A DNA stretch of 64,000 nucleotides from a virus (IMGVR_UViG_3300045988_120991:101979-165978), one strand, 5' to 3'. Counted from the first letter of the stretch, positions 1-64,000 are shown. Made by a program: numbers and translations. The notes: generated by a model not told the origin, from the letters alone.

Positions 1-575
1 TATGAGTAATCGTTCCATCTACTGTCACCAGTGTGTTGATAGCTTTTATCAAGTCGATAATATCTTTCGTATTGATAATTACTGTCTTTGACTATATATC
101 TTATACAATTAATCCATGTTTCCTGTGGTTCATACCAATAATCTGGCTGAAAGCATGTGCATTTCTTACTTATAGTTGTACCATCAGGCCAAGTCAAAAC
201 CCAGTTTCTATTTTCATCACATTTATCGCACTTAGGCTTTTCATGTGGTTTATTATCTGCAAACCAGAGCTGAGATTTTTCAAGCGCGTCCTTAAAGATA
301 TCGTCAATAGCAGTCTTATAAAATTCTTTTTCTACTTCTCTGCGAAGATTTTGTGCTTTATATTCCAAGTCAATTTCTTTGCTCGATACTTCTCGTGCCT
401 TGTCCTCAAGCTCTTTATTGCGCTTCTCAAGATATTCATTACGACTTTTAAGTGATTCCATGTCGTTCTTCAAAGAAGCTTTTGCTGCATCAACAAGTTT
501 TGATTTCATTTCGTCAAAAAGTTCATCTGCTTCTGACGGCTCCCATATAGGTTCTTCATAATCCCAATAACTCAT
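1..575 (-). CDS. hypothetical coiled-coil protein with Cys-containing C-terminal part; 3' end lies beyond window start
   Basis: Not in the ORF track because it runs off the edge. ATG at 575-573, then an open frame to base 1 when translated by hand (MSYWDYEEPIWEPSEADELF...KCDKCDENRNW...). ATGA overlap with the upstream mini-ORF. Confidence 0.55.
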   Translation of the reverse strand, partial: MSYWDYEEPIWEPSEADELFDEMKSKLVDAAKASLKNDMESLKSRNEYLEKRNKELEDKAREVSSKEIDLEYKAQNLRREVEKEFYKTAIDDIFKDALEKSQLWFADNKPHEKPKCDKCDENRNWVLTWPDGTTISKKCTCFQPDYWYEPQETWINCIRYIVKDSNYQYERYYRLDKSYQHTGDSRWNDYS

Positions 576-685
576 TTTATCCCTCTTTTCTTTGCAATTG
601 TTCTCATTGCATATCTGGCTCCGTATTTGCCATACTTCTTTCTACAACTCCAATAAATCATCCAATATAAGTTAGAATGTTTCAT
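572..685 (-). CDS. small basic protein (37 aa), hypothetical
   Basis: Hand-translated MKHSNLYWMIYWSCRKKYGKYGARYAMRTIAKKRGIK. ATGA start/stop overlaps with both neighbours. Confidence 0.3.
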   Translation of the reverse strand: MKHSNLYWMIYWSCRKKYGKYGARYAMRTIAKKRGIK

Positions 686-954
686 ACGCCACTAATCCTC
701 TTATCGTGCAAAGGCTCCGTTGGAATAAAGTCTTTATAATTATTTGAATGTCTGCAATCCTTATGTTCACAATCTTGTTCACAACCATACGCATAATATG
801 AATTGTTGCAATAATCACAAACATTTCCACAATTAAGCATAATCAAACATTTAATTCTATCTACTGGAGCCATATGAGATACTTCACACATTCTACATTC
901 TTTAGAGCTTTTAAATTCCCGTCCACAAGTATCACATTTATAAATAGTAGTCAT
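682..954 (-). CDS. Cys-rich small protein (multiple CxxC), hypothetical zinc-binding
   Basis: ORF track, 90 aa. Contains CDTCG...CRMCE...CDYC motifs and sits in the same-strand gene train. Confidence 0.6.
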   Translation of the reverse strand: MTTIYKCDTCGREFKSSKECRMCEVSHMAPVDRIKCLIMLNCGNVCDYCNNSYYAYGCEQDCEHKDCRHSNNYKDFIPTEPLHDKRISGV

Positions 955-962
955 AAGTCACC

Positions 963-1796
963 TCAAATTAGTTTCTCGACATAGTTTCTGTCTTGAGTAA
1001 AGATAGGAATTTCATTATCAATTACCCACTTACTTCTCTTGATATAACCACAAATATTTCCTACTTCATCATACTCGGTAAGACTATCATCAGCCTTAAT
1101 GCAGCAGCTACCACGCTTTAGAGTTGTAGAATAATCATTCCAGTTGATGCCCTTCTGTAGCATAAGCATATCCTGAATGTTGTTGCAAGACTTACCGTGA
1201 AGTTCCTTCTGACTGAAGTTTGCCTGACCTACAGACTGGATAGAGTTGCGAGTGGCATCTTGCTGTCGCCAGATTAGCGCATTGCAAACTTCCTCCTTGG
1301 GAATTGTAAAGACACGAGAATCAAACATAGCACCTTTATTTCTTGCGTTAATGAGAATTTTTGTATATTCGGTTAAATCCTTTGTAATACCACAATCGGC
1401 ATCAAGATTGTTGTCAATATACTTTACAATATTGTCGTTAAATGCTTTATTAAATGCTAGCGTTGCCATACTTGCAGATACACTACACATCTTCTGTAAA
1501 TTGTTGCCGAACCAAGCGTCAGTTGTAAGCTCTGCATAGTCAGTAAGCACAAGAGAAATTTCGTCGCTCTGTGTATAGCCAAGGACACAACCTTGGATGT
1601 TCTCACAGAGATACTTCATAGTATCTTGCATAGTCTTTACAAAAATATCATCAAAAGGTTTTTTCATGCCCTTAGTAAAAGTATGACCAGCTTTCATATC
1701 CATTCTAATAATAATCGGCATTCTACGAGTTAAATAATACCGACTGATATTCTCGTAGTTATTTTTCATACGGTCGCCCAGCGTAGTCTTATCCAT
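963..1796 (-). CDS. tRNA(His) guanylyltransferase-like protein (Thg1/TLP family 3'-5' nucleotidyltransferase)
   Basis: 277 aa. N-terminal GDRMKxYE, IIRMDMKAGHTFTKG (compare RxDGxxFHxFT) and YTQSDEISLVL (compare SDEYSF) are Thg1 family signatures as I remember them. Confidence 0.8.
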   Translation of the reverse strand: MDKTTLGDRMKNNYENISRYYLTRRMPIIIRMDMKAGHTFTKGMKKPFDDIFVKTMQDTMKYLCENIQGCVLGYTQSDEISLVLTDYAELTTDAWFGNNLQKMCSVSASMATLAFNKAFNDNIVKYIDNNLDADCGITKDLTEYTKILINARNKGAMFDSRVFTIPKEEVCNALIWRQQDATRNSIQSVGQANFSQKELHGKSCNNIQDMLMLQKGINWNDYSTTLKRGSCCIKADDSLTEYDEVGNICGYIKRSKWVIDNEIPIFTQDRNYVEKLI

Positions 1797-1798
1797 CT

Positions 1799-2098
1799 TT
1801 AATCCTCCTTAACGATTTCTTCTAGGCTATTGGTTTGTACATTATAAACGTATGGCATTCCGTTTGGTGCATAATAAGGAGACATATAACCGTAACCAGA
1901 ATTTCCAGCACATTCATTAAAAAGTATATATACGATTTTTGTATTCGTATCATAATATAAATCTTGCATCATTGTAGGCTGTAGCCTACCATTGGTGCGT
2001 GTTGTATAACCTTTAGAACCAGCAAATGTGGCACTACACCCAGCTAGACAAAAAACAAGAAATACAGTTAGAATCAACGCAATAATTTTATTTCGCAT
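1799..2098 (-). CDS. putative lipoprotein
   Basis: Start moved to MRNKIIALILTVFLVFCLAGC, which has AAGGAG upstream. Signal peptide plus a lipobox-like LAGC. Confidence 0.6.
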   Translation of the reverse strand: MRNKIIALILTVFLVFCLAGCSATFAGSKGYTTRTNGRLQPTMMQDLYYDTNTKIVYILFNECAGNSGYGYMSPYYAPNGMPYVYNVQTNSLEEIVKED

Positions 2099-2636
2099 TA
2101 GTCTTGCTCCTTTCAATAATTTCATCAAGTGTTCTTGGCCAATATTCCATCCAAGGCATCATGCAACCAACATTGATAATATTGCCGCAGTTATCACTAT
2201 TTGTTTGTTTGCTATCCTTTAGCTCCTTCGTCCACTTTTCAACAAAATCCTGCTCTCTTGTTACATGAGTGTGTCCATGCAGCATATAGCAGTTCGGATT
2301 ATAAGATGCTTTATAACACATAATTGGATAGTGACACATAATAACATGTCGCCCACAGTCTGTAATTTCTTTATAATCAACCGCTTCTACGATATATTTC
2401 TTAACGTCATATGGATAATCCTTCAAATCATGATTGCCTTTGATGATATGAATATTGCCGTTTAGCAGCTTTAGATACTTAATCCAATCATCCTTCTTTC
2501 CCCAGCAAAAATCTCCAAGATGATACACATGGTCTGCATTACTTATAACTGAATTCCAGTTGTTGACTAGTGCTTCGTTCATCTCATCAATTGTTCCAAA
2601 CGGTCTGTTATCAAATCTGATAACATTTTTATGCAT
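2088..2636 (-). CDS. metallophosphoesterase (calcineurin-like phosphoesterase)
   Basis: 182 aa with HLGD, GNHD and HGHTH metal-binding motifs in the canonical order. Confidence 0.8.
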   Translation of the reverse strand: MHKNVIRFDNRPFGTIDEMNEALVNNWNSVISNADHVYHLGDFCWGKKDDWIKYLKLLNGNIHIIKGNHDLKDYPYDVKKYIVEAVDYKEITDCGRHVIMCHYPIMCYKASYNPNCYMLHGHTHVTREQDFVEKWTKELKDSKQTNSDNCGNIINVGCMMPWMEYWPRTLDEIIERSKTNAK

Positions 2637-2693
2637 TAAGCGCCTTCAACTAATGAAGGTCAGAAATATAGAAAATCTGACTCATAGATAATA

Positions 2694-2924
2694 TCACGCT
2701 CCTTTCTTTGGTCTTCCACGCTTTTTCTTTTCTGGTTTATCTTCAATTTCTTCAACTTCAAATTTTGGAGCCTCTGGCATTTGCATCCAATATACAACTT
2801 GAAGGTATGTGTTAAACTTCGCATTACCCATATGTAGGGCTGATTTTACGATGCCTTCGTTTGTACATATAATTACGTCCTGATACTTCTCAGGCCATTT
2901 ATCATTGATATTAATCCAATCCAT
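2694..2924 (-). CDS. DUF551-like small protein with C-terminal AT-hook-like KKRGRPKKG
   Basis: 76 aa. The WININDKWPE...WMQMPEAP pattern resembles phage DUF551. Basic GRP tail. Confidence 0.5.
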   Translation of the reverse strand: MDWININDKWPEKYQDVIICTNEGIVKSALHMGNAKFNTYLQVVYWMQMPEAPKFEVEEIEDKPEKKKRGRPKKGA

Positions 2925-3849
2925 TTCTACCTCTCAAAAAGTTAAACATATCCTTGATGTCATCCATGATAGGATAACGGTCTACTGCACAAGAGTTACG
3001 AGCAAATTCACGTTTTACGAGGTCTACATACATACTTGCCGAAGTCATCTCACCATCCAAGCCATCATCTCCCATATACATCTCATCCCATGCTTCCTTA
3101 GACATAATACGCTGAGGATTGAGCTGCTTAATGGCAAGATTATCAAAGCTAACGACATCAAACCAACCATGTTCTACAATCTCAGGAAGATAGTTGTATA
3201 GGTCTTGTTTAAGACCATCAATATGCTCTCTTGCATCAGCATTCTCATAAAGCTTTTCACCACGGCGAAATTCCTTGTAACCAAGAATTAGAATCTTAAG
3301 TCCATAATAGCGAAGCTGCTCCAAATTCTGCATAGTTACAATACCATTGATGACATGAATAACTGCATTAGGAAATTCCTTCACGGCATCAATGAAGCCA
3401 TCCTGCCAAGGATTAGAGAGGGAAATACCAAGACCATAAATAAGCCCCTCGTCACGAAGCTTACGAATAAAGTCAAGGTTCTGCATAAAGTGTTCCTGAC
3501 GAATAGTAGTGTTGCAAATAAGCTTGAGATTCTTGCACTTAACAAGGAAGTCATAGAAATCAGGATGCTCAAGAACATTACCGCCACCGAGAGCCAGTTC
3601 AGTATAAGGATGGAGTTTATCAATAAAGCTCTCAGACATAATGTCTCCATGAGCACCATCACACTTAGAGTCTTCGTGGCACATCGGACAATTCATATTG
3701 CAACGATTTGTGATCTTGATATCCATAGACTCAGGGAAAGCAGCATCAAAAAAGTCTAGGTCATTCTCTCTGATTTTAGTTCCCGTGTCCAAATCAATGC
3801 TTACAGTATAATTACCATTTTGATAACTTACCCAATTACTATTCATCAT
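2911..3849 (-). CDS. radical SAM domain protein
   Basis: 312 aa. CNMNCPMC (CxxxCxxC) lies near the N-terminus within ITNRCNMNCPMCHE. Confidence 0.75.
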   Translation of the reverse strand: MMNSNWVSYQNGNYTVSIDLDTGTKIRENDLDFFDAAFPESMDIKITNRCNMNCPMCHEDSKCDGAHGDIMSESFIDKLHPYTELALGGGNVLEHPDFYDFLVKCKNLKLICNTTIRQEHFMQNLDFIRKLRDEGLIYGLGISLSNPWQDGFIDAVKEFPNAVIHVINGIVTMQNLEQLRYYGLKILILGYKEFRRGEKLYENADAREHIDGLKQDLYNYLPEIVEHGWFDVVSFDNLAIKQLNPQRIMSKEAWDEMYMGDDGLDGEMTSASMYVDLVKREFARNSCAVDRYPIMDDIKDMFNFLRGRNGLD

Positions 3850-4012
3850 AATAGCTCCTTTTCGGTGTTAATATATCAATAATTTTTTCTTTCTGCTCAT
3901 CTGTTAGGGTACAGTAGTCTAGTGTAAAATTTTCACATCCATGCTCAGGATATGCAAGACCATCGTCACAATCCCAAGAATAGCGACTTTTGCAATATTC
4001 GCAAAGGCTCAT
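3839..4012 (-). CDS. small Cys-rich protein (57 aa), hypothetical
   Basis: Below the track cutoff. Hand-translated MSLCEYCKSRYSWDCDDG...; AAGGAGG lies 5 nt upstream of the ATG. The stop overlaps the next start. Confidence 0.45.
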   Translation of the reverse strand: MSLCEYCKSRYSWDCDDGLAYPEHGCENFTLDYCTLTDEQKEKIIDILTPKRSYYDE

Positions 4013-4021
4013 AGATCCTCC

Positions 4022-4444
4022 TTAACCATCGTAGCCGTAATATCCAAAAGCAACAATCTTATCTCCACTATTAGTTGTGTAATACTCTGAGAATGTCTCT
4101 GTACCACTATTATGACGAACGAGCCACTCATTGTGTGTTAAGTACTCATCATGGCTCTTCTTCTTTTTATTTATTAGAACATACTCTGTAGTATAATCCT
4201 TTCGATCTTCTGCACTTAGTTCATCCCAACTCTTGTAATATTTACCCTTGCTAGATTCGTACTTAGCCTTAGCCTCCTCATAATCATAAGAAGTTAGTTC
4301 TTCTGCTTCAAGAAAGTCTTTATTCCAATCTCCAAACAAAATCCTACCATCACACCACTTTTCATAAGTTTCCTGTGGACAAATAGTAATTGAGTGAGTA
4401 GAAGAACTGTTTGTTTCAAATGTCATTCGTCTTACCTGTCTCAT
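4022..4444 (-). CDS. hypothetical protein, FETNSSSTHS-motif family (paralog B)
   Basis: Start moved to MRQVRRMTFETNSSSTHSI. It shares its N-terminal motif, at the same offset, with the gene immediately upstream. Confidence 0.6.
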   Translation of the reverse strand: MRQVRRMTFETNSSSTHSITICPQETYEKWCDGRILFGDWNKDFLEAEELTSYDYEEAKAKYESSKGKYYKSWDELSAEDRKDYTTEYVLINKKKKSHDEYLTHNEWLVRHNSGTETFSEYYTTNSGDKIVAFGYYGYDG

Positions 4445-4446
4445 AG

Positions 4447-5022
4447 TTAATTCCCCTTCCAATACCAATCATAGTCATTGCGATCTGTCATATAATACGG
4501 ATTTTTAATCTTAGATTCCGTTTTGGTTTGCCAGTTATAATCATCGAGATACTCCTGATCTCTTTCAATAAAACAACGCTCTTCGGCATCAGAATTGTCA
4601 TTACCAGTAAATACTAGTCCTCTACTCAGAAAACGTACAAGTTTGTCTCCATCGTTTAGTAGCTCATTTACAAAATCCGTCAATTTACTGCCATGGTCAA
4701 TATAACCATCATCAAGATATAGATAATAGTTATTGCCATAAGAAGAAATGTGAGTTTTTACATCTTCAAAATAATATTCAATGTTATGAGAATCTAGAAT
4801 ATCCTTTAAGGTTTGAATCTTCTCTTCAACTTCGTTCTCTGTATTAGACGTTTCATAAATTGCCGTGTAAAAATAATCCGCTGGATCTACTTCTTCCCAG
4901 CCCCAACCAAAATCACCTACATGAAATGAAATGAAATTAGTTGCTTTACAATTCTTTGGAATAGCAATACTGTGAGTGCTAGATGAGTTCGTCTCAAATA
5001 CGTTACTTCGAATAGTCTTCAT
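4447..5022 (-). CDS. hypothetical protein, FETNSSSTHS-motif family (paralog A)
   Basis: 191 aa, MKTIRSNVFETNSSSTHSIAIP..., with a later GYIDHGS. Tandem paralog of 4022-4444. Confidence 0.65.
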   Translation of the reverse strand: MKTIRSNVFETNSSSTHSIAIPKNCKATNFISFHVGDFGWGWEEVDPADYFYTAIYETSNTENEVEEKIQTLKDILDSHNIEYYFEDVKTHISSYGNNYYLYLDDGYIDHGSKLTDFVNELLNDGDKLVRFLSRGLVFTGNDNSDAEERCFIERDQEYLDDYNWQTKTESKIKNPYYMTDRNDYDWYWKGN

Positions 5023-5024
5023 AT

Positions 5025-5321
5025 TTATTCTCCTTCATTATTCATAATTTCATATTCATGATTAATTGCCTCTCGCATTGTAGAAAACATCTTCTCATCA
5101 GAAGTCATATATTCTGCATGAAGAATCTGAATCCTCTTTGCAGCCTTATTGCGACTAGTTTCAGATGGATCAATAGGATATAGCTTTGTAACATTGGTTG
5201 TATACCAATTCTCTCCGTCATAATATGTGGCAATAGAAGTAGTTCCATTTACTCCTACAGAAATGTTATATACGGAAACTACTTTATTATTTTTCTTTAG
5301 CTTCATCTGGATAGGGTACAT
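5025..5321 (-). CDS. hypothetical protein
   Basis: ORF track, 98 aa. First gene behind a consensus promoter plus GGAGG. Confidence 0.6.
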   Translation of the reverse strand: MYPIQMKLKKNNKVVSVYNISVGVNGTTSIATYYDGENWYTTNVTKLYPIDPSETSRNKAAKRIQILHAEYMTSDEKMFSTMREAINHEYEIMNNEGE

Positions 5322-5335
5322 ATTTGTTCCTCCTT

Positions 5336-5378
5336 TAATTTTGTACTGTAATTATATCATATACTACTCATTTGTCAA
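5336..5378 (-). promoter_or_regulatory. sigma-70-type promoter plus conserved leader
   Basis: Minus strand reads TTGACA-N16-TATAAT-t-ACAGTACAAAATTAA-AGGAGG-ATG. Confidence 0.7.
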
Positions 5379-5391
5379 GTTGGCATATTGC

Positions 5392-5419
5392 ACAAAAGGT
5401 ACGGCAAAAATGCCGTACC
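5392..5419 (-). terminator. rho-independent terminator after the kinase-HD gene
   Basis: Minus strand reads GGTACGGCA-TTTTT-GCCGTACC followed by TTTTGTG. 9-bp GC-rich stem. Confidence 0.7.
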
Positions 5420-5426
5420 TAATTGG

Positions 5427-6302
5427 TTAATGTGCTGCAAGGTCTGCTTCGTGAAGCAAATCCACAGAATTTTTAAGATATGCTGGAAGATTTTTATAAC
5501 ACTTTTCATTTAGAAATGGTGCCATATGAGTGCTTACAAGCCAAGCAACATCTATTCTGATTTCATCTGCAACAAGACCATATATCATATATGCTCCAAC
5601 GCATTGATGCTGATAGAAGTGTGCAGTATCGCTCGGTTCACCTTTTGCATTAACGAATGCTTTGACATATGGTTTACCAACATCGTGAAATGATGCTGCA
5701 AGTGCCATAATGTTATCACACATATCGTTATTTACAATATACTTATATGCCGACTCACAATGATTGTAAATATCTAAAGTATGATGTGGGTTATCATGTA
5801 GAATTCGCATGGCCTCTGTAGAATCATCTATGTATTTTTGCATATCAAATCCATCTGGAAAAATGACTCTAATTTTATCAATGCCTTCATCATAATAAGG
5901 AGCTTGAAAACGCTTAAGCATTCTGTCAATAACTTCTTTACCAACAGTACGTTCTCTTGCGGCATCACGTTCAATGCAAGTTTCAATAGGTGCCCAAATA
6001 ATATGGCATTCAATTTGTGCAAACCTTGGGCACTTTGTAATGATGCTAGCTCTATCTTTTCTTGTGATATTTGTAGCATCATAGATGACATCAAAACCAT
6101 TATTCAATAACATAATTGCTCTATCCTGCATCAATGCAAATACATCTGAAGGATTTCCCTGTATATTTTCATCTCCATATAGTTCTTTTCTGATAGCATC
6201 AGAAGACAGATGATATGTATAGCTATTTTTCATTTTTTCTGCATAAGTGGTTTTCCCAGAACCAGGAATTCCACAAAGAAGTATTAGTACAGGTCTAGTC
6301 AT
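5427..6302 (-). CDS. bifunctional P-loop polynucleotide-kinase-like / HD phosphohydrolase protein
   Basis: N-terminal LLCGIPGSGKTTYA (Walker A) and DATNITRKDR. The C-terminal half has H..HD..H spacing (HHTLDIYNH, FHDVGKP, HFYQHQ, STHMAPF). Confidence 0.75.
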   Translation of the reverse strand: MTRPVLILLCGIPGSGKTTYAEKMKNSYTYHLSSDAIRKELYGDENIQGNPSDVFALMQDRAIMLLNNGFDVIYDATNITRKDRASIITKCPRFAQIECHIIWAPIETCIERDAARERTVGKEVIDRMLKRFQAPYYDEGIDKIRVIFPDGFDMQKYIDDSTEAMRILHDNPHHTLDIYNHCESAYKYIVNNDMCDNIMALAASFHDVGKPYVKAFVNAKGEPSDTAHFYQHQCVGAYMIYGLVADEIRIDVAWLVSTHMAPFLNEKCYKNLPAYLKNSVDLLHEADLAAH

Positions 6303-6549
6303 TCTTATTCTCCATTTCCATCATAAAGTTCTTTTTAAGAACATTCACAAGTACATCATTCATAACCTTCTCTGCAACTTTATTTATAATTGGTTTGTGA
6401 GTATCCATATACTTCTGCTTAACATCTTTTACAATTTCAACAATATTATCTGCAATTTCTACTGCTTCATCTTTGGAATAGATATACGAAGCCTTTACTT
6501 CAATTAAATCTTTAATTGCTCCAGCTACAGCTCCAACGTTATCTTTCAT
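6295..6549 (-). CDS. hypothetical protein
   Basis: Start moved to MKDNVGAVAG, with GAGGAGG upstream. Overlaps its neighbours by a few nt. Confidence 0.5.
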   Translation of the reverse strand: MKDNVGAVAGAIKDLIEVKASYIYSKDEAVEIADNIVEIVKDVKQKYMDTHKPIINKVAEKVMNDVLVNVLKKNFMMEMENKND

Positions 6550-6550
6550 A

Positions 6551-8029
6551 TTAATTCTCCTCCTCATTAATCTCTTCTTGTGCTTCTTCCATATCAGGAG
6601 TAGTTGCCTCAGCCTTTACTAGACCCTCAAGACACTTAAATGCAAAGTTCTTATGTTTATATGCGCAGAATTTAGGCTTATTCACAATACGAACTACTAC
6701 ACCCTCGCGTACATGAATCTTGCCAATAGGATCGGGGCCATCATAATATTGCTCTGCAATATTTTTAATCCATTCACCAGGGGTCCCTTCACGACAGACT
6801 CTCCAAGTGCCATGCTCGCCATAACAATCATAACCTTCTTCAAGACCCTCATCAGCGGGGATAAAACCTCTCCACAACATCGGGACACATTTACAACCCA
6901 TTTGCTCACAACGATAACGCATGAAGTCAGGAGAATACTCTACTACATCTCCGTCTTCATTTGTCATAGTCATACGATAAACATAAAAGTCAGACTGAGG
7001 AACTTCTCTTTCAGTGATACCAATACCTTCTTTGCCGTCTGGATTACAGCCATAAGAGAAAGTCGTAGTCTTACCATACTGCTTCACAAATTCCTTATCA
7101 TTGAGCTTCTTATTATCAGCGGTTGCCATAATAGGAGTGCTAGTATGGGTGAACCCAACTACCTCATAGTAGACCTCTTCACCCTTATGTAGTTTGCCCT
7201 CAAAGAACTTGGAGTGCTGTTCGCGGAACTCATTAGAGCCATAGTAGCCGCCATCAAAATTCTCAAGAACGGTACGACGAGTACCAGACACATAGCCCCA
7301 ATTATAAATAGGAGTTGCAGAAGAAAGTCCAAGATTCGCGAACTTCTGAGTTATAGCACCAACTTTATCACCAGACATTACCGCATCGAGAGCAGCTTGA
7401 TAGATACGGTTTGTACATCTGTAACCCTTAAATACAGGTAAATAGCCGGTGCGCTGAGAAGTACCATGCATCTTTAGAGTGATTTCAATCTGGTCTCCCG
7501 CCTGAAAAGCTCCAAGATTATAGGCTAGCTGTTCAGTATCAGCATGTTCAGTAAACAGAGGTGCGATAGGAACCTTCTTCTTACGAGTATGATTACCATT
7601 TGTAGCATGACCACTACGGGTATTTCTGCGAGGAATGTACTTAGCGCAAATCTCATGTCCATTGAATGTAGTAATAACATCTCCAACTTTTAGATTGGAT
7701 ACGTCACCAAAAGATTCTAAGCAAGCCAATGGTAGAAATAGACCATCTGACTTTTCACCACGAAGCCTAATAGAAGTTACATTGCGCTTGTCTGGGTCCA
7801 TATAACCGCCAATGTTATTACCATCTACATCCTTCTTACGAAGCAAATTATTAGTATCTGCAAACTCAACAGAAAGTTGACCATCCGTAGGGAAATATAC
7901 ACCAATCTGACCGTCTGTATATTCCATACTTACACAAACCGTATTGCCAAAACACTCACCAAGCTGTAATCTGTCTGCGTTAGGATGCTTACGCAGATTT
8001 TTAATTGTTGTTACATACGCATTATACAT
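6551..8029 (-). CDS. ATP-dependent RNA ligase with N-terminal tRNA-binding-type OB domain
   Basis: N-terminal KHPNADRLQLGE resembles the Trbp111/EMAP tRNA-binding OB fold. Nucleotidyltransferase motif I is LKMHGTS (compare KIHGTN of T4 Rnl2), motif IV is REGVVVRI and motif V is AYKHKNFAFK. Confidence 0.75.
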   Translation of the reverse strand: MYNAYVTTIKNLRKHPNADRLQLGECFGNTVCVSMEYTDGQIGVYFPTDGQLSVEFADTNNLLRKKDVDGNNIGGYMDPDKRNVTSIRLRGEKSDGLFLPLACLESFGDVSNLKVGDVITTFNGHEICAKYIPRRNTRSGHATNGNHTRKKKVPIAPLFTEHADTEQLAYNLGAFQAGDQIEITLKMHGTSQRTGYLPVFKGYRCTNRIYQAALDAVMSGDKVGAITQKFANLGLSSATPIYNWGYVSGTRRTVLENFDGGYYGSNEFREQHSKFFEGKLHKGEEVYYEVVGFTHTSTPIMATADNKKLNDKEFVKQYGKTTTFSYGCNPDGKEGIGITEREVPQSDFYVYRMTMTNEDGDVVEYSPDFMRYRCEQMGCKCVPMLWRGFIPADEGLEEGYDCYGEHGTWRVCREGTPGEWIKNIAEQYYDGPDPIGKIHVREGVVVRIVNKPKFCAYKHKNFAFKCLEGLVKAEATTPDMEEAQEEINEEEN

Positions 8030-8058
8030 TTTGTTCTCCTCTCATTAATTTTGTATCG

Positions 8059-8538
8059 TTAAGAAAAATATTGTATATCAAATTCATACCCTTGTGAATC
8101 AACAAAATAATTATTCACAAATTGATTAATGAACTTATAACTCTGCGGACTTCCTTGGATATGACTAATAGGATAATAATCTGGTATATTTTTATCATAT
8201 AATTGAGAATATTTATTTTGCTCAATCTTCTCTGGCTTCTTCGCCCCAACAACACCACCATTGTGCTTTAGTACTCTGTCGTCAAACGCATCCCAATTGT
8301 ACTCACAGCCATACTCATCATAAATACGGAATTCGCCCGTATCGTATGCGGCCTTATACTCTGCCACAGAACTAATTCCATCCTTGTGTGCTTGAAACAA
8401 AGGCAACCAGCCAACACTTGTCTTTGCAATATGAATTTTATAACCAAAGTGTGGCTCATCTGTAAGTTCATAAGAATATGGTGCATAGCGCTGTGCTTGT
8501 TCTTTATTCTTTGTAATCATATAAAAATTTGCGCCCAT
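8059..8538 (-). CDS. hypothetical protein
   Basis: ORF track, 159 aa, in the gene train. Confidence 0.6.
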   Translation of the reverse strand: MGANFYMITKNKEQAQRYAPYSYELTDEPHFGYKIHIAKTSVGWLPLFQAHKDGISSVAEYKAAYDTGEFRIYDEYGCEYNWDAFDDRVLKHNGGVVGAKKPEKIEQNKYSQLYDKNIPDYYPISHIQGSPQSYKFINQFVNNYFVDSQGYEFDIQYFS

Positions 8539-8541
8539 ATC

Positions 8542-8931
8542 TTAGCCCTCATAAAATCTGAATAGTTTACTTAGTGGCACCCCATTCGCCTTAGCAAGAC
8601 CCATAGCATAATCGCACACGTCATCATCGTCCGTCACACCAAGCTCATCACTCATGTAATCACTCAAGGTATCATAAGTATCATTATTGTTATTACTCCA
8701 GCCAATTAACATCTGCCCATTTACTGTAAAAATATCACAAGGTGAACCACCAGCACCATTTGAGAATTTACACCAAGCACCTTCGAGGACCGAGTTACTC
8801 AATGCTTTTGCATCTCTCTTGTCAACTTCAATTACTTTATACTTTTCACCAGAATACGTCTTATTGAAAGTAATGTCGTTGTCCTTTAGAATCTTCTCAA
8901 TATTGCCAGTCGTTAGCATTTCTACTTTCAT
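8542..8931 (-). CDS. hypothetical protein
   Basis: Start moved to MKVEMLTTGN, with AAGGAGG upstream. The longer track start would overlap the HD gene. Confidence 0.55.
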   Translation of the reverse strand: MKVEMLTTGNIEKILKDNDITFNKTYSGEKYKVIEVDKRDAKALSNSVLEGAWCKFSNGAGGSPCDIFTVNGQMLIGWSNNNNDTYDTLSDYMSDELGVTDDDDVCDYAMGLAKANGVPLSKLFRFYEG

Positions 8932-8941
8932 CTTGTCCTCC

Positions 8942-9718
8942 TTATAGTTCATCGTCTTCTTCTGCAAGCTTCTTCTTAATAGCTTTAATTGCAACTTGTA
9001 CATCTGGACGAGTAATGTTCTCCTCCATCCAGACCACATAATCGTCACCAGATTTGAATAGGTCAATCAGCTTCTCGCCCTTATGCTTACCAAATGTTAG
9101 CACATACTCTTCTGGCTTAGATTCTACTCTAGGAGTTTCAATGTTCTCAAAATCCATAGTAAGAGTTTTGCGAGATGCAAGGTAGTCTGCAAGATGTACT
9201 AGCTCTTGATATGTGTCTTCTGGTTTCGGCAAACATTCTCCGGTTTTTCTATCCACATTCCATTGGCCCATATGCGATTCAATACAATGAGCAATTAGTT
9301 CAATCTCATCGTGATTTAGATACTTGCCATCATAACTACGAATAACTGCTGCCATTTGTAGAGGGTGGTCGAATTTAGTATACTTACTTCTTTCATAATC
9401 TGATTGGGACCCACTCTTACGGCCATCATGAATCAGTCCTGCCACACGTAGCAAGTCTCTTTCTCTACTAGGAATTATTTTGTTGTATTGTTCAAGTTCA
9501 AGAAAGAAATTTAGGAATCTTACAACTGCAATCTGATGACACATCAATCCAAGTTCTCCAAGTGAATAGGCCGGATGGTACTTTCCAGTAGACGATGCTC
9601 CAACATGCCATATATATTCTGGAAGGTTGTCTAATAACACAATTGCAAAATCTTTAATATCATCATTTTCAAATGTATTTAGTACTGGTTGTACTATATT
9701 TAGTCTTTCAGGCGTCAT
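8942..9718 (-). CDS. HD-domain phosphohydrolase with C-terminal DUF3820-like tail
   Basis: 258 aa with KYHPAYS...CHQ...LIHDGRK...HCIESH (H..HD..H). The C-terminal FGKHKGEKLIDL...YVVWM motif is seen in phage/ExoX-like tails. Confidence 0.7.
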   Translation of the reverse strand: MTPERLNIVQPVLNTFENDDIKDFAIVLLDNLPEYIWHVGASSTGKYHPAYSLGELGLMCHQIAVVRFLNFFLELEQYNKIIPSRERDLLRVAGLIHDGRKSGSQSDYERSKYTKFDHPLQMAAVIRSYDGKYLNHDEIELIAHCIESHMGQWNVDRKTGECLPKPEDTYQELVHLADYLASRKTLTMDFENIETPRVESKPEEYVLTFGKHKGEKLIDLFKSGDDYVVWMEENITRPDVQVAIKAIKKKLAEEDDEL

Positions 9719-9719
9719 A

Positions 9720-9968
9720 TTAGTCCTCCGTAGTGTAATACTCTAGTTCATCAAACATATTCGATAGGGTGATGACAGCATCTCTGCTATGATTATGTAC
9801 CGCATTAGTTGGGTTTTCATCTTCATAGTTCTCTACAAACCACATGATATTACTTAGTACAGTCTTTGCAAAATCAATAACCTCTACCACATCGTCTGCC
9901 TGGACATTCATAATACCGTTTTCTGAAATGTTATTACACACATTGAATAGGTCATTAAAAGTCTTCAT
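9720..9968 (-). CDS. hypothetical protein
   Basis: ORF track, 82 aa. Confidence 0.5.
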   Translation of the reverse strand: MKTFNDLFNVCNNISENGIMNVQADDVVEVIDFAKTVLSNIMWFVENYEDENPTNAVHNHSRDAVITLSNMFDELEYYTTED

Positions 9969-10132
9969 TCGTCATCCTCCTTAATATCATCTACAAGCTT
10001 TTCAATCTTTCCACAACAGGCACATGCTTCCATATAAGGTGTAAACACAATTCTGTCAATATTCTTCTTTGATAATTTGTGTTTCTTTAGGAAACATTTC
10101 CGGCAATAAATTCCATAATCAGTCTCGTTCAT
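9965..10132 (-). CDS. small zinc-ribbon-like protein (55 aa)
   Basis: Hand-translated MNETDYGIYCRKCF...ACACCGK. ATGA overlap with the next gene. Confidence 0.4.
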   Translation of the reverse strand: MNETDYGIYCRKCFLKKHKLSKKNIDRIVFTPYMEACACCGKIEKLVDDIKEDDE

Positions 10133-10147
10133 TTCTTTAATCCTTTC

Positions 10148-10555
10148 TTAATCAAATGTCTCTTGAATATATCCATTATCCGTTGTATAGTTAATCTTTT
10201 TAATGCCAAGGCTCTTGATAAGTTTTTGACATCCAGGACATGGTTTGCTCAATGCTTTGGTGCCGTTTTTCCACTCTCTATATATGTAAATCTGTACATC
10301 TTTCCAGTTGATATCTTTTCGATTCATAAGTGGTAAAAGAGCAGACGTTTCTGCGTGAAGAAAATGATTTGTATCTCCGTCAAAACGTTCTTTATTAAGT
10401 TCTTTTTGAAGGGGGTGGCTTTTTTTGATGTTACAAGCACTTGAAATAACTCTGTGCTTATATATCACGGCGCAACCTATATGATGCTTTTCAAAGTCGC
10501 TTAATTCAGAAACGGCTTTTGCCACATTAAAATATGTTCTATCCTTTTTTGTCAT
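10148..10555 (-). CDS. deoxycytidylate (dCMP) deaminase
   Basis: 135 aa with HAETSAL and PCPGCQKLI (the HAE...PCxxC zinc site of the cytidine/dCMP deaminase fold). Confidence 0.8.
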   Translation of the reverse strand: MTKKDRTYFNVAKAVSELSDFEKHHIGCAVIYKHRVISSACNIKKSHPLQKELNKERFDGDTNHFLHAETSALLPLMNRKDINWKDVQIYIYREWKNGTKALSKPCPGCQKLIKSLGIKKINYTTDNGYIQETFD

Positions 10556-10572
10556 AAATTAATTTTGTACTG

Positions 10573-11079
10573 TTAATCCTTTTTAATAATTGCCCACACA
10601 TCATTATACGTAACACTTTTACTTAGTGCTTCATCGTGTGTCTTAACCAAAACATCAATATGATTGCCGTTTACGGCACCACCTCTATCTTGAGCCGTTC
10701 TATATCCAATTCCATCAATATAAACTTTTGTGCCATATGGGATTACACTTGGATCAACTGCAATTGTTGTTCCAACATCTGTAGGTACTCCAGATGCGGT
10801 TACTCCAGACCCTCCACAAATATGATCTCTTCTTTCATCACAATAGTACGTAATTTTATATGATCCGAGATACATAAATTCAACACCAGGAGATTTCAGG
10901 TCCTCAATTTCTTGCTTCAATCGAGAATTTTCATCATCCTTTACAGAAATCACTTCGTTCAATCCATCAATAGAACTACTCATCATAGAGATTTCGTTAT
11001 TTTTCAAATGGATTGTCATTACAAGCAAAACAATCACCGTAGCCAAAATAAGATAAGATATGTATTTCTTTCTAATCAT
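10573..11079 (-). CDS. 3D-domain protein with N-terminal membrane anchor (cell-wall associated, MltA/YabE-like)
   Basis: N-terminal TM segment and a coiled coil. C-terminal GVTASG...IAVDPSVIPYGTKVYIDG...DRGGAVNGNHIDV is typical of a 3D domain. Confidence 0.7.
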   Translation of the reverse strand: MIRKKYISYLILATVIVLLVMTIHLKNNEISMMSSSIDGLNEVISVKDDENSRLKQEIEDLKSPGVEFMYLGSYKITYYCDERRDHICGGSGVTASGVPTDVGTTIAVDPSVIPYGTKVYIDGIGYRTAQDRGGAVNGNHIDVLVKTHDEALSKSVTYNDVWAIIKKD

Positions 11080-11097
11080 TCTTAATGTCCTTCCTAA

Positions 11098-11142
11098 ATT
11101 AATTTTGTACTGTAATTATAACAGATATTTTCTATTTGTCAA
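11098..11142 (-). promoter_or_regulatory. sigma-70-type promoter plus conserved leader
   Basis: Minus strand reads TTGACA-N16-TATAAT-t-ACAGTACAAAATTAA. The -35 overlaps the stop codon of the upstream gene. Confidence 0.65.
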
Positions 11143-12263
11143 GATGTTCTTAACCTTTCAATAAGTTTTTTTAGAATTTTAGCAATGTCAGAAATATCAT
11201 GCTGATTCAATGTTTCGTCCAATGTAATACGAATCGTGCTTAAAGCTTCTGCATCTGTAAGTCCAATAGCTTTTAACGTGCTACTTGGCACAGTCTCCCC
11301 ACTACTACAAGCAGAACCCGCAGAGATATAAATCCCACACATACTTGCTAGAGTCACAAGGTCACTAGCTTTTACTCCATCAATACGAACAGAAATATTA
11401 TTGCACAGACGATTAGTATCAAGTTCTGGACCATTTAGATGTACTCCAGGAATTTCAAGAATTTTCTTTGCAAGTTCATCCCTATTAAATCTAGTACAAA
11501 TGTTTGTATAGTCGTGTAACGTTCCTCTATTAATCTCTAGTGCTTTACCCATAGCTGCTATTGCAGGAGTATTTTCAGTTCCTCCTCGTTTGTGTAATTC
11601 TTGACTTCCATAAATAATCGGTGATAAATCAATTGTATCTTTGCAGTATAAAAATCCTGCACCTCTTCCACCTCTAAACTTCTGTGCTGAAATACTCATC
11701 ATATCTATTCTAAGCTTATCAACATCAATTCTTGATTCAGGGAAATATTGAACGGCATCCACATGTAATATACAATTATATTTATGCGTAATATATGAAA
11801 TAGATTTAATATCTTGGAGTGTTCCAATTTCAGAGTTTGCATACTGAATACTAACAATAGAATTATTATGTTCTTTTATTGTATCTTCTAAAATATTTGC
11901 ATCAATATTTCCAAATTCATCTACTGGAATATAATGTACATTAGTAAATTTATGATGATTTAAAATTTCACTAATAGATTTATGCTCTAATTGTGTCGTT
12001 ATAATAGTGTCAAAATTTGTTCCACAAAGTGCTAAAGTGTTTGCCTCTACTCCACCACTTGTGAAAATTATTTCTTTAGGTTCACAATTAATGTCTGCTG
12101 CAATTTGATCTCTTACATTTTCAATTATATTTTTAGCATCTTGCCCCATCTCATGAGTCGAAGATGGGTTGCCATAATGATTATACATTACATCGGCAAC
12201 CACATCTACAACTTCTTTGTATGGTTGAGTAGTAGATGCGCAATCTAAAAAGTATTTCTTCAT
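11139..12263 (-). CDS. cysteine desulfurase / class V aminotransferase (NifS/IscS-like)
   Basis: 374 aa. PLP-lysine context is SAQKFRGGRGAGFLY (compare SGHKxxGPKGxGxLY). C-terminal active-site loop is SAGSACSSG. Confidence 0.8.
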   Translation of the reverse strand: MKKYFLDCASTTQPYKEVVDVVADVMYNHYGNPSSTHEMGQDAKNIIENVRDQIAADINCEPKEIIFTSGGVEANTLALCGTNFDTIITTQLEHKSISEILNHHKFTNVHYIPVDEFGNIDANILEDTIKEHNNSIVSIQYANSEIGTLQDIKSISYITHKYNCILHVDAVQYFPESRIDVDKLRIDMMSISAQKFRGGRGAGFLYCKDTIDLSPIIYGSQELHKRGGTENTPAIAAMGKALEINRGTLHDYTNICTRFNRDELAKKILEIPGVHLNGPELDTNRLCNNISVRIDGVKASDLVTLASMCGIYISAGSACSSGETVPSSTLKAIGLTDAEALSTIRITLDETLNQHDISDIAKILKKLIERLRTS

Positions 12264-12266
12264 TGT

Positions 12267-12710
12267 CTACTCCTCAAATTCAATTTTCTCCTGGTGCCCA
12301 TTACGAACCTCTGTGTACAGATACTTACTAGCAGCATAATCATTGTGAAAGTGCGCCCACTTATAAGCATCAAACATTGAATCGAAATCTACATCGTATC
12401 CGTAATAAATTGTATAGAAAGATGTGTCGTCTCTATATCTTCCAATCATTACAAGTACATTATCCTCGTTCTGCAAAACGTTTCCAAGATACTTATGTGG
12501 GATTTCATAGATATTGTTAAGAACATCCTCCACAATATCATAATCTACTGTAGTAACATTCTTTGTGATAAGAACTGTATTATTGTTACATTTGCAAACT
12601 GCATGGTAATACTTTAACCCCTTTATCTTATTCTCTGTGAACTCAGCAGATACTACCTCAAGCATTGCCCCTGAAACATCATATAATGTGCTCATGTCTA
12701 ACCTCCTCAA
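12267..12710 (-). CDS. hypothetical protein
   Basis: ORF track, 147 aa, directly behind a consensus promoter. Confidence 0.6.
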   Translation of the reverse strand: MRRLDMSTLYDVSGAMLEVVSAEFTENKIKGLKYYHAVCKCNNNTVLITKNVTTVDYDIVEDVLNNIYEIPHKYLGNVLQNEDNVLVMIGRYRDDTSFYTIYYGYDVDFDSMFDAYKWAHFHNDYAASKYLYTEVRNGHQEKIEFEE

Positions 12711-12754
12711 TTAATTTTGTATTATAATTATAACGCAAATTTCTCATTTGTCAA
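12711..12754 (-). promoter_or_regulatory. sigma-70-type promoter plus conserved leader variant
   Basis: Minus strand reads TTGACA-N16-TATAAT-TATAATACAAAATTAATTGAGGAGG. Confidence 0.6.
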
Positions 12755-12763
12755 GTGCATTTT

Positions 12764-12793
12764 AGAAAAATAGCCACCTTTTTACAGGCGGCT
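12764..12793 (-). terminator. rho-independent terminator after glyA
   Basis: Minus strand reads AGCCGCC-TGTAAAA-AGGTGGCT followed by ATTTTTCT. Confidence 0.65.
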
Positions 12794-12799
12794 TATTTT

Positions 12800-14038
12800 T
12801 TACATATAAATTGGATGTAGTTCGCATAGTTGACGAGCTATATCGGAGATATATTTCTTATTGCCATCGAAGTCTTTGATGGCCAACGAAATAAGTCCCG
12901 CCACATTTCTTGCGTCAAACTTATCAAAGCCACGTGTAGTAATTGCGGGAGTCCCAATACGAAGACCACTAGTTACAAATGTGGATAGAGGGTCGTTAGG
13001 AATTGAATTTTTATTCGTTGTAATGTTTACACTATCGAGCTTCTCCTGTAATTCTTTGCCAGTAATTCCTGTGTCTCTAAGGTCTAGAATCATTAGATGA
13101 TTATCTGTTCCACCAGAAATAAGCTTAATGCCGTTTGTTTTAAATACACTTGCCATAGCCTTTGCATTATTAATAACATTATTCTGATATTCTGCAAATT
13201 CTGTCTTCAGTGCTTCACCAAAACATACTGCCTTTGCTGCAATTATATGTTCTAGTGGACCGCCCTGAGTACCAGGAAATACTGCCGAATCAATCTTCTT
13301 TGCAAGTTTACTCTTGCACAAAATAACTGCACCACGAGGGCCTCTCATGGATTTATGAGTCGTAAATGTGCAAACATCAGCATAAGGGACAGGACTTGGA
13401 TGTACACCTCCTGCTACAAGTCCAGCAATATGCGCCATGTCTACAAAGAGATAAGCGCCTACTTCATCTGCAATTTCACGGAACTTTGCAAAATCAATGA
13501 TACGCGGATATGCAGAAGCTCCTGCCAAAATCATCTTAGGCTTGTTATTTAGTGCAAGGTCCCTCACATTATCATAGTCAATAAAGCCATTTTCGCCTAC
13601 TCCATAACGAACTACGTTAAAGTACTTGCCAGAAATGTTGAATGGTGCTCCGTGACTGAGATGCCCACCAGCAGAAAGATCCATGGACAGAACGGTATCA
13701 CCAGGGGATAATAGTGCATAAAATACTGCCAAATTTGCGCTTGCTCCTGAATGCGGCTGCACGTTTGCATGTTCTGCTCCAAATAGCTTTTTACAACGTT
13801 CAATTGCAAGAAGTTCTACTTCATCAATATACTGACATCCACCATAGTATCTCGCATGAGGCTTTCCTTCTGCGTATTTATTGGTTAGAACAGATGACAT
13901 TGCGTCAAGAACTGCTGGAGACACAATGTTTTCTGATGCAATAAGTTCGATTGTACCACGCTGCCTGTTAAGTTCTTTCAAACAAATATCGTATACTTCT
14001 ACATCTTGCTTTTTTAGGTTGTCTAGCATTATATTCAC
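12800..14038 (-). CDS. glyA: serine hydroxymethyltransferase
   Basis: 412 aa. Family-wide similarity is evident, including [11 protein letters not shown] (PLP lysine), [10 protein letters not shown] and [10 protein letters not shown]. Confidence 0.9.
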
Positions 14039-14045
14039 TCCTTAC

Positions 14046-14074
14046 TTAAAAATAGGGGAGACTTTCGTCTCCCC
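14046..14074 (-). terminator. rho-independent terminator closing the tRNA array
   Basis: Minus strand reads GGGGAGAC-GAAA-GTCTCCCC followed by TATTTTTAAG, which runs into the glyA RBS. Confidence 0.75.
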
Positions 14075-14077
14075 TTA

Positions 14078-14153
14078 TGGAGCACGTGACGAGGCTTGAA
14101 CTCGCAACAGCCAGATTGGAAATCTGGAACTCTACCAATTGAGCTACACGTGC
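14078..14153 (-). tRNA. tRNA-Gly(UCC)
   Basis: Hand-folded cloverleaf: GCACGTG/CACGTGC acceptor, loop TTTCCAA, T-loop TTCAAGC, CCA encoded. Confidence 0.85.
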
Positions 14154-14158
14154 ATTTG

Positions 14159-14235
14159 TGGTACACCTTGAAGGACTCAAACCTTCGACCTTCTGATCCG
14201 TAGTCAGACGTTCTATTCAACTGAACTAAAGGTGC
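14159..14235 (-). tRNA. tRNA-Arg(ACG)
   Basis: Cloverleaf with TCTGA-CTACGGA-TCAGA anticodon arm, T-loop TTTGAGT, CCA encoded. Confidence 0.85.
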
Positions 14236-14240
14236 ATATA

Positions 14241-14315
14241 TGGTGCCCGTGGAGAGATTCGAACTCTCGACTCACGGCTTAAAAGGCCGTTACTCTACCA
14301 CTGAGTTACACGAGC
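14241..14315 (-). tRNA. tRNA-Lys(UUU)
   Basis: ACGGC-CTTTTAA-GCCGT anticodon arm, GAGAG-TTCGAAT-CTCTC T arm, CCA encoded. Confidence 0.9.
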
Positions 14316-14318
14316 ATA

Positions 14319-14395
14319 TGGTCGGAGTGCAGGGGCTTGAACCCTGGGCCTCTAGATCCCAAATCTAGCGCTCTACCAAACTGAGCTACACCCCG
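14319..14395 (-). tRNA. tRNA-Pro(UGG)
   Basis: CTAGA-TTTGGGA-TCTAG anticodon arm, CAGGG-TTCAAGC-CCCTG T arm, CCA encoded. Confidence 0.9.
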
Positions 14396-14400
14396 AAATG

Positions 14401-14477
14401 TGGCACCCCGTGTTGGACTCAAACCAACGACACATGGCTTAGAAGGCCATTGCTCTGTTCAACTGAGCTAACGGGGC
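14401..14477 (-). tRNA. tRNA-Arg(UCU)
   Basis: ATGGC-CTTCTAA-GCCAT anticodon arm, GTTGG-TTTGAGT-CCAAC T arm, CCA encoded. Confidence 0.9.
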
Positions 14478-14482
14478 ATATA

Positions 14483-14577
14483 TGGCGCCGAGGGTGGGAT
14501 TCGAACCCACGGGCCGAATATAAATCGGCACACAAGATTTCAAGTCTAGGCGCTTATGACCACTTGCGCACCTCGGC
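14483..14577 (-). tRNA. tRNA-Ser(UGA), class II
   Basis: Loop CTTGAAA, long variable arm GCCGA...TCGGC, GTGGG-TTCGAAT-CCCAC T arm, CCA encoded. One mismatch in the anticodon stem. Confidence 0.8.
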
Positions 14578-14690
14578 ATATTAACTTTGTAATCCCAAAC
14601 TCCTCCACACAGATTACTGGGCACCCCTTACCTCGAATGCTAGTTAGTAGCAACAAACGTTTGTGCCGTTTCCACAAATAAAGATACACC

Positions 14691-14885
14691 TCACTGCGTA
14701 TTAACCTCTGTATATTCAGTACTAGATAAGGTAATCATTCTTTCGCATCCGTCCTGTGGACAAAAAATATTTGCAACCCCAAGATTATTTATTCCGTCAG
14801 ACGGATTAAATGCAAATTCACAACCACAATAAGGGCAGATTGCCTTATAGGTCTTAACTTTGCCTCCCTTGATAATATACTTCAT
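14691..14885 (-). CDS. small zinc-ribbon protein embedded in the tRNA array
   Basis: 64 aa with CPYCGC...CPQDGC. GAGGTG RBS. Confidence 0.5.
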   Translation of the reverse strand: MKYIIKGGKVKTYKAICPYCGCEFAFNPSDGINNLGVANIFCPQDGCERMITLSSTEYTEVNTQ

Positions 14886-14896
14886 AATAACACCTC

Positions 14897-15016
14897 TTAA
14901 TTAAACTTGTTCAACTGCCGCTTAACTTTACGGATAAGGCCCTCGTTCATAGTCTCGCCTCGTGCCAAAAGCTTTGCTAGACGATTTTCATAATGTTCCT
15001 TAGTGCGAAAGTTCAT
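14897..15016 (-). CDS. small basic helical protein (39 aa) embedded in the tRNA array
   Basis: Hand-translated MNFRTKEHYENRLAKLLARGETMNEGLIRKVKRQLNKFN. Strong AGGAGG upstream. Confidence 0.35.
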   Translation of the reverse strand: MNFRTKEHYENRLAKLLARGETMNEGLIRKVKRQLNKFN

Positions 15017-15042
15017 AATATGTACCTCCTAAAATTTTTGTA

Positions 15043-15165
15043 TGGCAGGGGTAGTAGGGTTCGAACCTACGATGCGGGAGTCTGGTCAAGGTAGTTGGTA
15101 CTGCCCCAACTAAATTCACTTGAATACCTTGAAAGTCCCGTGCCTTACCACTTGGCTATACCCCT
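15043..15165 (-). tRNA. tRNA-Gln-like gene interrupted by a 49-nt insertion in the anticodon loop (UUG if CTTT+GAC are joined; UUC is the alternative)
   Basis: AGGGGTA/TACCCCT acceptor, GCC-AAGTGGTAA-GGC D arm, CGGGA...TCCCG anticodon stem enclosing 56 nt, GTAGG-TTCGAAC-CCTAC T arm, G73, CCA. Insertion at 15083-15131. Confidence 0.65.
15094..15110 (-). repeat. conserved insertion hairpin, copy 1 (GTTGG-GGCAGTA-CCAAC)
   Basis: The same 5-bp stem and 7-nt GGCAGNA loop recur in the insertions at 16662-16678 and 17532-17548. Confidence 0.7.
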
Positions 15166-15168
15166 ATA

Positions 15169-15243
15169 TGGTGGATCTGACGTGACTCGAACACGCAACT
15201 TCTTCCTTGCAAGGGAAGCTTTCTCCCATTGAAATACAGACCC
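15169..15243 (-). tRNA. tRNA-Cys(GCA)
   Basis: CTTCC-CTTGCAA-GGAAG anticodon arm, GCGTG-TTCGAGT-CACGT T arm, CCA encoded. Confidence 0.85.
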
Positions 15244-15405
15244 AGATTTTATGAGATAGCTACACTATGTATACCTAATGTAGCTATTAGGTTTTCTAAC
15301 TCCTCACCTCAAACCATTTTTATCTGTCTCTCCTCTTAGCCAATCAGATTTGAGTGACTTGAACGGACCGCCGTCCTCACATTGATAAAATAGTAAAATC
15401 AACAA
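15244..15405 (-). other. 162-nt non-coding spacer with strong hairpin inside the tRNA array
   Basis: Minus strand contains ATAGCTACA-N14-TGTAGCTAT (9-bp stem) and GGTTT...AAACC. I found no tRNA fold and no ORF. Confidence 0.3.
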
Positions 15406-15496
15406 TGGCGCGATAGGAAGGCTTCGAACCTTCGCACGGCTTTCACCGCCTAGCAGATTAGCAATCTACCCTCTTCAACCACTTGAGTACTACCGC
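15406..15496 (-). tRNA. tRNA-Ser(GCU), class II
   Basis: GTAGA-TTGCTAA-TCTGC anticodon arm, long variable arm GGCGGTGAAAGCCGT, CCA encoded. Confidence 0.85.
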
Positions 15497-15499
15497 ATA

Positions 15500-15703
15500 T
15501 TAATCTAATGTTCTTCCAGTTGCTAATTCAAAAATTAAATTATCAACACAGGGAATGTGCATTGCCTCTATCTCATATTGAGTACGATGTTCAATGTCAT
15601 TAATATAGATAGGACAATCTTTACATTCTACATTTTCACAAAAACGAACAGCTTTTTCTACTATTTTAGAATTCGCAAATTTTATATATTCTTCCCAACG
15701 CAT
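15500..15703 (-). CDS. small Cys-containing protein embedded in the tRNA array
   Basis: Start moved to MRWEEYIKF, with GGAGG 5 nt upstream. 67 aa. Confidence 0.5.
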   Translation of the reverse strand: MRWEEYIKFANSKIVEKAVRFCENVECKDCPIYINDIEHRTQYEIEAMHIPCVDNLIFELATGRTLD

Positions 15704-15723
15704 AAAATCCTCCATAAAACGAG

Positions 15724-15752
15724 CAGTTTATACAGTGATACTCAGCACTATC
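15724..15752 (-). repeat. 29-nt direct repeat, copy A (contains hairpin ATAGTG-N8-CACTGT)
   Basis: 25 of 29 nt identical to 16117-16145. Both copies sit just downstream (minus sense) of a tRNA 3' end. Confidence 0.6.
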
Positions 15753-15775
15753 CCACGGTCCCAATCGAGCTTTTC

Positions 15776-15850
15776 TGGAGCTGATGGAGAATTTCGAAAT
15801 CTCGACCTAGTGATTACAAATCACTCGCTCTGCCTCTGAGCTACACCAGC
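15776..15850 (-). tRNA. tRNA-Thr(UGU)
   Basis: AGTGA-TTTGTAA-TCACT anticodon arm, CCA encoded. One T-stem mismatch. Confidence 0.8.
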
Positions 15851-15956
15851 AGATCTCCTCGTCTTTCCGAGGTGTCAATCGCACTTTTACATTAATAATC
15901 TTAAATTATTCTTTAATAGGAAGATGACGCCAATCTTGTGTGATTACCTTTTATGT

Positions 15957-16025
15957 GAGGTCTTAATTGGAATCGAACCAACACCTGCCCCACCACGGGG
16001 CCGATCTACCATTGAACTATAAGAC
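15957..16025 (-). tRNA. atypical tRNA-like gene with a shortened (15-nt) anticodon arm; identity undetermined
   Basis: GGTCTTA/TAAGACC acceptor and GTTGG-TTCGATT-CCAAT T arm. The anticodon region is GCCCC-GTGGT-GGGGC (5-nt loop, or 4-bp stem with loop CGTGGTG). No CCA encoded. Confidence 0.4.
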
Positions 16026-16027
16026 CT

Positions 16028-16105
16028 ATGGTGACGCTACCGGGGATCGAACCCGGACACTCCACGGTGAAAGCGTGGTAACTCTACCAATTCGTCCATA
16101 GCGCC
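16028..16105 (-). tRNA. tRNA-Glu(UUC)
   Basis: CCACG-CTTTCAC-CGTGG anticodon arm, CCGGG-TTCGATC-CCCGG T arm, CCA encoded. Confidence 0.8.
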
Positions 16106-16116
16106 ATATCTTTGGA

Positions 16117-16145
16117 CAGTTTATACAGTGATGTCCAGCACTGTC
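16117..16145 (-). repeat. 29-nt direct repeat, copy B (hairpin ACAGTG-N8-CACTGT)
   Basis: See 15724-15752. Confidence 0.6.
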
Positions 16146-16156
16146 ACTTTTGGGAG

Positions 16157-16241
16157 TGGTAGCGGTGGTGGGCTACGATCCCACACGTCATAAGACATTG
16201 GTTTTTGAGACCAACCTGTCTGCCTGTTCCAGCACACCGCC
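16157..16241 (-). tRNA. tRNA-Leu(CAA), class II, atypical T-loop
   Basis: TTGGT-CTCAAAA-ACCAA anticodon arm, long variable arm. The T arm is GTGGG-ATCGTAG-CCCAC, with A where T54 normally sits. CCA encoded. Confidence 0.75.
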
Positions 16242-16448
16242 ATATTAAGCACAACCTACATAGAGCTAGCCTCGCTCACACTTGCTTTCCCGAACACTTC
16301 CCACCCTCGGTTATGCTTTGTTATTGTTTATCCTATTTTCACAATAACATATGCCTCGTTCTCTTCTCGTTACTATGGGTTAGTAACTTAGTAGCTTTTC
16401 TCTTGTGGATAGCACTTATCAATACACCGAGAACCCCAATAGGCGGCA
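16242..16448 (-). ncRNA. 207-nt structured non-coding spacer (candidate ncRNA)
   Basis: No credible ORF. Minus strand contains CTCGGT...ACCGAG enclosing about 110 nt, GTTACTA-ACCCA-TAGTAAC and GTTATTGT-N13-ACAATAAC hairpins. Confidence 0.3.
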
Positions 16449-16524
16449 TGGTTGCGAAGTTCTGGAATCGAACCAGATTCTGATAGCTTATGAGACTACC
16501 TGAGATTCCTACCTCCCACTCGCA
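16449..16524 (-). tRNA. tRNA with CAU anticodon (Met, or Ile2 if lysidine-modified)
   Basis: GTAGT-CTCATAA-GCTAT anticodon arm, TCTGG-TTCGATT-CCAGA T arm, CCA encoded. The acceptor has one mismatch. Confidence 0.7.
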
Positions 16525-16608
16525 TTATCTAGCAGACTACAATGCCGTCTGCTAGGGCATTAGAAAGAGGTGATGCCTATAACCAAGGCTCTGAACTTGT
16601 CATTCAGA

Positions 16609-16758
16609 TGGTCCCCCACCGGTGGATTGAACACCGAACCTCCCGATTATTTGTCACTACAGTAAGTCCTGCCCTTACATTACTGATTATCCTTCAGTGG
16701 TGTTGCTTTTACACTATGTAGTGAAGTCGGGTGCTCTAGCCAGTTGAGCTAGCAGGGG
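16609..16758 (-). tRNA. class I tRNA interrupted by an approx. 73-nt insertion in the anticodon loop (Ile-UAU-like if CTT+ATAA are joined; Arg-UCU or UCA readings also possible)
   Basis: CCCCTGC/GTGGGGG acceptor, GCTC-AACTGGCTA-GAGC D arm, CCCGA...TCGGG stem enclosing 80 nt, AGGTT variable loop, CGGTG-TTCAATC-CACCG T arm, A73, CCA. Confidence 0.6.
16662..16678 (-). repeat. conserved insertion hairpin, copy 2 (GTAAG-GGCAGGA-CTTAC)
   Basis: Shares stem ends and the GGCAGNA loop with copies 1 and 3. Confidence 0.7.
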
Positions 16759-17056
16759 ACATATAATCCGGCTTTTACGGTACGCCCAATAAGATGGACA
16801 CGCTTGAATTTCACAATTGCCATCAAAGTGCCTGATGACTAACACCCAATATGAAGCCTTGATATCATTGCTTCTAAGTCGTTATTGGGAACAACAGATG
16901 GTAATGATAGCAAGCGAAGCCGCGCATGACTCCATTTCACAGTGCTTCATCAACTACTTTTGGCATTTCTAATTATTATCGGTGCAGGTAGCTAATCCTG
17001 TAACGGCTTATCCTCATTGATTATCTCCTATGAAATTTGCACTACTTACTATCATT
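16759..17056 (-). ncRNA. 298-nt non-coding spacer (candidate structured RNA)
   Basis: No ORF above about 22 codons and no tRNA fold found by eye. Several 5-6-bp hairpins (e.g. CATCA-N7-TGATG). Confidence 0.25.
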
Positions 17057-17141
17057 TGGTGGGCCAGGGTGGTGCCGACCCACCTACTCCCGAAGGAAAC
17101 GGATTTACAGTCCGCCGCAGTTGCCGATTTGCTACTGACCC
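17057..17141 (-). tRNA. tRNA-Tyr(GUA), class II, atypical T-loop
   Basis: GCGGA-CTGTAAA-TCCGT anticodon arm, variable arm TTCCTTCGGGAGTA. The T arm is GGTGG-GTCGGCA-CCACC (G54/G58). CCA encoded. Confidence 0.75.
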
Positions 17142-17468
17142 ATATAGCTATACTTTTTAACTTGGGCAAGAAGTATAGTGAAACTTGCCAGACGATCAAA
17201 CCTTCATCCACATGGGAGCCACACGCAGTTCGTCCGTAGTATGTGGTTTTAATGTTTGAGTTGGTTCGCTACACCAACTCCGACTGACTTGCAATCGCAC
17301 TATTTTCTCTACAATTGGCCTTTGCACTACATTCGCACCCTAGTGCATTAACCTTCCTATATAGTGAACTTCCCTTTCATTTTCTGCTTCGAGAACCAAT
17401 CGCTTGTTCTCTACTCCAAGACTTTGGACGGGAGATGGGGCGGTAGTTTAATGACTTGCCAAGGTCGA
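17142..17468 (-). ncRNA. 327-nt structured non-coding element closed by a terminal helix (candidate large ncRNA)
   Basis: Minus-strand 5' CTTGGCAAG can pair with 3' CTTGCCCAAG. Internal hairpins are GAGAAC-N9-GTTCTC, GCACTA-N11-TAGTGC and GAGTTGG-N9-CCAACTC. No ORF. Confidence 0.35.
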
Positions 17469-17601
17469 TGGTGCGGGTAGCGAGACTTGAACTCGCACGG
17501 ATATTTCACCGAGGGATTTTTGGTGAGTATTGTAGGTGCTGCCCCTACCAAAGCACTGGCTATACCCAAGTCCCTTGTGTCTGCCATTCCACCATACCCG
17601 C
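17469..17601 (-). tRNA. tRNA-Leu (class II) interrupted by a 47-nt insertion in the anticodon loop (UAA if CTT+AAAA are joined)
   Basis: GCGGGTA/TACCCGC acceptor, Leu-type D arm GTG-GAATGGCAGA-CAC, AGGGA...TCCCT stem enclosing 54 nt, long variable arm, GCGAG-TTCAAGT-CTCGC T arm, A73, CCA. Confidence 0.65.
17532..17548 (-). repeat. conserved insertion hairpin, copy 3 (GTAGG-GGCAGCA-CCTAC)
   Basis: Shares stem ends and the GGCAGNA loop with copies 1 and 2. Confidence 0.7.
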
Positions 17602-17649
17602 ATATCACAGGGCAGCTTTAAGGTGATGCCCAGCACCATACTTAACTCC

Positions 17650-19203
17650 TTAAGAGTTCTTCAATGCGGCTTCCACCGCATCATATCTATCACTCATAAG
17701 CGTCTCAACGAGGCACTCATAAGGATTGGTCTTACCACTCATAACCATCTTGCAGACATTAGTGGAGAATCCACTAACAAGAGCAACACCAAGGTCATTC
17801 TCCTTTATAGGAATAGTTCCAGTGCGAGAATTTACATTCCAGAAGACTAGTCTAGGCATCTGATACCCAGCATCCTCGAAACGCTTCTTGATTACCTTAA
17901 AAAGTTTTGCATTAGGTCTATTAAGACCATATCTAGCGGAACCGTCACAAGTTGCACAAGAGTCAAACTCCATATCTGAAATAATCAGTACGTTCTTAGG
18001 CATATCCTCTTGCTTCATATGACCATTCACCGCAGTAGTAAGAATCAAATCAAACACCTTTTCAATGTTTGTATTTGAACACTCGTCATGACCATATGCA
18101 ACACGTAACTTATCTCTCAGAGAATCGCACTGACTAAAATCAACCAACTGAGGTCTGCTAGAGAAAGTAATGTATTTATCCTTAAAGTCTCCAGAAGAAT
18201 GTTCTGCAAAGTAAATCGCAAGTGCATTTGCAACTTCAAGTGCAGTAACACGGCTACTTCCACCAACGTTGCAACACATAGAACCAGAGCCATCTGCAAC
18301 TACAATGGTGTTTCCACATTCATTTACTGTGTTAGGCAAAGCTTTCCAAAGAGATTCAAGAGTTGCATCGTATTTGCCGATACCGCCGTACCATCCAGTT
18401 GCACTAGAATACTTATGCACAATGTCGTGAGGGAACAAAGTTCCAGCATTAATCTTAGTTTCGCCCTTTTCAAGCTTACTCAGATACTCTCTGCGACGCT
18501 CCTCATCATTACGAAGGAAAGCTCCGTTATAAATGAGATTTGCACGAGAAGGAACTGTTTCGTACTTAATGTCTCCCCATTTCTTTGCAGACATCTTGCC
18601 CTCTACAATATCAATGTAAGAACGCAGAGAAGAAAGTGTCTTACGATACTCACGCTCAGTCATACCAAGATTCTTGCAAATGTATCTTGCATCCATCTTA
18701 GTTTTTGCAGAAGAAGCATTCACAGAAGGAAGCCACTTGGCAAGAAGAGATACGGGCTTATTATCAGCCATATTTGCAATATCATCAGTGAGCTGCTTTT
18801 TGATGATGTCAAAAATAATACCATCTACGTCTGTACCAAACAGACACCACAGGTCATCATAACGACCATACTCACTCACCAGAGGAGCAAGATGCTTAAC
18901 AATATCAACGTCATCCTTTGCCATATTCTTAATAATCGCTCTGAACAAACGTCTTTCACCAAGACCACCACGAACATCTCTGGCGAAGAACAGCCAACGT
19001 AGAGCCATCATTTTATCTTCAAAATAAGCCTTAGTAAACTTATTATAGATATTCTCCTCACTCATACCACGCATAGAAGAAACTGCAAAGTTTAGGTCAA
19101 CCAGTTCCTTACCAGAGGTACGATACCCAAGAGCGCCATTCTCAGTTACTGAATAGTTGAAATCCTCGTTCAGAGTATTCTTTACTGCATTCATAAAAGA
19201 CAT
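17650..19203 (-). CDS. Ro60/TROVE-like vWA protein (DUF2828-type architecture)
   Basis: Start moved to MSFMNAVKN, with GGAGG upstream. N-terminal VTENGALGYRTSGKELVDLNF. C-terminal vWA domain with MIDAS VADGSGSM, and a tail FWNVNSRTGTIPI...VSGFS that parallels the Ro60 C-terminus. Confidence 0.65.
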   Translation of the reverse strand: MSFMNAVKNTLNEDFNYSVTENGALGYRTSGKELVDLNFAVSSMRGMSEENIYNKFTKAYFEDKMMALRWLFFARDVRGGLGERRLFRAIIKNMAKDDVDIVKHLAPLVSEYGRYDDLWCLFGTDVDGIIFDIIKKQLTDDIANMADNKPVSLLAKWLPSVNASSAKTKMDARYICKNLGMTEREYRKTLSSLRSYIDIVEGKMSAKKWGDIKYETVPSRANLIYNGAFLRNDEERRREYLSKLEKGETKINAGTLFPHDIVHKYSSATGWYGGIGKYDATLESLWKALPNTVNECGNTIVVADGSGSMCCNVGGSSRVTALEVANALAIYFAEHSSGDFKDKYITFSSRPQLVDFSQCDSLRDKLRVAYGHDECSNTNIEKVFDLILTTAVNGHMKQEDMPKNVLIISDMEFDSCATCDGSARYGLNRPNAKLFKVIKKRFEDAGYQMPRLVFWNVNSRTGTIPIKENDLGVALVSGFSTNVCKMVMSGKTNPYECLVETLMSDRYDAVEAALKNS

Positions 19204-19239
19204 TTTCTTTCCTCCATTTTTTTGATTTATTTCTAAATC

Positions 19240-19442
19240 CCAAGACACATTATTATGTACAATCTCCACATTAAAAATTTGCTGTTAGTGTCTTTGGAGT
19301 TTATTCAACGAGACGCCAAAATAAAACCATTAGTAAAAATATCATTTTCATCTTTTTAAATTGCTGTAAGCGTCTCTATGTAAGGCAAGGCACCATCAAT
19401 ATAAATCCATATCATATTATGTAAAGTTGCTGTTAGTGCCTT
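19240..19442 (-). repeat. three tandem imperfect hairpin units, each carrying a CTAACAGCAA-N-TTT box, in the leader of the Ro-like gene
   Basis: Minus-strand stems are AAGGCAC/GTGCCTT, GAGACGC/GCGTCTC and CCAAAGACAC/GTGTCTTGG. Each is followed on its 5' arm by (C)T(A/T)ACAGCAA-N-TTT. A fourth box lies inside the tRNA-Asn insertion. Confidence 0.6.
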
Positions 19443-19448
19443 TTTAAA

Positions 19449-19567
19449 GTCTCCTGACAGGACTTGAACCTGCGACCTCTGGTTTAACAGACCAATTAGA
19501 AACTTGCTGTTTAAGGCTTTTACAAGTCTCGTTATTAAGCGCTCTATCCGACTGAGCTACAGGAGAC
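19449..19567 (-). tRNA. tRNA-Asn(GUU)-like gene with a 44-nt insertion at the top of the anticodon stem; encoded G-1 opposite C73; no CCA
   Basis: Removing 19495-19538 gives TCTCCTG-TA-GCTC-AGTCGGATA-GAGC-G-CTGGT-CTGTTAA-ACCAG-AGGTC-GCAGG-TTCAAGT-CCTGT-CAGGAGA-C, a canonical cloverleaf. Confidence 0.6.
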
Positions 19568-19604
19568 ATATTTATGAGCAGTTTAACGAGGTGCTCGGCT
19601 CACT

Positions 19605-19649
19605 TTAATTTTGTACTGTGATTATACCACAGATTACTTATTTTGTCAA
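19605..19649 (-). promoter_or_regulatory. sigma-70-type promoter plus conserved leader, driving the tRNA-Asn-like / Ro-like unit
   Basis: Minus strand reads TTGACA-N17-TATAAT-c-ACAGTACAAAATTAA, with a TGTGG extended -10 context. Confidence 0.7.
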
Positions 19650-19763
19650 GTACTTTTTTACTTTTTATTCCAGAGAAGCCATCCACAAGCAACTCCGAAC
19701 AAGAAACATACAATTTCCTTCATCTTTACTTCTTCCTTATTATACCATATTCGGCATCATTTG

Positions 19764-20114
19764 TCAAGCATTTTCTCGATTTTTTCTTGTGCAATTTACT
19801 CGATTGCAGAACTCAAACATTGCTGCATTAAGATCCTCTGCAAACTCATCACACTTGGTATCCAGTGCTGCATAGTACCGATCCAGAAGCTTCGCCTTTG
19901 CCATCTTCATACCAATAGCAGGATCATACTCATCATCAGGATGACACACGACAACCGCACGATAAGAACTACTCATCAGGTACTTACTAGGATCGAAGCA
20001 CAGAGATTTGGTCTGTCCCATAATCTTTGCAATCTTATGGATAGCATCATACTTCGTGTTCTCAAGAACCGCAATGGTCTTGTTCTGCTCCGGCACATGT
20101 ACAAACTTAATCAT
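19764..20114 (-). CDS. hypothetical protein
   Basis: ORF track, 116 aa, behind two tandem consensus promoters. Confidence 0.6.
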   Translation of the reverse strand: MIKFVHVPEQNKTIAVLENTKYDAIHKIAKIMGQTKSLCFDPSKYLMSSSYRAVVVCHPDDEYDPAIGMKMAKAKLLDRYYAALDTKCDEFAEDLNAAMFEFCNRVNCTRKNRENA

Positions 20115-20134
20115 TTTTGTTATCCTTTCTTGTT

Positions 20135-20179
20135 TTAATTTTGTATTGTGATTATAACATGCTTTCTTGAACTTGTCAA
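20135..20179 (-). promoter_or_regulatory. sigma-70-type promoter plus conserved leader
   Basis: Minus strand reads TTGACA-N17-TATAAT-c-ACAATACAAAATTAA. Confidence 0.65.
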
Positions 20180-20228
20180 GCCCTTTTTAACCATCCCGGT
20201 AAAGGTTCTTGCCTCATTCATTGTTTGT

Positions 20229-20257
20229 ATTATAGCGCATTAATTTTGTTTTGTCAA
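20229..20257 (-). promoter_or_regulatory. second, upstream sigma-70-type promoter
   Basis: Minus strand reads TTGACA-N17-TATAAT. The -35 overlaps the stop codon of the preceding gene. Confidence 0.55.
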
Positions 20258-21402
20258 GTATCTTTTTTAAATAATTTTCTAGTTTCTTCATAAGACAGGT
20301 ACTTAATATTAATGCCCGTCAAATTCAGCAGTTTTTCATTTTTAAACTCGTTAACATGAGTTACTGCAAGAGATACCTCATAGGCAATATCCCCAATGTC
20401 TTCCTTAATTCTTTGCATAAGCTCACCAACATCAAGATGCCCATACCGAATGGACCCCTGATACTGGTTTGTAATATTGGTCTTGTCATCAATGTTAATG
20501 TTAATCTCCGACTTATCACATTCACATTCAAAGTCACCAGCACCATGCTTCGTCATATATGTTCTAGTAACATAGCACACTTCAACGTTTGCATTAGGTA
20601 AATACTTTTCAATGATTATATGAGGATTTGCAATGCCAGTATTGCTAGGAGTCGTATTATCATAATACTGAACATGACGCTGATCCAACAGCAATCCTTG
20701 CCCATTTTCAAATACGACATTATCAAACTTTTGCAAAATCCTACTATAATCAAATACTACATGAGAATGCATAAACTGCGCATCGTCAATAAAGTTATAA
20801 ATCAAATTGTCGGATGCCAAAATATCTTCCCATTCCTGCAAAACTTCAGGACTAGCCTTTAGCAGCCTCTTAGACGTATATTCATCCCTGACACGCTTAA
20901 GAAATGCGACCTGCTCGTCCTTAGTCATATTATAGAACTGCTGGAAAGACGGGCTTGTAGTATTCCTATATCTAAGAACAGTTTCCCAAATACCCATACC
21001 ACAAGAGCCATACCGATTTTTGCCACGACTATCCTCAAGGATTTGATTTGTAATCATATCATATGGAGTAGACCATCTGCAATTCCAATGACTATAAACA
21101 CGAGGTGCATAGCCTAATGCCTTCAATTCCTCGTACTCTTTTCTAAAAGTCATAGGGTTTAGAATATACTCTTCCCCAAAATAAGTATCTGCTCCCGCAA
21201 AGGTTCCTGAACCAAAATGGTGGAACACATGTCTAATGCCATCTGGAGTAACTACAGTATGTCCTCTTTGTGCGCCGCCATTGCATAGAGCAACGATACA
21301 AGATTCATTCCGCTTACTTGCTTCGGCACAAAAGTAATCGGTCATCAGACCTTTTCCCTCGTCGCCAAAGTTGCTACCAATTACTACCTTAACATTAGAC
21401 AT
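20254..21402 (-). CDS. adenylosuccinate synthetase family protein (short form; PurA/PurZ-like)
   Basis: Start moved to MSNVKVVIGSNFGDEGKGLMTDYF (AdSS P-loop GDEGKG). Also NGGAQRGHTV (compare GGHNAGHT), FENGQGLLLD and TRTYMTKHGAGDF (compare TRVGxGPF). Confidence 0.7.
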   Translation of the reverse strand: MSNVKVVIGSNFGDEGKGLMTDYFCAEASKRNESCIVALCNGGAQRGHTVVTPDGIRHVFHHFGSGTFAGADTYFGEEYILNPMTFRKEYEELKALGYAPRVYSHWNCRWSTPYDMITNQILEDSRGKNRYGSCGMGIWETVLRYRNTTSPSFQQFYNMTKDEQVAFLKRVRDEYTSKRLLKASPEVLQEWEDILASDNLIYNFIDDAQFMHSHVVFDYSRILQKFDNVVFENGQGLLLDQRHVQYYDNTTPSNTGIANPHIIIEKYLPNANVEVCYVTRTYMTKHGAGDFECECDKSEININIDDKTNITNQYQGSIRYGHLDVGELMQRIKEDIGDIAYEVSLAVTHVNEFKNEKLLNLTGINIKYLSYEETRKLFKKDT

Positions 21403-21416
21403 GTGTTTATCCTTTC

Positions 21417-22271
21417 TTACCAAGAAATACCTTCACTAGATGTTGCTACATTGCCACCAGAAAACGCATTGGTGACAATATCAATGATGTCATCTGCAAT
21501 CTTATCAATAGACGTATCCTTCAGATGGTTCTCGTCCAGAAGCAGCCCAAAAGTCCTATGAACGGCCTCATGATAACGACCATAACCATGCTTAACATAC
21601 AGATGATAAATGTCAAACTTCTCAGACGCATTAGCGTAAAGCTGTGCCGTTTCAACATCGCTCTGTAGATTATCACCAGTTACTGCGGATAGAGCCTTCT
21701 TCGGCAGATATGGATTCATAGGCTCGTCACCCATAGTGATAATGACACCCTTCTGTCCACGATTCCAGCAATCTAGCTTCGTGTGATTAAGACCGAAATA
21801 CCATGCGGCGCTATAAGACTCATAATCATTGCCTCCACCACCGCCCTCAAAATAAATCTTATCAAGCTGTTCTGCGATGCGGATATCAGACTCAAACTGT
21901 GATGCCTGAATAGGAGCGCAATCGTAAGCAAGATCCCCAATGCCCATAACCATGAACTCTACGTCTGCGATATTCTCGTATAGCTTAGTCATTACTACAT
22001 TGATCTGCTTTGCAACTTCCATAGCCGCCTTGCCCATGCTACCAGTTACATCGAGTGCCAGAATAACAGGCTTGGTATTAGGATGTTCCACAGAGTCAAC
22101 ACACTCACGCATTACATTCTTAGGATTAAGGTCTGCTACTAGCATTTTAGATTTAAAATTGTCCTGCACATTAGAGGACATTCCAGTGACTACACCATCC
22201 ATTGATACGCTGTACCCCTTGGTAGTCGCATAAGTGGTAAAAGCATTTTTAGTCCAACTGCCACCGCCCAT
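21417..22271 (-). CDS. von Willebrand factor A (vWA) domain protein
   Basis: 284 aa. MIDAS-like ILALDVTGSMG, followed by MVMGIGD and IITMGDE motifs. Confidence 0.7.
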   Translation of the reverse strand: MGGGSWTKNAFTTYATTKGYSVSMDGVVTGMSSNVQDNFKSKMLVADLNPKNVMRECVDSVEHPNTKPVILALDVTGSMGKAAMEVAKQINVVMTKLYENIADVEFMVMGIGDLAYDCAPIQASQFESDIRIAEQLDKIYFEGGGGGNDYESYSAAWYFGLNHTKLDCWNRGQKGVIITMGDEPMNPYLPKKALSAVTGDNLQSDVETAQLYANASEKFDIYHLYVKHGYGRYHEAVHRTFGLLLDENHLKDTSIDKIADDIIDIVTNAFSGGNVATSSEGISW

Positions 22272-22273
22272 TT

Positions 22274-22849
22274 TTACTCAGCCTCACTTTCATCATCAAT
22301 ATCAAAATCAAACATGCCACTAAACATGTCGGATACATTGTTACCGTTCATAAGCATCATCATAGGAAGCATAGAACCCATACCATTGCTGGAAGTATTG
22401 CTACCCTTCATCATCTCGGACATTACCATATAAGACATCATCTTATCCATACCCTTCTTGCCCTTCATAAAGTTGTTGCCGAACATGGAAACAATCTTGC
22501 CGTAGAAATAGGTATTGCCCATAAAGACATGACGCTCAGGAAGAATGGTTTCTACAGTAGAATCCTCGTAGTTAATTACCGTGATGGTATCCTTGTCAGA
22601 CTTAACAACACACTTGGGCTTACCAGATACCAGAATGATGTCTCCAACCTCAACCTTGTTTGTAGGAATAACGAAGAAGAACTCCTCACCAATGTCGAAG
22701 ACGAAGCTATCACAGTTCGTTAGACGACCATTCTTCACATTGTAGCTCTTATAGCCGGTAGTCGTCTTAACTGCAATGCCACCACTCATAGAAAGTCTGC
22801 ACATACCAGGGGCAATCTTGCCGAACATACCATTGAATACATTTGTCAT
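22274..22849 (-). CDS. hypothetical protein with Met-rich, acidic C-terminal tail
   Basis: 191 aa. C-terminal MMSYMVMSEMMKG...MLPMMMLMNG...DIDDESEAE. First gene of the 3-gene operon. Confidence 0.6.
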   Translation of the reverse strand: MTNVFNGMFGKIAPGMCRLSMSGGIAVKTTTGYKSYNVKNGRLTNCDSFVFDIGEEFFFVIPTNKVEVGDIILVSGKPKCVVKSDKDTITVINYEDSTVETILPERHVFMGNTYFYGKIVSMFGNNFMKGKKGMDKMMSYMVMSEMMKGSNTSSNGMGSMLPMMMLMNGNNVSDMFSGMFDFDIDDESEAE

Positions 22850-22870
22850 AACACTTCTCCTTTTTGAACT

Positions 22871-22930
22871 TTAATTTTGTATTGTGTTTTTTGATAATTG
22901 AATAATACCACGCCATTTTCGTTTTGTCAA
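22871..22930 (-). promoter_or_regulatory. sigma-70-type promoter plus conserved leader
   Basis: Minus strand reads TTGACA-N17-TATTAT ... ACAATACAAAATTAA ... AAGGAG. Confidence 0.55.
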
Positions 22931-22977
22931 GAGGTAATTCGGTGGCAGTATGCGTAAGTTTTTGACTGAATTACCTC
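22931..22977. promoter_or_regulatory. 10-bp perfect inverted repeat between tandem promoters
   Basis: GAGGTAATTC-N27-GAATTACCTC, abutting the -35 of the downstream promoter. Confidence 0.4.
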
Positions 22978-22992
22978 TCAACTGTATTTTGG

Positions 22993-23021
22993 ATTATAGC
23001 ACTATATATTTCATTTGTCAA
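22993..23021 (-). promoter_or_regulatory. sigma-70-type promoter
   Basis: Minus strand reads TTGACA-N17-TATAAT. Confidence 0.55.
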
Positions 23022-23187
23022 GTGCTTTTTCATATTTTTCGCAATCTAATTGTAGTCTTGCCTGAGAGTATATATCTTTGTTGTTGCTTATATGCCTCTG
23101 ACAATTGATGTGAGTGCAGTCTTTGCCATCACATACGGTAAAGCACATAGGATTTGTGTGCTCATCATATTCAATAAAATAATTCAT
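23011..23187 (-). CDS. small Cys/His-rich protein (58 aa)
   Basis: Hand-translated MNYFIEYDEHTNPMCFTVCDGKDCTHINCQRH.... AAGGTGA RBS. Confidence 0.4.
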   Translation of the reverse strand: MNYFIEYDEHTNPMCFTVCDGKDCTHINCQRHISNNKDIYSQARLQLDCEKYEKALDK

Positions 23188-23196
23188 AATATCACC

Positions 23197-26100
23197 TTAT
23201 ATAATTATATTTACAAGATAATTCGTCAACCAAGGTTCTTGCTCTGGGAGTTTAACCCATTGACCATTCTCGTCCTTACGGCTCTTATTTCTCATTTCAG
23301 AATGGAACTGTAATATACAATCTTTATTAAAAGGATTCTTCTCATAAGCCTTTTTCTGTACCTTATAGACTACAGTTTGCCCATCCCAAAGTTGATAAAC
23401 CGTAATACGAGGACTCCAATTTGTATTCAAATCCATAACATAACCAATATTCTTTTTATCTGGAATTACCAATGAACAGAATCCAAAAAGGTCACATTGC
23501 CATTTTATTTTAGACTGAATAGGAACTTCTACTTGTGGAATCATAGAACATAATTCTTTAAGTAGTCCATCTGGATCGGTAATTCTATATTGTTTCTCTG
23601 TAGCCGTTGTGTATTTGTCAAGAAGTTCTTGTGGAAGTCTACATTTGTCCTTCTTCAAAATTTTCTTTCCAGCAAACTGGTCATATACTTCTACAAGGTG
23701 CAAAAGAGTTCCCGAAGGTCCAAAGTCAGAAAAATAGTCAATCTTAATCAATGTATCAATCTTTGCAGAGTTTAAACTAGGAATCTTTTTCATAGCAGTA
23801 AGTAACTCAATGAAACTATCAAACTTCTGTTTCTGTGAAAGTTCATACAAATCATCCGCACAAGCTTGGCTTAGTCCTTTAATTGACAATAGAGACGGGT
23901 TAATTACATGCTTCTCCTTGTCTGCAACAAACTTTCTGTTATCAACACCAAATTTATACTCACCCTCTTTAATGCCAAAAGCTACTTGCATCTCCTGTTT
24001 AAGAGCTTGAACTTTATCCTTCTTGCCCTTATCAGAAAACACTTGTAGAAGGACTTCATAAAATTCATATTGATAATGAGCCTTTAACCATGCACAATAC
24101 AGACTATCAAGAGCCATACAATAAGCATGAGCACTATTGAAGCCATATCCGCAGGAATCATCAATAATCTGCCATACCTTTGCACTCATTTCTTCCGCTT
24201 CTGCATCTGGAATATGGTCATCCTCCATAATACGCTTCTTGAATCCTTCAATGAATCTAGATTTCAAAGGACGAACCTTTTCTGGATGCTTCTTTGCAAT
24301 AGCTTTAATAATTCCATAGCATTCATCAAGGGGGAATCCAGCATAGTTTAATGTATTCATACTCTGCTCTTGATAAAGAATATAAGAATATGGGAATTGT
24401 GGTGTTTGAAGAATCTTATCAAAAGCCTTAATTCCATACTCAAAATGCTCACGTGATTCAAACTTAGAATACATAGACTTAAAAGCAGGACGAATTGCAG
24501 CAATCCAAGCGGCTAACTCTGAAATATTCTGAGGCTTATACTTTTTGAGCTTTCTCATTGCAGATTCTTTCTCACACTGATTAACTCCAATAGTATATCC
24601 ATTGGCATAAATATCCCATACTTTCTTGTCACCATCAACAAGGTCACTAATCTCGCTAGCCGTATGTACTGGAATACCAATACGCTTATAAATCATATCA
24701 ATGAGCAAAACAACATCTACTTTAAGCAAGTCATTTTTAAGGAACTTGTACTTTTCTGCAATTGCTCCATCAATAACTGTAGTAATATATTCACGCTTTG
24801 TGCTTTCACTCTTGCACTTGATAAGACCAATTTCTTCTCTGATGCTACCCTGGTACAATAAGTAGGCACAAGGGGCCTTGTTTTTGTGGTCAATTACTCC
24901 CCAATATTTCTTGCTCTTATCAATATATGGTTTATACTGCTCATCAATAAAGTCATAAATATTAATATCATCCTTGTCGTCATCGTCGGCATATTTTACT
25001 GCTTCTTCATACTTATCAATCTGCTTAGAAATTTCATTTGCAATATCATAATCTAAGTTAGCTGCTCTTGCGTACAACTTGAATGCTGACTTCTTCTTTA
25101 GTGTACCAAAAGCAACCATAGGATATGCATGATCTTCTCCAAGAATTTCTTTCTGAGCTTCTGCAAAAGGTTCTACCGTGCCAAGGTTCATATCCAAATC
25201 TGGTAATGACTTGGTTTCCAAAATTCTCGTCTTACTAATAAAACGCTCTGGATACAGTTTAATTGGAGATGTAAATCTATCAACCTTAGAAAATCCACAT
25301 AGGGTATTGGTAAAATAACCAACGGCACTACCTCTGCCAGTAGTTGTGATAAGCCCACCCTTTTCAATGCCACGCTTAATAATAGCATAATCCATCAAAG
25401 GATAGTCCACCATACCAGTTTCTTTATATACTGATACTTCTTGTTTAACTCCATCAAAGTATTCTTTATATTTATCCTTTGGAACATGTTTCACATAGTC
25501 TTTAAAAAGCCTAGAAATAAGCTTACTATATATTTTATTTCGTTCCTCCTGTGTTTTATCTGGATACAATGTAGGTAACTTAATGTCTGTAGTAAATACT
25601 GGCACATTGTCATAATCATCAAAAGTTAGCAGAATATCAGTATTGTCCATAGCTTTTTGCACAGTTTCTGCATCAAACACACCTTGCTCTACAAATCTTT
25701 GACGAACAGTATCATCGTCTGGATAATCCATATACCAACCAACTTCATTGTCATCAAACTGAATATTTCGCCCAGCTAGGATATCATCTCTTTCTACCGA
25801 TTGCTCTGGATAAATATAATGGCTATCAAGTCCAACTATCATTGGAATGTTATACTTCTCAGACAATTCTTTAATATGCTTGTTTAGAATAATTTGTCTT
25901 GAAGTATTGTGATTTTGAATTTCTAACATGAAGTTGTCTTTAAAATAATCATGTAGATGTTTTACAATTTCGTCACTGTCTTCATATTTCCAAAAGGCAA
26001 TACATGCAGTTGTGATAAAAACATCATCAGCAGGAAGTGAAAAAATTAAATCAAGGTCAATTCTTGGTTTATAATAATATCCTGTTTCGTTAGCATCAGA

Positions 26101-26463
26101 TAGAATACGATTTATGGCACGTCTTCCGTTTTCGTTCTTAGCAAGAATAATTATATGATTGTTGGATTTATCTTTATTGGTACGAATTATTCCATCTTTA
26201 TTCTTTTTAACTTCACCAGTTTCTTTATCGTATTCTTCATATTCTTTCTGGCGATCTTTAACCCAATATGCTTCCGTACCAAAAATGAACTTTAAATTAT
26301 ATTCTTTTGCCAACTCAAATGCTTTATGATAATAGCCTTGCCATCCATGTTCAACAGAGCTAATAACCTTATGCCCAAGTTCTACTGCTCTTTTTGCATA
26401 TTCCTCTGGCATTGCTGCACTATCACCTTCGCTATAGCTTGTATGACGATGGTAATTTTGCAT
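23197..26463 (-). CDS. dnaE: DNA polymerase III alpha subunit (DnaE-type, N-terminal PHP domain)
   Basis: 1088 aa. N-terminal HRHTSYSEGDS...SVEHG PHP motifs. Size and overall layout are typical of C-family replicases. Confidence 0.85.
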   Translation of the reverse strand: MQNYHRHTSYSEGDSAAMPEEYAKRAVELGHKVISSVEHGWQGYYHKAFELAKEYNLKFIFGTEAYWVKDRQKEYEEYDKETGEVKKNKDGIIRTNKDKSNNHIIILAKNENGRRAINRILSDANETGYYYKPRIDLDLIFSLPADDVFITTACIAFWKYEDSDEIVKHLHDYFKDNFMLEIQNHNTSRQIILNKHIKELSEKYNIPMIVGLDSHYIYPEQSVERDDILAGRNIQFDDNEVGWYMDYPDDDTVRQRFVEQGVFDAETVQKAMDNTDILLTFDDYDNVPVFTTDIKLPTLYPDKTQEERNKIYSKLISRLFKDYVKHVPKDKYKEYFDGVKQEVSVYKETGMVDYPLMDYAIIKRGIEKGGLITTTGRGSAVGYFTNTLCGFSKVDRFTSPIKLYPERFISKTRILETKSLPDLDMNLGTVEPFAEAQKEILGEDHAYPMVAFGTLKKKSAFKLYARAANLDYDIANEISKQIDKYEEAVKYADDDDKDDINIYDFIDEQYKPYIDKSKKYWGVIDHKNKAPCAYLLYQGSIREEIGLIKCKSESTKREYITTVIDGAIAEKYKFLKNDLLKVDVVLLIDMIYKRIGIPVHTASEISDLVDGDKKVWDIYANGYTIGVNQCEKESAMRKLKKYKPQNISELAAWIAAIRPAFKSMYSKFESREHFEYGIKAFDKILQTPQFPYSYILYQEQSMNTLNYAGFPLDECYGIIKAIAKKHPEKVRPLKSRFIEGFKKRIMEDDHIPDAEAEEMSAKVWQIIDDSCGYGFNSAHAYCMALDSLYCAWLKAHYQYEFYEVLLQVFSDKGKKDKVQALKQEMQVAFGIKEGEYKFGVDNRKFVADKEKHVINPSLLSIKGLSQACADDLYELSQKQKFDSFIELLTAMKKIPSLNSAKIDTLIKIDYFSDFGPSGTLLHLVEVYDQFAGKKILKKDKCRLPQELLDKYTTATEKQYRITDPDGLLKELCSMIPQVEVPIQSKIKWQCDLFGFCSLVIPDKKNIGYVMDLNTNWSPRITVYQLWDGQTVVYKVQKKAYEKNPFNKDCILQFHSEMRNKSRKDENGQWVKLPEQEPWLTNYLVNIII

Positions 26464-26479
26464 TATGTCACCTCCTACT

Positions 26480-26521
26480 TTAATTTTGTACTGTTATATC
26501 ATAATTCTTCTTCTTTGTCAA
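26480..26521 (-). promoter_or_regulatory. sigma-70-type promoter plus conserved leader inside the 3' end of the RecJ-like gene
   Basis: Minus strand reads TTGACA-N17-TATAAC-AGTACAAAATTAA-AGTAGGAGG. Confidence 0.6.
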
Positions 26522-28235
26522 CCACTTCATAATCATTAATAATCATTTGGGCAATTCTTTTTCCCCCATAATCATTAATGCTACATTCTCCAACAACATT
26601 AAGTTTAATATTTTCTCCTATTGCCTCATTTGCCAACTGTAGCAACTCATCATCTTGTGGAAGCTTGAACTTGCAATATTTTACACCATCGGCAAAAAAC
26701 GATATGGAATTCTTGTCTTTGCCCATAATTGCAATTTCATCTGTAGAAACCTCAACCCCTTCTACTGCAACCAAAGGCTCAGAAACTCCATGTCCCCAAA
26801 CCCATTGATTTTTATCAAGCGTCTGAAAGAAATCTGCGTCTAAATCATACGGGCTAAAAATAAAATCTACATATATAGTATCATCATATTCAATATGATT
26901 CAAAGCTTCATTAAGTGCTTTTTTTGCATCTTCAAGTTTATCCTTATCAATATCACAGCCAAATGCACCTGAATGACCTTGTGCGAAATTAAATAAACCA
27001 ACAGAATTTACTAATTCCTTAAAATCTTTCACTGGGGAACCATCGTAATTTCTTGCAGAACCACCTAATGCACCGTCTTTATATTCTTGAAGAACAATAG
27101 TAGGTTTGCTTGCAAAGTCGCATAGTTTCATACATGATAGACCTACAATGCCACTATCGGCACCATTCACTACAAGCACAACGACCTTATCGTCTGGATT
27201 AATTTCATCTTTAAGCTCATTATATAAAGCATCTCTCATTTTGTCTTGCTTGGCTTTAATATTTTTACAGAGTCTTGCTGCTCTTGTATAAATATCTTCA
27301 TCAACCTCGATATCACTTCCACGTTTCTTATATGGAAATCTTTCATCAGTTTCAATAAATGCTCTAAATACAAGATCTCTATCTTCCATACTTCCAATAC
27401 GTATCATACTATTTAAAATTGGGGTCCAATACCATGAAATTGTATGAATGTTTATAATCCCCTTTGTACTAAATTCTTGTGCTTTTGCTAGAGCTAGTAA
27501 GAATTTATTTTTGATGTTCTTAATGCCTTCTTCAATATAATATCTTGTTTGTGAATTGCGTATATCCATAACATCGCTAATGTTTGCAAAGGCACATAGG
27601 TCTAAAAACTTATCAGCATAATCACAAATGTAATAATCATCAAGCGCTCTAAGAAACTCCATTGCAATTCCTGCACCTGAAAAATCTTTATCTGTGTAAT
27701 TTTTGCTCATTTGATTATTGACAATAATAGCTTTATTTGATTTTGCTATATCTTCGGCTTCGTGATGGTCTAAAACAATACAATCAATACCACTATCAAT
27801 AAGCTTATTAAATTGCTCTGCATCATTTGTTCCTGCATCTGGTACTATAAATAATTTTGTACCATCTGGAATACAAAAATCTCCATCTTCCATCTTCACA
27901 AGACCATGTGTTTTGTTATTATTATGTAAAATATATCTAACTGGATAATCCTCTTCTAGCATTTTGATATAACTATATAACATTGCCGCACTTGAAAATC
28001 CGTCAGGATCACTATCGACGAGAATGGAAATACAGTCATTGTTTTCAAAATGCTTCGCGAAGCAGTCAACAGCTTCTTCCATATTGTCAAGGTTATCATA
28101 GTCATTTATGCAACTCGAATCCAGAGAAAGGTATTCCTCTGGATTCTCAATGCCACGATTTAAAAGCACTGTTTCTATTAATTTGTCTTTATCATTTAAA
28201 TTATTTTTAAAAAGTTTATAATTCAAATAAATCAT
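26499..28235 (-). CDS. DHH-family ssDNA exonuclease (RecJ-like)
   Basis: ILVDSDPDGFSSA, VPDAGTND and IVLDHHE are DHH motifs I-III. Start chosen at MIYLNYK to avoid a 52-nt overlap, so the start is uncertain (track start is 28292). Confidence 0.75.
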   Translation of the reverse strand: MIYLNYKLFKNNLNDKDKLIETVLLNRGIENPEEYLSLDSSCINDYDNLDNMEEAVDCFAKHFENNDCISILVDSDPDGFSSAAMLYSYIKMLEEDYPVRYILHNNNKTHGLVKMEDGDFCIPDGTKLFIVPDAGTNDAEQFNKLIDSGIDCIVLDHHEAEDIAKSNKAIIVNNQMSKNYTDKDFSGAGIAMEFLRALDDYYICDYADKFLDLCAFANISDVMDIRNSQTRYYIEEGIKNIKNKFLLALAKAQEFSTKGIINIHTISWYWTPILNSMIRIGSMEDRDLVFRAFIETDERFPYKKRGSDIEVDEDIYTRAARLCKNIKAKQDKMRDALYNELKDEINPDDKVVVLVVNGADSGIVGLSCMKLCDFASKPTIVLQEYKDGALGGSARNYDGSPVKDFKELVNSVGLFNFAQGHSGAFGCDIDKDKLEDAKKALNEALNHIEYDDTIYVDFIFSPYDLDADFFQTLDKNQWVWGHGVSEPLVAVEGVEVSTDEIAIMGKDKNSISFFADGVKYCKFKLPQDDELLQLANEAIGENIKLNVVGECSINDYGGKRIAQMIINDYEVVDKEEEL

Positions 28236-28239
28236 TCCT

Positions 28240-29529
28240 TTATTCTGTTTTCCACCTAAATACAAACCCTTTTGTTTTTTCTTGTACACCATGACAGCAT
28301 TCTAAAATTCTTGTTTTACTTGCATTCGTATTTTTTACGGCATCCGCAACATTTTTATATTCTGCTATAAAATTTCCATCTAAATCATACTGTAATACTG
28401 GAAGTCTAACTGGGCTTTTATGATAATTTGTAGATTTAATTTTATCTAAATCATAATCTCCGTCGGCATATTTCCATACAAATCCACCAGCCATAGAGCC
28501 ATCTTTAGCTAAACATCTCGATATGGTAGAATTGTTAATTCCAGTTATCCTTGATGCCTCAACAATACTTTCATAAGTTGCAATAATATTTCCATTTGTG
28601 TCTATTTGCACAACTTCTTTATATACTGGATTTTTATATACATATGTTTTTGACGGGTCATATTCTTCTTTGTATATCCAGATATATTCGCCAGCGTGGT
28701 TATAATTGCCTTTGCAGCACATAGTTATACTTGAATCATAAATATTTGTGTTTATACTTGCGTCTTTTATAGTACTATATTCTGCTATAAAATTACCCAA
28801 TTTATCCAATTGTACAACCGGCCTTAATGTATTATTATCATATGTTATATCATTATGAGGATCATAATCTTTTTTATAAACCCAAAGAAACTTTCCGCCA
28901 GATTTAGAATGTAATTTACCAAGGCAGCACTTGTTAATAGTTGTTTCATCAACACCAGTTATTTCACTGGCTTCTCTACCACTTTTAAATTCTGCTATAT
29001 ATTTTCCATCTAAGCCTAATTGAATAACTGGTACACTTTGTATTTTGCTTATAACATTTTTTGTTTCATCCGAATGATGTTTACCATAAAATGGGTTACA
29101 TTCTCCAGAAAATTTCTTGCTCCACTTTTCTTTTAACTCGTCTGTCCATCTATTTCTTTGAGCTTCACTCATTTTGTTTTTAGTATCATCAGATACTATT
29201 AATCCACTTACTCCGCCTCCACCATAACAAAGATTGTACCAATTTTTATCTTCTACAACATTAAGAAAAACACTTAAATCATATTCAGATTTATTTAATT
29301 CTTCTAATGAATCACAAAAACATATAATATTTCTAGAAAAATTTTCTTTGCCATATTTTCTTACTGCACTTTTAAATGCACTACCGCTTCCTAAATAATT
29401 CTTCCATTTATAATTATCATCAAAAGATTTTTGTCCAAGGTATCTTTTGCCGTTAACCATATTTGTAGTAATATATATAAATCCATATGGTTCTTTAATT
29501 ATTTTTTTTACTTCTTCCACAACTCTCAA
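28240..29529 (-). CDS. GIY-YIG homing endonuclease with four tandem NUMOD/IENR-like DNA-binding repeats
   Basis: N-terminal GFIYITTNMVNGKRYLGQ (GIY...YxG). Repeated units of the form xVxQxDxxGNxIAxYxSxxEAxxxTG....I..C......GGFxWxY. Non-ATG (TTG/GTG) start. Confidence 0.8.
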   Translation of the reverse strand: MRVVEEVKKIIKEPYGFIYITTNMVNGKRYLGQKSFDDNYKWKNYLGSGSAFKSAVRKYGKENFSRNIICFCDSLEELNKSEYDLSVFLNVVEDKNWYNLCYGGGGVSGLIVSDDTKNKMSEAQRNRWTDELKEKWSKKFSGECNPFYGKHHSDETKNVISKIQSVPVIQLGLDGKYIAEFKSGREASEITGVDETTINKCCLGKLHSKSGGKFLWVYKKDYDPHNDITYDNNTLRPVVQLDKLGNFIAEYSTIKDASINTNIYDSSITMCCKGNYNHAGEYIWIYKEEYDPSKTYVYKNPVYKEVVQIDTNGNIIATYESIVEASRITGINNSTISRCLAKDGSMAGGFVWKYADGDYDLDKIKSTNYHKSPVRLPVLQYDLDGNFIAEYKNVADAVKNTNASKTRILECCHGVQEKTKGFVFRWKTE

Positions 29530-29561
29530 TCATAAGAGTTTTTATCGCATCTTTTGTTCTC

Positions 29562-29735
29562 TTAATTACTCCTTTCTTGATTAATTTGCAATGCATCTAC
29601 AATATCTAAATAATCATCAATAATATCCAAAATCATTTCTCTGTCGTTATCATCCCTAAAAACGCACTCTCCACGACTTCTTGCTTCTTTTTGTCTCGCG
29701 ATAAATTCTTCTTCTGTTTCGTAAGAATACTTCAT
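29562..29735 (-). CDS. small acidic protein (57 aa)
   Basis: Hand-translated MKYSYETEEEFIARQKEARSRGEC.... Fills the gap between neighbours. Confidence 0.35.
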   Translation of the reverse strand: MKYSYETEEEFIARQKEARSRGECVFRDDNDREMILDIIDDYLDIVDALQINQERSN

Positions 29736-29749
29736 TTACATCACCAACA

Positions 29750-30031
29750 TTAATTTTTCGCAGTTATTGTAATACATTTTGTGCCAACATAAGGAACAGT
29801 TTTTCGAGCATAGCATTTTCTACACATATAATCCGTTCCTCCTGTGGACATTCCAATACATTCCCACTCATGGTCGGATTCTGATTGGCACGTTTTATTA
29901 GCGGCAGCATCATCAATAGGATTACACTTTGCTCTTTGTCCACGCTCTGGTGTCTTTTTATCACACTTCTTATCCCACTTTGAGCACCATCCACAAGGGG
30001 TTTCATACACACAATTTATTGTTCCCATCAT
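29750..30031 (-). CDS. Cys-rich small protein
   Basis: Start moved to MMGTINCVYETPCGWC, with GAGGTG upstream. More than 10 Cys residues. Confidence 0.5.
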   Translation of the reverse strand: MMGTINCVYETPCGWCSKWDKKCDKKTPERGQRAKCNPIDDAAANKTCQSESDHEWECIGMSTGGTDYMCRKCYARKTVPYVGTKCITITAKN

Positions 30032-30036
30032 AATTT

Positions 30037-30204
30037 TCACCTCATATTCACCGTAGCATAAATTTCATAATCCTTATGCTCTCCAATTCCGTACCCACTA
30101 TATACTTTGCTAATTGAAACAATCACCTGTTCTTCTTTAACATCAAACTCTTTTGCAATTAGCCGCTTAATATCTTTTGCATCTAATTCAATTGTTTGTT
30201 TCAT
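30037..30204 (-). CDS. small protein (55 aa)
   Basis: Hand-translated MKQTIELDAKDIKRLIAKEFDV.... GAGGTG RBS. Confidence 0.4.
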   Translation of the reverse strand: MKQTIELDAKDIKRLIAKEFDVKEEQVIVSISKVYSGYGIGEHKDYEIYATVNMR

Positions 30205-30212
30205 GCTTCACC

Positions 30213-30566
30213 TCAATAAACAATATTCTGTCCCAAGGTGCAGAAACAAATGCCATCTCCACCATTCTTCGGGTTGCTAGGACAATTTTCACAGGCCTTC
30301 GCACCAAATGCAGTAATAGCACTTGAAGTTGCTAGATTTGTACTATCCCAACCTGTTGATGTTCCATTCCAACTTAGTGGAATACTATCCTTATTAATAA
30401 GAGTATCTTTATTACCACCGAACGGTACTCTGGTAATCTTCTCTGGCTTCCCTGTCCAGCTCCATCCGCAATTCCAACACACCTTACGAGGAATAGGTGG
30501 ATATGTGCAAATCACTGTATTCTGTAAATCGTGCCCACACTTTGGGCAAGTTTCAATAACAATCAT
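30213..30566 (-). CDS. zinc-ribbon protein, hypothetical
   Basis: 117 aa. CPKCGH...CWNCGW at the N-terminus. Confidence 0.55.
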   Translation of the reverse strand: MIVIETCPKCGHDLQNTVICTYPPIPRKVCWNCGWSWTGKPEKITRVPFGGNKDTLINKDSIPLSWNGTSTGWDSTNLATSSAITAFGAKACENCPSNPKNGGDGICFCTLGQNIVY

Positions 30567-30760
30567 CTCTTATCCTCCTTAAACTTAACCTCATATTTCA
30601 TACCATCATCAAAGTTAACAAATAGCCGTCTATATTCTTCAGGACAATCATTATCGAATATATAATCAAAGCAGCTTGTGTCCCACCACTCATAAAAGTC
30701 TTCGTCATAACATCCATCTTTGTCATAAAAGGCAACTTGAAAATTTTCAATCTTCTTCAT
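30563..30760 (-). CDS. hypothetical protein
   Basis: ORF track, 65 aa. 4-nt overlap coupling. Confidence 0.5.
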   Translation of the reverse strand: MKKIENFQVAFYDKDGCYDEDFYEWWDTSCFDYIFDNDCPEEYRRLFVNFDDGMKYEVKFKEDKR

Positions 30761-30995
30761 TATTCATTCTCCACCAATCTTTCATATCCCACCGATAACT
30801 TTCTTGAGCTTCCTTATGCATTCTCCTCAGCGAGTCCTTCAAGAATGCTTTAGTTTGTTCGTCCCAACCAATGCACTCTAACTGCATACGAGCATTATCA
30901 TCACATTTACTTAGAGCATGGTCTAAATTCCCAAGAAAAGAGATTGCCTTATTATATGCTGGATAAAAATGTTTATTATAATCAGATGTAGTCAT
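30747..30995 (-). CDS. hypothetical protein
   Basis: ORF track, 82 aa. Confidence 0.5.
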   Translation of the reverse strand: MTTSDYNKHFYPAYNKAISFLGNLDHALSKCDDNARMQLECIGWDEQTKAFLKDSLRRMHKEAQESYRWDMKDWWRMNNEED

Positions 30996-31004
30996 TCTAC
31001 TACC

Positions 31005-31223
31005 TCACAATCCAAGATAATATTCTGGCTCGTTACTGCCGCCATTATAAGCCTGAACTTCATATCCAAAGAGAATGTGAGTCATGTCATTATAAACAAG
31101 AATTTCCGATTGACAAAGCCTAAAGGCAGGATAATTCAAGAAAATCTTTTTAGGCTCTAAATTATCAAATTTAAGCATCATAATGGAACAATAAATACTA
31201 TTCAAAAAATCTTCTTTATTCAT
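31005..31223 (-). CDS. hypothetical protein
   Basis: ORF track, 72 aa. GAGGAGG upstream. Confidence 0.5.
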   Translation of the reverse strand: MNKEDFLNSIYCSIMMLKFDNLEPKKIFLNYPAFRLCQSEILVYNDMTHILFGYEVQAYNGGSNEPEYYLGL

Positions 31224-31226
31224 AAT

Positions 31227-31385
31227 TCAATCCTCCTCTGAAATAGCTTCAATGGCATCAATAAGCTCCTGCCAAAAATCAAAAGCCTCTATATCGTCGG
31301 CTTTGTTCCTACTATACAGACCTATTGGGTAAGTTTCCTTCTGTCTATTTTCTAAAATTGAAATGACTGATTCCTTATAAATCAT
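31227..31385 (-). CDS. small acidic protein (52 aa)
   Basis: Hand-translated MIYKESVISILENRQKETYPIG.... First ORF behind the promoter at 31400-31443. Confidence 0.4.
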   Translation of the reverse strand: MIYKESVISILENRQKETYPIGLYSRNKADDIEAFDFWQELIDAIEAISEED

Positions 31386-31399
31386 TGTAATTTACTCCA

Positions 31400-31443
31400 T
31401 TAATTTTGTACTGTCATTATATCACATGATTTCTATTTGTTAA
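31400..31443 (-). promoter_or_regulatory. sigma-70-type promoter plus conserved leader
   Basis: Minus strand reads TTAACA-N16-TATAAT-g-ACAGTACAAAATTAA-TGGAG. Confidence 0.55.
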
Positions 31444-31625
31444 ATAGAACTTCTTGGGTATTTAGTAGTATTAGAGATTATAATCAACGCTCTTACTGCC
31501 GTATTACAAATACAATCTCCATCTTGCCACCACATACATTTCTCCTTTTCACACATCAATGTCCCTGGAGACAGTGCAGTATCAGCAAGGCAATAACACA
31601 GTGGACAAAATTTTCTATCTTCCAT
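31440..31625 (-). CDS. Cys-rich small protein
   Basis: ORF track, 61 aa. CPLCYC...CEKEKC...CIC. Confidence 0.45.
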   Translation of the reverse strand: MEDRKFCPLCYCLADTALSPGTLMCEKEKCMWWQDGDCICNTAVRALIIISNTTKYPRSSI

Positions 31626-31636
31626 AATAATCCTCC

Positions 31637-32065
31637 TTAATAGCTATCATAAAAATACGCCGTGTCTTCTGGGTGTTTCTTCAACCAACACTTTAGCCTA
31701 TATAGCCCAACAAGATTTCTTGCCTGATTGTGTCGAGTATATTTGTCCCAATCCCAGATGGTGTTTCCTTCATATACCCAAGTATCCTTGTGGAGAAAAT
31801 GCTTGAATGCTTTAATGACATCATCAATATTATCAAGCGTCACAGGATACTCATACTCATTTGTTACTGTCGGGTCTACCGCTCGTAAGATAGCATTCCT
31901 AATTCCCCAGCACTTCCTCCAGTAGCAAACGGAACATTCACCTGGTTCATACCACTCTTCGTGACTAAATAGTTTATATGCCTTTTTATAATTCTCTATA
32001 TTCTTTACATGTAGGTCAATACCATTATCAAGTCCCAAATCAATTACCTCCCAAAATACAGCCAA
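31637..32065 (-). CDS. hypothetical protein
   Basis: ORF track, 142 aa. Confidence 0.6.
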   Translation of the reverse strand: MAVFWEVIDLGLDNGIDLHVKNIENYKKAYKLFSHEEWYEPGECSVCYWRKCWGIRNAILRAVDPTVTNEYEYPVTLDNIDDVIKAFKHFLHKDTWVYEGNTIWDWDKYTRHNQARNLVGLYRLKCWLKKHPEDTAYFYDSY

Positions 32066-32478
32066 AATCTATTTTTAGACAAGTTAATCTGATCCTCTTT
32101 TAGTTCCTTAATTTTATTGTTGTTATCTACATAAATCTCAAGCTGCTTTGTAGCAAGTTCATTGCTCTGTAGTTCAGGATATGCAGAAGCAAATAGAACT
32201 GCATTCTCAGGTTTCAAAGAGCTATATGTATCAGACTCGTGCTTATAATAATCTTTTACAAGTACATCAAGGCTCTGCTCAATCCTCAAATTCTCTTCTT
32301 CATACATTTCAATCTTGTCATCGAAAGTTCTCCCATGAATAAGAATACCAATATTGATAAAAATGCCTAATAAAGCTATTCCTATAATAATAACTCCGAA
32401 TTCACCAAGGCCATCTTCTGTTGTATGTACATATAATATGATAAGAACAACTCCAATAAGAAAGAATAAAATAAACAT
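32044..32478 (-). CDS. membrane protein, hypothetical
   Basis: Start moved to MFILFFLIGVVLII, with GGAGGT upstream. Two N-terminal TM segments. Confidence 0.55.
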   Translation of the reverse strand: MFILFFLIGVVLIILYVHTTEDGLGEFGVIIIGIALLGIFINIGILIHGRTFDDKIEMYEEENLRIEQSLDVLVKDYYKHESDTYSSLKPENAVLFASAYPELQSNELATKQLEIYVDNNNKIKELKEDQINLSKNRFWLYFGR

Positions 32479-32480
32479 AG

Positions 32481-32882
32481 TTACCTCCAAAACTTCTTCA
32501 TATTAAGCCCACGAAATTGTTCTTGTCCCTTATAAATCTCTCCTTTATACGGAGCTGATTTCCATGTATGACCTTCTGAGTATTTTTTGATGTAATAATT
32601 ACTCTCACCTTCATGATATAGCTTCTCAGCTTCTCTATCTGTCATATAAACCTGAGAGAACACACTGACTCCGTTGCAATAAAGAATATAACCATTTAAG
32701 TTGTTCTTGCACCACGCAAAATAAAGCTCCTTATAACACCAACCGATAATGTTCAAGATAAAAACAGGTACACAAAGAACGAAAACAAAGACATCATCGT
32801 TCTCACCACTTGCCTCATAAATAATAATACCAATAATCTGCCACACTAGAATCCCGATAAGCCCAGCGATAATATAATTCAT
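32481..32882 (-). CDS. membrane protein, hypothetical
   Basis: 133 aa with two hydrophobic N-terminal segments. Confidence 0.55.
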   Translation of the reverse strand: MNYIIAGLIGILVWQIIGIIIYEASGENDDVFVFVLCVPVFILNIIGWCYKELYFAWCKNNLNGYILYCNGVSVFSQVYMTDREAEKLYHEGESNYYIKKYSEGHTWKSAPYKGEIYKGQEQFRGLNMKKFWR

Positions 32883-33073
32883 CTGCTACCACCCCTTCTT
32901 TCAAAGTCAATCAGTGCAGTAATATCTGCAATACTTAGCCCATAATCTTCTGCTACTTGCTTGATTTTATCAATACTAATCTCAAAGTCGTCTTTACACG
33001 ACCATGCCGTGCATCCATCAAAGGAATCGTAGCATTTACAACAATAACATTTCATGTTTTTAATATCACTCAT
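32879..33073 (-). CDS. small Cys-rich protein
   Basis: ORF track, 64 aa. CYCCKCYDSFDGC. Confidence 0.5.
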   Translation of the reverse strand: MSDIKNMKCYCCKCYDSFDGCTAWSCKDDFEISIDKIKQVAEDYGLSIADITALIDFERRGGSR

Positions 33074-33393
33074 TATTTTTCTCCTTTTGCAAACGGATCA
33101 TATTCTGACGGGTCTGCTTTATTTGCCCACTCAACCCATCGTACCGCCTTATCTCTCAGTTCATCATCGAGTAGAAATGGCTCTTGCACAAGAATAAGAC
33201 TTGGATTCTTCTTCATAATATCAGCGTTATCTACGATTTCCTCATAATCAATTGGGAATTGTAACATTTTCGAGTAAACTCGGTCTCCGCGTGAACTAAT
33301 TCTACGAGTAAATGTCTCTTCTCTGAACTTAAACTTCTCTGTTAAGTGTGGATTAAGTGTTAAATCATATTTTACGATATAGCCAATTTTCAT
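33073..33393 (-). CDS. hypothetical protein
   Basis: Start moved to MKIGYIVKYD (TAATG overlap; GGGAGG upstream). Confidence 0.5.
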   Translation of the reverse strand: MKIGYIVKYDLTLNPHLTEKFKFREETFTRRISSRGDRVYSKMLQFPIDYEEIVDNADIMKKNPSLILVQEPFLLDDELRDKAVRWVEWANKADPSEYDPFAKGEK

Positions 33394-33662
33394 TAAATTT
33401 TCCTCCCTAGACAATCAACTTCAATAATGTCGTTGTCAAGTACATCTGTTTCGTAAAGCATCTTTTCCAATGCATGAAGTTCATTGAAATAACGCTCAAG
33501 TTCTTTCTTGAGATTCTTTACTGCTTCTTCTTTTGTCTCTCCATATCCACGGATGTTTGTTATATCAAATTCATGATAATCATCAGCATCATTAAATAAA
33601 TAACAGGTATGTGATTCCCGTTTTTCTTTACCATCATTGTGGTGTGCAATCTTCATTAACAT
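33393..33662 (-). CDS. hypothetical protein
   Basis: ORF track, 89 aa. Confidence 0.5.
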   Translation of the reverse strand: MLMKIAHHNDGKEKRESHTCYLFNDADDYHEFDITNIRGYGETKEEAVKNLKKELERYFNELHALEKMLYETDVLDNDIIEVDCLGRKI

Positions 33663-33683
33663 AATTCATTCTCCTTGGCGATA

Positions 33684-33947
33684 TTATCTATAATACCCTC
33701 CATCCGACGCATCTCTCTTATAACGCTTACAACCTACTGGGTTGCCATGGCATCCAACTTCGTATACACACTTGCTGCAATCTCTTGTGAATGGAACTTT
33801 GTCTCCAAGTGCAACGTCTTTAACGTCCACAAATTGCTCTGCATGTTTACACGTGGCTTTTTCTATAACTTCTGGATGTTCGTGTATATATTCATCAAAC
33901 TTCTTAACGGCATCTACAAATGCCTGATATTGTTCTGGTGTCAGCAT
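33684..33947 (-). CDS. hypothetical Cys-containing protein
   Basis: ORF track, 87 aa. Confidence 0.5.
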   Translation of the reverse strand: MLTPEQYQAFVDAVKKFDEYIHEHPEVIEKATCKHAEQFVDVKDVALGDKVPFTRDCSKCVYEVGCHGNPVGCKRYKRDASDGGYYR

Positions 33948-33952
33948 AATTA

Positions 33953-34111
33953 CTACACTACCCTCTTTCTAAACAAGTCAAATTTTCGGAAGAACTTTCC
34001 CCATGGTAAGCAACACCAATATGTTACTCTATACCTACCATTTGAAGTAGTCTCGTAATAATGCCAAAAGCCGAAAAACGAATAAATCTTTTGCCATAGT
34101 GTCTTTTTCAT
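33953..34111 (-). CDS. small aromatic/basic protein (52 aa)
   Basis: Hand-translated MKKTLWQKIYSFFGFWHYYE.... GAGGAG RBS. Confidence 0.35.
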   Translation of the reverse strand: MKKTLWQKIYSFFGFWHYYETTSNGRYRVTYWCCLPWGKFFRKFDLFRKRVV

Positions 34112-34116
34112 CTTAT

Positions 34117-34362
34117 TTACTCCTCGCCTTCCTCATCTTCCTTTGCTGGTTTTCCATGAATCCCAAATAGCTTACCATCCCACAGACAATCTCGTGCTTG
34201 ATTAGCCATTTCAACCAATTCAGCAACAAGATTTTTCAAATCCTCAACAGAACGACACCCATCATAATCACAACCAATTGCCCAAATATCAAATAACAAC
34301 TCGTCCACACAGTCTGGAGAACACATCTTACAATTAGTTTGTTTATCAATCCAATACTTCAA
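34117..34362 (-). CDS. hypothetical protein
   Basis: ORF track, 81 aa. Confidence 0.5.
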   Translation of the reverse strand: MKYWIDKQTNCKMCSPDCVDELLFDIWAIGCDYDGCRSVEDLKNLVAELVEMANQARDCLWDGKLFGIHGKPAKEDEEGEE

Positions 34363-34540
34363 AATTTATTCTCCTTTTATCACAAATAATAAAATTCGGC
34401 TTAGCTTTGGGAGTATAATGAAATGCTAACTGTGCCAGACTCAAATCTAACTCACAAAATGTACCTTGCCAATGAGGACAATCTGTATCAGGAGCAGTAC
34501 AGTATCCATGTCCGTGGTCACAAAAAGGAATATTAATCAA
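34346..34540 (-). CDS. hypothetical Cys/His-rich protein
   Basis: ORF track, 64 aa. Confidence 0.45.
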   Translation of the reverse strand: MINIPFCDHGHGYCTAPDTDCPHWQGTFCELDLSLAQLAFHYTPKAKPNFIICDKRRINFEVLD

Positions 34541-34743
34541 AATACCGCCTCCTCATAATTCATACACCAAAAGTCCTCACAATAGCTACATCCTCTCACT
34601 AATTGTGTGTGCTCTTTATCCAAGTGTAATTTACAAAAAATAGGGCTACCTATAACTTTACCACTTTCAAATTCAATCACTTCATGAACTACATAGTTAC
34701 AATAATCGCAACAAGGGATACATTCTTCACTACATTTCCTCAT
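34537..34743 (-). CDS. Cys-rich small protein
   Basis: ORF track, 68 aa. CSEECIPCCDYCNY...CKLH...CSYCEDFWC. Confidence 0.5.
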   Translation of the reverse strand: MRKCSEECIPCCDYCNYVVHEVIEFESGKVIGSPIFCKLHLDKEHTQLVRGCSYCEDFWCMNYEEAVF

Positions 34744-35231
34744 AGTCTCCTCCCAATTTCATTCGTAATTCTTTCGGCCTCTCTAATTTCTTTCTCTGCT
34801 TGCTTACGGATACTGTCGATGTCCTTCTGAACAAGTTCAAGCATCCCTCTCATATCTTCGTTGTGCTTATACTTCTTCTTTACCTTTTGTTTATGTTTAT
34901 CCCAATAATAAAATCTGATATATGAGAATAATTTAAATTTGATTTTATATTTGTTTCTAAACTGTACACCATATTGACAATACATATTATATTCATTATA
35001 TTCTTCTTTAATATTTAAAGAACATGGTTCTCCATTATTGTATTCTATTTCATATCTGTCTGGATTTAAATTATAAAAATCTATAAAATCTTTGAAGGAT
35101 AAAAATATTTCACTTTTGCCATCGCCATAACCACTCTGATTGAAATAGTTTTGCTTTATAACAAGCATCAATACAAAAATAGCAATACCAATAATTGTGA
35201 AAAATATTAAACAAAAAATAGGAAATGTCAT
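34740..35231 (-). CDS. membrane-anchored hypothetical protein
   Basis: 163 aa with an N-terminal TM segment. Confidence 0.55.
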   Translation of the reverse strand: MTFPIFCLIFFTIIGIAIFVLMLVIKQNYFNQSGYGDGKSEIFLSFKDFIDFYNLNPDRYEIEYNNGEPCSLNIKEEYNEYNMYCQYGVQFRNKYKIKFKLFSYIRFYYWDKHKQKVKKKYKHNEDMRGMLELVQKDIDSIRKQAEKEIREAERITNEIGRRL

Positions 35232-35845
35232 AACTCCTCCTCTAACTCCGTTTCGTTTTTTATGTTTTCTGCTAATATATTTTCAAAAACCTCCTTGCCC
35301 TCGTCAGAGGGATTTATATTATATTTTTCAAAAAGATGGAGCTGAGGAGCAAACTCTCCGTAGTATTTTGCTTCTGCTTTAAGACGAGTAATAATTGCAT
35401 CCTCTTTATTTATGAAACACCCCAATTGAACCTGATTTTTATTAATTGAAATGTATACGCGCCAATAGTTTTGCTTCTTGTCATAACAGACACCAACAAC
35501 ACCAGAATTATTTCTATTTGTTTTCTTTCTATTTTGACTTTGTTGCTCTTGTGTAGCTTTTCTTAAATTGCTTTTTCTATTATTCATAGGGTCCCTATCC
35601 TTATGGTCGTATTCTTTCCCCACAATTAACCAATGCATCCATATCATTTGTTCTAAATTAGAATCCCATGCTCTTAATTCATGATAACCATTTCTCCATC
35701 TATCACTCCATGTATAATCTTTTATTTTATCATAATCCTCTGGATCAAAATAAAACGGATTTCCAGTATTTCTACAATATCCTACACCTGGAATATTTTC
35801 GTCATATTTATTTCCTTGTTTTTTCTTTATTTGTTTATCTTCCAT
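35228..35845 (-). CDS. HNH homing endonuclease with AP2 DNA-binding domain
   Basis: WMHWLIVGKEYDHKDRDPMNNRKSNLR (HNH) followed by SGVVGVCYDKKQNYWRVYISINKNQVQLGCF...AEAKYYGEFA (AP2-like). Confidence 0.7.
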   Translation of the reverse strand: MEDKQIKKKQGNKYDENIPGVGYCRNTGNPFYFDPEDYDKIKDYTWSDRWRNGYHELRAWDSNLEQMIWMHWLIVGKEYDHKDRDPMNNRKSNLRKATQEQQSQNRKKTNRNNSGVVGVCYDKKQNYWRVYISINKNQVQLGCFINKEDAIITRLKAEAKYYGEFAPQLHLFEKYNINPSDEGKEVFENILAENIKNETELEEEL

Positions 35846-35907
35846 AATCCATTATTGAGTAAGAATTCTTTTATGGTATTTTTTAATTTCCTACATTCTC
35901 CTTTTCA

Positions 35908-36960
35908 TTAAATTTCATCTTCTGCTAATTCTTCCTCTAATTCGTTGATATCTTGAATTTCATTATTTAATATATAATAAAAATTATCTTTTCCTCCGTC
36001 TGTTGGAGATTCCTTTTCACCTATTGACAAAGAATTCCTCCAGTCAAACCAAGTAATTTTAAATTTCCTCATAGTTGCTAACGATTTTAATGTTTGTGCA
36101 TTTTTATATGTAATTTCTGGATCAAGTCCTTCATCGAGCATAAAACAATACTCTTTTGCATTTAAACTTAATAATTCTTTAGCTTGGTTTTCGCTTAATA
36201 TGTTGCCCATAATACTTACAGCATTTTGATAACCATAAGAATCTGCTGCAATTACACTTTTTTCTGCTTCAAATATAAATATTTTATCTGAACCATATAG
36301 CCAAGGATAGTTCTGATAAGCACCATAAAGTATTAAGCTTTTTTGACATGGATATTCAAAAATATATTTTGGATCATCTTCATTATCCGTATCATAATTT
36401 CTCCTGCACTTTGTCCCACACAAATCACCAAATGTATTCCTAATAGGTATGACTATTCTATCTGTTTCAACATTATACATAATTTCAAAACGACGTTGAC
36501 TTTCTAACGATAAATGGTCTTTTAGAAATCTTGTGTTGCCTACTTTTAGATAATTATTTAAAATTGATTCGTTATACACTTTTGGTTGAGGTTTTGTCTT
36601 ATTAATTATTCTAGAGAATACACCTCCAAATATTTCTCTTTTATTACTTTGTGGCCTCCAATCGTCTGACAAATGAAGAATCTTCTTGATAGCTGTAAGT
36701 ACAGTTCTAAAGTCTGTATGCTTTTCTTTAATAATATATGAAACAATATCACAATGCTCAGACCTTGCGTAGTCTGTTACATTGAGATAGTCATTATTCT
36801 CAAGCCTTATACGAATGTTCTGTCCGCCTTCACTGTTTCTAGCAAAGCGAATTTCATTTCTTTTAAGTGTGATATGCTCAAACTCGAACTCTTCAAGGAG
36901 GGCGTGAATGCTTTCTGGATTTTCTAATAGTTGTTTTTTTAGTTCTTGAATCACATTCAC
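35908..36960 (-). CDS. DNA primase (Toprim-type), putative
   Basis: 350 aa directly upstream of the DnaB-like helicase. IFIFEAEKSVIAADSYG resembles the Toprim E-motif and LDEGLD the DxD. This call rests partly on gene context. Confidence 0.55.
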   Translation of the reverse strand: MNVIQELKKQLLENPESIHALLEEFEFEHITLKRNEIRFARNSEGGQNIRIRLENNDYLNVTDYARSEHCDIVSYIIKEKHTDFRTVLTAIKKILHLSDDWRPQSNKREIFGGVFSRIINKTKPQPKVYNESILNNYLKVGNTRFLKDHLSLESQRRFEIMYNVETDRIVIPIRNTFGDLCGTKCRRNYDTDNEDDPKYIFEYPCQKSLILYGAYQNYPWLYGSDKIFIFEAEKSVIAADSYGYQNAVSIMGNILSENQAKELLSLNAKEYCFMLDEGLDPEITYKNAQTLKSLATMRKFKITWFDWRNSLSIGEKESPTDGGKDNFYYILNNEIQDINELEEELAEDEI

Positions 36961-36973
36961 ACCACTCCTTTCG

Positions 36974-37017
36974 TTAATTTTGTATTGTAATTATATCATA
37001 AAATTTGGATTTGTCAA
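36974..37017 (-). promoter_or_regulatory. sigma-70-type promoter plus conserved leader
   Basis: Minus strand reads TTGACA-N16-TATAAT-t-ACAATACAAAATTAA-CGAAAGGAG. Confidence 0.65.
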
Positions 37018-37059
37018 GAGGAAGATGCTTATTTATATTTTATTTATTCACTAGGTCTA

Positions 37060-38628
37060 TTAATTTGAGCCAATAAACCCATGCTTCGGTTTGCCCCAGC
37101 AACATTCACTAAATGTAGCATATCTACCGTTAAACCTAAACATCAATGCAGAACCAGAAGATGTAGAGTTTTCTGAATTTCTACTTTTTGCCAAGAAGCA
37201 GAATTTCCATGGATACTTTGGGTCGCACAAATAATCTTTTGTTACAGAATTTCCGTTTTCGTCTCTTACAATTTGATATGGATGACAAAAATATTTTGAA
37301 GATTGGTCAAGCTCATCCTTATATACATCTCTAATACAGAGTAATGTATCAAGTTGTTCTACCATTCCTTTTGCGCCTGATAACATATTAGAGTCTAGGA
37401 ATAAGGCTCCCTTTTGGCTTTGTGCTAACTGGACAGAAGCGCACATAATCAGGTTAAATTTCTTTGCCAGGATGTCAAGATCGCGGCTATACTGTACAAG
37501 TTCTTCCCATGCTGCTAAATTACCATCTCTCTTATTGCTATCAGAAATCTTTAGTGTGTCGAAAATAACCATAGAATACCCATACTGCAATGCATAGAAT
37601 CTGATCTTTGACTTTACTACGTCAAATGAATTTTCAGAGAGTTGAATAAAATGCATTCTTCCTTTATAATGCTCGTTGAAATAATCCTTTGCCTTTTGAA
37701 GCATCCTTTTATTTTCGTCTGTTAATTTACCAGCCATAAGACTCGACTTTGTGATACCATACTCTTTAAAATGTTTGTATAGAATGAACAGTATCATGTT
37801 GATCTTCCAAACTTTTGATGATTGCTCATTACACAAAATCAATATCTTTTCTTGAAGTGCCATAGACATGGCAATTGAACACCACATTGCAGTTTTACCA
37901 CTTGACGAAAACCCAGCAATATAGTGTGACGCTTGTCGAGTGAATCCCAATGTCAAAGAGGAAAGATAAGGAAAGACGTTCATGTTGTCCCCATTTATAT
38001 CTTTTCCTGCGTATGCGTATGGAGTTCCGTACTCTTCTGCATTTTCCAACGACTCTAGAAATTCATCCGTAATTTCAATATCTACATCTTCAAGCAACTT
38101 TACATCGTAACCGCCAACATACATTTTGTTAAGCTGCGTTTCATACCACTCCACAAGTTCTGTTGATGTAAGATTTTTAGAAAATTCGAGTGGTGTCATT
38201 TCTTTTTTACCAATTTGAATCTTCTTTGTAAGATTAAATCCAGCATCATATAGGCGTAAAATTGTATTATATCTATAAAGTTCATCTAGAATGCTATCTT
38301 TATTCTTCAATGAAACAACGCTTGCCATATTATCAATTGCCTTATACCCTCCACGTTCATTGAACTTTTCTAGTGCTTCTTCAGATAAATTACTAATTAC
38401 TGCAACTTCATCAAACTCGTTCAAATTTTTCGAACGAAGATGTTTTTCTACACCGAAATAAAAGCGCCCATCTTTACTGAAAAAGTCTGCCGATGATAAT
38501 GAAATTTCATCTAGAATAAGTGGGTCTTGCCACAGGACACCAATTACAGATGCTTCTGCATTGATACGTCCTTCTAGTAGTTCTTTTGGATATTTGTCTT
38601 CTACACCTCTTAACCAAACATCATTCAT
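37060..38628 (-). CDS. dnaB: replicative DNA helicase (DnaB-like)
   Basis: 522 aa. N-terminal EASVIGVLWQDPLIL is typical of DnaB. Walker A is GFSSSGKTAM. RecA-like C-terminal domain. Confidence 0.75.
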   Translation of the reverse strand: MNDVWLRGVEDKYPKELLEGRINAEASVIGVLWQDPLILDEISLSSADFFSKDGRFYFGVEKHLRSKNLNEFDEVAVISNLSEEALEKFNERGGYKAIDNMASVVSLKNKDSILDELYRYNTILRLYDAGFNLTKKIQIGKKEMTPLEFSKNLTSTELVEWYETQLNKMYVGGYDVKLLEDVDIEITDEFLESLENAEEYGTPYAYAGKDINGDNMNVFPYLSSLTLGFTRQASHYIAGFSSSGKTAMWCSIAMSMALQEKILILCNEQSSKVWKINMILFILYKHFKEYGITKSSLMAGKLTDENKRMLQKAKDYFNEHYKGRMHFIQLSENSFDVVKSKIRFYALQYGYSMVIFDTLKISDSNKRDGNLAAWEELVQYSRDLDILAKKFNLIMCASVQLAQSQKGALFLDSNMLSGAKGMVEQLDTLLCIRDVYKDELDQSSKYFCHPYQIVRDENGNSVTKDYLCDPKYPWKFCFLAKSRNSENSTSSGSALMFRFNGRYATFSECCWGKPKHGFIGSN

Positions 38629-39185
38629 AGATCATCCTCCAATTCCGCAAATGATTTTCGTACCTTTTTATTCTCCCTTACTGGCTCGAATAATACAAAA
38701 GAAGATTCCTTTGGTATAGCATTGTCAACAACTGGAGGCTGTCCTCTATAATCATGTAGCTTCGATGACACAATAACACTATAATAGCGCACACGATTAA
38801 AGTCATTTGAAAATTCCTTTCGTGCTAATATGGAAGATAAGAAATCTTCATTCTCTTTGAGATAGCTTAAAATCTTCTTTCTGTCCGCAAGCTTCTCCCA
38901 ATTCTTTACTTCTCTTTTCAGTATTCCATAGCCTTGAAACTCATACCCGAAGATAGTTTTTGTTTCTTCAAAAATTTCATCGTACTCTGCCTTTTCTTTC
39001 ACATATTCTTCCCTCTCTTGCTTATTTGCAAGTCTCTCAATCTCTTTCACTTTCTTTTCTGCGTTTGCTTTGTCATAGCATTCTTGATTACAATAATATG
39101 TATTATATTTCTCTCCTGGAATTTGAAGAGCATCTTTCTTTTCTATTTTAGACTTACAGTATCTGCAAGTTACTCTCATTCCCAT
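38625..39185 (-). CDS. hypothetical protein with N-terminal zinc ribbon
   Basis: 186 aa. CRYCKS...CNQEC. Confidence 0.55.
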   Translation of the reverse strand: MGMRVTCRYCKSKIEKKDALQIPGEKYNTYYCNQECYDKANAEKKVKEIERLANKQEREEYVKEKAEYDEIFEETKTIFGYEFQGYGILKREVKNWEKLADRKKILSYLKENEDFLSSILARKEFSNDFNRVRYYSVIVSSKLHDYRGQPPVVDNAIPKESSFVLFEPVRENKKVRKSFAELEDDL

Positions 39186-39232
39186 AGTCTACCTCCAAAA
39201 AAATAAGGGGAAGGTTGCCCTCCCCCTGTTTG

Positions 39233-40435
39233 TTAAGCTAGGGCTTCTAGAATTGCCTTTAGAGTCTTCTCATCATGTACGTCTGCAAGCTTTGCACCAT
39301 TTAGAATTCCCTTAATAATCTTCTTGGTTTCTGCATCTGCTACCTTGAATGCAGGTCTGATAGTTGCTTTGGCTGCGTCCTCATCAAAAGTCTCTGTATC
39401 GCCTTCGTTATCTTCATCGAAAAGATCCGTGTCATCATCGTCCCAAGGAGCAGCTTCTGCTTCATCTGACTGAACTGGAGTAGCATCAATCTCTTCGTCT
39501 TCCTCAACGACAGGCTCCTCAACCTTTGCCTTCTTGGTAATCTTCTTAGCAGTCTTCTTGACTAAAACCTCTACATCACCAGAAGAAGCGTTGCAAGTCT
39601 TACTCTTTTCCATACCATCCTCGATAACCTTGATAAAATCCTTTGCCATATTTGGCTTGTCAAATACTAGATACTCAGGCACTGCACCAAAAGCAAATCT
39701 GCCACCAGCATCAATTTCAGGGGTGCCGCGGAAATAAAGCTTACGAATAGAATCAGTTGCATATCTCTTAGCATCGCTTCCCTCTCCAACAGTCTCAATA
39801 TTACGGTCAATCATACCAGTAACAACGACATCAAAGATGTCGCCTAGAGCCGCTTCATATGCGGCAGATAGATTGCTTGTTAGCTGCATATAGCCCTCGC
39901 TGTCTACATTTGCCTTATCCTTAATATTCTTATACTTCGAATGGCCTAGAACCCAAACCTGAATACCCGCCTTGCGAATCTTATCAAAATAGTTCTTCAT
40001 AAGAGTGGCGGAATACTGTTCTCCTGCAGTATAGCCCCCCATAGCCGCCTTCACAGATTTTACCGTCTTCTGAGGATTCTCAATATTGTGCTGACGGATA
40101 GTTTCCTTATCAAACAGGGGAACAAGTTCATCGGCAACATCGAAACCAACAATTTCAATGTGATGCTCAGTTCCCTTGCCCTCAATCAGCCACTTTTGGA
40201 ACTCAATAAGATCCTTGTAAGTATCTAGATGAAGAGTGTTTAGGTTATCTAGCAGCTCATCACCGTGCTCCATGCCAATTTCTGCAAGGCATCCATAGGT
40301 TGGGTCTCCATACTTCTCCATAATTACGTCTCTAAATAGAGTGGACTTTCCGAATTTCTTTACTGAACGAATATAAATACTTACATTCTTTAGATCTGGT
40401 TTAATAGTCTTTACAGTAGGTTTTACAAATGCCAT
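39233..40435 (-). CDS. RecA-like P-loop ATPase (AAA_24 / Sak4-like) with acidic C-terminal extension
   Basis: Start moved to MAFVKPTVKT, with AAGGAG upstream. P-loop-like KKFGKSTL. Long Asp/Glu-rich tail. Confidence 0.6.
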   Translation of the reverse strand: MAFVKPTVKTIKPDLKNVSIYIRSVKKFGKSTLFRDVIMEKYGDPTYGCLAEIGMEHGDELLDNLNTLHLDTYKDLIEFQKWLIEGKGTEHHIEIVGFDVADELVPLFDKETIRQHNIENPQKTVKSVKAAMGGYTAGEQYSATLMKNYFDKIRKAGIQVWVLGHSKYKNIKDKANVDSEGYMQLTSNLSAAYEAALGDIFDVVVTGMIDRNIETVGEGSDAKRYATDSIRKLYFRGTPEIDAGGRFAFGAVPEYLVFDKPNMAKDFIKVIEDGMEKSKTCNASSGDVEVLVKKTAKKITKKAKVEEPVVEEDEEIDATPVQSDEAEAAPWDDDDTDLFDEDNEGDTETFDEDAAKATIRPAFKVADAETKKIIKGILNGAKLADVHDEKTLKAILEALA

Positions 40436-40436
40436 A

Positions 40437-40814
40437 TTAATTATCTCCTTCATTAATTAAAATTTTTTCATAATTTTCTTTATACATGAAAATATATCCA
40501 TGAGAATATTTATGACGACCAGAACAACATTCACCAATACTAGATTTAGAAAATCCAGTTTGATTTGAAGCTTCTGATATGCTTGAATACTCCTTAATAT
40601 ATTTATTATCTTTTGTTAATTGCACAACTAATCTTTCTCTATGTGATTTATATTTATATACAATAGATGGATCGTATTCGTCTTCGTATAACCACATAAA
40701 ACCACCGGATGATATTTTTATATGTCTCACACAGGCACTAATTTGCTGATATCTAACTCCGGTACACTTTTCTGCTTCTTTTAATGAATTATATGTTTGT
40801 AAATATTCTCCATT
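40437..40814 (-). pseudogene. remnant of a homing-endonuclease DNA-binding region (two NUMOD/IENR-like repeats, no catalytic domain, no in-frame ATG)
   Basis: The frame reads NGEYLQTYNSLKEAEKCTGVRYQQISACV...GGFMWLYEDEYD...VVQLTKDNKYIKEYSSISEASNQTGFSKSSIGEC...GYIFMYKE, matching the repeats of 28240-29529. The only nearby ATG is out of frame and stops after 10 codons. Confidence 0.5.
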
Positions 40815-40856
40815 TTATTATCTCTAAATTCACCTCCATTAATTTTGTATTATAAA

Positions 40857-40874
40857 GGGAGAAATTAATCTCCC
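40857..40874 (-). terminator. hairpin directly after the SSB-like gene (terminator-like)
   Basis: Minus strand reads GGGAGA-TTAATT-TCTCCC followed by TTTATAAT. Confidence 0.4.
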
Positions 40875-42050
40875 TTATAGATCATCATCAAACAAATCCA
40901 CATCTTCTGTATCTTCTTTGACATCGGCTCTAGCAGGATGCATATCGTCTGTAGTATAACTTGTATCTTCAACATTCTTTTTTCTTGCATTTAGACCCTT
41001 GAAACGAATCTCGGAAATTCTTTCTCCTGCCTTTTGTCCACCCATTGCTGCCGCTAACTCTTCTACTGTCACTAGCCCACAGTCCACATCCTCTTTATCT
41101 TCATCACTCAAATCTTCATAAGTAATTGCAGACATACTCGCACCTTGAATTACTTCTCCTACAAGACCAATGTTCTTAATTTCATCGTCATCTGCAACGA
41201 GCTTCTTCTTCATCACTTTTAGCTTCTTTTCATCACGAACAACAAATGTAATAGGTGTAAAGCCGTTTTTCTTCATCATACCATCCCAATATGTGGTATA
41301 CCCATTGATAAATCCCTTGCCAGTTTCATCAAAGTCTGAATCATCTACTGCGTTAGCTCCAAAATAAAAATCTACAGAAAGATCTGTGGCTTCATCAATA
41401 CCATCTTTTGCAATATCAACACGGTTCACATGATAATTTACATAGAAACGACCCTTTTCTGCATTATACTGCACCTCCTGATAGCCAGAAATACGGAACA
41501 CAGTATCCTTAATTTTAGGGGAAGAAACTACCTTAGTCATAAACTCGGCAAAATCCCACTCACTCAAGAACACATGGCGTCTCTTGTTACTCTTATCAAG
41601 AGCTTCCTTTACCTCTTCAAGATTATTACATCCTGTCTTGGCAATTAATTCATCAGTAATCTCATCATTTTCAAATGCCTTTACTGCATCTTGTAGTGCA
41701 TAACGCATCTGAGCATCCCCAAGATCTACAACAAATTTACGATAGCCCGCAACTTTTTCGATTTCCTTTTCATCAAATCTCTTTGACCAGGGAATGTCAA
41801 TCTTTTCTCCCTTGGTAACAGAACCGTCCTCATTAGTTACAGTTTTTGCAATTGTCTTTACAACATTTTTTTTGTCATCATTCCATTTTCCACCTTGTGC
41901 TACACACATCACACGATTAGTTCTAGAAATGCAGTTAAATCTAACTGTAGTCATAGACCAGCCTGAATCAAAAGTCTTTTTCTCTACTGGATGAAATGAG
42001 TTCGAATCCTTAATGCTTTGAATTTTCCCGATAAATGTAAATTGATTCAT
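40875..42050 (-). CDS. single-stranded DNA-binding protein-like (OB-fold N-terminus, acidic tail)
   Basis: 391 aa. The N-terminal FTFIGKIQSIKD...TTVRFN pattern and the C-terminal DVDLFDDDL tail are typical of SSB. Sits in the replication module. Confidence 0.5.
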   Translation of the reverse strand: MNQFTFIGKIQSIKDSNSFHPVEKKTFDSGWSMTTVRFNCISRTNRVMCVAQGGKWNDDKKNVVKTIAKTVTNEDGSVTKGEKIDIPWSKRFDEKEIEKVAGYRKFVVDLGDAQMRYALQDAVKAFENDEITDELIAKTGCNNLEEVKEALDKSNKRRHVFLSEWDFAEFMTKVVSSPKIKDTVFRISGYQEVQYNAEKGRFYVNYHVNRVDIAKDGIDEATDLSVDFYFGANAVDDSDFDETGKGFINGYTTYWDGMMKKNGFTPITFVVRDEKKLKVMKKKLVADDDEIKNIGLVGEVIQGASMSAITYEDLSDEDKEDVDCGLVTVEELAAAMGGQKAGERISEIRFKGLNARKKNVEDTSYTTDDMHPARADVKEDTEDVDLFDDDL

Positions 42051-42087
42051 TATTATATTTCCTTTCTTTCATTAATTTTGTACTGTA

Positions 42088-42291
42088 TTAATATAAAAAA
42101 TATCTTGGATCGTTATTTATATCCCAATATAAATACTTATCATCCAAGTTGTCGCCTATCCATAACTGTAATGTTTCGTCTTCACATTCTTCACAAAACA
42201 TTTCATAATATAGTTCTTCTGTCTTATATGGATATTTTATGTAATGCACTGCACCACAACTGCAGCATTGGTAGTATCCTCCTACTTTCAT
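42088..42291 (-). CDS. Cys-rich small protein
   Basis: ORF track, 67 aa. CCSCG...CEECE. Confidence 0.45.
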   Translation of the reverse strand: MKVGGYYQCCSCGAVHYIKYPYKTEELYYEMFCEECEDETLQLWIGDNLDDKYLYWDINNDPRYFLY

Positions 42292-42370
42292 ACACTCGCC
42301 CTAATGTCAACCCGACATTTTGCTGCCTCCTTTCCTCATGTGGTATAACCACTTTTCTACTTATGTTGTG

Positions 42371-42399
42371 ATTATACCACATAATGTAAGTTTTGTCAA
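42371..42399 (-). promoter_or_regulatory. sigma-70-type promoter (extended -10 TGTGGTATAAT)
   Basis: Minus strand reads TTGACA-N17-TATAAT. The -35 overlaps the upstream stop codon. Confidence 0.6.
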
Positions 42400-42647
42400 T
42401 AGTTTAAAATAATTTTTATTGTCATCCTATTTCCGTTGATTACGATCCTTCCATCATCAACCTCATACGAAACAACATCATCTTTATCAATACATATTGC
42501 CTGTCCATACACACGGAACCCCCATCCCGCTTCTGTCTCTGGTACAAACTTCATCTGAATATGTTGCTTGTCAAAGAGCTTATGCTCAGTATAAATATCT
42601 ACATTTTTCCCCTTTATTTCTTTTAATGCATCAATTAATTGTCTCAT
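42396..42647 (-). CDS. hypothetical protein
   Basis: ORF track, 83 aa. Preceded by a promoter carrying the LexA-like box. Confidence 0.5.
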   Translation of the reverse strand: MRQLIDALKEIKGKNVDIYTEHKLFDKQHIQMKFVPETEAGWGFRVYGQAICIDKDDVVSYEVDDGRIVINGNRMTIKIILNY

Positions 42648-42683
42648 GTTTTTCTCCCCTTTTCGTCTAAAGTTTGTACGGAT

Positions 42684-42712
42684 ATTTTAGCATATTTGAC
42701 CATAAATTACAA
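42684..42712 (-). promoter_or_regulatory. sigma-70-type promoter (TTGTAA-N17-TGcTAAAAT)
   Basis: Read on the minus strand upstream of 42396-42647. Confidence 0.45.
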
Positions 42713-42725
42713 GAACAAATGTTCT
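42712..42725. promoter_or_regulatory. Cheo-box-like palindrome AGAACAAATGTTCT (GAAC-N4-GTTC), candidate LexA operator
   Basis: Perfect dyad abutting the -35 of the 42684-42712 promoter. It matches the core of the Gram-positive LexA consensus CGAACRNRYGTTYC. Confidence 0.45.
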
Positions 42726-42783
42726 CCTTCTATAAATTACTAATTAATTTTGTGCTGTAAGCAGTATATAATAAGCAATATGC

Positions 42784-43689
42784 TTATACATACTGCTCGT
42801 ATTTCTGACAAATGTTGTCTACATAATAATCACCAAACCCATATTGCTTTGCCAATATTTCTCCCTTGTTTGTCTTCAAGAACTCTCTAAGGTCCAATCC
42901 CGTTTCCTTCATACCATGTTGAAGATAATGCCATAAACCAGACGCTGCAATATTCTTCATTGTTAGACCAGGTATATCTAAATAGTCCCTAAATATTTGA
43001 ATTTTACGATAAAAGTAGCGAAAATGCACATCATCAGAGTCTACGCCTCTTGTATTTGGTCTTTCTTTATAAATACGCCCTCTACCGATTACTTGTGAGA
43101 TCCTCATTGTGTTTCCATATGCCATAGATTCTGTTTCAGAAAACGCTTTCGGTAAAAATTCTTTTAGTCTTCTTGTCATAGTAAACTCTTTACCGTTTAC
43201 ACATAACTTATCTCCTTGCACACAGTCTTCTGTAACTGAATATATATCATTCATATTCTTACCAGCGACACCTTCCCAAAGCAATTCTACGATTGCCTTG
43301 TCTACCCAGTTAAGAAGCTGCACTTCAACATCATCAAGTTCCTCCCTTGTAAGCAAGATATTTGCATCTTTGTCTACCATATCGGCAACATCTGCTTTTC
43401 CAATTGACTCATACGCATTTGTACCAACTTCTCCGAATACGAATCTAGAATAATGCTTTAAAACTATGGTGTAATTCAACAAAGAGTTGATTGACTTTGC
43501 CTTAAATTTTGCAAGCATATCTAGAATCTCATCCCTAGTAAACTTTGACACATCCTTATTAAGTTTCTCTTCAAAATCCTCTGTCTTTTTAAAAACTGCA
43601 TAAAGGCTAGTTTCTGCAACCACCTTACTCCTCAAGTACTTTTTTATAAACGTCTCTTTTTGCGCTTCGTTAAACATCTCCTTCTTCAC
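42784..43689 (-). CDS. hypothetical protein adjacent to integrase (possible recombinase-fold regulator; unassigned)
   Basis: 301 aa with its own consensus promoter. No catalytic R-H-R-Y motif that I could place. Confidence 0.5.
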   Translation of the reverse strand: MKKEMFNEAQKETFIKKYLRSKVVAETSLYAVFKKTEDFEEKLNKDVSKFTRDEILDMLAKFKAKSINSLLNYTIVLKHYSRFVFGEVGTNAYESIGKADVADMVDKDANILLTREELDDVEVQLLNWVDKAIVELLWEGVAGKNMNDIYSVTEDCVQGDKLCVNGKEFTMTRRLKEFLPKAFSETESMAYGNTMRISQVIGRGRIYKERPNTRGVDSDDVHFRYFYRKIQIFRDYLDIPGLTMKNIAASGLWHYLQHGMKETGLDLREFLKTNKGEILAKQYGFGDYYVDNICQKYEQYV

Positions 43690-43702
43690 TCCTTATAACT
43701 GT

Positions 43703-43731
43703 ATTATACAGTACAATATTAATTTTGTCAA
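43703..43731 (-). promoter_or_regulatory. sigma-70-type promoter
   Basis: Minus strand reads TTGACA-N17-TATAAT, followed by AAGGAG. Confidence 0.6.
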
Positions 43732-43734
43732 GTT

Positions 43735-44712
43735 TTAAATAATGCTATCAAGAATATTAACAGCTTCCTGCTTCTGCTTATCGAGTGCAGCGACATATCT
43801 CATAGTCGTATTGACATTATTATGCCCCAAAATTTCCTTTATTACTTGCACTGGTACATCGTGTGCTCCCATTTGTGTTGCTGCAGTTGCTCTAAGCTTA
43901 TGAGGTGTAATATGCTTATCTGTAACACCCTCAATATATTTCTTCAATAGCAATTCTATATTCTTTGGTGACATTCTATTATTCCATTGTGATACAAACA
44001 AAGGACCTCTTTCATCTACATCAAAATAATCCCTTCTGTCCTGAAGCCAATTTAATAACAATTGTTTCATATTTTCACCAAATCCAATAGTTCTTTCTTT
44101 TCTTCCCTTTTCAATAACTGTGATTGTATTTGTCTTGAAATTCACATCTTCTACATTTATTTGCACCAATGCAGACTTTCTTAATCCGGTAGAAATGAAA
44201 AGTGAGAAGATACACAAATCTCTATTAAACAATCTTTCTGTAGACTTTTCTTTTATGTTTGCAAACAGCTTACTAATCTCGTCCTCCTCCAAGAATGTTA
44301 CTTCACTTTTTGCTTTTACTTTTGGTCTCTTTGCCCCTTCTACCGGATTATTATCTGTAAAACCAAGATCATTCAAGAATACGAATAATTTTTTAATTGC
44401 CGACCATTTTGTTGCAAGAATACTATCGCCCGTTCTTACAATCTCTCCTTCTTTTTCCTTTGTTCTCTGAGAAGAAATAAACTGCCTTACATTGGATTGA
44501 GTTACATTCTTATAATACTCATCGTCCTTTTTTCCTCCTGTAATATATTCCATGAATTCAACATTATAATCAATATAATGCTCTATCGTATTATAAGATC
44601 TATCATCTTCTTCCATATAACTATAAAATTCTGTAAAGATAGGCGGAAGCTTTTTCAATTTTGCCTTAATAACTTTTTGCTTATTCAATTCAGATTCCAA
44701 ACGTCCGTTCAT
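43735..44712 (-). CDS. tyrosine recombinase / phage integrase (XerC/D-like)
   Basis: 325 aa. GLRKSALVQI (Arg I), HKLRATAAT (HxxR) and LGHNNVNTTMRYV (H...Y) in canonical order. Confidence 0.8.
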   Translation of the reverse strand: MNGRLESELNKQKVIKAKLKKLPPIFTEFYSYMEEDDRSYNTIEHYIDYNVEFMEYITGGKKDDEYYKNVTQSNVRQFISSQRTKEKEGEIVRTGDSILATKWSAIKKLFVFLNDLGFTDNNPVEGAKRPKVKAKSEVTFLEEDEISKLFANIKEKSTERLFNRDLCIFSLFISTGLRKSALVQINVEDVNFKTNTITVIEKGRKERTIGFGENMKQLLLNWLQDRRDYFDVDERGPLFVSQWNNRMSPKNIELLLKKYIEGVTDKHITPHKLRATAATQMGAHDVPVQVIKEILGHNNVNTTMRYVAALDKQKQEAVNILDSII

Positions 44713-44726
44713 AATAATATCCTCCT

Positions 44727-45170
44727 TTAATTATACTTTGAAGATTTCCAAATAAGATAGAATATTGTTGCACCAATCCAACCGATAATTCTATCATTAA
44801 AGATTGTCAGAAGCAACATGACGACTACATACAACAAAGTTCCGTTGAATGTGTCTACTGATTGCTTCTTATTTTTACCATCAAGATATAATGGTCCACT
44901 CTTTTTCCATTTTTCTGGCTCACTAGCATAATACACTTCTTGAAGAATATTCAGAATGTCACGACGAGCTGCAACAACACCCATTTCGTTTTCGTCAATA
45001 CAGTTATAAATTTCATTCCCGTGACTGTCGTACAAATAATAATCTCCTTTAATATAATGCATTTGATTGTCTACCATACATTTTATATACCCCTCTAAAC
45101 GCAGTTTTGTCTTATACTTGCCTTTTCTTTGCATATCGTTTAGCCACTTATCAAATCCCGGTTTTGCCAT
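44727..45170 (-). CDS. hypothetical protein with C-terminal TM segments
   Basis: Start moved to MAKPGFDKWL (TAATG overlap; GAAGGTGGA upstream). Confidence 0.5.
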   Translation of the reverse strand: MAKPGFDKWLNDMQRKGKYKTKLRLEGYIKCMVDNQMHYIKGDYYLYDSHGNEIYNCIDENEMGVVAARRDILNILQEVYYASEPEKWKKSGPLYLDGKNKKQSVDTFNGTLLYVVVMLLLTIFNDRIIGWIGATIFYLIWKSSKYN

Positions 45171-45595
45171 TAATCCACCTTCTTTCCAACATACTCCCAA
45201 TAATTGCCCACAACTCCATCCGTACAATCCCAAATGTCATACCAGCTATGGTCACACAGATAGCTCATATGGTGAGTACCCACATGAGCAAGACATCTTC
45301 CGTTATAAATCTTTGCAAACTCATAACCTCTATATTTCTGTCTATTGCTCTTCACAGGTTGCTTCATTTTCTTCCAACCATTCTCCTCAAAATACAAGGT
45401 ATAATTTTCTACTGCCGTTACCATATATCCAGTTCTAATTGAATATTCTACGAGTTTTCTTAAAACATCTTCCCATGTTTTTCCTTCTGCCGCTGCAATT
45501 GCACGAATTACACAATCATCAGTTCTTTTACCTTTAGGATTTGCGTTGTAATAAACATATGCAGGTTCCCCATTGTACTTTGTCTTCTTAAACAT
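45170..45595 (-). CDS. hypothetical protein (possible Cys-His peptidase-like)
   Basis: Start moved to MFKKTKYNGE, with GGAGG upstream. TDDCVIRAIAAA ... HVGTHH suggests a Cys/His pair. Weak call. Confidence 0.45.
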   Translation of the reverse strand: MFKKTKYNGEPAYVYYNANPKGKRTDDCVIRAIAAAEGKTWEDVLRKLVEYSIRTGYMVTAVENYTLYFEENGWKKMKQPVKSNRQKYRGYEFAKIYNGRCLAHVGTHHMSYLCDHSWYDIWDCTDGVVGNYWEYVGKKVD

Positions 45596-45821
45596 TTTCA
45601 ATACCTCCACAAAGTCTTTCTTTTCTTTCAATTCTCTTTCGTTTTGCTGCAGCTCTTTGTTGCCACCAATTATGGGTTTCATTCTTCTCTAGGTGCCAAC
45701 ATTGCTTTTGCAAGCAATTCTTTTGTCTGATTTGTTTTACCGTTAAATAACAAGAATGATGATGACAATAGGCGGCGCAGTTCTTAGATTCACACCTATT
45801 CAATGTTTTCATCAACATCAA
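45588..45821 (-). CDS. Cys/His-rich small protein
   Basis: ORF track, 77 aa. Confidence 0.45.
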   Translation of the reverse strand: MMLMKTLNRCESKNCAAYCHHHSCYLTVKQIRQKNCLQKQCWHLEKNETHNWWQQRAAAKRKRIERKERLCGGIENV

Positions 45822-45883
45822 CCTTCCTTTCTTTTATAATAACGCCTTAATTTCGTATTGTCAATAATTTTGAGAATATTTTG

Positions 45884-46423
45884 TCAACTTGCCATCCTCT
45901 TTTCAAACGCTGTTTTGTATCTTGCGTAAGCTGCAACTTCATCATATCCATTTTTCTTCAAAATCTCCCGCCTTTCCTTTTCGTCCAACACCCTCATAAC
46001 ACGAATTGCACTTGTAATAATCCACGTTCCACGAGAACCTTCCTTAAACCAGTAGAATCCATTCTCTGGGACTTTGTCTTTCATACACTTTCCTGGGAGC
46101 TTCAATACCTCCTCTCTATAATCATTTGTTGCATCGTATTCACACAAGCACCATACTCGTTTCCATCCTTTATTCCTTCCCTTATAAGGTCCAAGGTCAG
46201 AACCGTCATATCCACGAAGCCAAGGAGCATCAGGGATATCCATACCAAGGTGCCATCCTGGTCTGAGCGAAAACCCCTTTGTCGGCAAATTCTCTGCAGG
46301 AATCCATTCTCCAATCTTAGTTTCCTTATTTTTGCCAATAAAAAGAGGATACAACTTGCCAGTAGTATCCATTTCAAACAGTTTGTAACCATATCCAGTT
46401 TTCATTTTAAAATCTCCTTTCAA
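45884..46423 (-). CDS. hypothetical protein
   Basis: ORF track, 179 aa. Confidence 0.55.
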   Translation of the reverse strand: MKGDFKMKTGYGYKLFEMDTTGKLYPLFIGKNKETKIGEWIPAENLPTKGFSLRPGWHLGMDIPDAPWLRGYDGSDLGPYKGRNKGWKRVWCLCEYDATNDYREEVLKLPGKCMKDKVPENGFYWFKEGSRGTWIITSAIRVMRVLDEKERREILKKNGYDEVAAYARYKTAFEKRMAS

Positions 46424-46665
46424 ACATTACAAGCAACGACTTCCGTCATAATAATATGACCTCCAGTACAATGAAAGTCATATCTGTGATATAATGCACC
46501 GGGCATCACATCATACTCCTCTCTTACACCAAACAAATCACACTTCTCTTCAAAACTCATCTCCTCAAAATCCAAAACTTCTTCATCATTCTCAAGCTCG
46601 TACACATAAACACGGTCTGCCGATTCGTCCCAACCACAAAGAGGTGAAGTATAAATGTGTTTCAT
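46420..46665 (-). CDS. hypothetical protein
   Basis: ORF track, 81 aa. 4-nt overlap. Confidence 0.5.
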   Translation of the reverse strand: MKHIYTSPLCGWDESADRVYVYELENDEEVLDFEEMSFEEKCDLFGVREEYDVMPGALYHRYDFHCTGGHIIMTEVVACNV

Positions 46666-46678
46666 AATTAATTTCCTT

Positions 46679-47035
46679 TCAATATTCCATAGTTGTTACT
46701 TTACCGACAACATTACAGTGACTAACATATAGCCACAAACACTTTCCGTTTTCTATATTTTCCATTAGGTCTTTTACTTCGTTTTCCTTGTACTTTGACC
46801 CGTGTACGTTTTTATAGTTTCTACTTTTAACTGCGACTCTTATCGCTCCATAGGCATTATTACTGGCTTCGGCTCGGTAATTCCCATCATCATCCTTATA
46901 AATCTCATAAATGAAATTGCAAACTCCATCTGGCATTCGTCTACTTCCAATAAATCCTGTATAATACGGTTCCCAATCAATTTTTTCGTGCGTCCGACAA
47001 GGCTGCGTATAATGAATAGGTCTATTAATTTTCAT
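46679..47035 (-). CDS. hypothetical protein
   Basis: ORF track, 118 aa. Confidence 0.5.
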   Translation of the reverse strand: MKINRPIHYTQPCRTHEKIDWEPYYTGFIGSRRMPDGVCNFIYEIYKDDDGNYRAEASNNAYGAIRVAVKSRNYKNVHGSKYKENEVKDLMENIENGKCLWLYVSHCNVVGKVTTMEY

Positions 47036-47047
47036 AATTAATCTCCT

Positions 47048-47320
47048 TTACATTTTCAAGATTTCCTCCAACAGAGCTTCTGCTTTTTTATCTTCTGTGT
47101 CATGATATAGAGTACCATCATAATAAAGATACCTTCTATCAAGATAACCAAGATCAAAAAGTTTTTCGGCACATCTCCAATCTATCTCAAATTCGCTTAC
47201 CCATGAATTAAATATATTAACTATGTTATCCAGAGTCTCCAATAATTCATTTCCATCAAATTTCACTCCATCTACAATATAATACGTAGTTGGAATCATC
47301 TTAGTAATTTTAGTAATCAT
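47048..47320 (-). CDS. hypothetical protein
   Basis: Start moved to MITKITKMIP, with GGAGG upstream. Confidence 0.5.
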   Translation of the reverse strand: MITKITKMIPTTYYIVDGVKFDGNELLETLDNIVNIFNSWVSEFEIDWRCAEKLFDLGYLDRRYLYYDGTLYHDTEDKKAEALLEEILKM

Positions 47321-47321
47321 T

Positions 47322-48038
47322 TTAATCCTCCAAGAAGTTATCTTCCAACACAAGTACATTTACCTTGTGTGTCCAAGCAGTGCAGGCATCCAAACCAATG
47401 CATCCATCGTGCTCAATAATATCAAAGCAAGCATCTTCATCGAACTCACTACCAATTCCCTTTCTGTGCCAACCGTAGCTATTATGAAAATGTCCATGTA
47501 CAATCGTCTTGCCAGTTTTATTTCCAATTACTGACGCAATATCAAAAGGATTGCCCCAAAACGCCTTGTTCCATTTGCTTTGTGAAGCATATCTCCAGTC
47601 TTTGCCGCCAGGAATCCAGCTATGTACAAAAACATAGTGTTCTGTCTCAAAGTAATTCACCAACAAGCTCATATACTTTTGATATTCTGGATCATCTCTC
47701 AGTTCTCCAAGAATCTGAGCGTGGCTCATGAGCCCAGCATTTTCCTTTGTGCAAAAATCATATGCAGTATTTGCTGTACCATTATGGAAATCATGCATTA
47801 GAAAACATCTTCTTTGAATTGCGTCTTGCATGAGTTGTTCATGATTTCCTTTAACCAATACTTTATTTGGTAGTCCATTGAGAAACTCAATTACTTCCCT
47901 AGGTTGTTTGCCTCTATCCATTGCATCTCCGCAACTTATAAATAAATCTGTTTCAGGATTAAAGTTTACTTTATCCAATGCATCCATTAATTTATCGTAA
48001 AATCCGTGAATATCACTGCAAACTACAAGTCTCTGCAT
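47322..48038 (-). CDS. metallophosphoesterase (Ser/Thr phosphatase / ApaH-like)
   Basis: 238 aa. VCSDIHG, GDAMDRG, GNHE and HGHFH motifs. Confidence 0.75.
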   Translation of the reverse strand: MQRLVVCSDIHGFYDKLMDALDKVNFNPETDLFISCGDAMDRGKQPREVIEFLNGLPNKVLVKGNHEQLMQDAIQRRCFLMHDFHNGTANTAYDFCTKENAGLMSHAQILGELRDDPEYQKYMSLLVNYFETEHYVFVHSWIPGGKDWRYASQSKWNKAFWGNPFDIASVIGNKTGKTIVHGHFHNSYGWHRKGIGSEFDEDACFDIIEHDGCIGLDACTAWTHKVNVLVLEDNFLED

Positions 48039-48052
48039 CTTTTATTCCTCCA

Positions 48053-48472
48053 TTACAGGTTATTTCCTTGGTCAAAACTTGATACTCTATCTTCTTTAGC
48101 AAACCTAAACATATCCATACAAGAAATTCTCTTAGCCGCTTCTTCTTTCTCTTCTTCTGTGCCAATGTACACTTCATAAAGTGTATCCTCTCTGCCAACA
48201 ATATCTCTTACAAATTTCACTTTTCTTTGATGCTTCTCATAGTAGTCAATGATTTTGTCTACATATTTTACTGTATCATCATCATCCATATCTCCGTAGA
48301 AGTATGTGATTAACTTGTCGTATACAAGAACATTTGTATCAAACAACTCCCAAACATCACCAAATTCATCAATAATTACATTGTACTCTGTTGTGATTTG
48401 CCCAATTGTATATTCGTGTCCTCCATCAGAAGTGTAAATCAACGCTCCGTATTTCTTTTCTAATTTACTCAT
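48053..48472 (-). CDS. hypothetical protein
   Basis: ORF track, 139 aa. Confidence 0.55.
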   Translation of the reverse strand: MSKLEKKYGALIYTSDGGHEYTIGQITTEYNVIIDEFGDVWELFDTNVLVYDKLITYFYGDMDDDDTVKYVDKIIDYYEKHQRKVKFVRDIVGREDTLYEVYIGTEEEKEEAAKRISCMDMFRFAKEDRVSSFDQGNNL

Positions 48473-48485
48473 TTTTTATTCCTCC

Positions 48486-48713
48486 TTAAATCTTCTTGCG
48501 ACGAAAAGTTTTATTATCAATCAGGACAATGTGTCCTTTCTCAATTTTTCGCATGAAGCTATTAAACTTTTTCTCATCAGTTTCTGTTGTGTTGATTCCA
48601 ATGTCACCAATGTATTCAGTACGAATTATCTTATAGCACTTATTTTTGAGTTCTACCATCATTTCCTTTCTTGTTACTGGTTTGCCGTTTACATAATATT
48701 GATATTTGTTCAT
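48486..48713 (-). CDS. hypothetical protein
   Basis: ORF track, 75 aa. Confidence 0.5.
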   Translation of the reverse strand: MNKYQYYVNGKPVTRKEMMVELKNKCYKIIRTEYIGDIGINTTETDEKKFNSFMRKIEKGHIVLIDNKTFRRKKI

Positions 48714-48725
48714 TAATATTCCTCC

Positions 48726-49340
48726 TTAATTAAACCATTTAATTTTCGGTTCTCCATTGAACCCTTTTTGCCAGATATACCAGCAATAAGCAACTGCTGA
48801 ATCAGCCTTCAGATTTCCATTTTTATCCTTCTTAAATTCACCGTTCTTTGCACAACCAATACGAGAAGTAGAAACATAAACCGTCTTAGGTGGATACTTT
48901 TTAAACAATTCTCTTCTGCTTTGCCCCTCAAGAAATGTCAACTTAAGAAACATTGCAACCTTATGCCCGTCTGTTACAACTTCCATTGCATGTTCTACAA
49001 ATTCTTTTGCCATACTATAGGGAGGATTTGTAACAATATCTACATCCATTGGTTTGTTCATGCAGAAAAAGTCTACTCCTCCAATACCATACCCTCTGTC
49101 AATAAGATCTGTTGCCAAAACCCTATGCCCATGAGCTTTAAGAACCTCCGCAATATGTCCCTCTCCACAAGCCGGTTCCATAATTATTTCGCTGAAACCC
49201 TCAAGCCCAAGCAACATCTCTACTGCACTAGGAGGAGTCGCATAATAATCATTTGCTTCTCGTTCAGTATCACTGTGATTACTTGCTCCGTGACAAGAAT
49301 AAATTGCCTTACTATTACCGGTCCAATCACTAGTTGTCAT
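48726..49340 (-). CDS. DNA methyltransferase (amino-MTase, NPPY type; N6-adenine likely)
   Basis: 204 aa. EPACGEGH (SAM motif I) and TNPPYS (motif IV). Confidence 0.7.
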   Translation of the reverse strand: MTTSDWTGNSKAIYSCHGASNHSDTEREANDYYATPPSAVEMLLGLEGFSEIIMEPACGEGHIAEVLKAHGHRVLATDLIDRGYGIGGVDFFCMNKPMDVDIVTNPPYSMAKEFVEHAMEVVTDGHKVAMFLKLTFLEGQSRRELFKKYPPKTVYVSTSRIGCAKNGEFKKDKNGNLKADSAVAYCWYIWQKGFNGEPKIKWFN

Positions 49341-49358
49341 TATGTCATTTCCTTTCTG

Positions 49359-49532
49359 TTATTCATTAACCAAAACTACAGTTTCGCCGTCTTCAAATTC
49401 TTTTCCACATATATCACAATAACGTCCATGTGGGTCGTCGAAATCTTCTGTTGCATCAAACCATTGCCAGTAATCAAACTCAGCTTCTTTGTATGTTTCA
49501 TCTCCTTTAAAGCATTGTTTGCAAATAATCAT
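49359..49532 (-). CDS. small zinc-ribbon protein (57 aa)
   Basis: Start moved to MIICKQCF...CDICGK, with AAGGAGGTG upstream. Confidence 0.45.
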   Translation of the reverse strand: MIICKQCFKGDETYKEAEFDYWQWFDATEDFDDPHGRYCDICGKEFEDGETVVLVNE

Positions 49533-49563
49533 TAAATCACCTCCTTGCGTTAATTTTGTATTG

Positions 49564-50259
49564 TTAATGTTGGTCAAATTTAATAGATTGGATTTTCTTA
49601 TTGAAGCACTTCCTACAAATACTACAAGTGATTGTTTTATCCTTTTGGTTAGGACAACCAGTCGTTCCATTCGGAAACTCAGGATTCAAAGTTTTGTCTT
49701 TAAAGTCTACATAGGCAATAGGTAAGCTGTGAGGATTTTCTACCTTCCAACCAATATGCCATGCAGAGAATCTTACTGTGAAGTTATCTGGCAAATCTCC
49801 ATTCTTATCAATCCATTCGTTAACAATCCAATATTTCTTTGTGTATGCAAGGAACTTAATGTCGGGAAATGTGTTTGCCAAGTCTACCATACCAACAAAG
49901 AAATCTGCATCTGGAATGTCGCCGCTATCAGTCCAACGAAACAAAGGATAGGGACGGTGTTTAATCTTAAATTTCACTTGCTCCCAGAAGTCTACAGGAT
50001 TTGTATTATACAATCTCAAGTTTCTTGCATATGCAGCCTGTACAACTGCTAATTGCTGTCTGCCCTTGTTGCAATAACAGCCTCCCTCTCTGCACGGTGC
50101 ATCCTCACGGCATGTACAAATAGGAAATGCTAGGTCATTACACAAGGGTCCAGTCTTACTATTTCTGTCGCTGATATGCACCTCATTACTTTGTGCTGCG
50201 AGATAATTAATATAGTCTTCTCTTTCCATCCATACTTTGCTTTCATTTTTCTTTTTCAT
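49564..50259 (-). CDS. Cys-rich hypothetical protein (GP88-like by memory; unverified)
   Basis: Start moved to MKKKNESKVW, with GGAGGT upstream. N-terminal CNDLAFPICTCREDAPCREGGCYC cluster. Confidence 0.5.
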   Translation of the reverse strand: MKKKNESKVWMEREDYINYLAAQSNEVHISDRNSKTGPLCNDLAFPICTCREDAPCREGGCYCNKGRQQLAVVQAAYARNLRLYNTNPVDFWEQVKFKIKHRPYPLFRWTDSGDIPDADFFVGMVDLANTFPDIKFLAYTKKYWIVNEWIDKNGDLPDNFTVRFSAWHIGWKVENPHSLPIAYVDFKDKTLNPEFPNGTTGCPNQKDKTITCSICRKCFNKKIQSIKFDQH

Positions 50260-50272
50260 AATTTGTACCTCC

Positions 50273-50301
50273 ATTATACATTAATTTTGTATCCTTGTCA
50301 A
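50273..50301 (-). promoter_or_regulatory. sigma-70-type promoter
   Basis: Minus strand reads TTGACA-N17-TATAAT-GGAGG. Here the ACAAAATTAA box lies in the spacer. Confidence 0.6.
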
Positions 50302-50302
50302 G

Positions 50303-50325
50303 TAAAAAGGAGCCTTTCGGCTCCT
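50303..50325 (-). terminator. rho-independent terminator
   Basis: Minus strand reads AGGAGCC-GAAA-GGCTCCT followed by TTTTTAC. Confidence 0.7.
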
Positions 50326-50486
50326 TACATTTCCCAAAATCCAACTTTATTCCCGTTAATGTCTATAATTGCGCCGTGGTCATATCCTCGCCTTACCTTA
50401 TGCACAATTTCCTCAAGGATACGAGCTACCTCAGTACCACCATATTCATCAAAAGCCGCATTACTTGTATTGAATTCAATTTTCAT
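50325..50486 (-). CDS. small protein (53 aa)
   Basis: Hand-translated MKIEFNTSNAAFDEYGGTEVARILEEI.... GGGAGA RBS. Followed by a terminator. Confidence 0.45.
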   Translation of the reverse strand: MKIEFNTSNAAFDEYGGTEVARILEEIVHKVRRGYDHGAIIDINGNKVGFWEM

Positions 50487-50499
50487 TTTTAATTCTCCC

Positions 50500-50880
50500 T
50501 TAAAACTTCAAAGTGTTTTTTGCAATCTCCGAAAGCATATGCGTAAAGTCTTCAACAACTTTACTTAACAGATATACATCTGCCCAATCGCCATCAGATG
50601 TTGTTGTCATATACCATCCGTTGCCTGAGTACTCTTCAATTCCGTAAATGTCGCTATAGTTATACTTTAGATATGTCATAAACATATTGAACTCATTTTC
50701 TGAAGTAATTTTGTAAGCGACGTGAGTATAAAGGCCGTCGTCTCCATAAGGAATTTGTACGTCAAACTTCTGCAAATTGACATCTTTAAATGCATTTGCT
50801 TCATACTCCACGCAATCGCTACGGCTCACAAATTCCTTTCCATCAAATGCCTTGTAAACTGTGCTTGTAATTTCTTTCAT
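50500..50880 (-). CDS. hypothetical protein
   Basis: Start moved to MKEITSTVYK, with GGGGAGG upstream. The longer track ORF overlaps the upstream gene. Confidence 0.5.
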   Translation of the reverse strand: MKEITSTVYKAFDGKEFVSRSDCVEYEANAFKDVNLQKFDVQIPYGDDGLYTHVAYKITSENEFNMFMTYLKYNYSDIYGIEEYSGNGWYMTTTSDGDWADVYLLSKVVEDFTHMLSEIAKNTLKF

Positions 50881-50881
50881 T

Positions 50882-51106
50882 TTAATATTCCTCCCCATCA
50901 ATCTGATTTCCATTGTACCATTCACGAAGATAATCTTCGTCAAAGCAATCGACTTCCCAAGAACCATCCATAAATGTCCCATCATCTGGAATAGGAATAA
51001 CACCTGCATCATCTTTTGCAATTTCAATTGCTTCTGCAAGAGTATTTGCTTCAACCTTTACAGTTCCCATCATTGCCCAACACACAGGAATTTTCCAAGT
51101 TTTCAT
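50882..51106 (-). CDS. hypothetical protein
   Basis: ORF track, 74 aa. Confidence 0.5.
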   Translation of the reverse strand: MKTWKIPVCWAMMGTVKVEANTLAEAIEIAKDDAGVIPIPDDGTFMDGSWEVDCFDEDYLREWYNGNQIDGEEY

Positions 51107-51253
51107 TTAATTTTCCTTCCTTTCATAAATCATAGAATGAATCGCATCATTTACAACATCAAGGTCTTCCCAATATTCTTCTGGGATATTAAGAAGCCTT
51201 AATTCTTCTTCATCAAGTGTAACATATGTTTGAACATACTTATTATTTTCCAT
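51107..51253 (-). CDS. small acidic protein (48 aa)
   Basis: Hand-translated MENNKYVQTYVTLDEEELRLL.... GGAGGAGG upstream. TAAATG junction. Confidence 0.35.
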   Translation of the reverse strand: MENNKYVQTYVTLDEEELRLLNIPEEYWEDLDVVNDAIHSMIYERKEN

Positions 51254-51724
51254 TTAGCCTTCCTCCTCCAAAATCCAATCATATCCGAACCATTTAATTT
51301 CGTCATCCGAAAATCCTATGGCGTCCAAATCTCTTCGTACAATCGCAAGCTCTACGTTTCCGTTATTTGTACAACATTTAATTGCATTGTCAAGCAATTC
51401 AAGTGCCCTTCTGTATGTAATATATCCAGAATTATGTGTCTTGTCTGGTGAAATTTCATTTCCATTTTCGTCTTCGTCGCCTTCAACCCACCAAGATGAC
51501 CACATATTGTAAGTTTCACTTAACCTTTCTACCATAAACTCTTCGCAACAAGAATCTTCGACATATGCTCTATAATCAGGATCTTCAATTTCTTCTGTGC
51601 TATGCCATTCAGAATAATATTCGTCAAGCATATCAAGAATTTCCCTTTCAAGATGTTTGTACGCATCATCCCATTCGATACATAATTCTCTTTCAAAACA
51701 ATTTACCCAATATTTTGTTATCAT
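51254..51724 (-). CDS. hypothetical acidic protein
   Basis: ORF track, 156 aa. Confidence 0.55.
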   Translation of the reverse strand: MITKYWVNCFERELCIEWDDAYKHLEREILDMLDEYYSEWHSTEEIEDPDYRAYVEDSCCEEFMVERLSETYNMWSSWWVEGDEDENGNEISPDKTHNSGYITYRRALELLDNAIKCCTNNGNVELAIVRRDLDAIGFSDDEIKWFGYDWILEEEG

Positions 51725-51991
51725 TTATTCCTCCTCCTCATGAATATTAATTTTAAATTCATTGGTATAGTCTTCATTGTTTGCATCTGCATATACTAAA
51801 ACATTAATTCCTTTGTCTTGTATAATTTCATAATCCTCATTATAATGATACTTTTGTCCCACTACTGCAATGTCTTGTAGCCACACTCCATTTTTATCTT
51901 CAAGAGAAACAATCACTTCTCTATAATCCTTGTCTGCTCCTCTTTCAGCAACTAATGTTGCAAATCCAAGGTCGATTTTAATTTTATCCAT
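51725..51991 (-). CDS. hypothetical protein
   Basis: ORF track, 88 aa. Confidence 0.5.
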   Translation of the reverse strand: MDKIKIDLGFATLVAERGADKDYREVIVSLEDKNGVWLQDIAVVGQKYHYNEDYEIIQDKGINVLVYADANNEDYTNEFKINIHEEEE

Positions 51992-52213
51992 TTACATTTC
52001 CTCCTCATCAATCTCTATATTAAACTCAATATGGATACTCTTTCTTTTCTCATCATAGAAAATATCCATACCTCCAATTTCGTAATCCTCCCACTCAGAA
52101 TGCCTCAGATCTTCTTCTGAAATATCAAATGCTCTTTCGCTATTACAATCAAATATCGAAAATTCTACACCATCAATAGTACAGCAAGTATTAATAAAAT
52201 CATAAATTGTCAT
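51992..52213 (-). CDS. hypothetical protein
   Basis: ORF track, 73 aa. Confidence 0.5.
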   Translation of the reverse strand: MTIYDFINTCCTIDGVEFSIFDCNSERAFDISEEDLRHSEWEDYEIGGMDIFYDEKRKSIHIEFNIEIDEEEM

Positions 52214-52332
52214 TTACTCGTCCTCCTATTCTCTTCATAGTACCCGCCGATGTAATAAGCAATGCAGTCTGCCTCAATTTCGTTCCACACAGTTTCGTAA
52301 GGAATCCCCTTTGAATCGTACACAGTATACAT
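52210..52332 (-). CDS. small protein (40 aa)
   Basis: Hand-translated MYTVYDSKGIPYETVWNEIEADC.... GGAAGGAA upstream. ATGA overlap. Confidence 0.3.
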   Translation of the reverse strand: MYTVYDSKGIPYETVWNEIEADCIAYYIGGYYEENRRTSK

Positions 52333-52369
52333 TTTAATTTCCTTCCTTTCCATATAGCTAGCCTTATTT

Positions 52370-52756
52370 TTACCAGCTACTTACATAATAGACCATTTCC
52401 TTTTCAAAGTCCGTTGTTTCAAGCACTCGTGTCAGAATATCAATCGTATCCTCAACACCTCTCATATACCAATTGTCATACTCAGTTCCTCCAAAGAAGA
52501 ATCCTCCCTGAGTAGGAAGAAGTGCTGCAATTTCATCGGCATTTACAACGACCTCTCCGTCCTCATAACAATTCTTCCACTTTCCGTTTATAAGTGTCTG
52601 TCCATTTATAACCTTTCCTGGTTTCAATACTGCAATCTGCTTCACTTTCTCACAAGTATCAAGCAATTCCTCAAGAATTTCCTTTGTACACTCATTGTGG
52701 TAACGGCAGTCGTCAATTCCATCCTGAACATGGTCAACAAACCATTGATGAATCAT
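52370..52756 (-). CDS. hypothetical protein
   Basis: ORF track, 128 aa. Confidence 0.55.
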   Translation of the reverse strand: MIHQWFVDHVQDGIDDCRYHNECTKEILEELLDTCEKVKQIAVLKPGKVINGQTLINGKWKNCYEDGEVVVNADEIAALLPTQGGFFFGGTEYDNWYMRGVEDTIDILTRVLETTDFEKEMVYYVSSW

Positions 52757-52768
52757 ATTCTCTTTTCG

Positions 52769-53050
52769 TCAGTAACCAACCTGTTTCATAATGGAATTAT
52801 GTCCATAGTTGTGCTCAGTATCCCAAGCACAATACTTTGTGTTATAGAATTGCTTATAATAACTAATGATGTCATTATCAAGCAATATATTTTCATCTGC
52901 TCCACAATACTCTTGCCATGTACAATTTGCATACTCACTCCCTTCCTTTTTTGCTTTCTGCCAATCAAGATAGCCCTCAACTGCGTTTATTACACTTGCG
53001 GTAGCCTTCTTGTAACGAGGCATTCTGTAAAGCATCATATCAAGTCCCAT
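52769..53050 (-). CDS. hypothetical protein
   Basis: ORF track, 93 aa. Confidence 0.5.
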   Translation of the reverse strand: MGLDMMLYRMPRYKKATASVINAVEGYLDWQKAKKEGSEYANCTWQEYCGADENILLDNDIISYYKQFYNTKYCAWDTEHNYGHNSIMKQVGY

Positions 53051-53051
53051 A

Positions 53052-53480
53052 TTAAAATCCTCCTTTATTAATCATCTCTTTAATTTTATTTGCACCAAGC
53101 TGTTCTCTTGTTGGCTGTGCATCATCAATGTCGCAAAGCATTCCATACAAGTCGTAATTATACTGCTCGTTTTCATTAAAATATTCTCTGTCTACAATGT
53201 CCCACCCGTCAATGATATAAGTTCCGTTATCGTAGTTATCATAGTCAAGATGACTACACGTATCAATCCCAATAGAAAGTCCCCCGCCAAAGAAGTTTCC
53301 AATCACCTGGCAGAGTCTTGCCCACCCATAATTATCACTTGTCGGCTCTCTATATCCTTTCATTTTGCAATAGGTTAAGAATGCTTGTACACTATCTCGG
53401 CCTCCGTTCCAGTGTAGGTATACACCTACTCCATCGTTATTAAAGTTCTCCCTCGTAGTGATTACAGCTCTGTTACCCAT
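53052..53480 (-). CDS. hypothetical protein
   Basis: ORF track, 142 aa. Confidence 0.55.
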   Translation of the reverse strand: MGNRAVITTRENFNNDGVGVYLHWNGGRDSVQAFLTYCKMKGYREPTSDNYGWARLCQVIGNFFGGGLSIGIDTCSHLDYDNYDNGTYIIDGWDIVDREYFNENEQYNYDLYGMLCDIDDAQPTREQLGANKIKEMINKGGF

Positions 53481-53494
53481 TTTTAAATCCTCCT

Positions 53495-53704
53495 TTAATA
53501 TTTTGTTTCTCTTTCATTCATCAGCCAGCCAACGCCTTTGCTGTGGTTTTCATCAAACCAATGCCAAATCTCCTCTCTGTGAGTTCCTTTGCTCCAACCT
53601 TTCCAATCAACATCAAGGCATTCATTTTCGTCAATAGGTACATCTTCAAGCTCGTCCCACATAGATTCAAGAAGTTCATCATCGTATTTCTGATAAACAC
53701 TCAT
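53495..53704 (-). CDS. hypothetical protein
   Basis: ORF track, 69 aa. Confidence 0.5.
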   Translation of the reverse strand: MSVYQKYDDELLESMWDELEDVPIDENECLDVDWKGWSKGTHREEIWHWFDENHSKGVGWLMNERETKY

Positions 53705-54358
53705 TTACATTTCCTCCTCGTCGTCTTCTGTAATATACTCTACTCTAATCGCAACAATTTTCCCTTCCTCATTATGCGCAGTCCAACAACAATAACTGCC
53801 ATCTCCATATCCAGAAGAAGAAGCAAAGCCAAGACCATCAATAGTATTTCCATCATTAATTTGAATCGTTTGCCAACTTACCTTTGTGTTGTTGCTCCAT
53901 TCTCTGTACTTTTTTAACTGTTCAGCCATATCTTCTGCATTATAATCAAAAACGAATGCTACATAATTTGGATTTTTCTTAGTCGTTGTTGTAAGTTCAC
54001 ATACCCTCCAATACCAATCGTCATTTACGTGTTCGGTTTCATTATCATCACTATGATATTTCTTATAATATTCATAATCAAAAATACCAGCCTGACCACT
54101 ATCAACGCCGACCACGAAGCTTTCCTTACTGTATTCAAGGAACTTATTCATATAATCTGCATGTACAACCTGAATTGCGGAAACTCGTCTACCCCATGCG
54201 TCTTCATCAGAAGTTTCCACCGTACACTTATAGTTGCCTTTGAGCACATTATTAATCGCGCCTTGACACCAAGTATTCATTCCATAACATGGATCGGAAA
54301 CCATCACCTTATCATCAAGAGTTATAAAACCCTTATCATTAATTTCAATATTATTCAT
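53705..54358 (-). CDS. hypothetical protein (DUF4241-like SGYGDGSY motif; unverified)
   Basis: 217 aa. MVSDPCY ... SSSGYGDGSY. Confidence 0.5.
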   Translation of the reverse strand: MNNIEINDKGFITLDDKVMVSDPCYGMNTWCQGAINNVLKGNYKCTVETSDEDAWGRRVSAIQVVHADYMNKFLEYSKESFVVGVDSGQAGIFDYEYYKKYHSDDNETEHVNDDWYWRVCELTTTTKKNPNYVAFVFDYNAEDMAEQLKKYREWSNNTKVSWQTIQINDGNTIDGLGFASSSGYGDGSYCCWTAHNEEGKIVAIRVEYITEDDEEEM

Positions 54359-54569
54359 TCCTCATCTTCCTTTCATATTCATCAATTTGTTCCATACTCA
54401 ACCATACAGGCTTCTCTTCAAGTTCATTCCAAATTCGTCTCATGGCTTCAATGTGTTTTTCAACACTCTTTCCCCATAGATATTTTGTACTTCTGTTTCC
54501 AAAATCAAGATAATAGTCGCAATCTGACCTCATACGGTCAAGCATTTTGTATTGAAATTCACTATTCAT
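54351..54569 (-). CDS. hypothetical protein
   Basis: Start moved to MNSEFQYKML to avoid overlap with the upstream gene. Confidence 0.45.
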   Translation of the reverse strand: MNSEFQYKMLDRMRSDCDYYLDFGNRSTKYLWGKSVEKHIEAMRRIWNELEEKPVWLSMEQIDEYERKMRNE

Positions 54570-54570
54570 A

Positions 54571-54795
54571 TTAATCATCAACCTCACATTCAAAGAAGTT
54601 CTCATCACATTCTGAACATACATAATCGTATTGTTCTAAATCACTTAGAAGAAGCGGTCTTCCACAATGTGGACATCTCTTTTCTGTAATGAGCATATCA
54701 ATCAACGCCTTTACCTTAAAAATTGTGTACGTATCAAGCTCAATATTTTTCAATTCTTTTCTAATGGTTAGTCTTTTCTCGTAGTTCTTAGACAT
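54571..54795 (-). CDS. zinc-ribbon small protein
   Basis: 74 aa. CPHCG...CSECD. Confidence 0.5.
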   Translation of the reverse strand: MSKNYEKRLTIRKELKNIELDTYTIFKVKALIDMLITEKRCPHCGRPLLLSDLEQYDYVCSECDENFFECEVDD

Positions 54796-54809
54796 TTAAT
54801 TATCCTCCT

Positions 54810-55121
54810 TTAATTTTCTTCGGAACAAATATCCATGATTGTATCAACCAAATTCTGCAAAGAATCCACTCCATACCCATGTAGCGGAATCATTAACTCT
54901 CCAGTTTCCTTATCTCTCAGTTCGCAATAATGTGTCCATCCATCTTCCTCAAGATAATCGAAAGAAATGTCAAGTTCGTTTCCGTTAATAGAATTAATGT
55001 CATAAGTCACAATCCTTGTGTCAAAAGATTTCGGTCTTCTTCCTTCCCCATTCCAATTAGTAGGATTCATTTTCTCCAAAAAATCATCTGCAATTTTTTC
55101 TGCCTTTTCTCTGTTGAACAT
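54810..55121 (-). CDS. hypothetical protein
   Basis: ORF track, 103 aa. Leader box TTAATTTTGTATCGT lies upstream. Confidence 0.5.
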   Translation of the reverse strand: MFNREKAEKIADDFLEKMNPTNWNGEGRRPKSFDTRIVTYDINSINGNELDISFDYLEEDGWTHYCELRDKETGELMIPLHGYGVDSLQNLVDTIMDICSEEN

Positions 55122-55151
55122 AATTAAATCCTCCTTTAATTTTGTATCGTC

Positions 55152-55514
55152 TTAAATGCATCCACCGCAACATCCCCATGGAACGTTGTCATTAAATACT
55201 CTATCAATCTCTGCTGCATATTTTCGGAATTCTTCAGGAATCTCATCTGCGTCGATTTCCCATTCGCCTTGATATACATCAAAGTTCCAGTCTTCATCTG
55301 CCCGAATATTTCCTCCGCTATGCCAGAACGGTTCGCAGTTATGATCTCTAAATTTATTTGTATTAAAATCATAACTTCCAACTTCATGCCCAAAGCCATA
55401 TGCGAGTCCATCAATTCTCAACACGAGAACGCCACTACAAAGATTTGGATATCTGCCACTATAAGAAACAAACTCGACATGATTAGTTTCATTGTTGTTA
55501 TGATTAATCAACAT
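55152..55514 (-). CDS. hypothetical protein
   Basis: ORF track, 120 aa. Preferred over the overlapping 55136-55414 frame. Confidence 0.5.
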   Translation of the reverse strand: MLINHNNNETNHVEFVSYSGRYPNLCSGVLVLRIDGLAYGFGHEVGSYDFNTNKFRDHNCEPFWHSGGNIRADEDWNFDVYQGEWEIDADEIPEEFRKYAAEIDRVFNDNVPWGCCGGCI

Positions 55515-55515
55515 T

Positions 55516-55698
55516 TTATTCTCCTTTCAACATCTGCTCAATCAGTTCCATTGCCTTATCGCCTTCCAGATAGAAGCCATCACTTCCAATCTGTGTTTGA
55601 AGATTACATACCAACTGCATAAATCTCCAATCGGGAAACATGTGCCAGTATGCCTTGAGCATCTCACAAAATTTATCAATTCTCTTGGGGTCTCTCAT
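55516..55698 (-). CDS. hypothetical protein
   Basis: ORF track, 60 aa. Confidence 0.45.
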   Translation of the reverse strand: MRDPKRIDKFCEMLKAYWHMFPDWRFMQLVCNLQTQIGSDGFYLEGDKAMELIEQMLKGE

Positions 55699-55765
55699 TT
55701 TTGAATCTCCTTTAAATCAAATTCCATATCCAGCATGTTGTATGACATTTATTCTTCCTCCTTAT

Positions 55766-56101
55766 TTACTGCAAATGACCAGTTCTTCTTTCATCTTCAT
55801 ATGTCCACATAAAATTAGAAGTAACGAGTGGTTTATCTGCATCGTAAGTGAACAAATGGGCATCAATGGTAGCTGTAGCAAAACGAATGAAATGTTTTGT
55901 ATCGTGCGAAAGAAACGTGTATTGGACAGAAAAACTATCAGATTTCACTTCAAAAATTTCTGCCTCATCAGCATACTTTTGAATATAGTCAAAAGCATCT
56001 CCAAATGTTTGAAACATTCTTTTACGGCTTCTGATATAATCCACAATAGTAACAGTAAACAAACAAAACTGACCTGCGGGAATTGTACGTCTAAATTCCA
56101 T
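55766..56101 (-). CDS. hypothetical protein
   Basis: Start moved to MEFRRTIPAG, with AAGGAG upstream. Confidence 0.5.
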   Translation of the reverse strand: MEFRRTIPAGQFCLFTVTIVDYIRSRKRMFQTFGDAFDYIQKYADEAEIFEVKSDSFSVQYTFLSHDTKHFIRFATATIDAHLFTYDADKPLVTSNFMWTYEDERRTGHLQ

Positions 56102-56114
56102 GTTATATCTCCTT

Positions 56115-57674
56115 TCAAGCCAAACAAAAACAATGACTAATTCTACCATTCTCTGTGATGGGTTTACCACAGTTGGCGCAGATTCCAGAATGCCCAATGC
56201 TAATTACATTGTCACGGCTCTCGCTTCTTTCTCTTGGATAAGAAACGTTACAATCTTCAAAAGTTGTATAGTCACGATAGTGTACTCCGTAGGAATCTAC
56301 ATTATTGATTACATCACCATTTTCTTTCTTTTTCCAGACAGTATCCGTAAGACCAAGAATAGTGGCGAGTACATTTTGTACATAGTTGCGGAATACTTTA
56401 TACAAATCCGTTCTACCATCATTCCCCTGTGGATACACTCTGCCCTGTACAAGAATGTTATTTCCATAATGAAACATACACCTATAAATCTTTCCGTCCT
56501 CCCAATTGGTCGGAACATGATTATGCACAAAGGTAACAATCGAAGTGCTATCCAGCATATAACTCACAGTCCCTCCGCAGTACATACCAGAATAGGCGTT
56601 ATCCATACCTCTACGGTTCTCTTTGTCAATTGTATGGCAAGAAGCCCAGTTTACACCGAAGCTCATAGTTAAATAATCAATAGGATTGACGCTAATAAAG
56701 AACTTTAGCTTTCTCTTGAGTCCACTTACCATGTCGGCATACTTTGCAAATAGCTTATTATACTTAGGTAATTTATCTATTCCATAGAATCCGCACACTC
56801 GATTGAAAGCACGGCTGGTTTTCATGCCTTCCCTTACTTTATATTTTGCATCCATGCTTTCAGAAAATTCTTTATCAATAGTAGAAAGTCTGAACATCTT
56901 AAATTTACGCATTGCGCTATAGCACTCATTTTCGATTGCATGAGAAGCAAGCGTTGCTTTATCATCTGCAAACTTATTGCGTGCATCTGTTACATTTTTT
57001 AACTTTGCAACCACTTCTGGCTTCATCAAATCTTTTGCCGTAATGCACTCTACTCCAGTTCTGATGTAATCATCAATTTTCTTACCATACTCATCTTCGT
57101 ACTTCAGAATCAACCTGCTTGCGTCAACATTATTATAGAAGTTTTCGCAAAATGAATAAATATCATCTGCATTATTTTCTCTTTCGAGTTCAATGTCAAT
57201 CATGATTCGCATGTCGCCCATGTAATAAGCAGACTTTTGAAACAGTTCAATCAAATCCTTTTTGTTGGTGAAATATTCATTCAGCATCGTACATACGCCG
57301 TGCTCAGTATTTCTATGCCCATATTTGGTAAGCAGAGCCATCACATCATCGACGAGCTTGTCCGTGTCACAATACTGACCCCACGCTTCCTTGATATCTG
57401 CCTTTGTAAGAATGGTGCTTGGCTGTGCTGTAGGAACCGTCCCATCCTCAAAACCAGCAAAGTCAGCGCTGCCCCAAGAAAATTTCCCATCATCTTCTTC
57501 GAGGAAGTATTCAGTATCTTCTTCGATACCGTTATGTTCAACAACTCTTTCGATTGTTACAGCACGTCCATTAAAACGCTCCATTCCCCATCCGTACCCA
57601 TAACGATAATTTCTACTAATGACACCAAGATTTTCCCTTACAACAACACGATCCCCAACATTGTAGAGTGCCAT
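56115..57674 (-). CDS. large hypothetical protein, WASCH-motif family (paralog 1)
   Basis: Start moved to MALYNVGDRV. Shares SVNPxDYLTMSFGxxWASCHTIDKENRRGM...GTVSYMLDS...QGRxYPQxNDG with 62537-64000. Confidence 0.6.
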   Translation of the reverse strand: MALYNVGDRVVVRENLGVISRNYRYGYGWGMERFNGRAVTIERVVEHNGIEEDTEYFLEEDDGKFSWGSADFAGFEDGTVPTAQPSTILTKADIKEAWGQYCDTDKLVDDVMALLTKYGHRNTEHGVCTMLNEYFTNKKDLIELFQKSAYYMGDMRIMIDIELERENNADDIYSFCENFYNNVDASRLILKYEDEYGKKIDDYIRTGVECITAKDLMKPEVVAKLKNVTDARNKFADDKATLASHAIENECYSAMRKFKMFRLSTIDKEFSESMDAKYKVREGMKTSRAFNRVCGFYGIDKLPKYNKLFAKYADMVSGLKRKLKFFISVNPIDYLTMSFGVNWASCHTIDKENRRGMDNAYSGMYCGGTVSYMLDSTSIVTFVHNHVPTNWEDGKIYRCMFHYGNNILVQGRVYPQGNDGRTDLYKVFRNYVQNVLATILGLTDTVWKKKENGDVINNVDSYGVHYRDYTTFEDCNVSYPRERSESRDNVISIGHSGICANCGKPITENGRISHCFCLA

Positions 57675-57688
57675 AATTATATCTCCTT

Positions 57689-58483
57689 TCAATTATACAG
57701 GCTTGCAATTTTTTCCTTAATGCTTTTAAGGGTTTTGTCAGGAATGGATTCGGAACTATTGTATTCATTATACCAGCAACCATTAATAAGAAACAGCTTG
57801 TTGTACTTTTTAGAATACACAACATCAAACGACTGACTTCTGTAACAAATTACAAAACGGTCAACAATGTTTAACTTGTTGACTATTGCAGTAATATGAT
57901 TCTTCCCTTTCAGTTTATAGTAGGTAACGCCACTGTGTTTATATTCAATCTTTTCTGTGAACCCGTTTTCAAGAATTCTATCCACAGTAATTATGTCATC
58001 AAATAGGCCAGGATAATTTGTAAATATATCCTCAATGGGCTGCATTTCCGCCGTGGCACAACCTTTGAACCTACAGACTTCCCTTGCTTCTTGAGAATTA
58101 ATATCCTGGAACCTAAACGATGCTCTGCAATACAATTTAACGCTCTTTTTTGTATTTACCACGTAGCTCCCATCCTCTTGCAGAGTATATTTTGCAGATA
58201 ACTGCTTACCATCTCCTTCTCTCATGTACTGGCAACCAAAACAAGATGCAGAAGTTGAAGCCCTATCGGTATGTTCCTTAATTGCTTCCGGTGTATTTCT
58301 GATAAGTGCTCCGCAGAAAGAACACTTTACAAATTTCTTTCTGTTATCTCTTGAAATAGAAACAATGCCTGCTTGATACACGCAAGTTCCATCCTCTAAA
58401 GCAAATGTTCTTGCATCTTTCATTTCTGCCTTCTTCCATACATACCGATCTCCGTTTGGGCAGCTTCTGAGCAGCACTCTCAT
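57689..58483 (-). CDS. hypothetical Cys-containing protein
   Basis: ORF track, 264 aa. Confidence 0.55.
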   Translation of the reverse strand: MRVLLRSCPNGDRYVWKKAEMKDARTFALEDGTCVYQAGIVSISRDNRKKFVKCSFCGALIRNTPEAIKEHTDRASTSASCFGCQYMREGDGKQLSAKYTLQEDGSYVVNTKKSVKLYCRASFRFQDINSQEAREVCRFKGCATAEMQPIEDIFTNYPGLFDDIITVDRILENGFTEKIEYKHSGVTYYKLKGKNHITAIVNKLNIVDRFVICYRSQSFDVVYSKKYNKLFLINGCWYNEYNSSESIPDKTLKSIKEKIASLYN

Positions 58484-58515
58484 AAAATTACCTCCATTAA
58501 TTTTGTGTTGTGTAA

Positions 58516-58537
58516 GGGGTGGGGAAAATGCCCCTCC
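58516..58537 (-). terminator. weak hairpin after a small CDS (terminator-like)
   Basis: Minus strand reads GGAGGGGC-ATTTT-CCCCACCCC, with one internal mismatch and only a short T run. Confidence 0.3.
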
Positions 58538-58539
58538 GC

Positions 58540-58671
58540 TTACTTTGACTTTGTTTCAAACTTGTCAAACCACTCGTCTATTTCGTCGAACTTCTTGTTG
58601 AATCTCTCCTCCATTTCAAGCAATGCCTGAAGTATCACATCAACCACTTCTTGTAACTCTTTGTTTTCCAT
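58540..58671 (-). CDS. small acidic helical protein (43 aa)
   Basis: Hand-translated MENKELQEVVDVILQALLEMEERFNKKFDEIDEWF.... AAGGAG RBS. Confidence 0.4.
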   Translation of the reverse strand: MENKELQEVVDVILQALLEMEERFNKKFDEIDEWFDKFETKSK

Positions 58672-58744
58672 TTACACCAACTCCTTTTGCCTTTATTATA
58701 TCACCTCCCCTCTGAAATTCAATAAACAATTTTCACAAATTTTC

Positions 58745-59170
58745 TTAGCCGATTCTCACGAGTCCGCCAAACATTCCTTTTACGGCAATACTGCCGAATT
58801 CACTAAAATAGTCAATGGTTTTGTTCCATACATAAGCAAATACATAGCCTTCCTTAATATCGGCATTGTCCGTCTCCCATTCTTCCTGATAGTCAGACAC
58901 ATACAAGAAATTGTACATATCCATCACTTCTCCATCAAGCTTCATAAGAGTATGGATTACATGATACACAAGTGCATTGTTTTTCCTTTCAAACTCCTGC
59001 ACCTTTGCAGTAAGCTCCCTGTTGCTGCTAAATTCGTACAAGCCTCCAGTCAGCTCAGAAAGCTGTACTTCATCTCTGCTCTTAAATGCCTTGATGCAAG
59101 GAGCAAATAGCCCAAGCTCCTTCATGCGGTTAATTGCCTCTGCCTTCTTGATTTCTCTTGATACTTCCAT
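58745..59170 (-). CDS. hypothetical protein
   Basis: Start moved to MEVSREIKKA, with GGGAGG upstream. Confidence 0.5.
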   Translation of the reverse strand: MEVSREIKKAEAINRMKELGLFAPCIKAFKSRDEVQLSELTGGLYEFSSNRELTAKVQEFERKNNALVYHVIHTLMKLDGEVMDMYNFLYVSDYQEEWETDNADIKEGYVFAYVWNKTIDYFSEFGSIAVKGMFGGLVRIG

Positions 59171-59249
59171 GTTTATTCCTCCCTTTAATTTCGTACTGTA
59201 TTCTCGTTTTGTATTAGTTTGCCCCATTATAGGACAAACTATTTGTTTA

Positions 59250-59393
59250 GTCTAAAAGCCCACATGCATTTGTAATCATTGCAATAATTGCAAAAATTAT
59301 GATTGTTCCAATGAGAGCAATAATCCCGTCTTTTGTTTCGTCCTTTCCGAATAGTAGTACACAAGCAATGATGATAAGCAAAATAGTAATCAT
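59250..59393 (-). CDS. small two-TM membrane peptide (47 aa)
   Basis: Hand-translated MITILLIIIACVLLFGKDETKDGIIALIGTIIIFAIIAMITNACGLLD. GGGAGG RBS and its own promoter. Confidence 0.45.
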
Positions 59394-59426
59394 TTGTTTA
59401 CCTCCCTTTATACATTATTCGTAATT

Positions 59427-59455
59427 ATTTTACCCCTATTATGCTACTGCGTCAA
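59427..59455 (-). promoter_or_regulatory. sigma-70-type promoter
   Basis: Minus strand reads TTGACG-N17-TAAAAT. Confidence 0.45.
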
Positions 59456-59473
59456 CTTACTCTTACCTCCTTT

Positions 59474-59686
59474 TTATTCTCCCTTCAAACTCCTAAATAC
59501 GTTGTCATACTGCTTCTTGGTCATAAAGATTACATGTGGATGATACTCATCTCCCTCTCGAATTAGCTTGTTAACTTCTTCTTCGGAAATATCTCTGTCA
59601 TCAAATAATGCAACATTGTCTTGCTCAGCCCAGAAATCATATTTCTCTGTGTATTCAATCATTTTTACATGATGATTTGCGTTCAT
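59474..59686 (-). CDS. hypothetical protein
   Basis: ORF track, 70 aa. Confidence 0.5.
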   Translation of the reverse strand: MNANHHVKMIEYTEKYDFWAEQDNVALFDDRDISEEEVNKLIREGDEYHPHVIFMTKKQYDNVFRSLKGE

Positions 59687-59688
59687 AT

Positions 59689-59892
59689 TTATTCCACCTC
59701 AACTTTCTTTTTTAATTCTTCAAGTACATCAAGGTACTCTCTCATATCCACTTCATTTTGAATAAATATACGCTCTTCTTCCTCGTCTGCTGCACCCAAA
59801 ATACATAAATGATTGTTTGATATAGTTCCTTTGATTTCTTCAATTTCTCTTTCGTACAAATCCGTCAGCCAGAATTTAATCATTTCATTCAT
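59689..59892 (-). CDS. hypothetical protein
   Basis: ORF track, 67 aa. Confidence 0.5.
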   Translation of the reverse strand: MNEMIKFWLTDLYEREIEEIKGTISNNHLCILGAADEEEERIFIQNEVDMREYLDVLEELKKKVEVE

Positions 59893-59893
59893 G

Positions 59894-60049
59894 TTAATTT
59901 TCCCCCTTCAAGCAAATCAATGTTTCTTCAATAAGTGTGCAGTATTCGTTGTAGGTTTCAACGTCCCAAGTAGGATCTTCGGGAAATACTTTTGTCAGAA
60001 CTTTGTAAATGATATCCTCTACGTCTACGGCCTGTGCTGCAATTTTCAT
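59894..60049 (-). CDS. small protein (51 aa)
   Basis: Hand-translated MKIAAQAVDVEDIIYKVLTKVFPEDPTW.... AAGGAGG RBS. Confidence 0.4.
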   Translation of the reverse strand: MKIAAQAVDVEDIIYKVLTKVFPEDPTWDVETYNEYCTLIEETLICLKGEN

Positions 60050-60078
60050 TTTACTTTACCTCCTTTAAAATTATCATT

Positions 60079-60225
60079 TTAGAGTTCTTCTCCAGTTTCT
60101 GCATCGAATACGGAGAGATTGTTTACACAATCAAATCCAGTATGTTTAAGTTCGTCATTCACGGTGAACCAAGGAGTATAATCTGTCGGATAGATTTCGC
60201 ATTCAAATACTACTTTAACTTTCAT
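60079..60225 (-). CDS. small protein (48 aa)
   Basis: Hand-translated MKVKVVFECEIYPTDYTPWFTVNDELKH.... GGGAGG RBS. Confidence 0.4.
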   Translation of the reverse strand: MKVKVVFECEIYPTDYTPWFTVNDELKHTGFDCVNNLSVFDAETGEEL

Positions 60226-60226
60226 T

Positions 60227-60427
60227 TTATTTTACCTCCCTAACTGTCTTACCATACTCCGAAAACTCTGTTTCATATATCGGGCAATTGGGCGCCCGAT
60301 GAAGAAAACCGTTATAGACATAACCAATAACTTTTTCTTTTACCCATTCTTCAAGTCCAGTCCATCTTGGAGCATACCACTCAATTTCTAAACCAAGTTT
60401 ACACCAATCAGGAATATTGATTACCAT
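60227..60427 (-). CDS. hypothetical protein
   Basis: ORF track, 66 aa. Confidence 0.5.
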   Translation of the reverse strand: MVINIPDWCKLGLEIEWYAPRWTGLEEWVKEKVIGYVYNGFLHRAPNCPIYETEFSEYGKTVREVK

Positions 60428-60440
60428 TTATTTTGCCTCC

Positions 60441-60533
60441 TTATTTTTTATATATATCCACAAATATAGCTACAAATGCTCCAGACATTCCTCCAATCAT
60501 TGCAGATAAGATAACGATTGTGGCAATTGTCAT
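60441..60533 (-). CDS. single-TM micro-protein (30 aa)
   Basis: Hand-translated MTIATIVILSAMIGGMSGAFVAIFVDIYKK. GAGGAGG RBS. Confidence 0.35.
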   Translation of the reverse strand: MTIATIVILSAMIGGMSGAFVAIFVDIYKK

Positions 60534-60546
60534 TTACTTTACCTCC

Positions 60547-60744
60547 TCATAATTCAATCATCCTATTGTCAACTTCAATCACGTCAATTAAAAGTTTGTC
60601 TTGTACAATGTCAAGCATATCTTCAAACCCATTTGCTTCAAGCAGCGTTTTTGCCTTTTGTGCTTTCTCAAAAGTGGTACATCTTGCAAAAACCATTCCA
60701 TCTAAATCGTCAATGCCAATTACGTTAAATAGCTTTTCGGGCAT
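60547..60744 (-). CDS. hypothetical protein
   Basis: ORF track, 65 aa. Confidence 0.5.
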   Translation of the reverse strand: MPEKLFNVIGIDDLDGMVFARCTTFEKAQKAKTLLEANGFEDMLDIVQDKLLIDVIEVDNRMIEL

Positions 60745-61002
60745 TTACTTTTCCTCCTTATCCAAATACCGCTCAACTGCATTATTCCACGCTTCATTCA
60801 CGGAGATTTTTTCGTTTGTCCAATCTCCTTCAAAATCACAGAAAGAGCACTTCCTTTTTGTACCAACGCCTCTTTGACCATACCATACACTCGTACCCCT
60901 CTTGCCGCATACTGGGCAGGGTTTAATGGGAATATACGGTTTCTTTTTGATTAGACTATAACCGAGCTTGCTTGCTTCGGTTTTCAGTTCTTCAAGTGTC
61001 AT
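60745..61002 (-). CDS. zinc-ribbon small protein
   Basis: 85 aa. CPVCG...CSFCD. Confidence 0.5.
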   Translation of the reverse strand: MTLEELKTEASKLGYSLIKKKPYIPIKPCPVCGKRGTSVWYGQRGVGTKRKCSFCDFEGDWTNEKISVNEAWNNAVERYLDKEEK

Positions 61003-61184
61003 TTACTTTGTCTCCTTTTACTATACGCATTCACAACTACGTCTCTTTTATATCTTTCATATTCTTTGTCGGCCCTCATCTTCTCTCTTATGTTGTCTAC
61101 GCCGTTGCGAAAACTTATGTAATTTTCACAATTTGAGTGACACCCAACTGTTCTTTTTGTGCAGTTTTGACAAGGAGATTTCAT
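60999..61184 (-). CDS. Cys-rich small protein
   Basis: 61 aa. CQNCTKRTVGCHSNCE. Confidence 0.45.
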   Translation of the reverse strand: MKSPCQNCTKRTVGCHSNCENYISFRNGVDNIREKMRADKEYERYKRDVVVNAYSKRRQSK

Positions 61185-61549
61185 TCACCGTCCTCCTTAA
61201 TATTCTTGAACTTGCCCATTTCGGCGCACAGCTTCGCTTTCTTTCGCTCAATCTCTGCCAACTGAAGCTTCATTACATCATACTCCATCTTTGCCTTTGC
61301 ATAGATACGATCCTGAATCGCATCCGCATAATAGCTCATGTCTGCCACATAGCAGTACAGATGACCATCGACGGCAGGCTTTCCATCACGAAGCTTCACA
61401 TGGAAGTTTGCATAAGGCATATGCTTCAAATCAGCACATTCCTTTGCAGAAGTAAACACCTCACCGGTGTCCAGATTCATAACTGCCTTACCCTTACGAC
61501 GGTCGCTCTCCACAATATATTTGGCCTTGACGATTTTGATGTTTTTCAT
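61181..61549 (-). CDS. hypothetical protein
   Basis: ORF track, 122 aa. Confidence 0.5.
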   Translation of the reverse strand: MKNIKIVKAKYIVESDRRKGKAVMNLDTGEVFTSAKECADLKHMPYANFHVKLRDGKPAVDGHLYCYVADMSYYADAIQDRIYAKAKMEYDVMKLQLAEIERKKAKLCAEMGKFKNIKEDGE

Positions 61550-61583
61550 GATGTCAATTTCCTTTCTGCCAGTTTGGCGTTAA

Positions 61584-62528
61584 TTAATAATACAAATCCT
61601 GAGAGCACACGTCAACAACGTTGTCGTATGTCATATCAGTTTTGTCCATAACGAAGTGACCGATTGCTTCTGCTTTGGAACGAGCATAAGTGTCATAATA
61701 TTCAGTCGTGCCATACACATTCACATACTCGATAATATAATACTTCTGCGCATAGTAACTTTCCATTGTGCCGGTGTAGCTGTAGTTTGAGTATCCGCCG
61801 CTGTAACTATAGTTGTTACCATAATAGACAGAACTCATATCTTCCACATACTCAAACTTATCACTTTCCGTTGTCCTTTCGAGGATTGCACACGACGCCT
61901 CAATGCTTGCTTCCATTTCGGAAAACACCACATATTCACTTGTTGTGTGTGCATTGTGGTATCCACAAGACAGATTCACTGCCGCACAACCAAGAGCGGG
62001 AGCCACTTCGCAGATGTCAGAATAACTTCCATAGTTTGTTTTGTAGAAATCCTGCGTGATAAATTCCTCAAATTCATCATTTGCACAGGAATAAAACACA
62101 GCATCATTTGAGTTAGCTCGGTCAAACTCGATAATATAGTTAAAATCAAGTTCTTCAAGTAAGTCGCTTTTTGCAAACTTACCTGCACCAATTCCTCCCA
62201 CCTCCTCATCTTCCGTGAAAAGCACGGAGCAGTTAAATCTCTTGAGGATTTCAAAAATCATATACACGCCGCAACGATCATCTCCTCCAATCCCTTGCGG
62301 AGAAGAAATAATGTCTCCAGTGTCATCGTACACAATCAGGTTCGGAAGATTCTTGTGTACAGTATCCATATGAGCCACCAGCAGCACAGGAAATTTCCCT
62401 TGTGCATATACAAAACCATCTTCAACAATGGCCTTCCCATGAGTTACCTGCAACTTTTGCTTCACATGATTCTTCAAAGACTTCTGAGACATACGGCAAA
62501 TCTTTTCAAATTCTTTATTCATATACAT
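61584..62528 (-). CDS. Zn-metallopeptidase-like protein (M20/M28/M42-type motifs)
   Basis: 314 aa. VAHMDTVH, GGDDRCG and TEDEEVGGIGA match the H-x-D / D / EE metal-ligand pattern. Confidence 0.45.
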   Translation of the reverse strand: MYMNKEFEKICRMSQKSLKNHVKQKLQVTHGKAIVEDGFVYAQGKFPVLLVAHMDTVHKNLPNLIVYDDTGDIISSPQGIGGDDRCGVYMIFEILKRFNCSVLFTEDEEVGGIGAGKFAKSDLLEELDFNYIIEFDRANSNDAVFYSCANDEFEEFITQDFYKTNYGSYSDICEVAPALGCAAVNLSCGYHNAHTTSEYVVFSEMEASIEASCAILERTTESDKFEYVEDMSSVYYGNNYSYSGGYSNYSYTGTMESYYAQKYYIIEYVNVYGTTEYYDTYARSKAEAIGHFVMDKTDMTYDNVVDVCSQDLYY

Positions 62529-62536
62529 TACCTCCC

Positions 62537-64000
62537 TTAGACTTCAGTTTCGTTTTCGGCTTCCTCGGCACAGTTGGGGCAAAGCATACGACGAGCGACC
62601 TCCCTCATGTTTCTGTGTCTGTGCAGTTCGCCGCACTGTTCGCACGGCGCAAAGTTATCCTCGATGCAATCATCACAGAAGTATGCGCCCTCGCTTTCCA
62701 CATAAGTGGCATGTCTTTCGGTTACATATTCTCCACATTCATCGCAGTAATAGAAGTCGTCGAGGCAACTATCACATACAATTCCGAAACCTCTTACGCT
62801 GGTTCCCTCGCCAACATGATACTCCTCACACTGTTCACACCAGAAAGAACAGTCGCAGCAGTAAGGCTCATCGTCAATCCATCTGATGTCGCCATCATCA
62901 ATTTCACTTCCACAATGAGCACAGAAAACCTTCTTTGCACAGCAGGAAATATTGTCCTGTATGTCGTGTTCCTCGCCACAATTGATGCAGATAGGATCGT
63001 GGCCAATGATGATATTGTTCTCGTTCTCGCTTCCTTTCGGACGAGAAAGGGTGCAGTTGTCATAGCACTCATAGTCTTTGTAATGAGTTCCCTCAGAAAT
63101 CACATATTTTGCGGAAGCACCAGTCCCTCTGCCTACAGTCCACAGATTGGCAAACCCGAACAGTTCGGACATGATGCTTTGTACAATCTCCCTGTAAGGA
63201 GTGTATGCACCATTGTTACCGTCATTGTCCTGTGGATACAGTCTGCCTTGGATGAGCTTGTCCTCGCCCCAATGGAACATCTGACGGTTGATTTTAGGCT
63301 CATTCCAGAAATCGTTTCCTTTGTAGGAAGCATCCACAGTATAGAATACCATAGACGGAGAATCGAGCATATAACTTACAGTGCCAGAGGAATACATTCC
63401 CTCATAACTGTTGGGCATACCACGTCTGTTTTCCTTGTCGATGGTGTGGCAGCTTGCCCAGGAGTTACCGAAGGACATGGTGAGATAGTCCAGAGGATTC
63501 ACAGAAAGAACGGTATGCCTTGTAATTTGCAGAGGATTAAGCGCGTCGGCATATTTGGCAAAGGCACTGTTGTAGGCGGGCAGCTTGTCATATCCAATGT
63601 AGCTAAGGAGCTTATTAACCACACGGCTCATTTTCTGTCCCTTGTGGGCATGAATGCTGGGGCAGCTCCTGTTCAAATAATCGGTCATAACTTCATCAAT
63701 ATACTGTTCGGTACTATTAGGCAAGGAACTAATGAAATCGTAAAATTCCCTCGGAAGTTTCAGGCCATAGCAAATGACATGATCCCTCATATCTTCGGGC
63801 ATGAATTCTCTTACTGCCATAGCAGTATCATAACTAAGCAGCCACGTCCTAAACTTATCAATCTCATCCTTATCAACTTCGCGGTTGAAATTGTGGCTGA
63901 ACACAATCATAAACTTGCCTTCAAGATAATTCGGATGCCTCTTGAATGCGGTGATGAGGTCTGCCTTGTTGGTTGCCCAGGTGTCGATAATTTTGTTGAG
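62537..64000 (-). CDS. large hypothetical protein, WASCH-motif family (paralog 2) with CxxC-rich C-terminal tail; 5' end beyond window
   Basis: The frame stays open from 63910 to base 64000 (LNKIIDTWATNKADLITAFK...). That stretch aligns with NEYFTNKKDLIELFQK of paralog 1, so the true start is upstream of the window. The C-terminus has at least 8 CxxC pairs. Confidence 0.6.
   Translation of the reverse strand, partial: LNKIIDTWATNKADLITAFKRHPNYLEGKFMIVFSHNFNREVDKDEIDKFRTWLLSYDTAMAVREFMPEDMRDHVICYGLKLPREFYDFISSLPNSTEQYIDEVMTDYLNRSCPSIHAHKGQKMSRVVNKLLSYIGYDKLPAYNSAFAKYADALNPLQITRHTVLSVNPLDYLTMSFGNSWASCHTIDKENRRGMPNSYEGMYSSGTVSYMLDSPSMVFYTVDASYKGNDFWNEPKINRQMFHWGEDKLIQGRLYPQDNDGNNGAYTPYREIVQSIMSELFGFANLWTVGRGTGASAKYVISEGTHYKDYECYDNCTLSRPKGSENENNIIIGHDPICINCGEEHDIQDNISCCAKKVFCAHCGSEIDDGDIRWIDDEPYCCDCSFWCEQCEEYHVGEGTSVRGFGIVCDSCLDDFYYCDECGEYVTERHATYVESEGAYFCDDCIEDNFAPCEQCGELHRHRNMREVARRMLCPNCAEEAENETEV

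What the first reader, a model, noticed from the sequence alone, without database searches (positions are those of the whole stretch)
19449..19567. tRNA-Asn(GUU)-like gene with a 44-nt insertion at position 27/28, an encoded G-1:C73 pair and no CCA
Deleting 19495-19538 yields a textbook cloverleaf with anticodon arm CTGGT-CTGTTAA-ACCAG. The insertion therefore sits in the 5' strand of the anticodon stem, a non-canonical site otherwise known from archaeal BHB introns. The gene also encodes an extra G before the acceptor stem, opposite C73. That is a tRNA-His-like feature, notable because the window encodes a Thg1-like enzyme at 963-1796. It is the first transcribed element behind a consensus promoter and is followed by the Ro-like gene. 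The insertion carries the CTTAAACAGCAAGTTT box that recurs three times just downstream.
Basis: partly seen in the sequence, partly recalled or inferred. Interest (0 to 1): 0.75.

Follow-up and report, generated by a model that had tools for sequence, protein, structure and literature searches.

The report
tRNA-shaped Y RNA beside phage Ro
A phage gene that looks like an asparagine tRNA split by a 44-base insert is most likely not a tRNA with an intron: it is probably a tRNA-shaped 'Y RNA' whose insert is the docking site for the Ro-like RNA-binding protein encoded just downstream, which would be a new layout of a known RNA-protein partnership.

Summary
On the minus strand, 19449-19567 is a covariation-supported cloverleaf (Rfam tRNA 42.3 bits). 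It has a 44-nt insertion in the 5' strand of the anticodon stem, an encoded G-1:C73 pair, no CCA and a perfect promoter.

The intron reading is not supported. The neighbouring ORF (DUF2828+DUF7788) has the Ro60 fold. The insertion is a hairpin followed by CRC-NN-ACAGCAA-NNUU. The same element, circularly permuted, forms the three stem-closed modules between this gene and the Ro-like gene. It also lies beside Ro-like genes in Bacillus, Listeria, Mycobacterium and Escherichia phages, where some modules enclose T and D arms (YrlA topology; Rfam YrlA sub-threshold).

The insertion is never absent: no uninterrupted ortholog among 148 genes, and no joined sequence in IMG/VR. None of 48 such genes encodes CCA, against 86% of ordinary phage tRNAs. 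Twelve of the 16 closest relatives also carry a canonical tRNA-Asn. Of 148 box-bearing tRNA-like genes, 92 lack a usable anticodon arm.

Best reading: a non-permuted, tRNA-bodied Y RNA, a new variant of YrlA with a new protein-binding motif. Protein binding and the absence of splicing are inferred, not shown. Separately, the window holds two genuine tRNAs with polymorphic minihelix-type insertions.

The parts
19621..19649 (-). Sigma-70-type promoter of the RNA-protein operon (TTGACA, 17 nt, TATAAT, with TG before the -10)
   Evidence: 12/12 consensus match. Conserved upstream of the first tRNA-like gene in relatives.
19449..19567 (-). tRNA-Asn(GUU)-bodied RNA gene with an embedded module; G-1 at 19567, C73 at 19449, no CCA
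   Evidence: Rfam tRNA 42.3 bits. ARAGORN calls tRNA-Asn after the deletion. Present in all 16 close relatives. Covariation on 36 homologs.
19494..19537 (-).
   Evidence: Position fixed by the family alignment. Never absent in orthologs.
19513..19530 (-). Insertion hairpin P1 (GAG-A-CUU / AAG-C-CUU), ending 2 nt before the box
   Evidence: 6 of 7 pairs show double-sided changes across the family, 90.5% of cells paired. In most of the insertions folded, a hairpin ends about 1-2 nt before the box.
19504..19510 (-). ACAGCAA box inside the insertion (extended element CRC-NN-ACAGCAA-NNUU-NNA)
19481..19493 (-). Intact distal anticodon hairpin GGU-CUGUUAA-ACC (anticodon GUU at 19486-19488). The stem is completed by C27-G43 and U28-A42 across the insertion.
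19387..19442 (-). Stand-alone Y-like module 1: stem AAGGCAC/GUGCCUU closing a loop that begins UA-ACAGCAA (box at 19427-19433)
   Evidence: Fold z-score -2.66. Conserved in relatives. Same consensus as the embedded element.
19310..19376 (-). Stand-alone Y-like module 2: stem GAGACGC/GCGUCUC, box at 19361-19367
   Evidence: Fused with module 3 in L013 and L015, with the stem kept through a G.U pair.
19240..19297 (-). Stand-alone Y-like module 3: stem AAGACAC/GUGUCUU, box at 19279-19285
   Evidence: (fold z-score only -0.50 on its own). In L032 the stem is AAGACGC/GCGUCUU, a compensatory change.
17650..19203 (-). Ro60-like protein gene (Pfam DUF2828 + DUF7788/vWA), 517 aa, start MSFMNAVK after GGAGG
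   Evidence: Pfam. PHROG 850 'RNA-binding protein', 1e-139. The AF2 model's top 12 PDB matches are all Ro60/TROVE structures, E 5.6e-10 to 3.7e-5. MIDAS-type residues D304, S306, S308, T378 and D410 are invariant.

Best explanation
The element is a non-coding partner RNA (a Y-RNA-type RNA) of the Ro60-like protein encoded 246 nt downstream, built on a complete tRNA-Asn body.

The promoter at 19649-19621 drives one transcript that carries this tRNA-shaped RNA, three stand-alone stem-closed modules and the Ro-like mRNA. Host tRNA-processing enzymes would release the roughly 119-nt RNA: RNase P at the 5' side, probably leaving G-1 because it pairs with C73, and RNase Z or another nuclease at the CCA-less 3' side.

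The 44-nt insertion is not removed. It is a branch in the anticodon stem made of a hairpin followed by single-stranded NN-ACAGCAA-NNUU, and this helix-plus-box unit is the binding site for the Ro-like protein. The three downstream modules present the same unit in circularly permuted form (helix strand, box, loop, complementary strand).

The RNA would then tether the Ro-like protein to whatever recognises the tRNA part, as Y RNAs tether Ro60 to effectors. Here, unlike YrlA, the tRNA part keeps a free acceptor end and an anticodon loop.

Shown here: the RNA structure and its conservation, the Ro fold of the neighbour, the identity of the element in both contexts, and its genomic linkage to this protein clade across distant phages. 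Inferred: protein binding to the box, processing by RNase P and RNase Z, absence of splicing, and the tethering function.
For: 1. The neighbour has the Ro60 fold. The 12 best PDB matches are Ro60/TROVE structures, including the Ro60 of Thermus phage phiLo. Mycobacteriophage homologs are annotated 'Ro-like RNA binding protein'.
2. The embedded and stand-alone contexts share one position-specific consensus: C(-5) 93/86%, R(-4), C(-3) 79/84%, ACAGCAA, U(+9) 82/71%, U(+10) 73/67%, A(+13) 61/66%.
3. The box is linked to the gene and is strand-specific. It occurs 202 times in 46 kb upstream against 209 times in 385 kb elsewhere in viral loci. In an independent set of 80 genome loci it occurs at 1.56/kb upstream, against 0.15-0.18/kb within and after the gene and 0.13/kb on the opposite strand.
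4. The same stem-plus-box modules lie beside homologs of only 34-39% identity in Bacillus phage Skywalker, Listeria phage LP-124, Mycobacterium phage Tyson and Escherichia phage wV8. Several of them enclose a T arm, a closed acceptor-like stem and a D arm. Tyson's module matches Rfam YrlA at 36.4 bits, E 1e-4 to 1e-6.
5. Precedent: YrlA lies within 4 kb of Ro60 on the same strand and mimics tRNA (PMC4201824). It is described as a circularly permuted tRNA without a free CCA end (10.1101/312249). A phage Ro60 binds two Y-like RNAs encoded upstream of its gene (PMC12135203).
6. Evidence against a plain decoding tRNA:
   - 0 of 48 intact-arm box genes encode CCA, against 122 of 142 ordinary tRNAs.
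   - C73 occurs in 23 of those 48 and in none of the 142 ordinary tRNAs.
   - A canonical tRNA-Asn with G73 and CCA coexists in 12 of the 16 closest relatives.
   - 92 of 148 box-bearing frames have no usable anticodon arm.
7. The insertion is a fixed part of the gene. No uninterrupted ortholog exists among the 148. The joined sequence has 0 matches in IMG/VR, while 32 contigs carry the interrupted form. By contrast, the window's other insertion class is polymorphic.
Against: - Nothing here shows binding, processing or the absence of splicing.
- Rfam classifies the gene as tRNA, not YrlA, and it lacks YrlA's GNCGAA(N)G motif.
- 56 of 148 box-bearing genes keep a perfect split anticodon stem and a U33/A37 loop. 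Their anticodons vary like those of real tRNAs (GUU, UGU, UUU, UCU, GCA...), and a pure tether model does not require that.
- The phage encodes an RNA ligase and a polynucleotide kinase that could seal exons.
- The 64-kb window itself holds no ordinary tRNA-Asn.
- A missing CCA does not exclude a tRNA role. From my own knowledge, Firmicutes mature CCA-less tRNAs with RNase Z and the CCA-adding enzyme.
- In the window's clade, the minimum-energy fold pairs part of the box, although relatives L011 and L014 break that helix.
Confidence: 0.6

Rival explanations
1. It is a true pre-tRNA-Asn with a protein-dependent intron. The hairpin-plus-box is recognised, perhaps by the Ro-like protein or an unidentified nuclease. 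The 44 nt are cut out, and the halves are healed and sealed by the phage polynucleotide kinase and RNA ligase. CCA is then added, giving a functional tRNA-Asn(GUU).
For: - Deleting the 44 nt gives a textbook cloverleaf.
- The two pairs that span the insertion covary.
- U33 and A37-A38 are kept, and the anticodons are sense anticodons.
- An RNA ligase (phrog_968, 4e-62), a PNK-like kinase with an HD domain, and a Thg1-like enzyme are encoded in the window.
- The window has no other tRNA-Asn.
- Short 'enigmatic' insertions in phage tRNA genes have been reported (10.1101/356790).
Against: - 0 of 48 such genes encode CCA, against 86% of ordinary tRNAs.
- C73 replaces the G73 that, from my own knowledge, AsnRS uses as an identity element.
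- A canonical tRNA-Asn coexists in 12 of the 16 closest relatives.
- 62% of genes with the same insertion cannot yield a 7-nt anticodon loop.
- There are no insertion-free alleles anywhere, unlike the polymorphic class II insertions.
- The same element stands alone next to Ro-like genes in distant phages.
- No BHB motif and no splicing endonuclease were found.
Confidence: 0.2
2. It is a cis-acting leader. The tRNA-like element and the three modules form the 5' untranslated region of the Ro-like mRNA and serve as autoregulatory binding sites, or as a processing or stability cassette, not as free-standing RNAs.
For: There is one promoter and no terminator-like site between it and the CDS. Module 3 ends 37 nt before the start codon. 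The number of modules varies between relatives.
Against: - In phages Tyson and wV8 the modules lie downstream of the gene or are scattered in tRNA arrays.
- A cloverleaf this well conserved is an RNase P substrate by design, and would be cut out of the leader.
- Known phage and bacterial Y RNAs are likewise encoded next to Ro60, yet they act in trans.
Confidence: 0.08
3. It is a decayed tRNA pseudogene disrupted by a small mobile insertion and has no function.
For: ARAGORN does not call it. It lacks CCA. The hairpin in the window's clade is weak (-2.1 kcal/mol).
Against: It is conserved with compensatory changes in every helix across hosts whose Ro-like proteins are only 60-98% identical. The box and the insertion site are fixed. 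The insertion is never absent.
Confidence: 0.02

Closest known systems
YrlA (Rfam RF02553), the tRNA-mimicking bacterial Y RNA encoded next to Rsr/Ro60 (Chen et al. 2014, PMC4201824; Wang et al. 2018, 10.1101/312249)
   Same: It is encoded on the same strand within a few hundred nt of a Ro60-fold protein. It has tRNA-type D and T arms and an L-shape-compatible core, a Ro-side helix emerging where the anticodon stem lies, and no encoded CCA. Stand-alone modules of the same system in phages Tyson, wV8 and Skywalker have the YrlA order (helix strand, motif, T arm, closed acceptor-like stem, D arm, helix strand).
   Different: The topology is the unpermuted one: the ends are at an open acceptor stem, and the Ro-side helix is closed into a hairpin inside the anticodon stem. 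A complete anticodon hairpin is retained. The motif is CRC-NN-ACAGCAA, not GNCGAA(N)G. The protein matches Pfam DUF2828/DUF7788, not TROVE. Rfam's YrlA model does not match the window's gene.
Yrl1 and Yrl2 with the Ro60 of Thermus phage phiLo (PMC12135203)
   Same: A phage-encoded Ro60-fold protein has several small partner RNAs encoded immediately upstream of its gene. Binding was shown experimentally in that system. The phiLo protein is among the best structural matches of the window's protein.
   Different: The phiLo RNAs are stem-bulge-stem Y RNAs with the CGAA motif, and no tRNA body is described for them. Here one partner is a whole tRNA cloverleaf.
Deinococcus radiodurans Yrn1
   Same: It is a Y RNA with tRNA-like features that, when modelled as a tRNA, keeps an anticodon-arm-like stem-loop.
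   Different: In Yrn1 the Ro-binding stem is formed by the 5' and 3' ends, and the loop has 6 nt. Here the ends form a normal acceptor stem, and the loop is a canonical 7-nt U33 loop.
Short 'enigmatic introns' in tRNA genes of Lak megaphages (Devoto et al., 10.1101/356790)
   Same: Both are phage tRNA genes that standard bacterial tRNA finders miss because of tens of extra nucleotides in the anticodon arm.
   Different: The Lak insertions are polymorphic, and one was predicted to encode a tRNA. That matches the window's class II minihelix insertions (15046-15165 and 17469-17601), not the fixed, box-bearing insertion of this finding.
Archaeal bulge-helix-bulge introns at non-canonical tRNA positions
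   Same: Both are insertions in the anticodon stem away from position 37/38.
   Different: There is no 3-4-3 bulge-helix-bulge geometry, no EndA homolog was found, the promoters are bacterial in type, and there is no presence/absence variation.

Membership tests
tRNA (Rfam RF00005) | Cloverleaf scoring above the family's gathering threshold | tested here: met
   42.3 bits against 29. Acceptor, D and T helices are 96-100% paired, with double-sided changes in the acceptor and T helices (the D stem is almost invariant).
tRNA (Rfam RF00005) | Continuous 5-bp anticodon stem with a 7-nt loop in the gene | tested here: not met
   44 nt interrupt the 5' strand between nt 28 and 29. ARAGORN calls the gene only after they are deleted.
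tRNA (Rfam RF00005) | 3' CCA end (encoded, as in this phage's ordinary tRNAs, or added later) and aminoacylation | tested here: inconclusive
   CCA is not encoded: 0 of 48 in this class against 122 of 142 ordinary tRNAs. Post-transcriptional addition and charging cannot be tested with these tools.
tRNA-Asn specifically | GUU anticodon plus a G73 discriminator (identity elements, from my own knowledge) | tested here: not met
   The anticodon GUU is present, but the discriminator is C73. The canonical tRNA-Asn of relative L001 has G73 and CCA.
Y RNA / YrlA (RF02553) | Encoded near a Ro60 ortholog, on the same strand | tested here: met
   It lies 246 nt upstream of a protein with the Ro60 fold, on the same strand and behind one promoter.
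Y RNA / YrlA (RF02553) | tRNA-like D and T arms | tested here: met
Y RNA / YrlA (RF02553) | Stem formed by the 5' and 3' ends that carries GNCGAA(N)G, with the acceptor-like stem closed (permuted topology) | tested here: not met
   The ends form an open acceptor stem, the motif is ACAGCAA after an internal hairpin, and GNCGAA is absent.
Y RNA / YrlA (RF02553) | Score above the Rfam gathering threshold | tested here: not met
   There is no YrlA match in the window, even at E up to 10. Only the Tyson stand-alone module matches, at 36.4 bits against a threshold of 69.
Y RNA / YrlA (RF02553) | Bound by the Ro60-type protein | not testable with these tools
   Inferred from linkage, and from the fact that the motif differs between the two protein clades (CGAA with TROVE-type proteins, ACAGCAA with DUF2828-type proteins).
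Archaeal BHB tRNA intron | Two 3-nt bulges separated by a 4-bp helix at the two junctions | tested here: not met
   In the minimum-energy fold and in the covariation-supported consensus, both junctions lie in single-stranded stretches (about 7 nt and about 19 nt) either side of the insertion's own hairpin.
Archaeal BHB tRNA intron | A splicing endonuclease (EndA) and an RtcB-type ligase are available | tested here: inconclusive
   Neither was found among the roughly 35 window ORFs scanned. The rest of the phage genome and the host were not examined.
Group I intron in a bacterial or phage tRNA | A self-splicing core of about 200 nt or more, inserted in the anticodon loop | tested here: not met
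   The insertion is 44 nt and lies in the stem. There is no Rfam intron match.
Ro60 / TROVE protein (the neighbouring gene) | Match to Pfam TROVE (PF05731) | tested here: not met
   Only DUF2828, DUF7788 and a weak VWA_2 match appear at E up to 10. There is no sequence match to PDB Ro60 chains.
Ro60 / TROVE protein (the neighbouring gene) | Helical-repeat ring plus a vWA domain with a MIDAS site (the Ro60 fold) | tested here: met
   The top 12 Foldseek matches are Ro60 structures aligned over the full length, with query-normalised TM-score (TMq) 0.36-0.51. The model has mean pLDDT 67.5, and residues 200-288 are poorly predicted. D304, S306, S308, T378 and D410 are invariant.

The most novel reading that the evidence does not exclude
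These RNAs are a previously unrecognised class of phage tRNA/Y-RNA chimeras in which a working anticodon loop is the point of the design. The loops mostly belong to readers of ANN codons (GUU, UGU, UUU, UCU, GAU) and switch between orthologs. The Ro-like protein docks on the hairpin-plus-box beside the anticodon hairpin.

The particle could act as a bait or sponge for host anticodon nucleases or other anticodon-reading defence factors. Alternatively, it could hold a conditionally released 'pro-tRNA' that is matured by a Ro-dependent, ligase-sealed splicing route not known in bacteria or their viruses.

Either way, it would give the long-unexplained tRNA-like domain of bacterial Y RNAs a concrete target, and it would place the unpermuted form as the evolutionary link between tRNA and YrlA.
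Probability: 0.2. Interest if true: 0.85.

Novelty: new variant of a known kind. Interest (0 to 1): 0.62.

Why it matters
Bacterial Y RNAs (YrlA) mimic tRNA, but nobody knows what their tRNA-like domain is for. This element is the same kind of Ro-linked RNA in the natural tRNA topology, with an open acceptor end and a real, evolving anticodon loop. That narrows the candidate partners to factors that read anticodon arms, and it makes the question testable.

The work also defines a new recognition element, helix plus CRC-NN-ACAGCAA, for a very large Ro-like protein clade that Pfam leaves as domains of unknown function (7,997 of 8,000 scored candidates pass E <= 1e-5). The protein family occurs in 710 cultured phage records, including Felix O1-like, Listeria and Staphylococcus phages, so experiments are possible in tractable systems.

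On the practical side, tRNA finders miss these genes, and an automated 'intron' call would mis-annotate them.

Tried and rejected
- DNA similarity to annotated phages in distant mode found nothing. Only protein-level searches reached cultured relatives.
- Sequence searches of the protein against PDB chains, singly and as a profile, found no Ro60. Only the fold comparison did.
- Brute-force single deletions scored with ARAGORN were uninformative, because ARAGORN accepts too many variants.
- The minimum-energy hairpin of the window's insertion (GAGACUUGU/GCAAGUUUC, z-score -3.8) was rejected as the functional fold. L011 and L014 break it with a C.A mismatch, and other clades cannot form it. The weaker homologous hairpin is the one that covaries.
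- G-1:C73 as a defining or Thg1-linked feature was rejected. It occurs in some clades only and does not covary, and the 'pairing' at -1:73 in ordinary tRNAs comes from the AUAU spacer.
- The total count of ACAGCAA in the window is not unusual (10 found, 11 expected). Only its clustering and context are.
- The BHB and group I intron readings were rejected on geometry and size.
- Two Ro60/Y RNA reviews could not be read because they are not held.

Full report
**What is there**

Read on the minus strand, 19566-19449 is UCUCCUG-UA-GCUC-AGUCGGAUA-GAGC-G-CU[44 nt]GGU-CUGUUAA-ACCAG-AGGUC-GCAGG-UUCAAGU-CCUGU-CAGGAGA-C, preceded by G at 19567. Rfam's tRNA model scores it 42.3 bits against a gathering score of 29, with 57 nt in place of the 13 central anticodon-arm positions. 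ARAGORN misses it. After deletion of 19495-19538, ARAGORN returns tRNA-Asn(gtt) with an eight-pair acceptor helix that includes G-1:C73.

No CCA follows, whereas 13 of the window's 14 ordinary tRNAs encode CCA. A 12/12 promoter with an extended -10 lies at 19649-19621, and no terminator-like site follows it on that strand. The one correction is the site: relatives in which nt 28 is G place the insertion between nt 28 and 29.

**The neighbour**

The ORF that follows (19203-17650, 517 aa) matches Pfam DUF2828 and DUF7788, not TROVE, and has no sequence match to PDB chains. An AlphaFold model built from 22 homologs has mean pLDDT 67.5. Its 12 best PDB matches are all Ro60/TROVE structures:
- the Ro60 of Thermus phage phiLo,
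- Xenopus Ro60 with RNA,
- human Ro60,
- Deinococcus Rsr.

These have E-values from 5.6e-10 to 3.7e-5 and align over the full length. MIDAS-type residues are invariant in the family. PHROGs calls the family 'RNA-binding protein', and mycobacteriophage records call it 'Ro-like RNA binding protein'.

**The box and the modules**

Between the tRNA-like gene and the Ro-like gene lie three modules: 19442-19387, 19376-19310 and 19297-19240. Each has a 7-bp G+C-rich stem closing a loop that begins NN-ACAGCAA-NUUU. The insertion carries the same core at 19510-19504, two nucleotides after its own hairpin (19530-19513).

I compared 84 embedded and 129 stand-alone contexts from related loci. The position-specific base frequencies are nearly the same:

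| Position | Base | Embedded | Stand-alone |
|---|---|---|---|
| -5 | C | 93% | 86% |
| -4 | purine | 89% | 92% |
| -3 | C | 79% | 84% |
| +9 | U | 82% | 71% |
| +10 | U | 73% | 67% |
| +13 | A | 61% | 66% |

. In both contexts the box continues from the 3' end of a helix strand. The partner strand lies downstream in the stand-alone modules and upstream in the insertion. The two arrangements are circular permutations of one unit.

**Comparative evidence**

All 16 close viral relatives (89-98% protein identity) have the interrupted gene at the same place. Eleven of them have a second box-bearing tRNA-like gene just upstream of it.

In 68 further viral loci (60-75% identity), ACAGCAA occurs 202 times in the 46 kb upstream of the gene and 209 times in the other 385 kb. 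In 80 loci from bacterial genome records, mostly gut Lachnospiraceae and Oscillospiraceae, the density is 1.56/kb upstream on the gene's strand. It is 0.15-0.18/kb within and after the gene and 0.13/kb on the other strand.

A simple frame scanner found 148 unique box-bearing tRNA-like genes of 100-150 nt. With positions fixed by offsets alone, the two pairs that span the insertion are formed in 75% of cells, against 34-51% in shifted registers. Both pairs take several forms:
- 27:43 occurs as C-G 52, U-A 22, A-U 18 and G-C 13.
- 28:42 occurs as C-G 44, G-C 35 and U-A 23.

On a 36-sequence alignment of the window's family, 96.6% of cells pair, against 31-49% when slid, and the covariation score is 0.60 against 0.19 for shuffles. 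Six of the seven insertion-hairpin pairs show double-sided changes.

**Distant cultured phages**

The protein has homologs in 710 phage records. Four were examined:

| Phage | Protein identity | Modules |
|---|---|---|
| Bacillus phage Skywalker | 39% | beside the gene and within its tRNA array |
| Listeria phage LP-124 | 35% | three in tandem upstream of the gene |
| Mycobacterium phage Tyson | 34% | three downstream of the gene |
| Escherichia phage wV8 (Felix O1-like) | 37% | within the tRNA array downstream of the gene |

All carry stem-plus-ACAGCAA modules. In Tyson, Skywalker and wV8, some modules enclose a T arm, a closed acceptor-like stem and a D arm. That is the order of the bacterial Y RNA YrlA. 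Tyson's module matches Rfam YrlA at 36.4 bits, below the gathering score of 69. There GCAGCAA sits where YrlA has GNCGAA(N)G, the strand that Ro60 contacts.

**Why not an intron**

1. None of the 48 box genes with an intact anticodon arm encodes CCA, against 122 of 142 ordinary tRNAs in the same loci.
2. C73 occurs in 23 of those 48 and in none of the 142. From my own knowledge, AsnRS uses G73.
3. Twelve of the 16 closest relatives hold a canonical tRNA-Asn(GUU) with G73 and CCA within the fetched flanks (in L001, about 530 nt downstream of the Ro-like gene). In the window that segment is replaced.
4. Ninety-two of the 148 box-bearing genes cannot give a 7-nt U33 loop by simple excision.
5. 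No box-bearing gene has an uninterrupted ortholog (best similarity to any ordinary tRNA is 0.8 or less). The joined sequence has no match in 2.9 million viral contigs, while 32 contigs carry the interrupted form.
6. Neither the fold nor the consensus has a bulge-helix-bulge, and no EndA or RtcB was found among the ORFs scanned.

**What keeps the intron reading alive**

- Fifty-six of the 148 keep a perfect split anticodon arm.
- Orthologous bodies carry GUU, UGU, UUU, UCU, GCA and other anticodons, mostly readers of ANN codons (further loops are seen).
- The phage encodes an RNA ligase, a PNK-like kinase and a Thg1-like enzyme.
- The window has no other tRNA-Asn.

I put this rival at 0.2.

**Mechanism proposed**

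One transcript starts from the 19649 promoter. Host RNase P and a 3' nuclease release a roughly 119-nt RNA whose acceptor helix has eight pairs. The Ro-like protein binds the helix end plus ACAGCAA, both on this RNA and on the three small modules. The tRNA body then serves as the effector-binding half, as in Y RNAs generally.

The literature describes YrlA as a circularly permuted tRNA with a closed acceptor stem and no free CCA end. The window's RNA is the unpermuted counterpart of that design. Binding, processing and function are all inferred.

**Comparison and novelty**

The RNA works like a YrlA-type Y RNA, but it fails three of YrlA's defining features: the motif, the topology and the Rfam score. 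It also fails the tRNA features of a continuous anticodon stem and, for tRNA-Asn, a G73 discriminator.

Rfam 15 has no family for the box element. The literature searches found no description of DUF2828 as an RNA-binding protein and no description of tRNA genes carrying a Ro-type module. I rate it a new variant of a known kind.

**Side finding**

The window has two further interrupted tRNA genes of a different class:
- tRNA-Gln(UUG) at 15046-15165, with 49 extra nt;
- tRNA-Leu(UAA) at 17469-17601, with 47 extra nt at 17521-17567.

Both encode CCA. Close relatives have the same genes without the insertion. The insertions have the layout of a tRNA minihelix: a 7-bp stem, a linker, a 5-bp stem with a 7-nt loop stacked on the 3' strand, and then ACCA. 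Nine cases end in NCCA, against none in 1,080 shuffles. These insertions, not the finding itself, resemble the 'introns' reported in Lak megaphages.

Noticed in passing
window 15046-15165 (-) and 17469-17601 (-): Two genuine, CCA-encoding tRNA genes carry 47-49-nt insertions in the anticodon loop: Gln(UUG) reads CUUU|49 nt|GAC, and Leu(UAA) reads CUU|47 nt|AAAA (insertion at 17521-17567). The insertions are present or absent between roughly 97%-identical phages. They have the layout of a tRNA minihelix: a 7-bp stem, a linker, a 5-bp stem with a 7-nt loop stacked on the 3' strand, then ACCA. That layout suggests excision by RNase P and a 3' tRNA-processing nuclease, followed by sealing by the phage RNA ligase. 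ARAGORN misses both genes, and Rfam at its gathering score misses the Leu gene.
   Followed up: partly
L003 2486-2626, L008 2509-2632 (and the equivalent positions in L005-L007, L009-L011, L014, L016): Eleven of the 16 closest relatives have a second box-bearing tRNA-like gene (124 or 141-142 nt) between the promoter and the Asn-like gene. It has a 5-bp anticodon-type stem but no canonical 7-nt loop after simple excision. The window lacks this copy.
   Followed up: partly
window 963-1796, 2088-2636, 5427-6302, 6551-8029, 8942-9718 (all -): An RNA-repair gene set lies upstream of the tRNA arrays: a Thg1-like enzyme (phrog 'tRNA-His guanylyltransferase'), a metallophosphoesterase, an AAA_33 kinase with an HD domain (polynucleotide-kinase-like), an RNA ligase (phrog_968, 4e-62) and an HD-domain protein.
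   Followed up: partly
L100 (Listeria phage LP-124) 974-1525: A ROOL RNA match (RF03087, 87.4 bits, below the gathering score of 99.1, E 1.4e-16) lies about 1 kb upstream of the Ro-like gene, near an RtcB-like ligase gene.
   Followed up: no
window 19621-20257 (-): Four perfect 12/12 sigma-70-type promoters lie within about 640 nt (20257-20229, 20179-20151, 19767-19739, 19649-19621), three of them with an extended -10 TG. Each precedes a short ORF or the RNA operon.
   Followed up: no
window 19570-19612 (-): The leader between the promoter and the tRNA-like gene holds a stem, UGAGC/GCUCA, that recurs in the otherwise different leader of the L008 clade. Its role is unknown.
   Followed up: no
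window 28240-29529 (-): A GIY-YIG/NUMOD homing-endonuclease-like ORF overlaps the end of the RecJ-like gene, next to the DNA polymerase III alpha gene.
   Followed up: no
L062, L063, L064 (about 1966-2117); L041 to L044 (about 1267-1667): Nearly identical orthologous box-bearing genes differ only in the anticodon: GUU in L062 and L064 against UCU in L063, and UGU in L042 against UGA in L041, L043 and L044. The anticodon therefore turns over quickly while U33 and A37-A38 are kept.
   Followed up: partly
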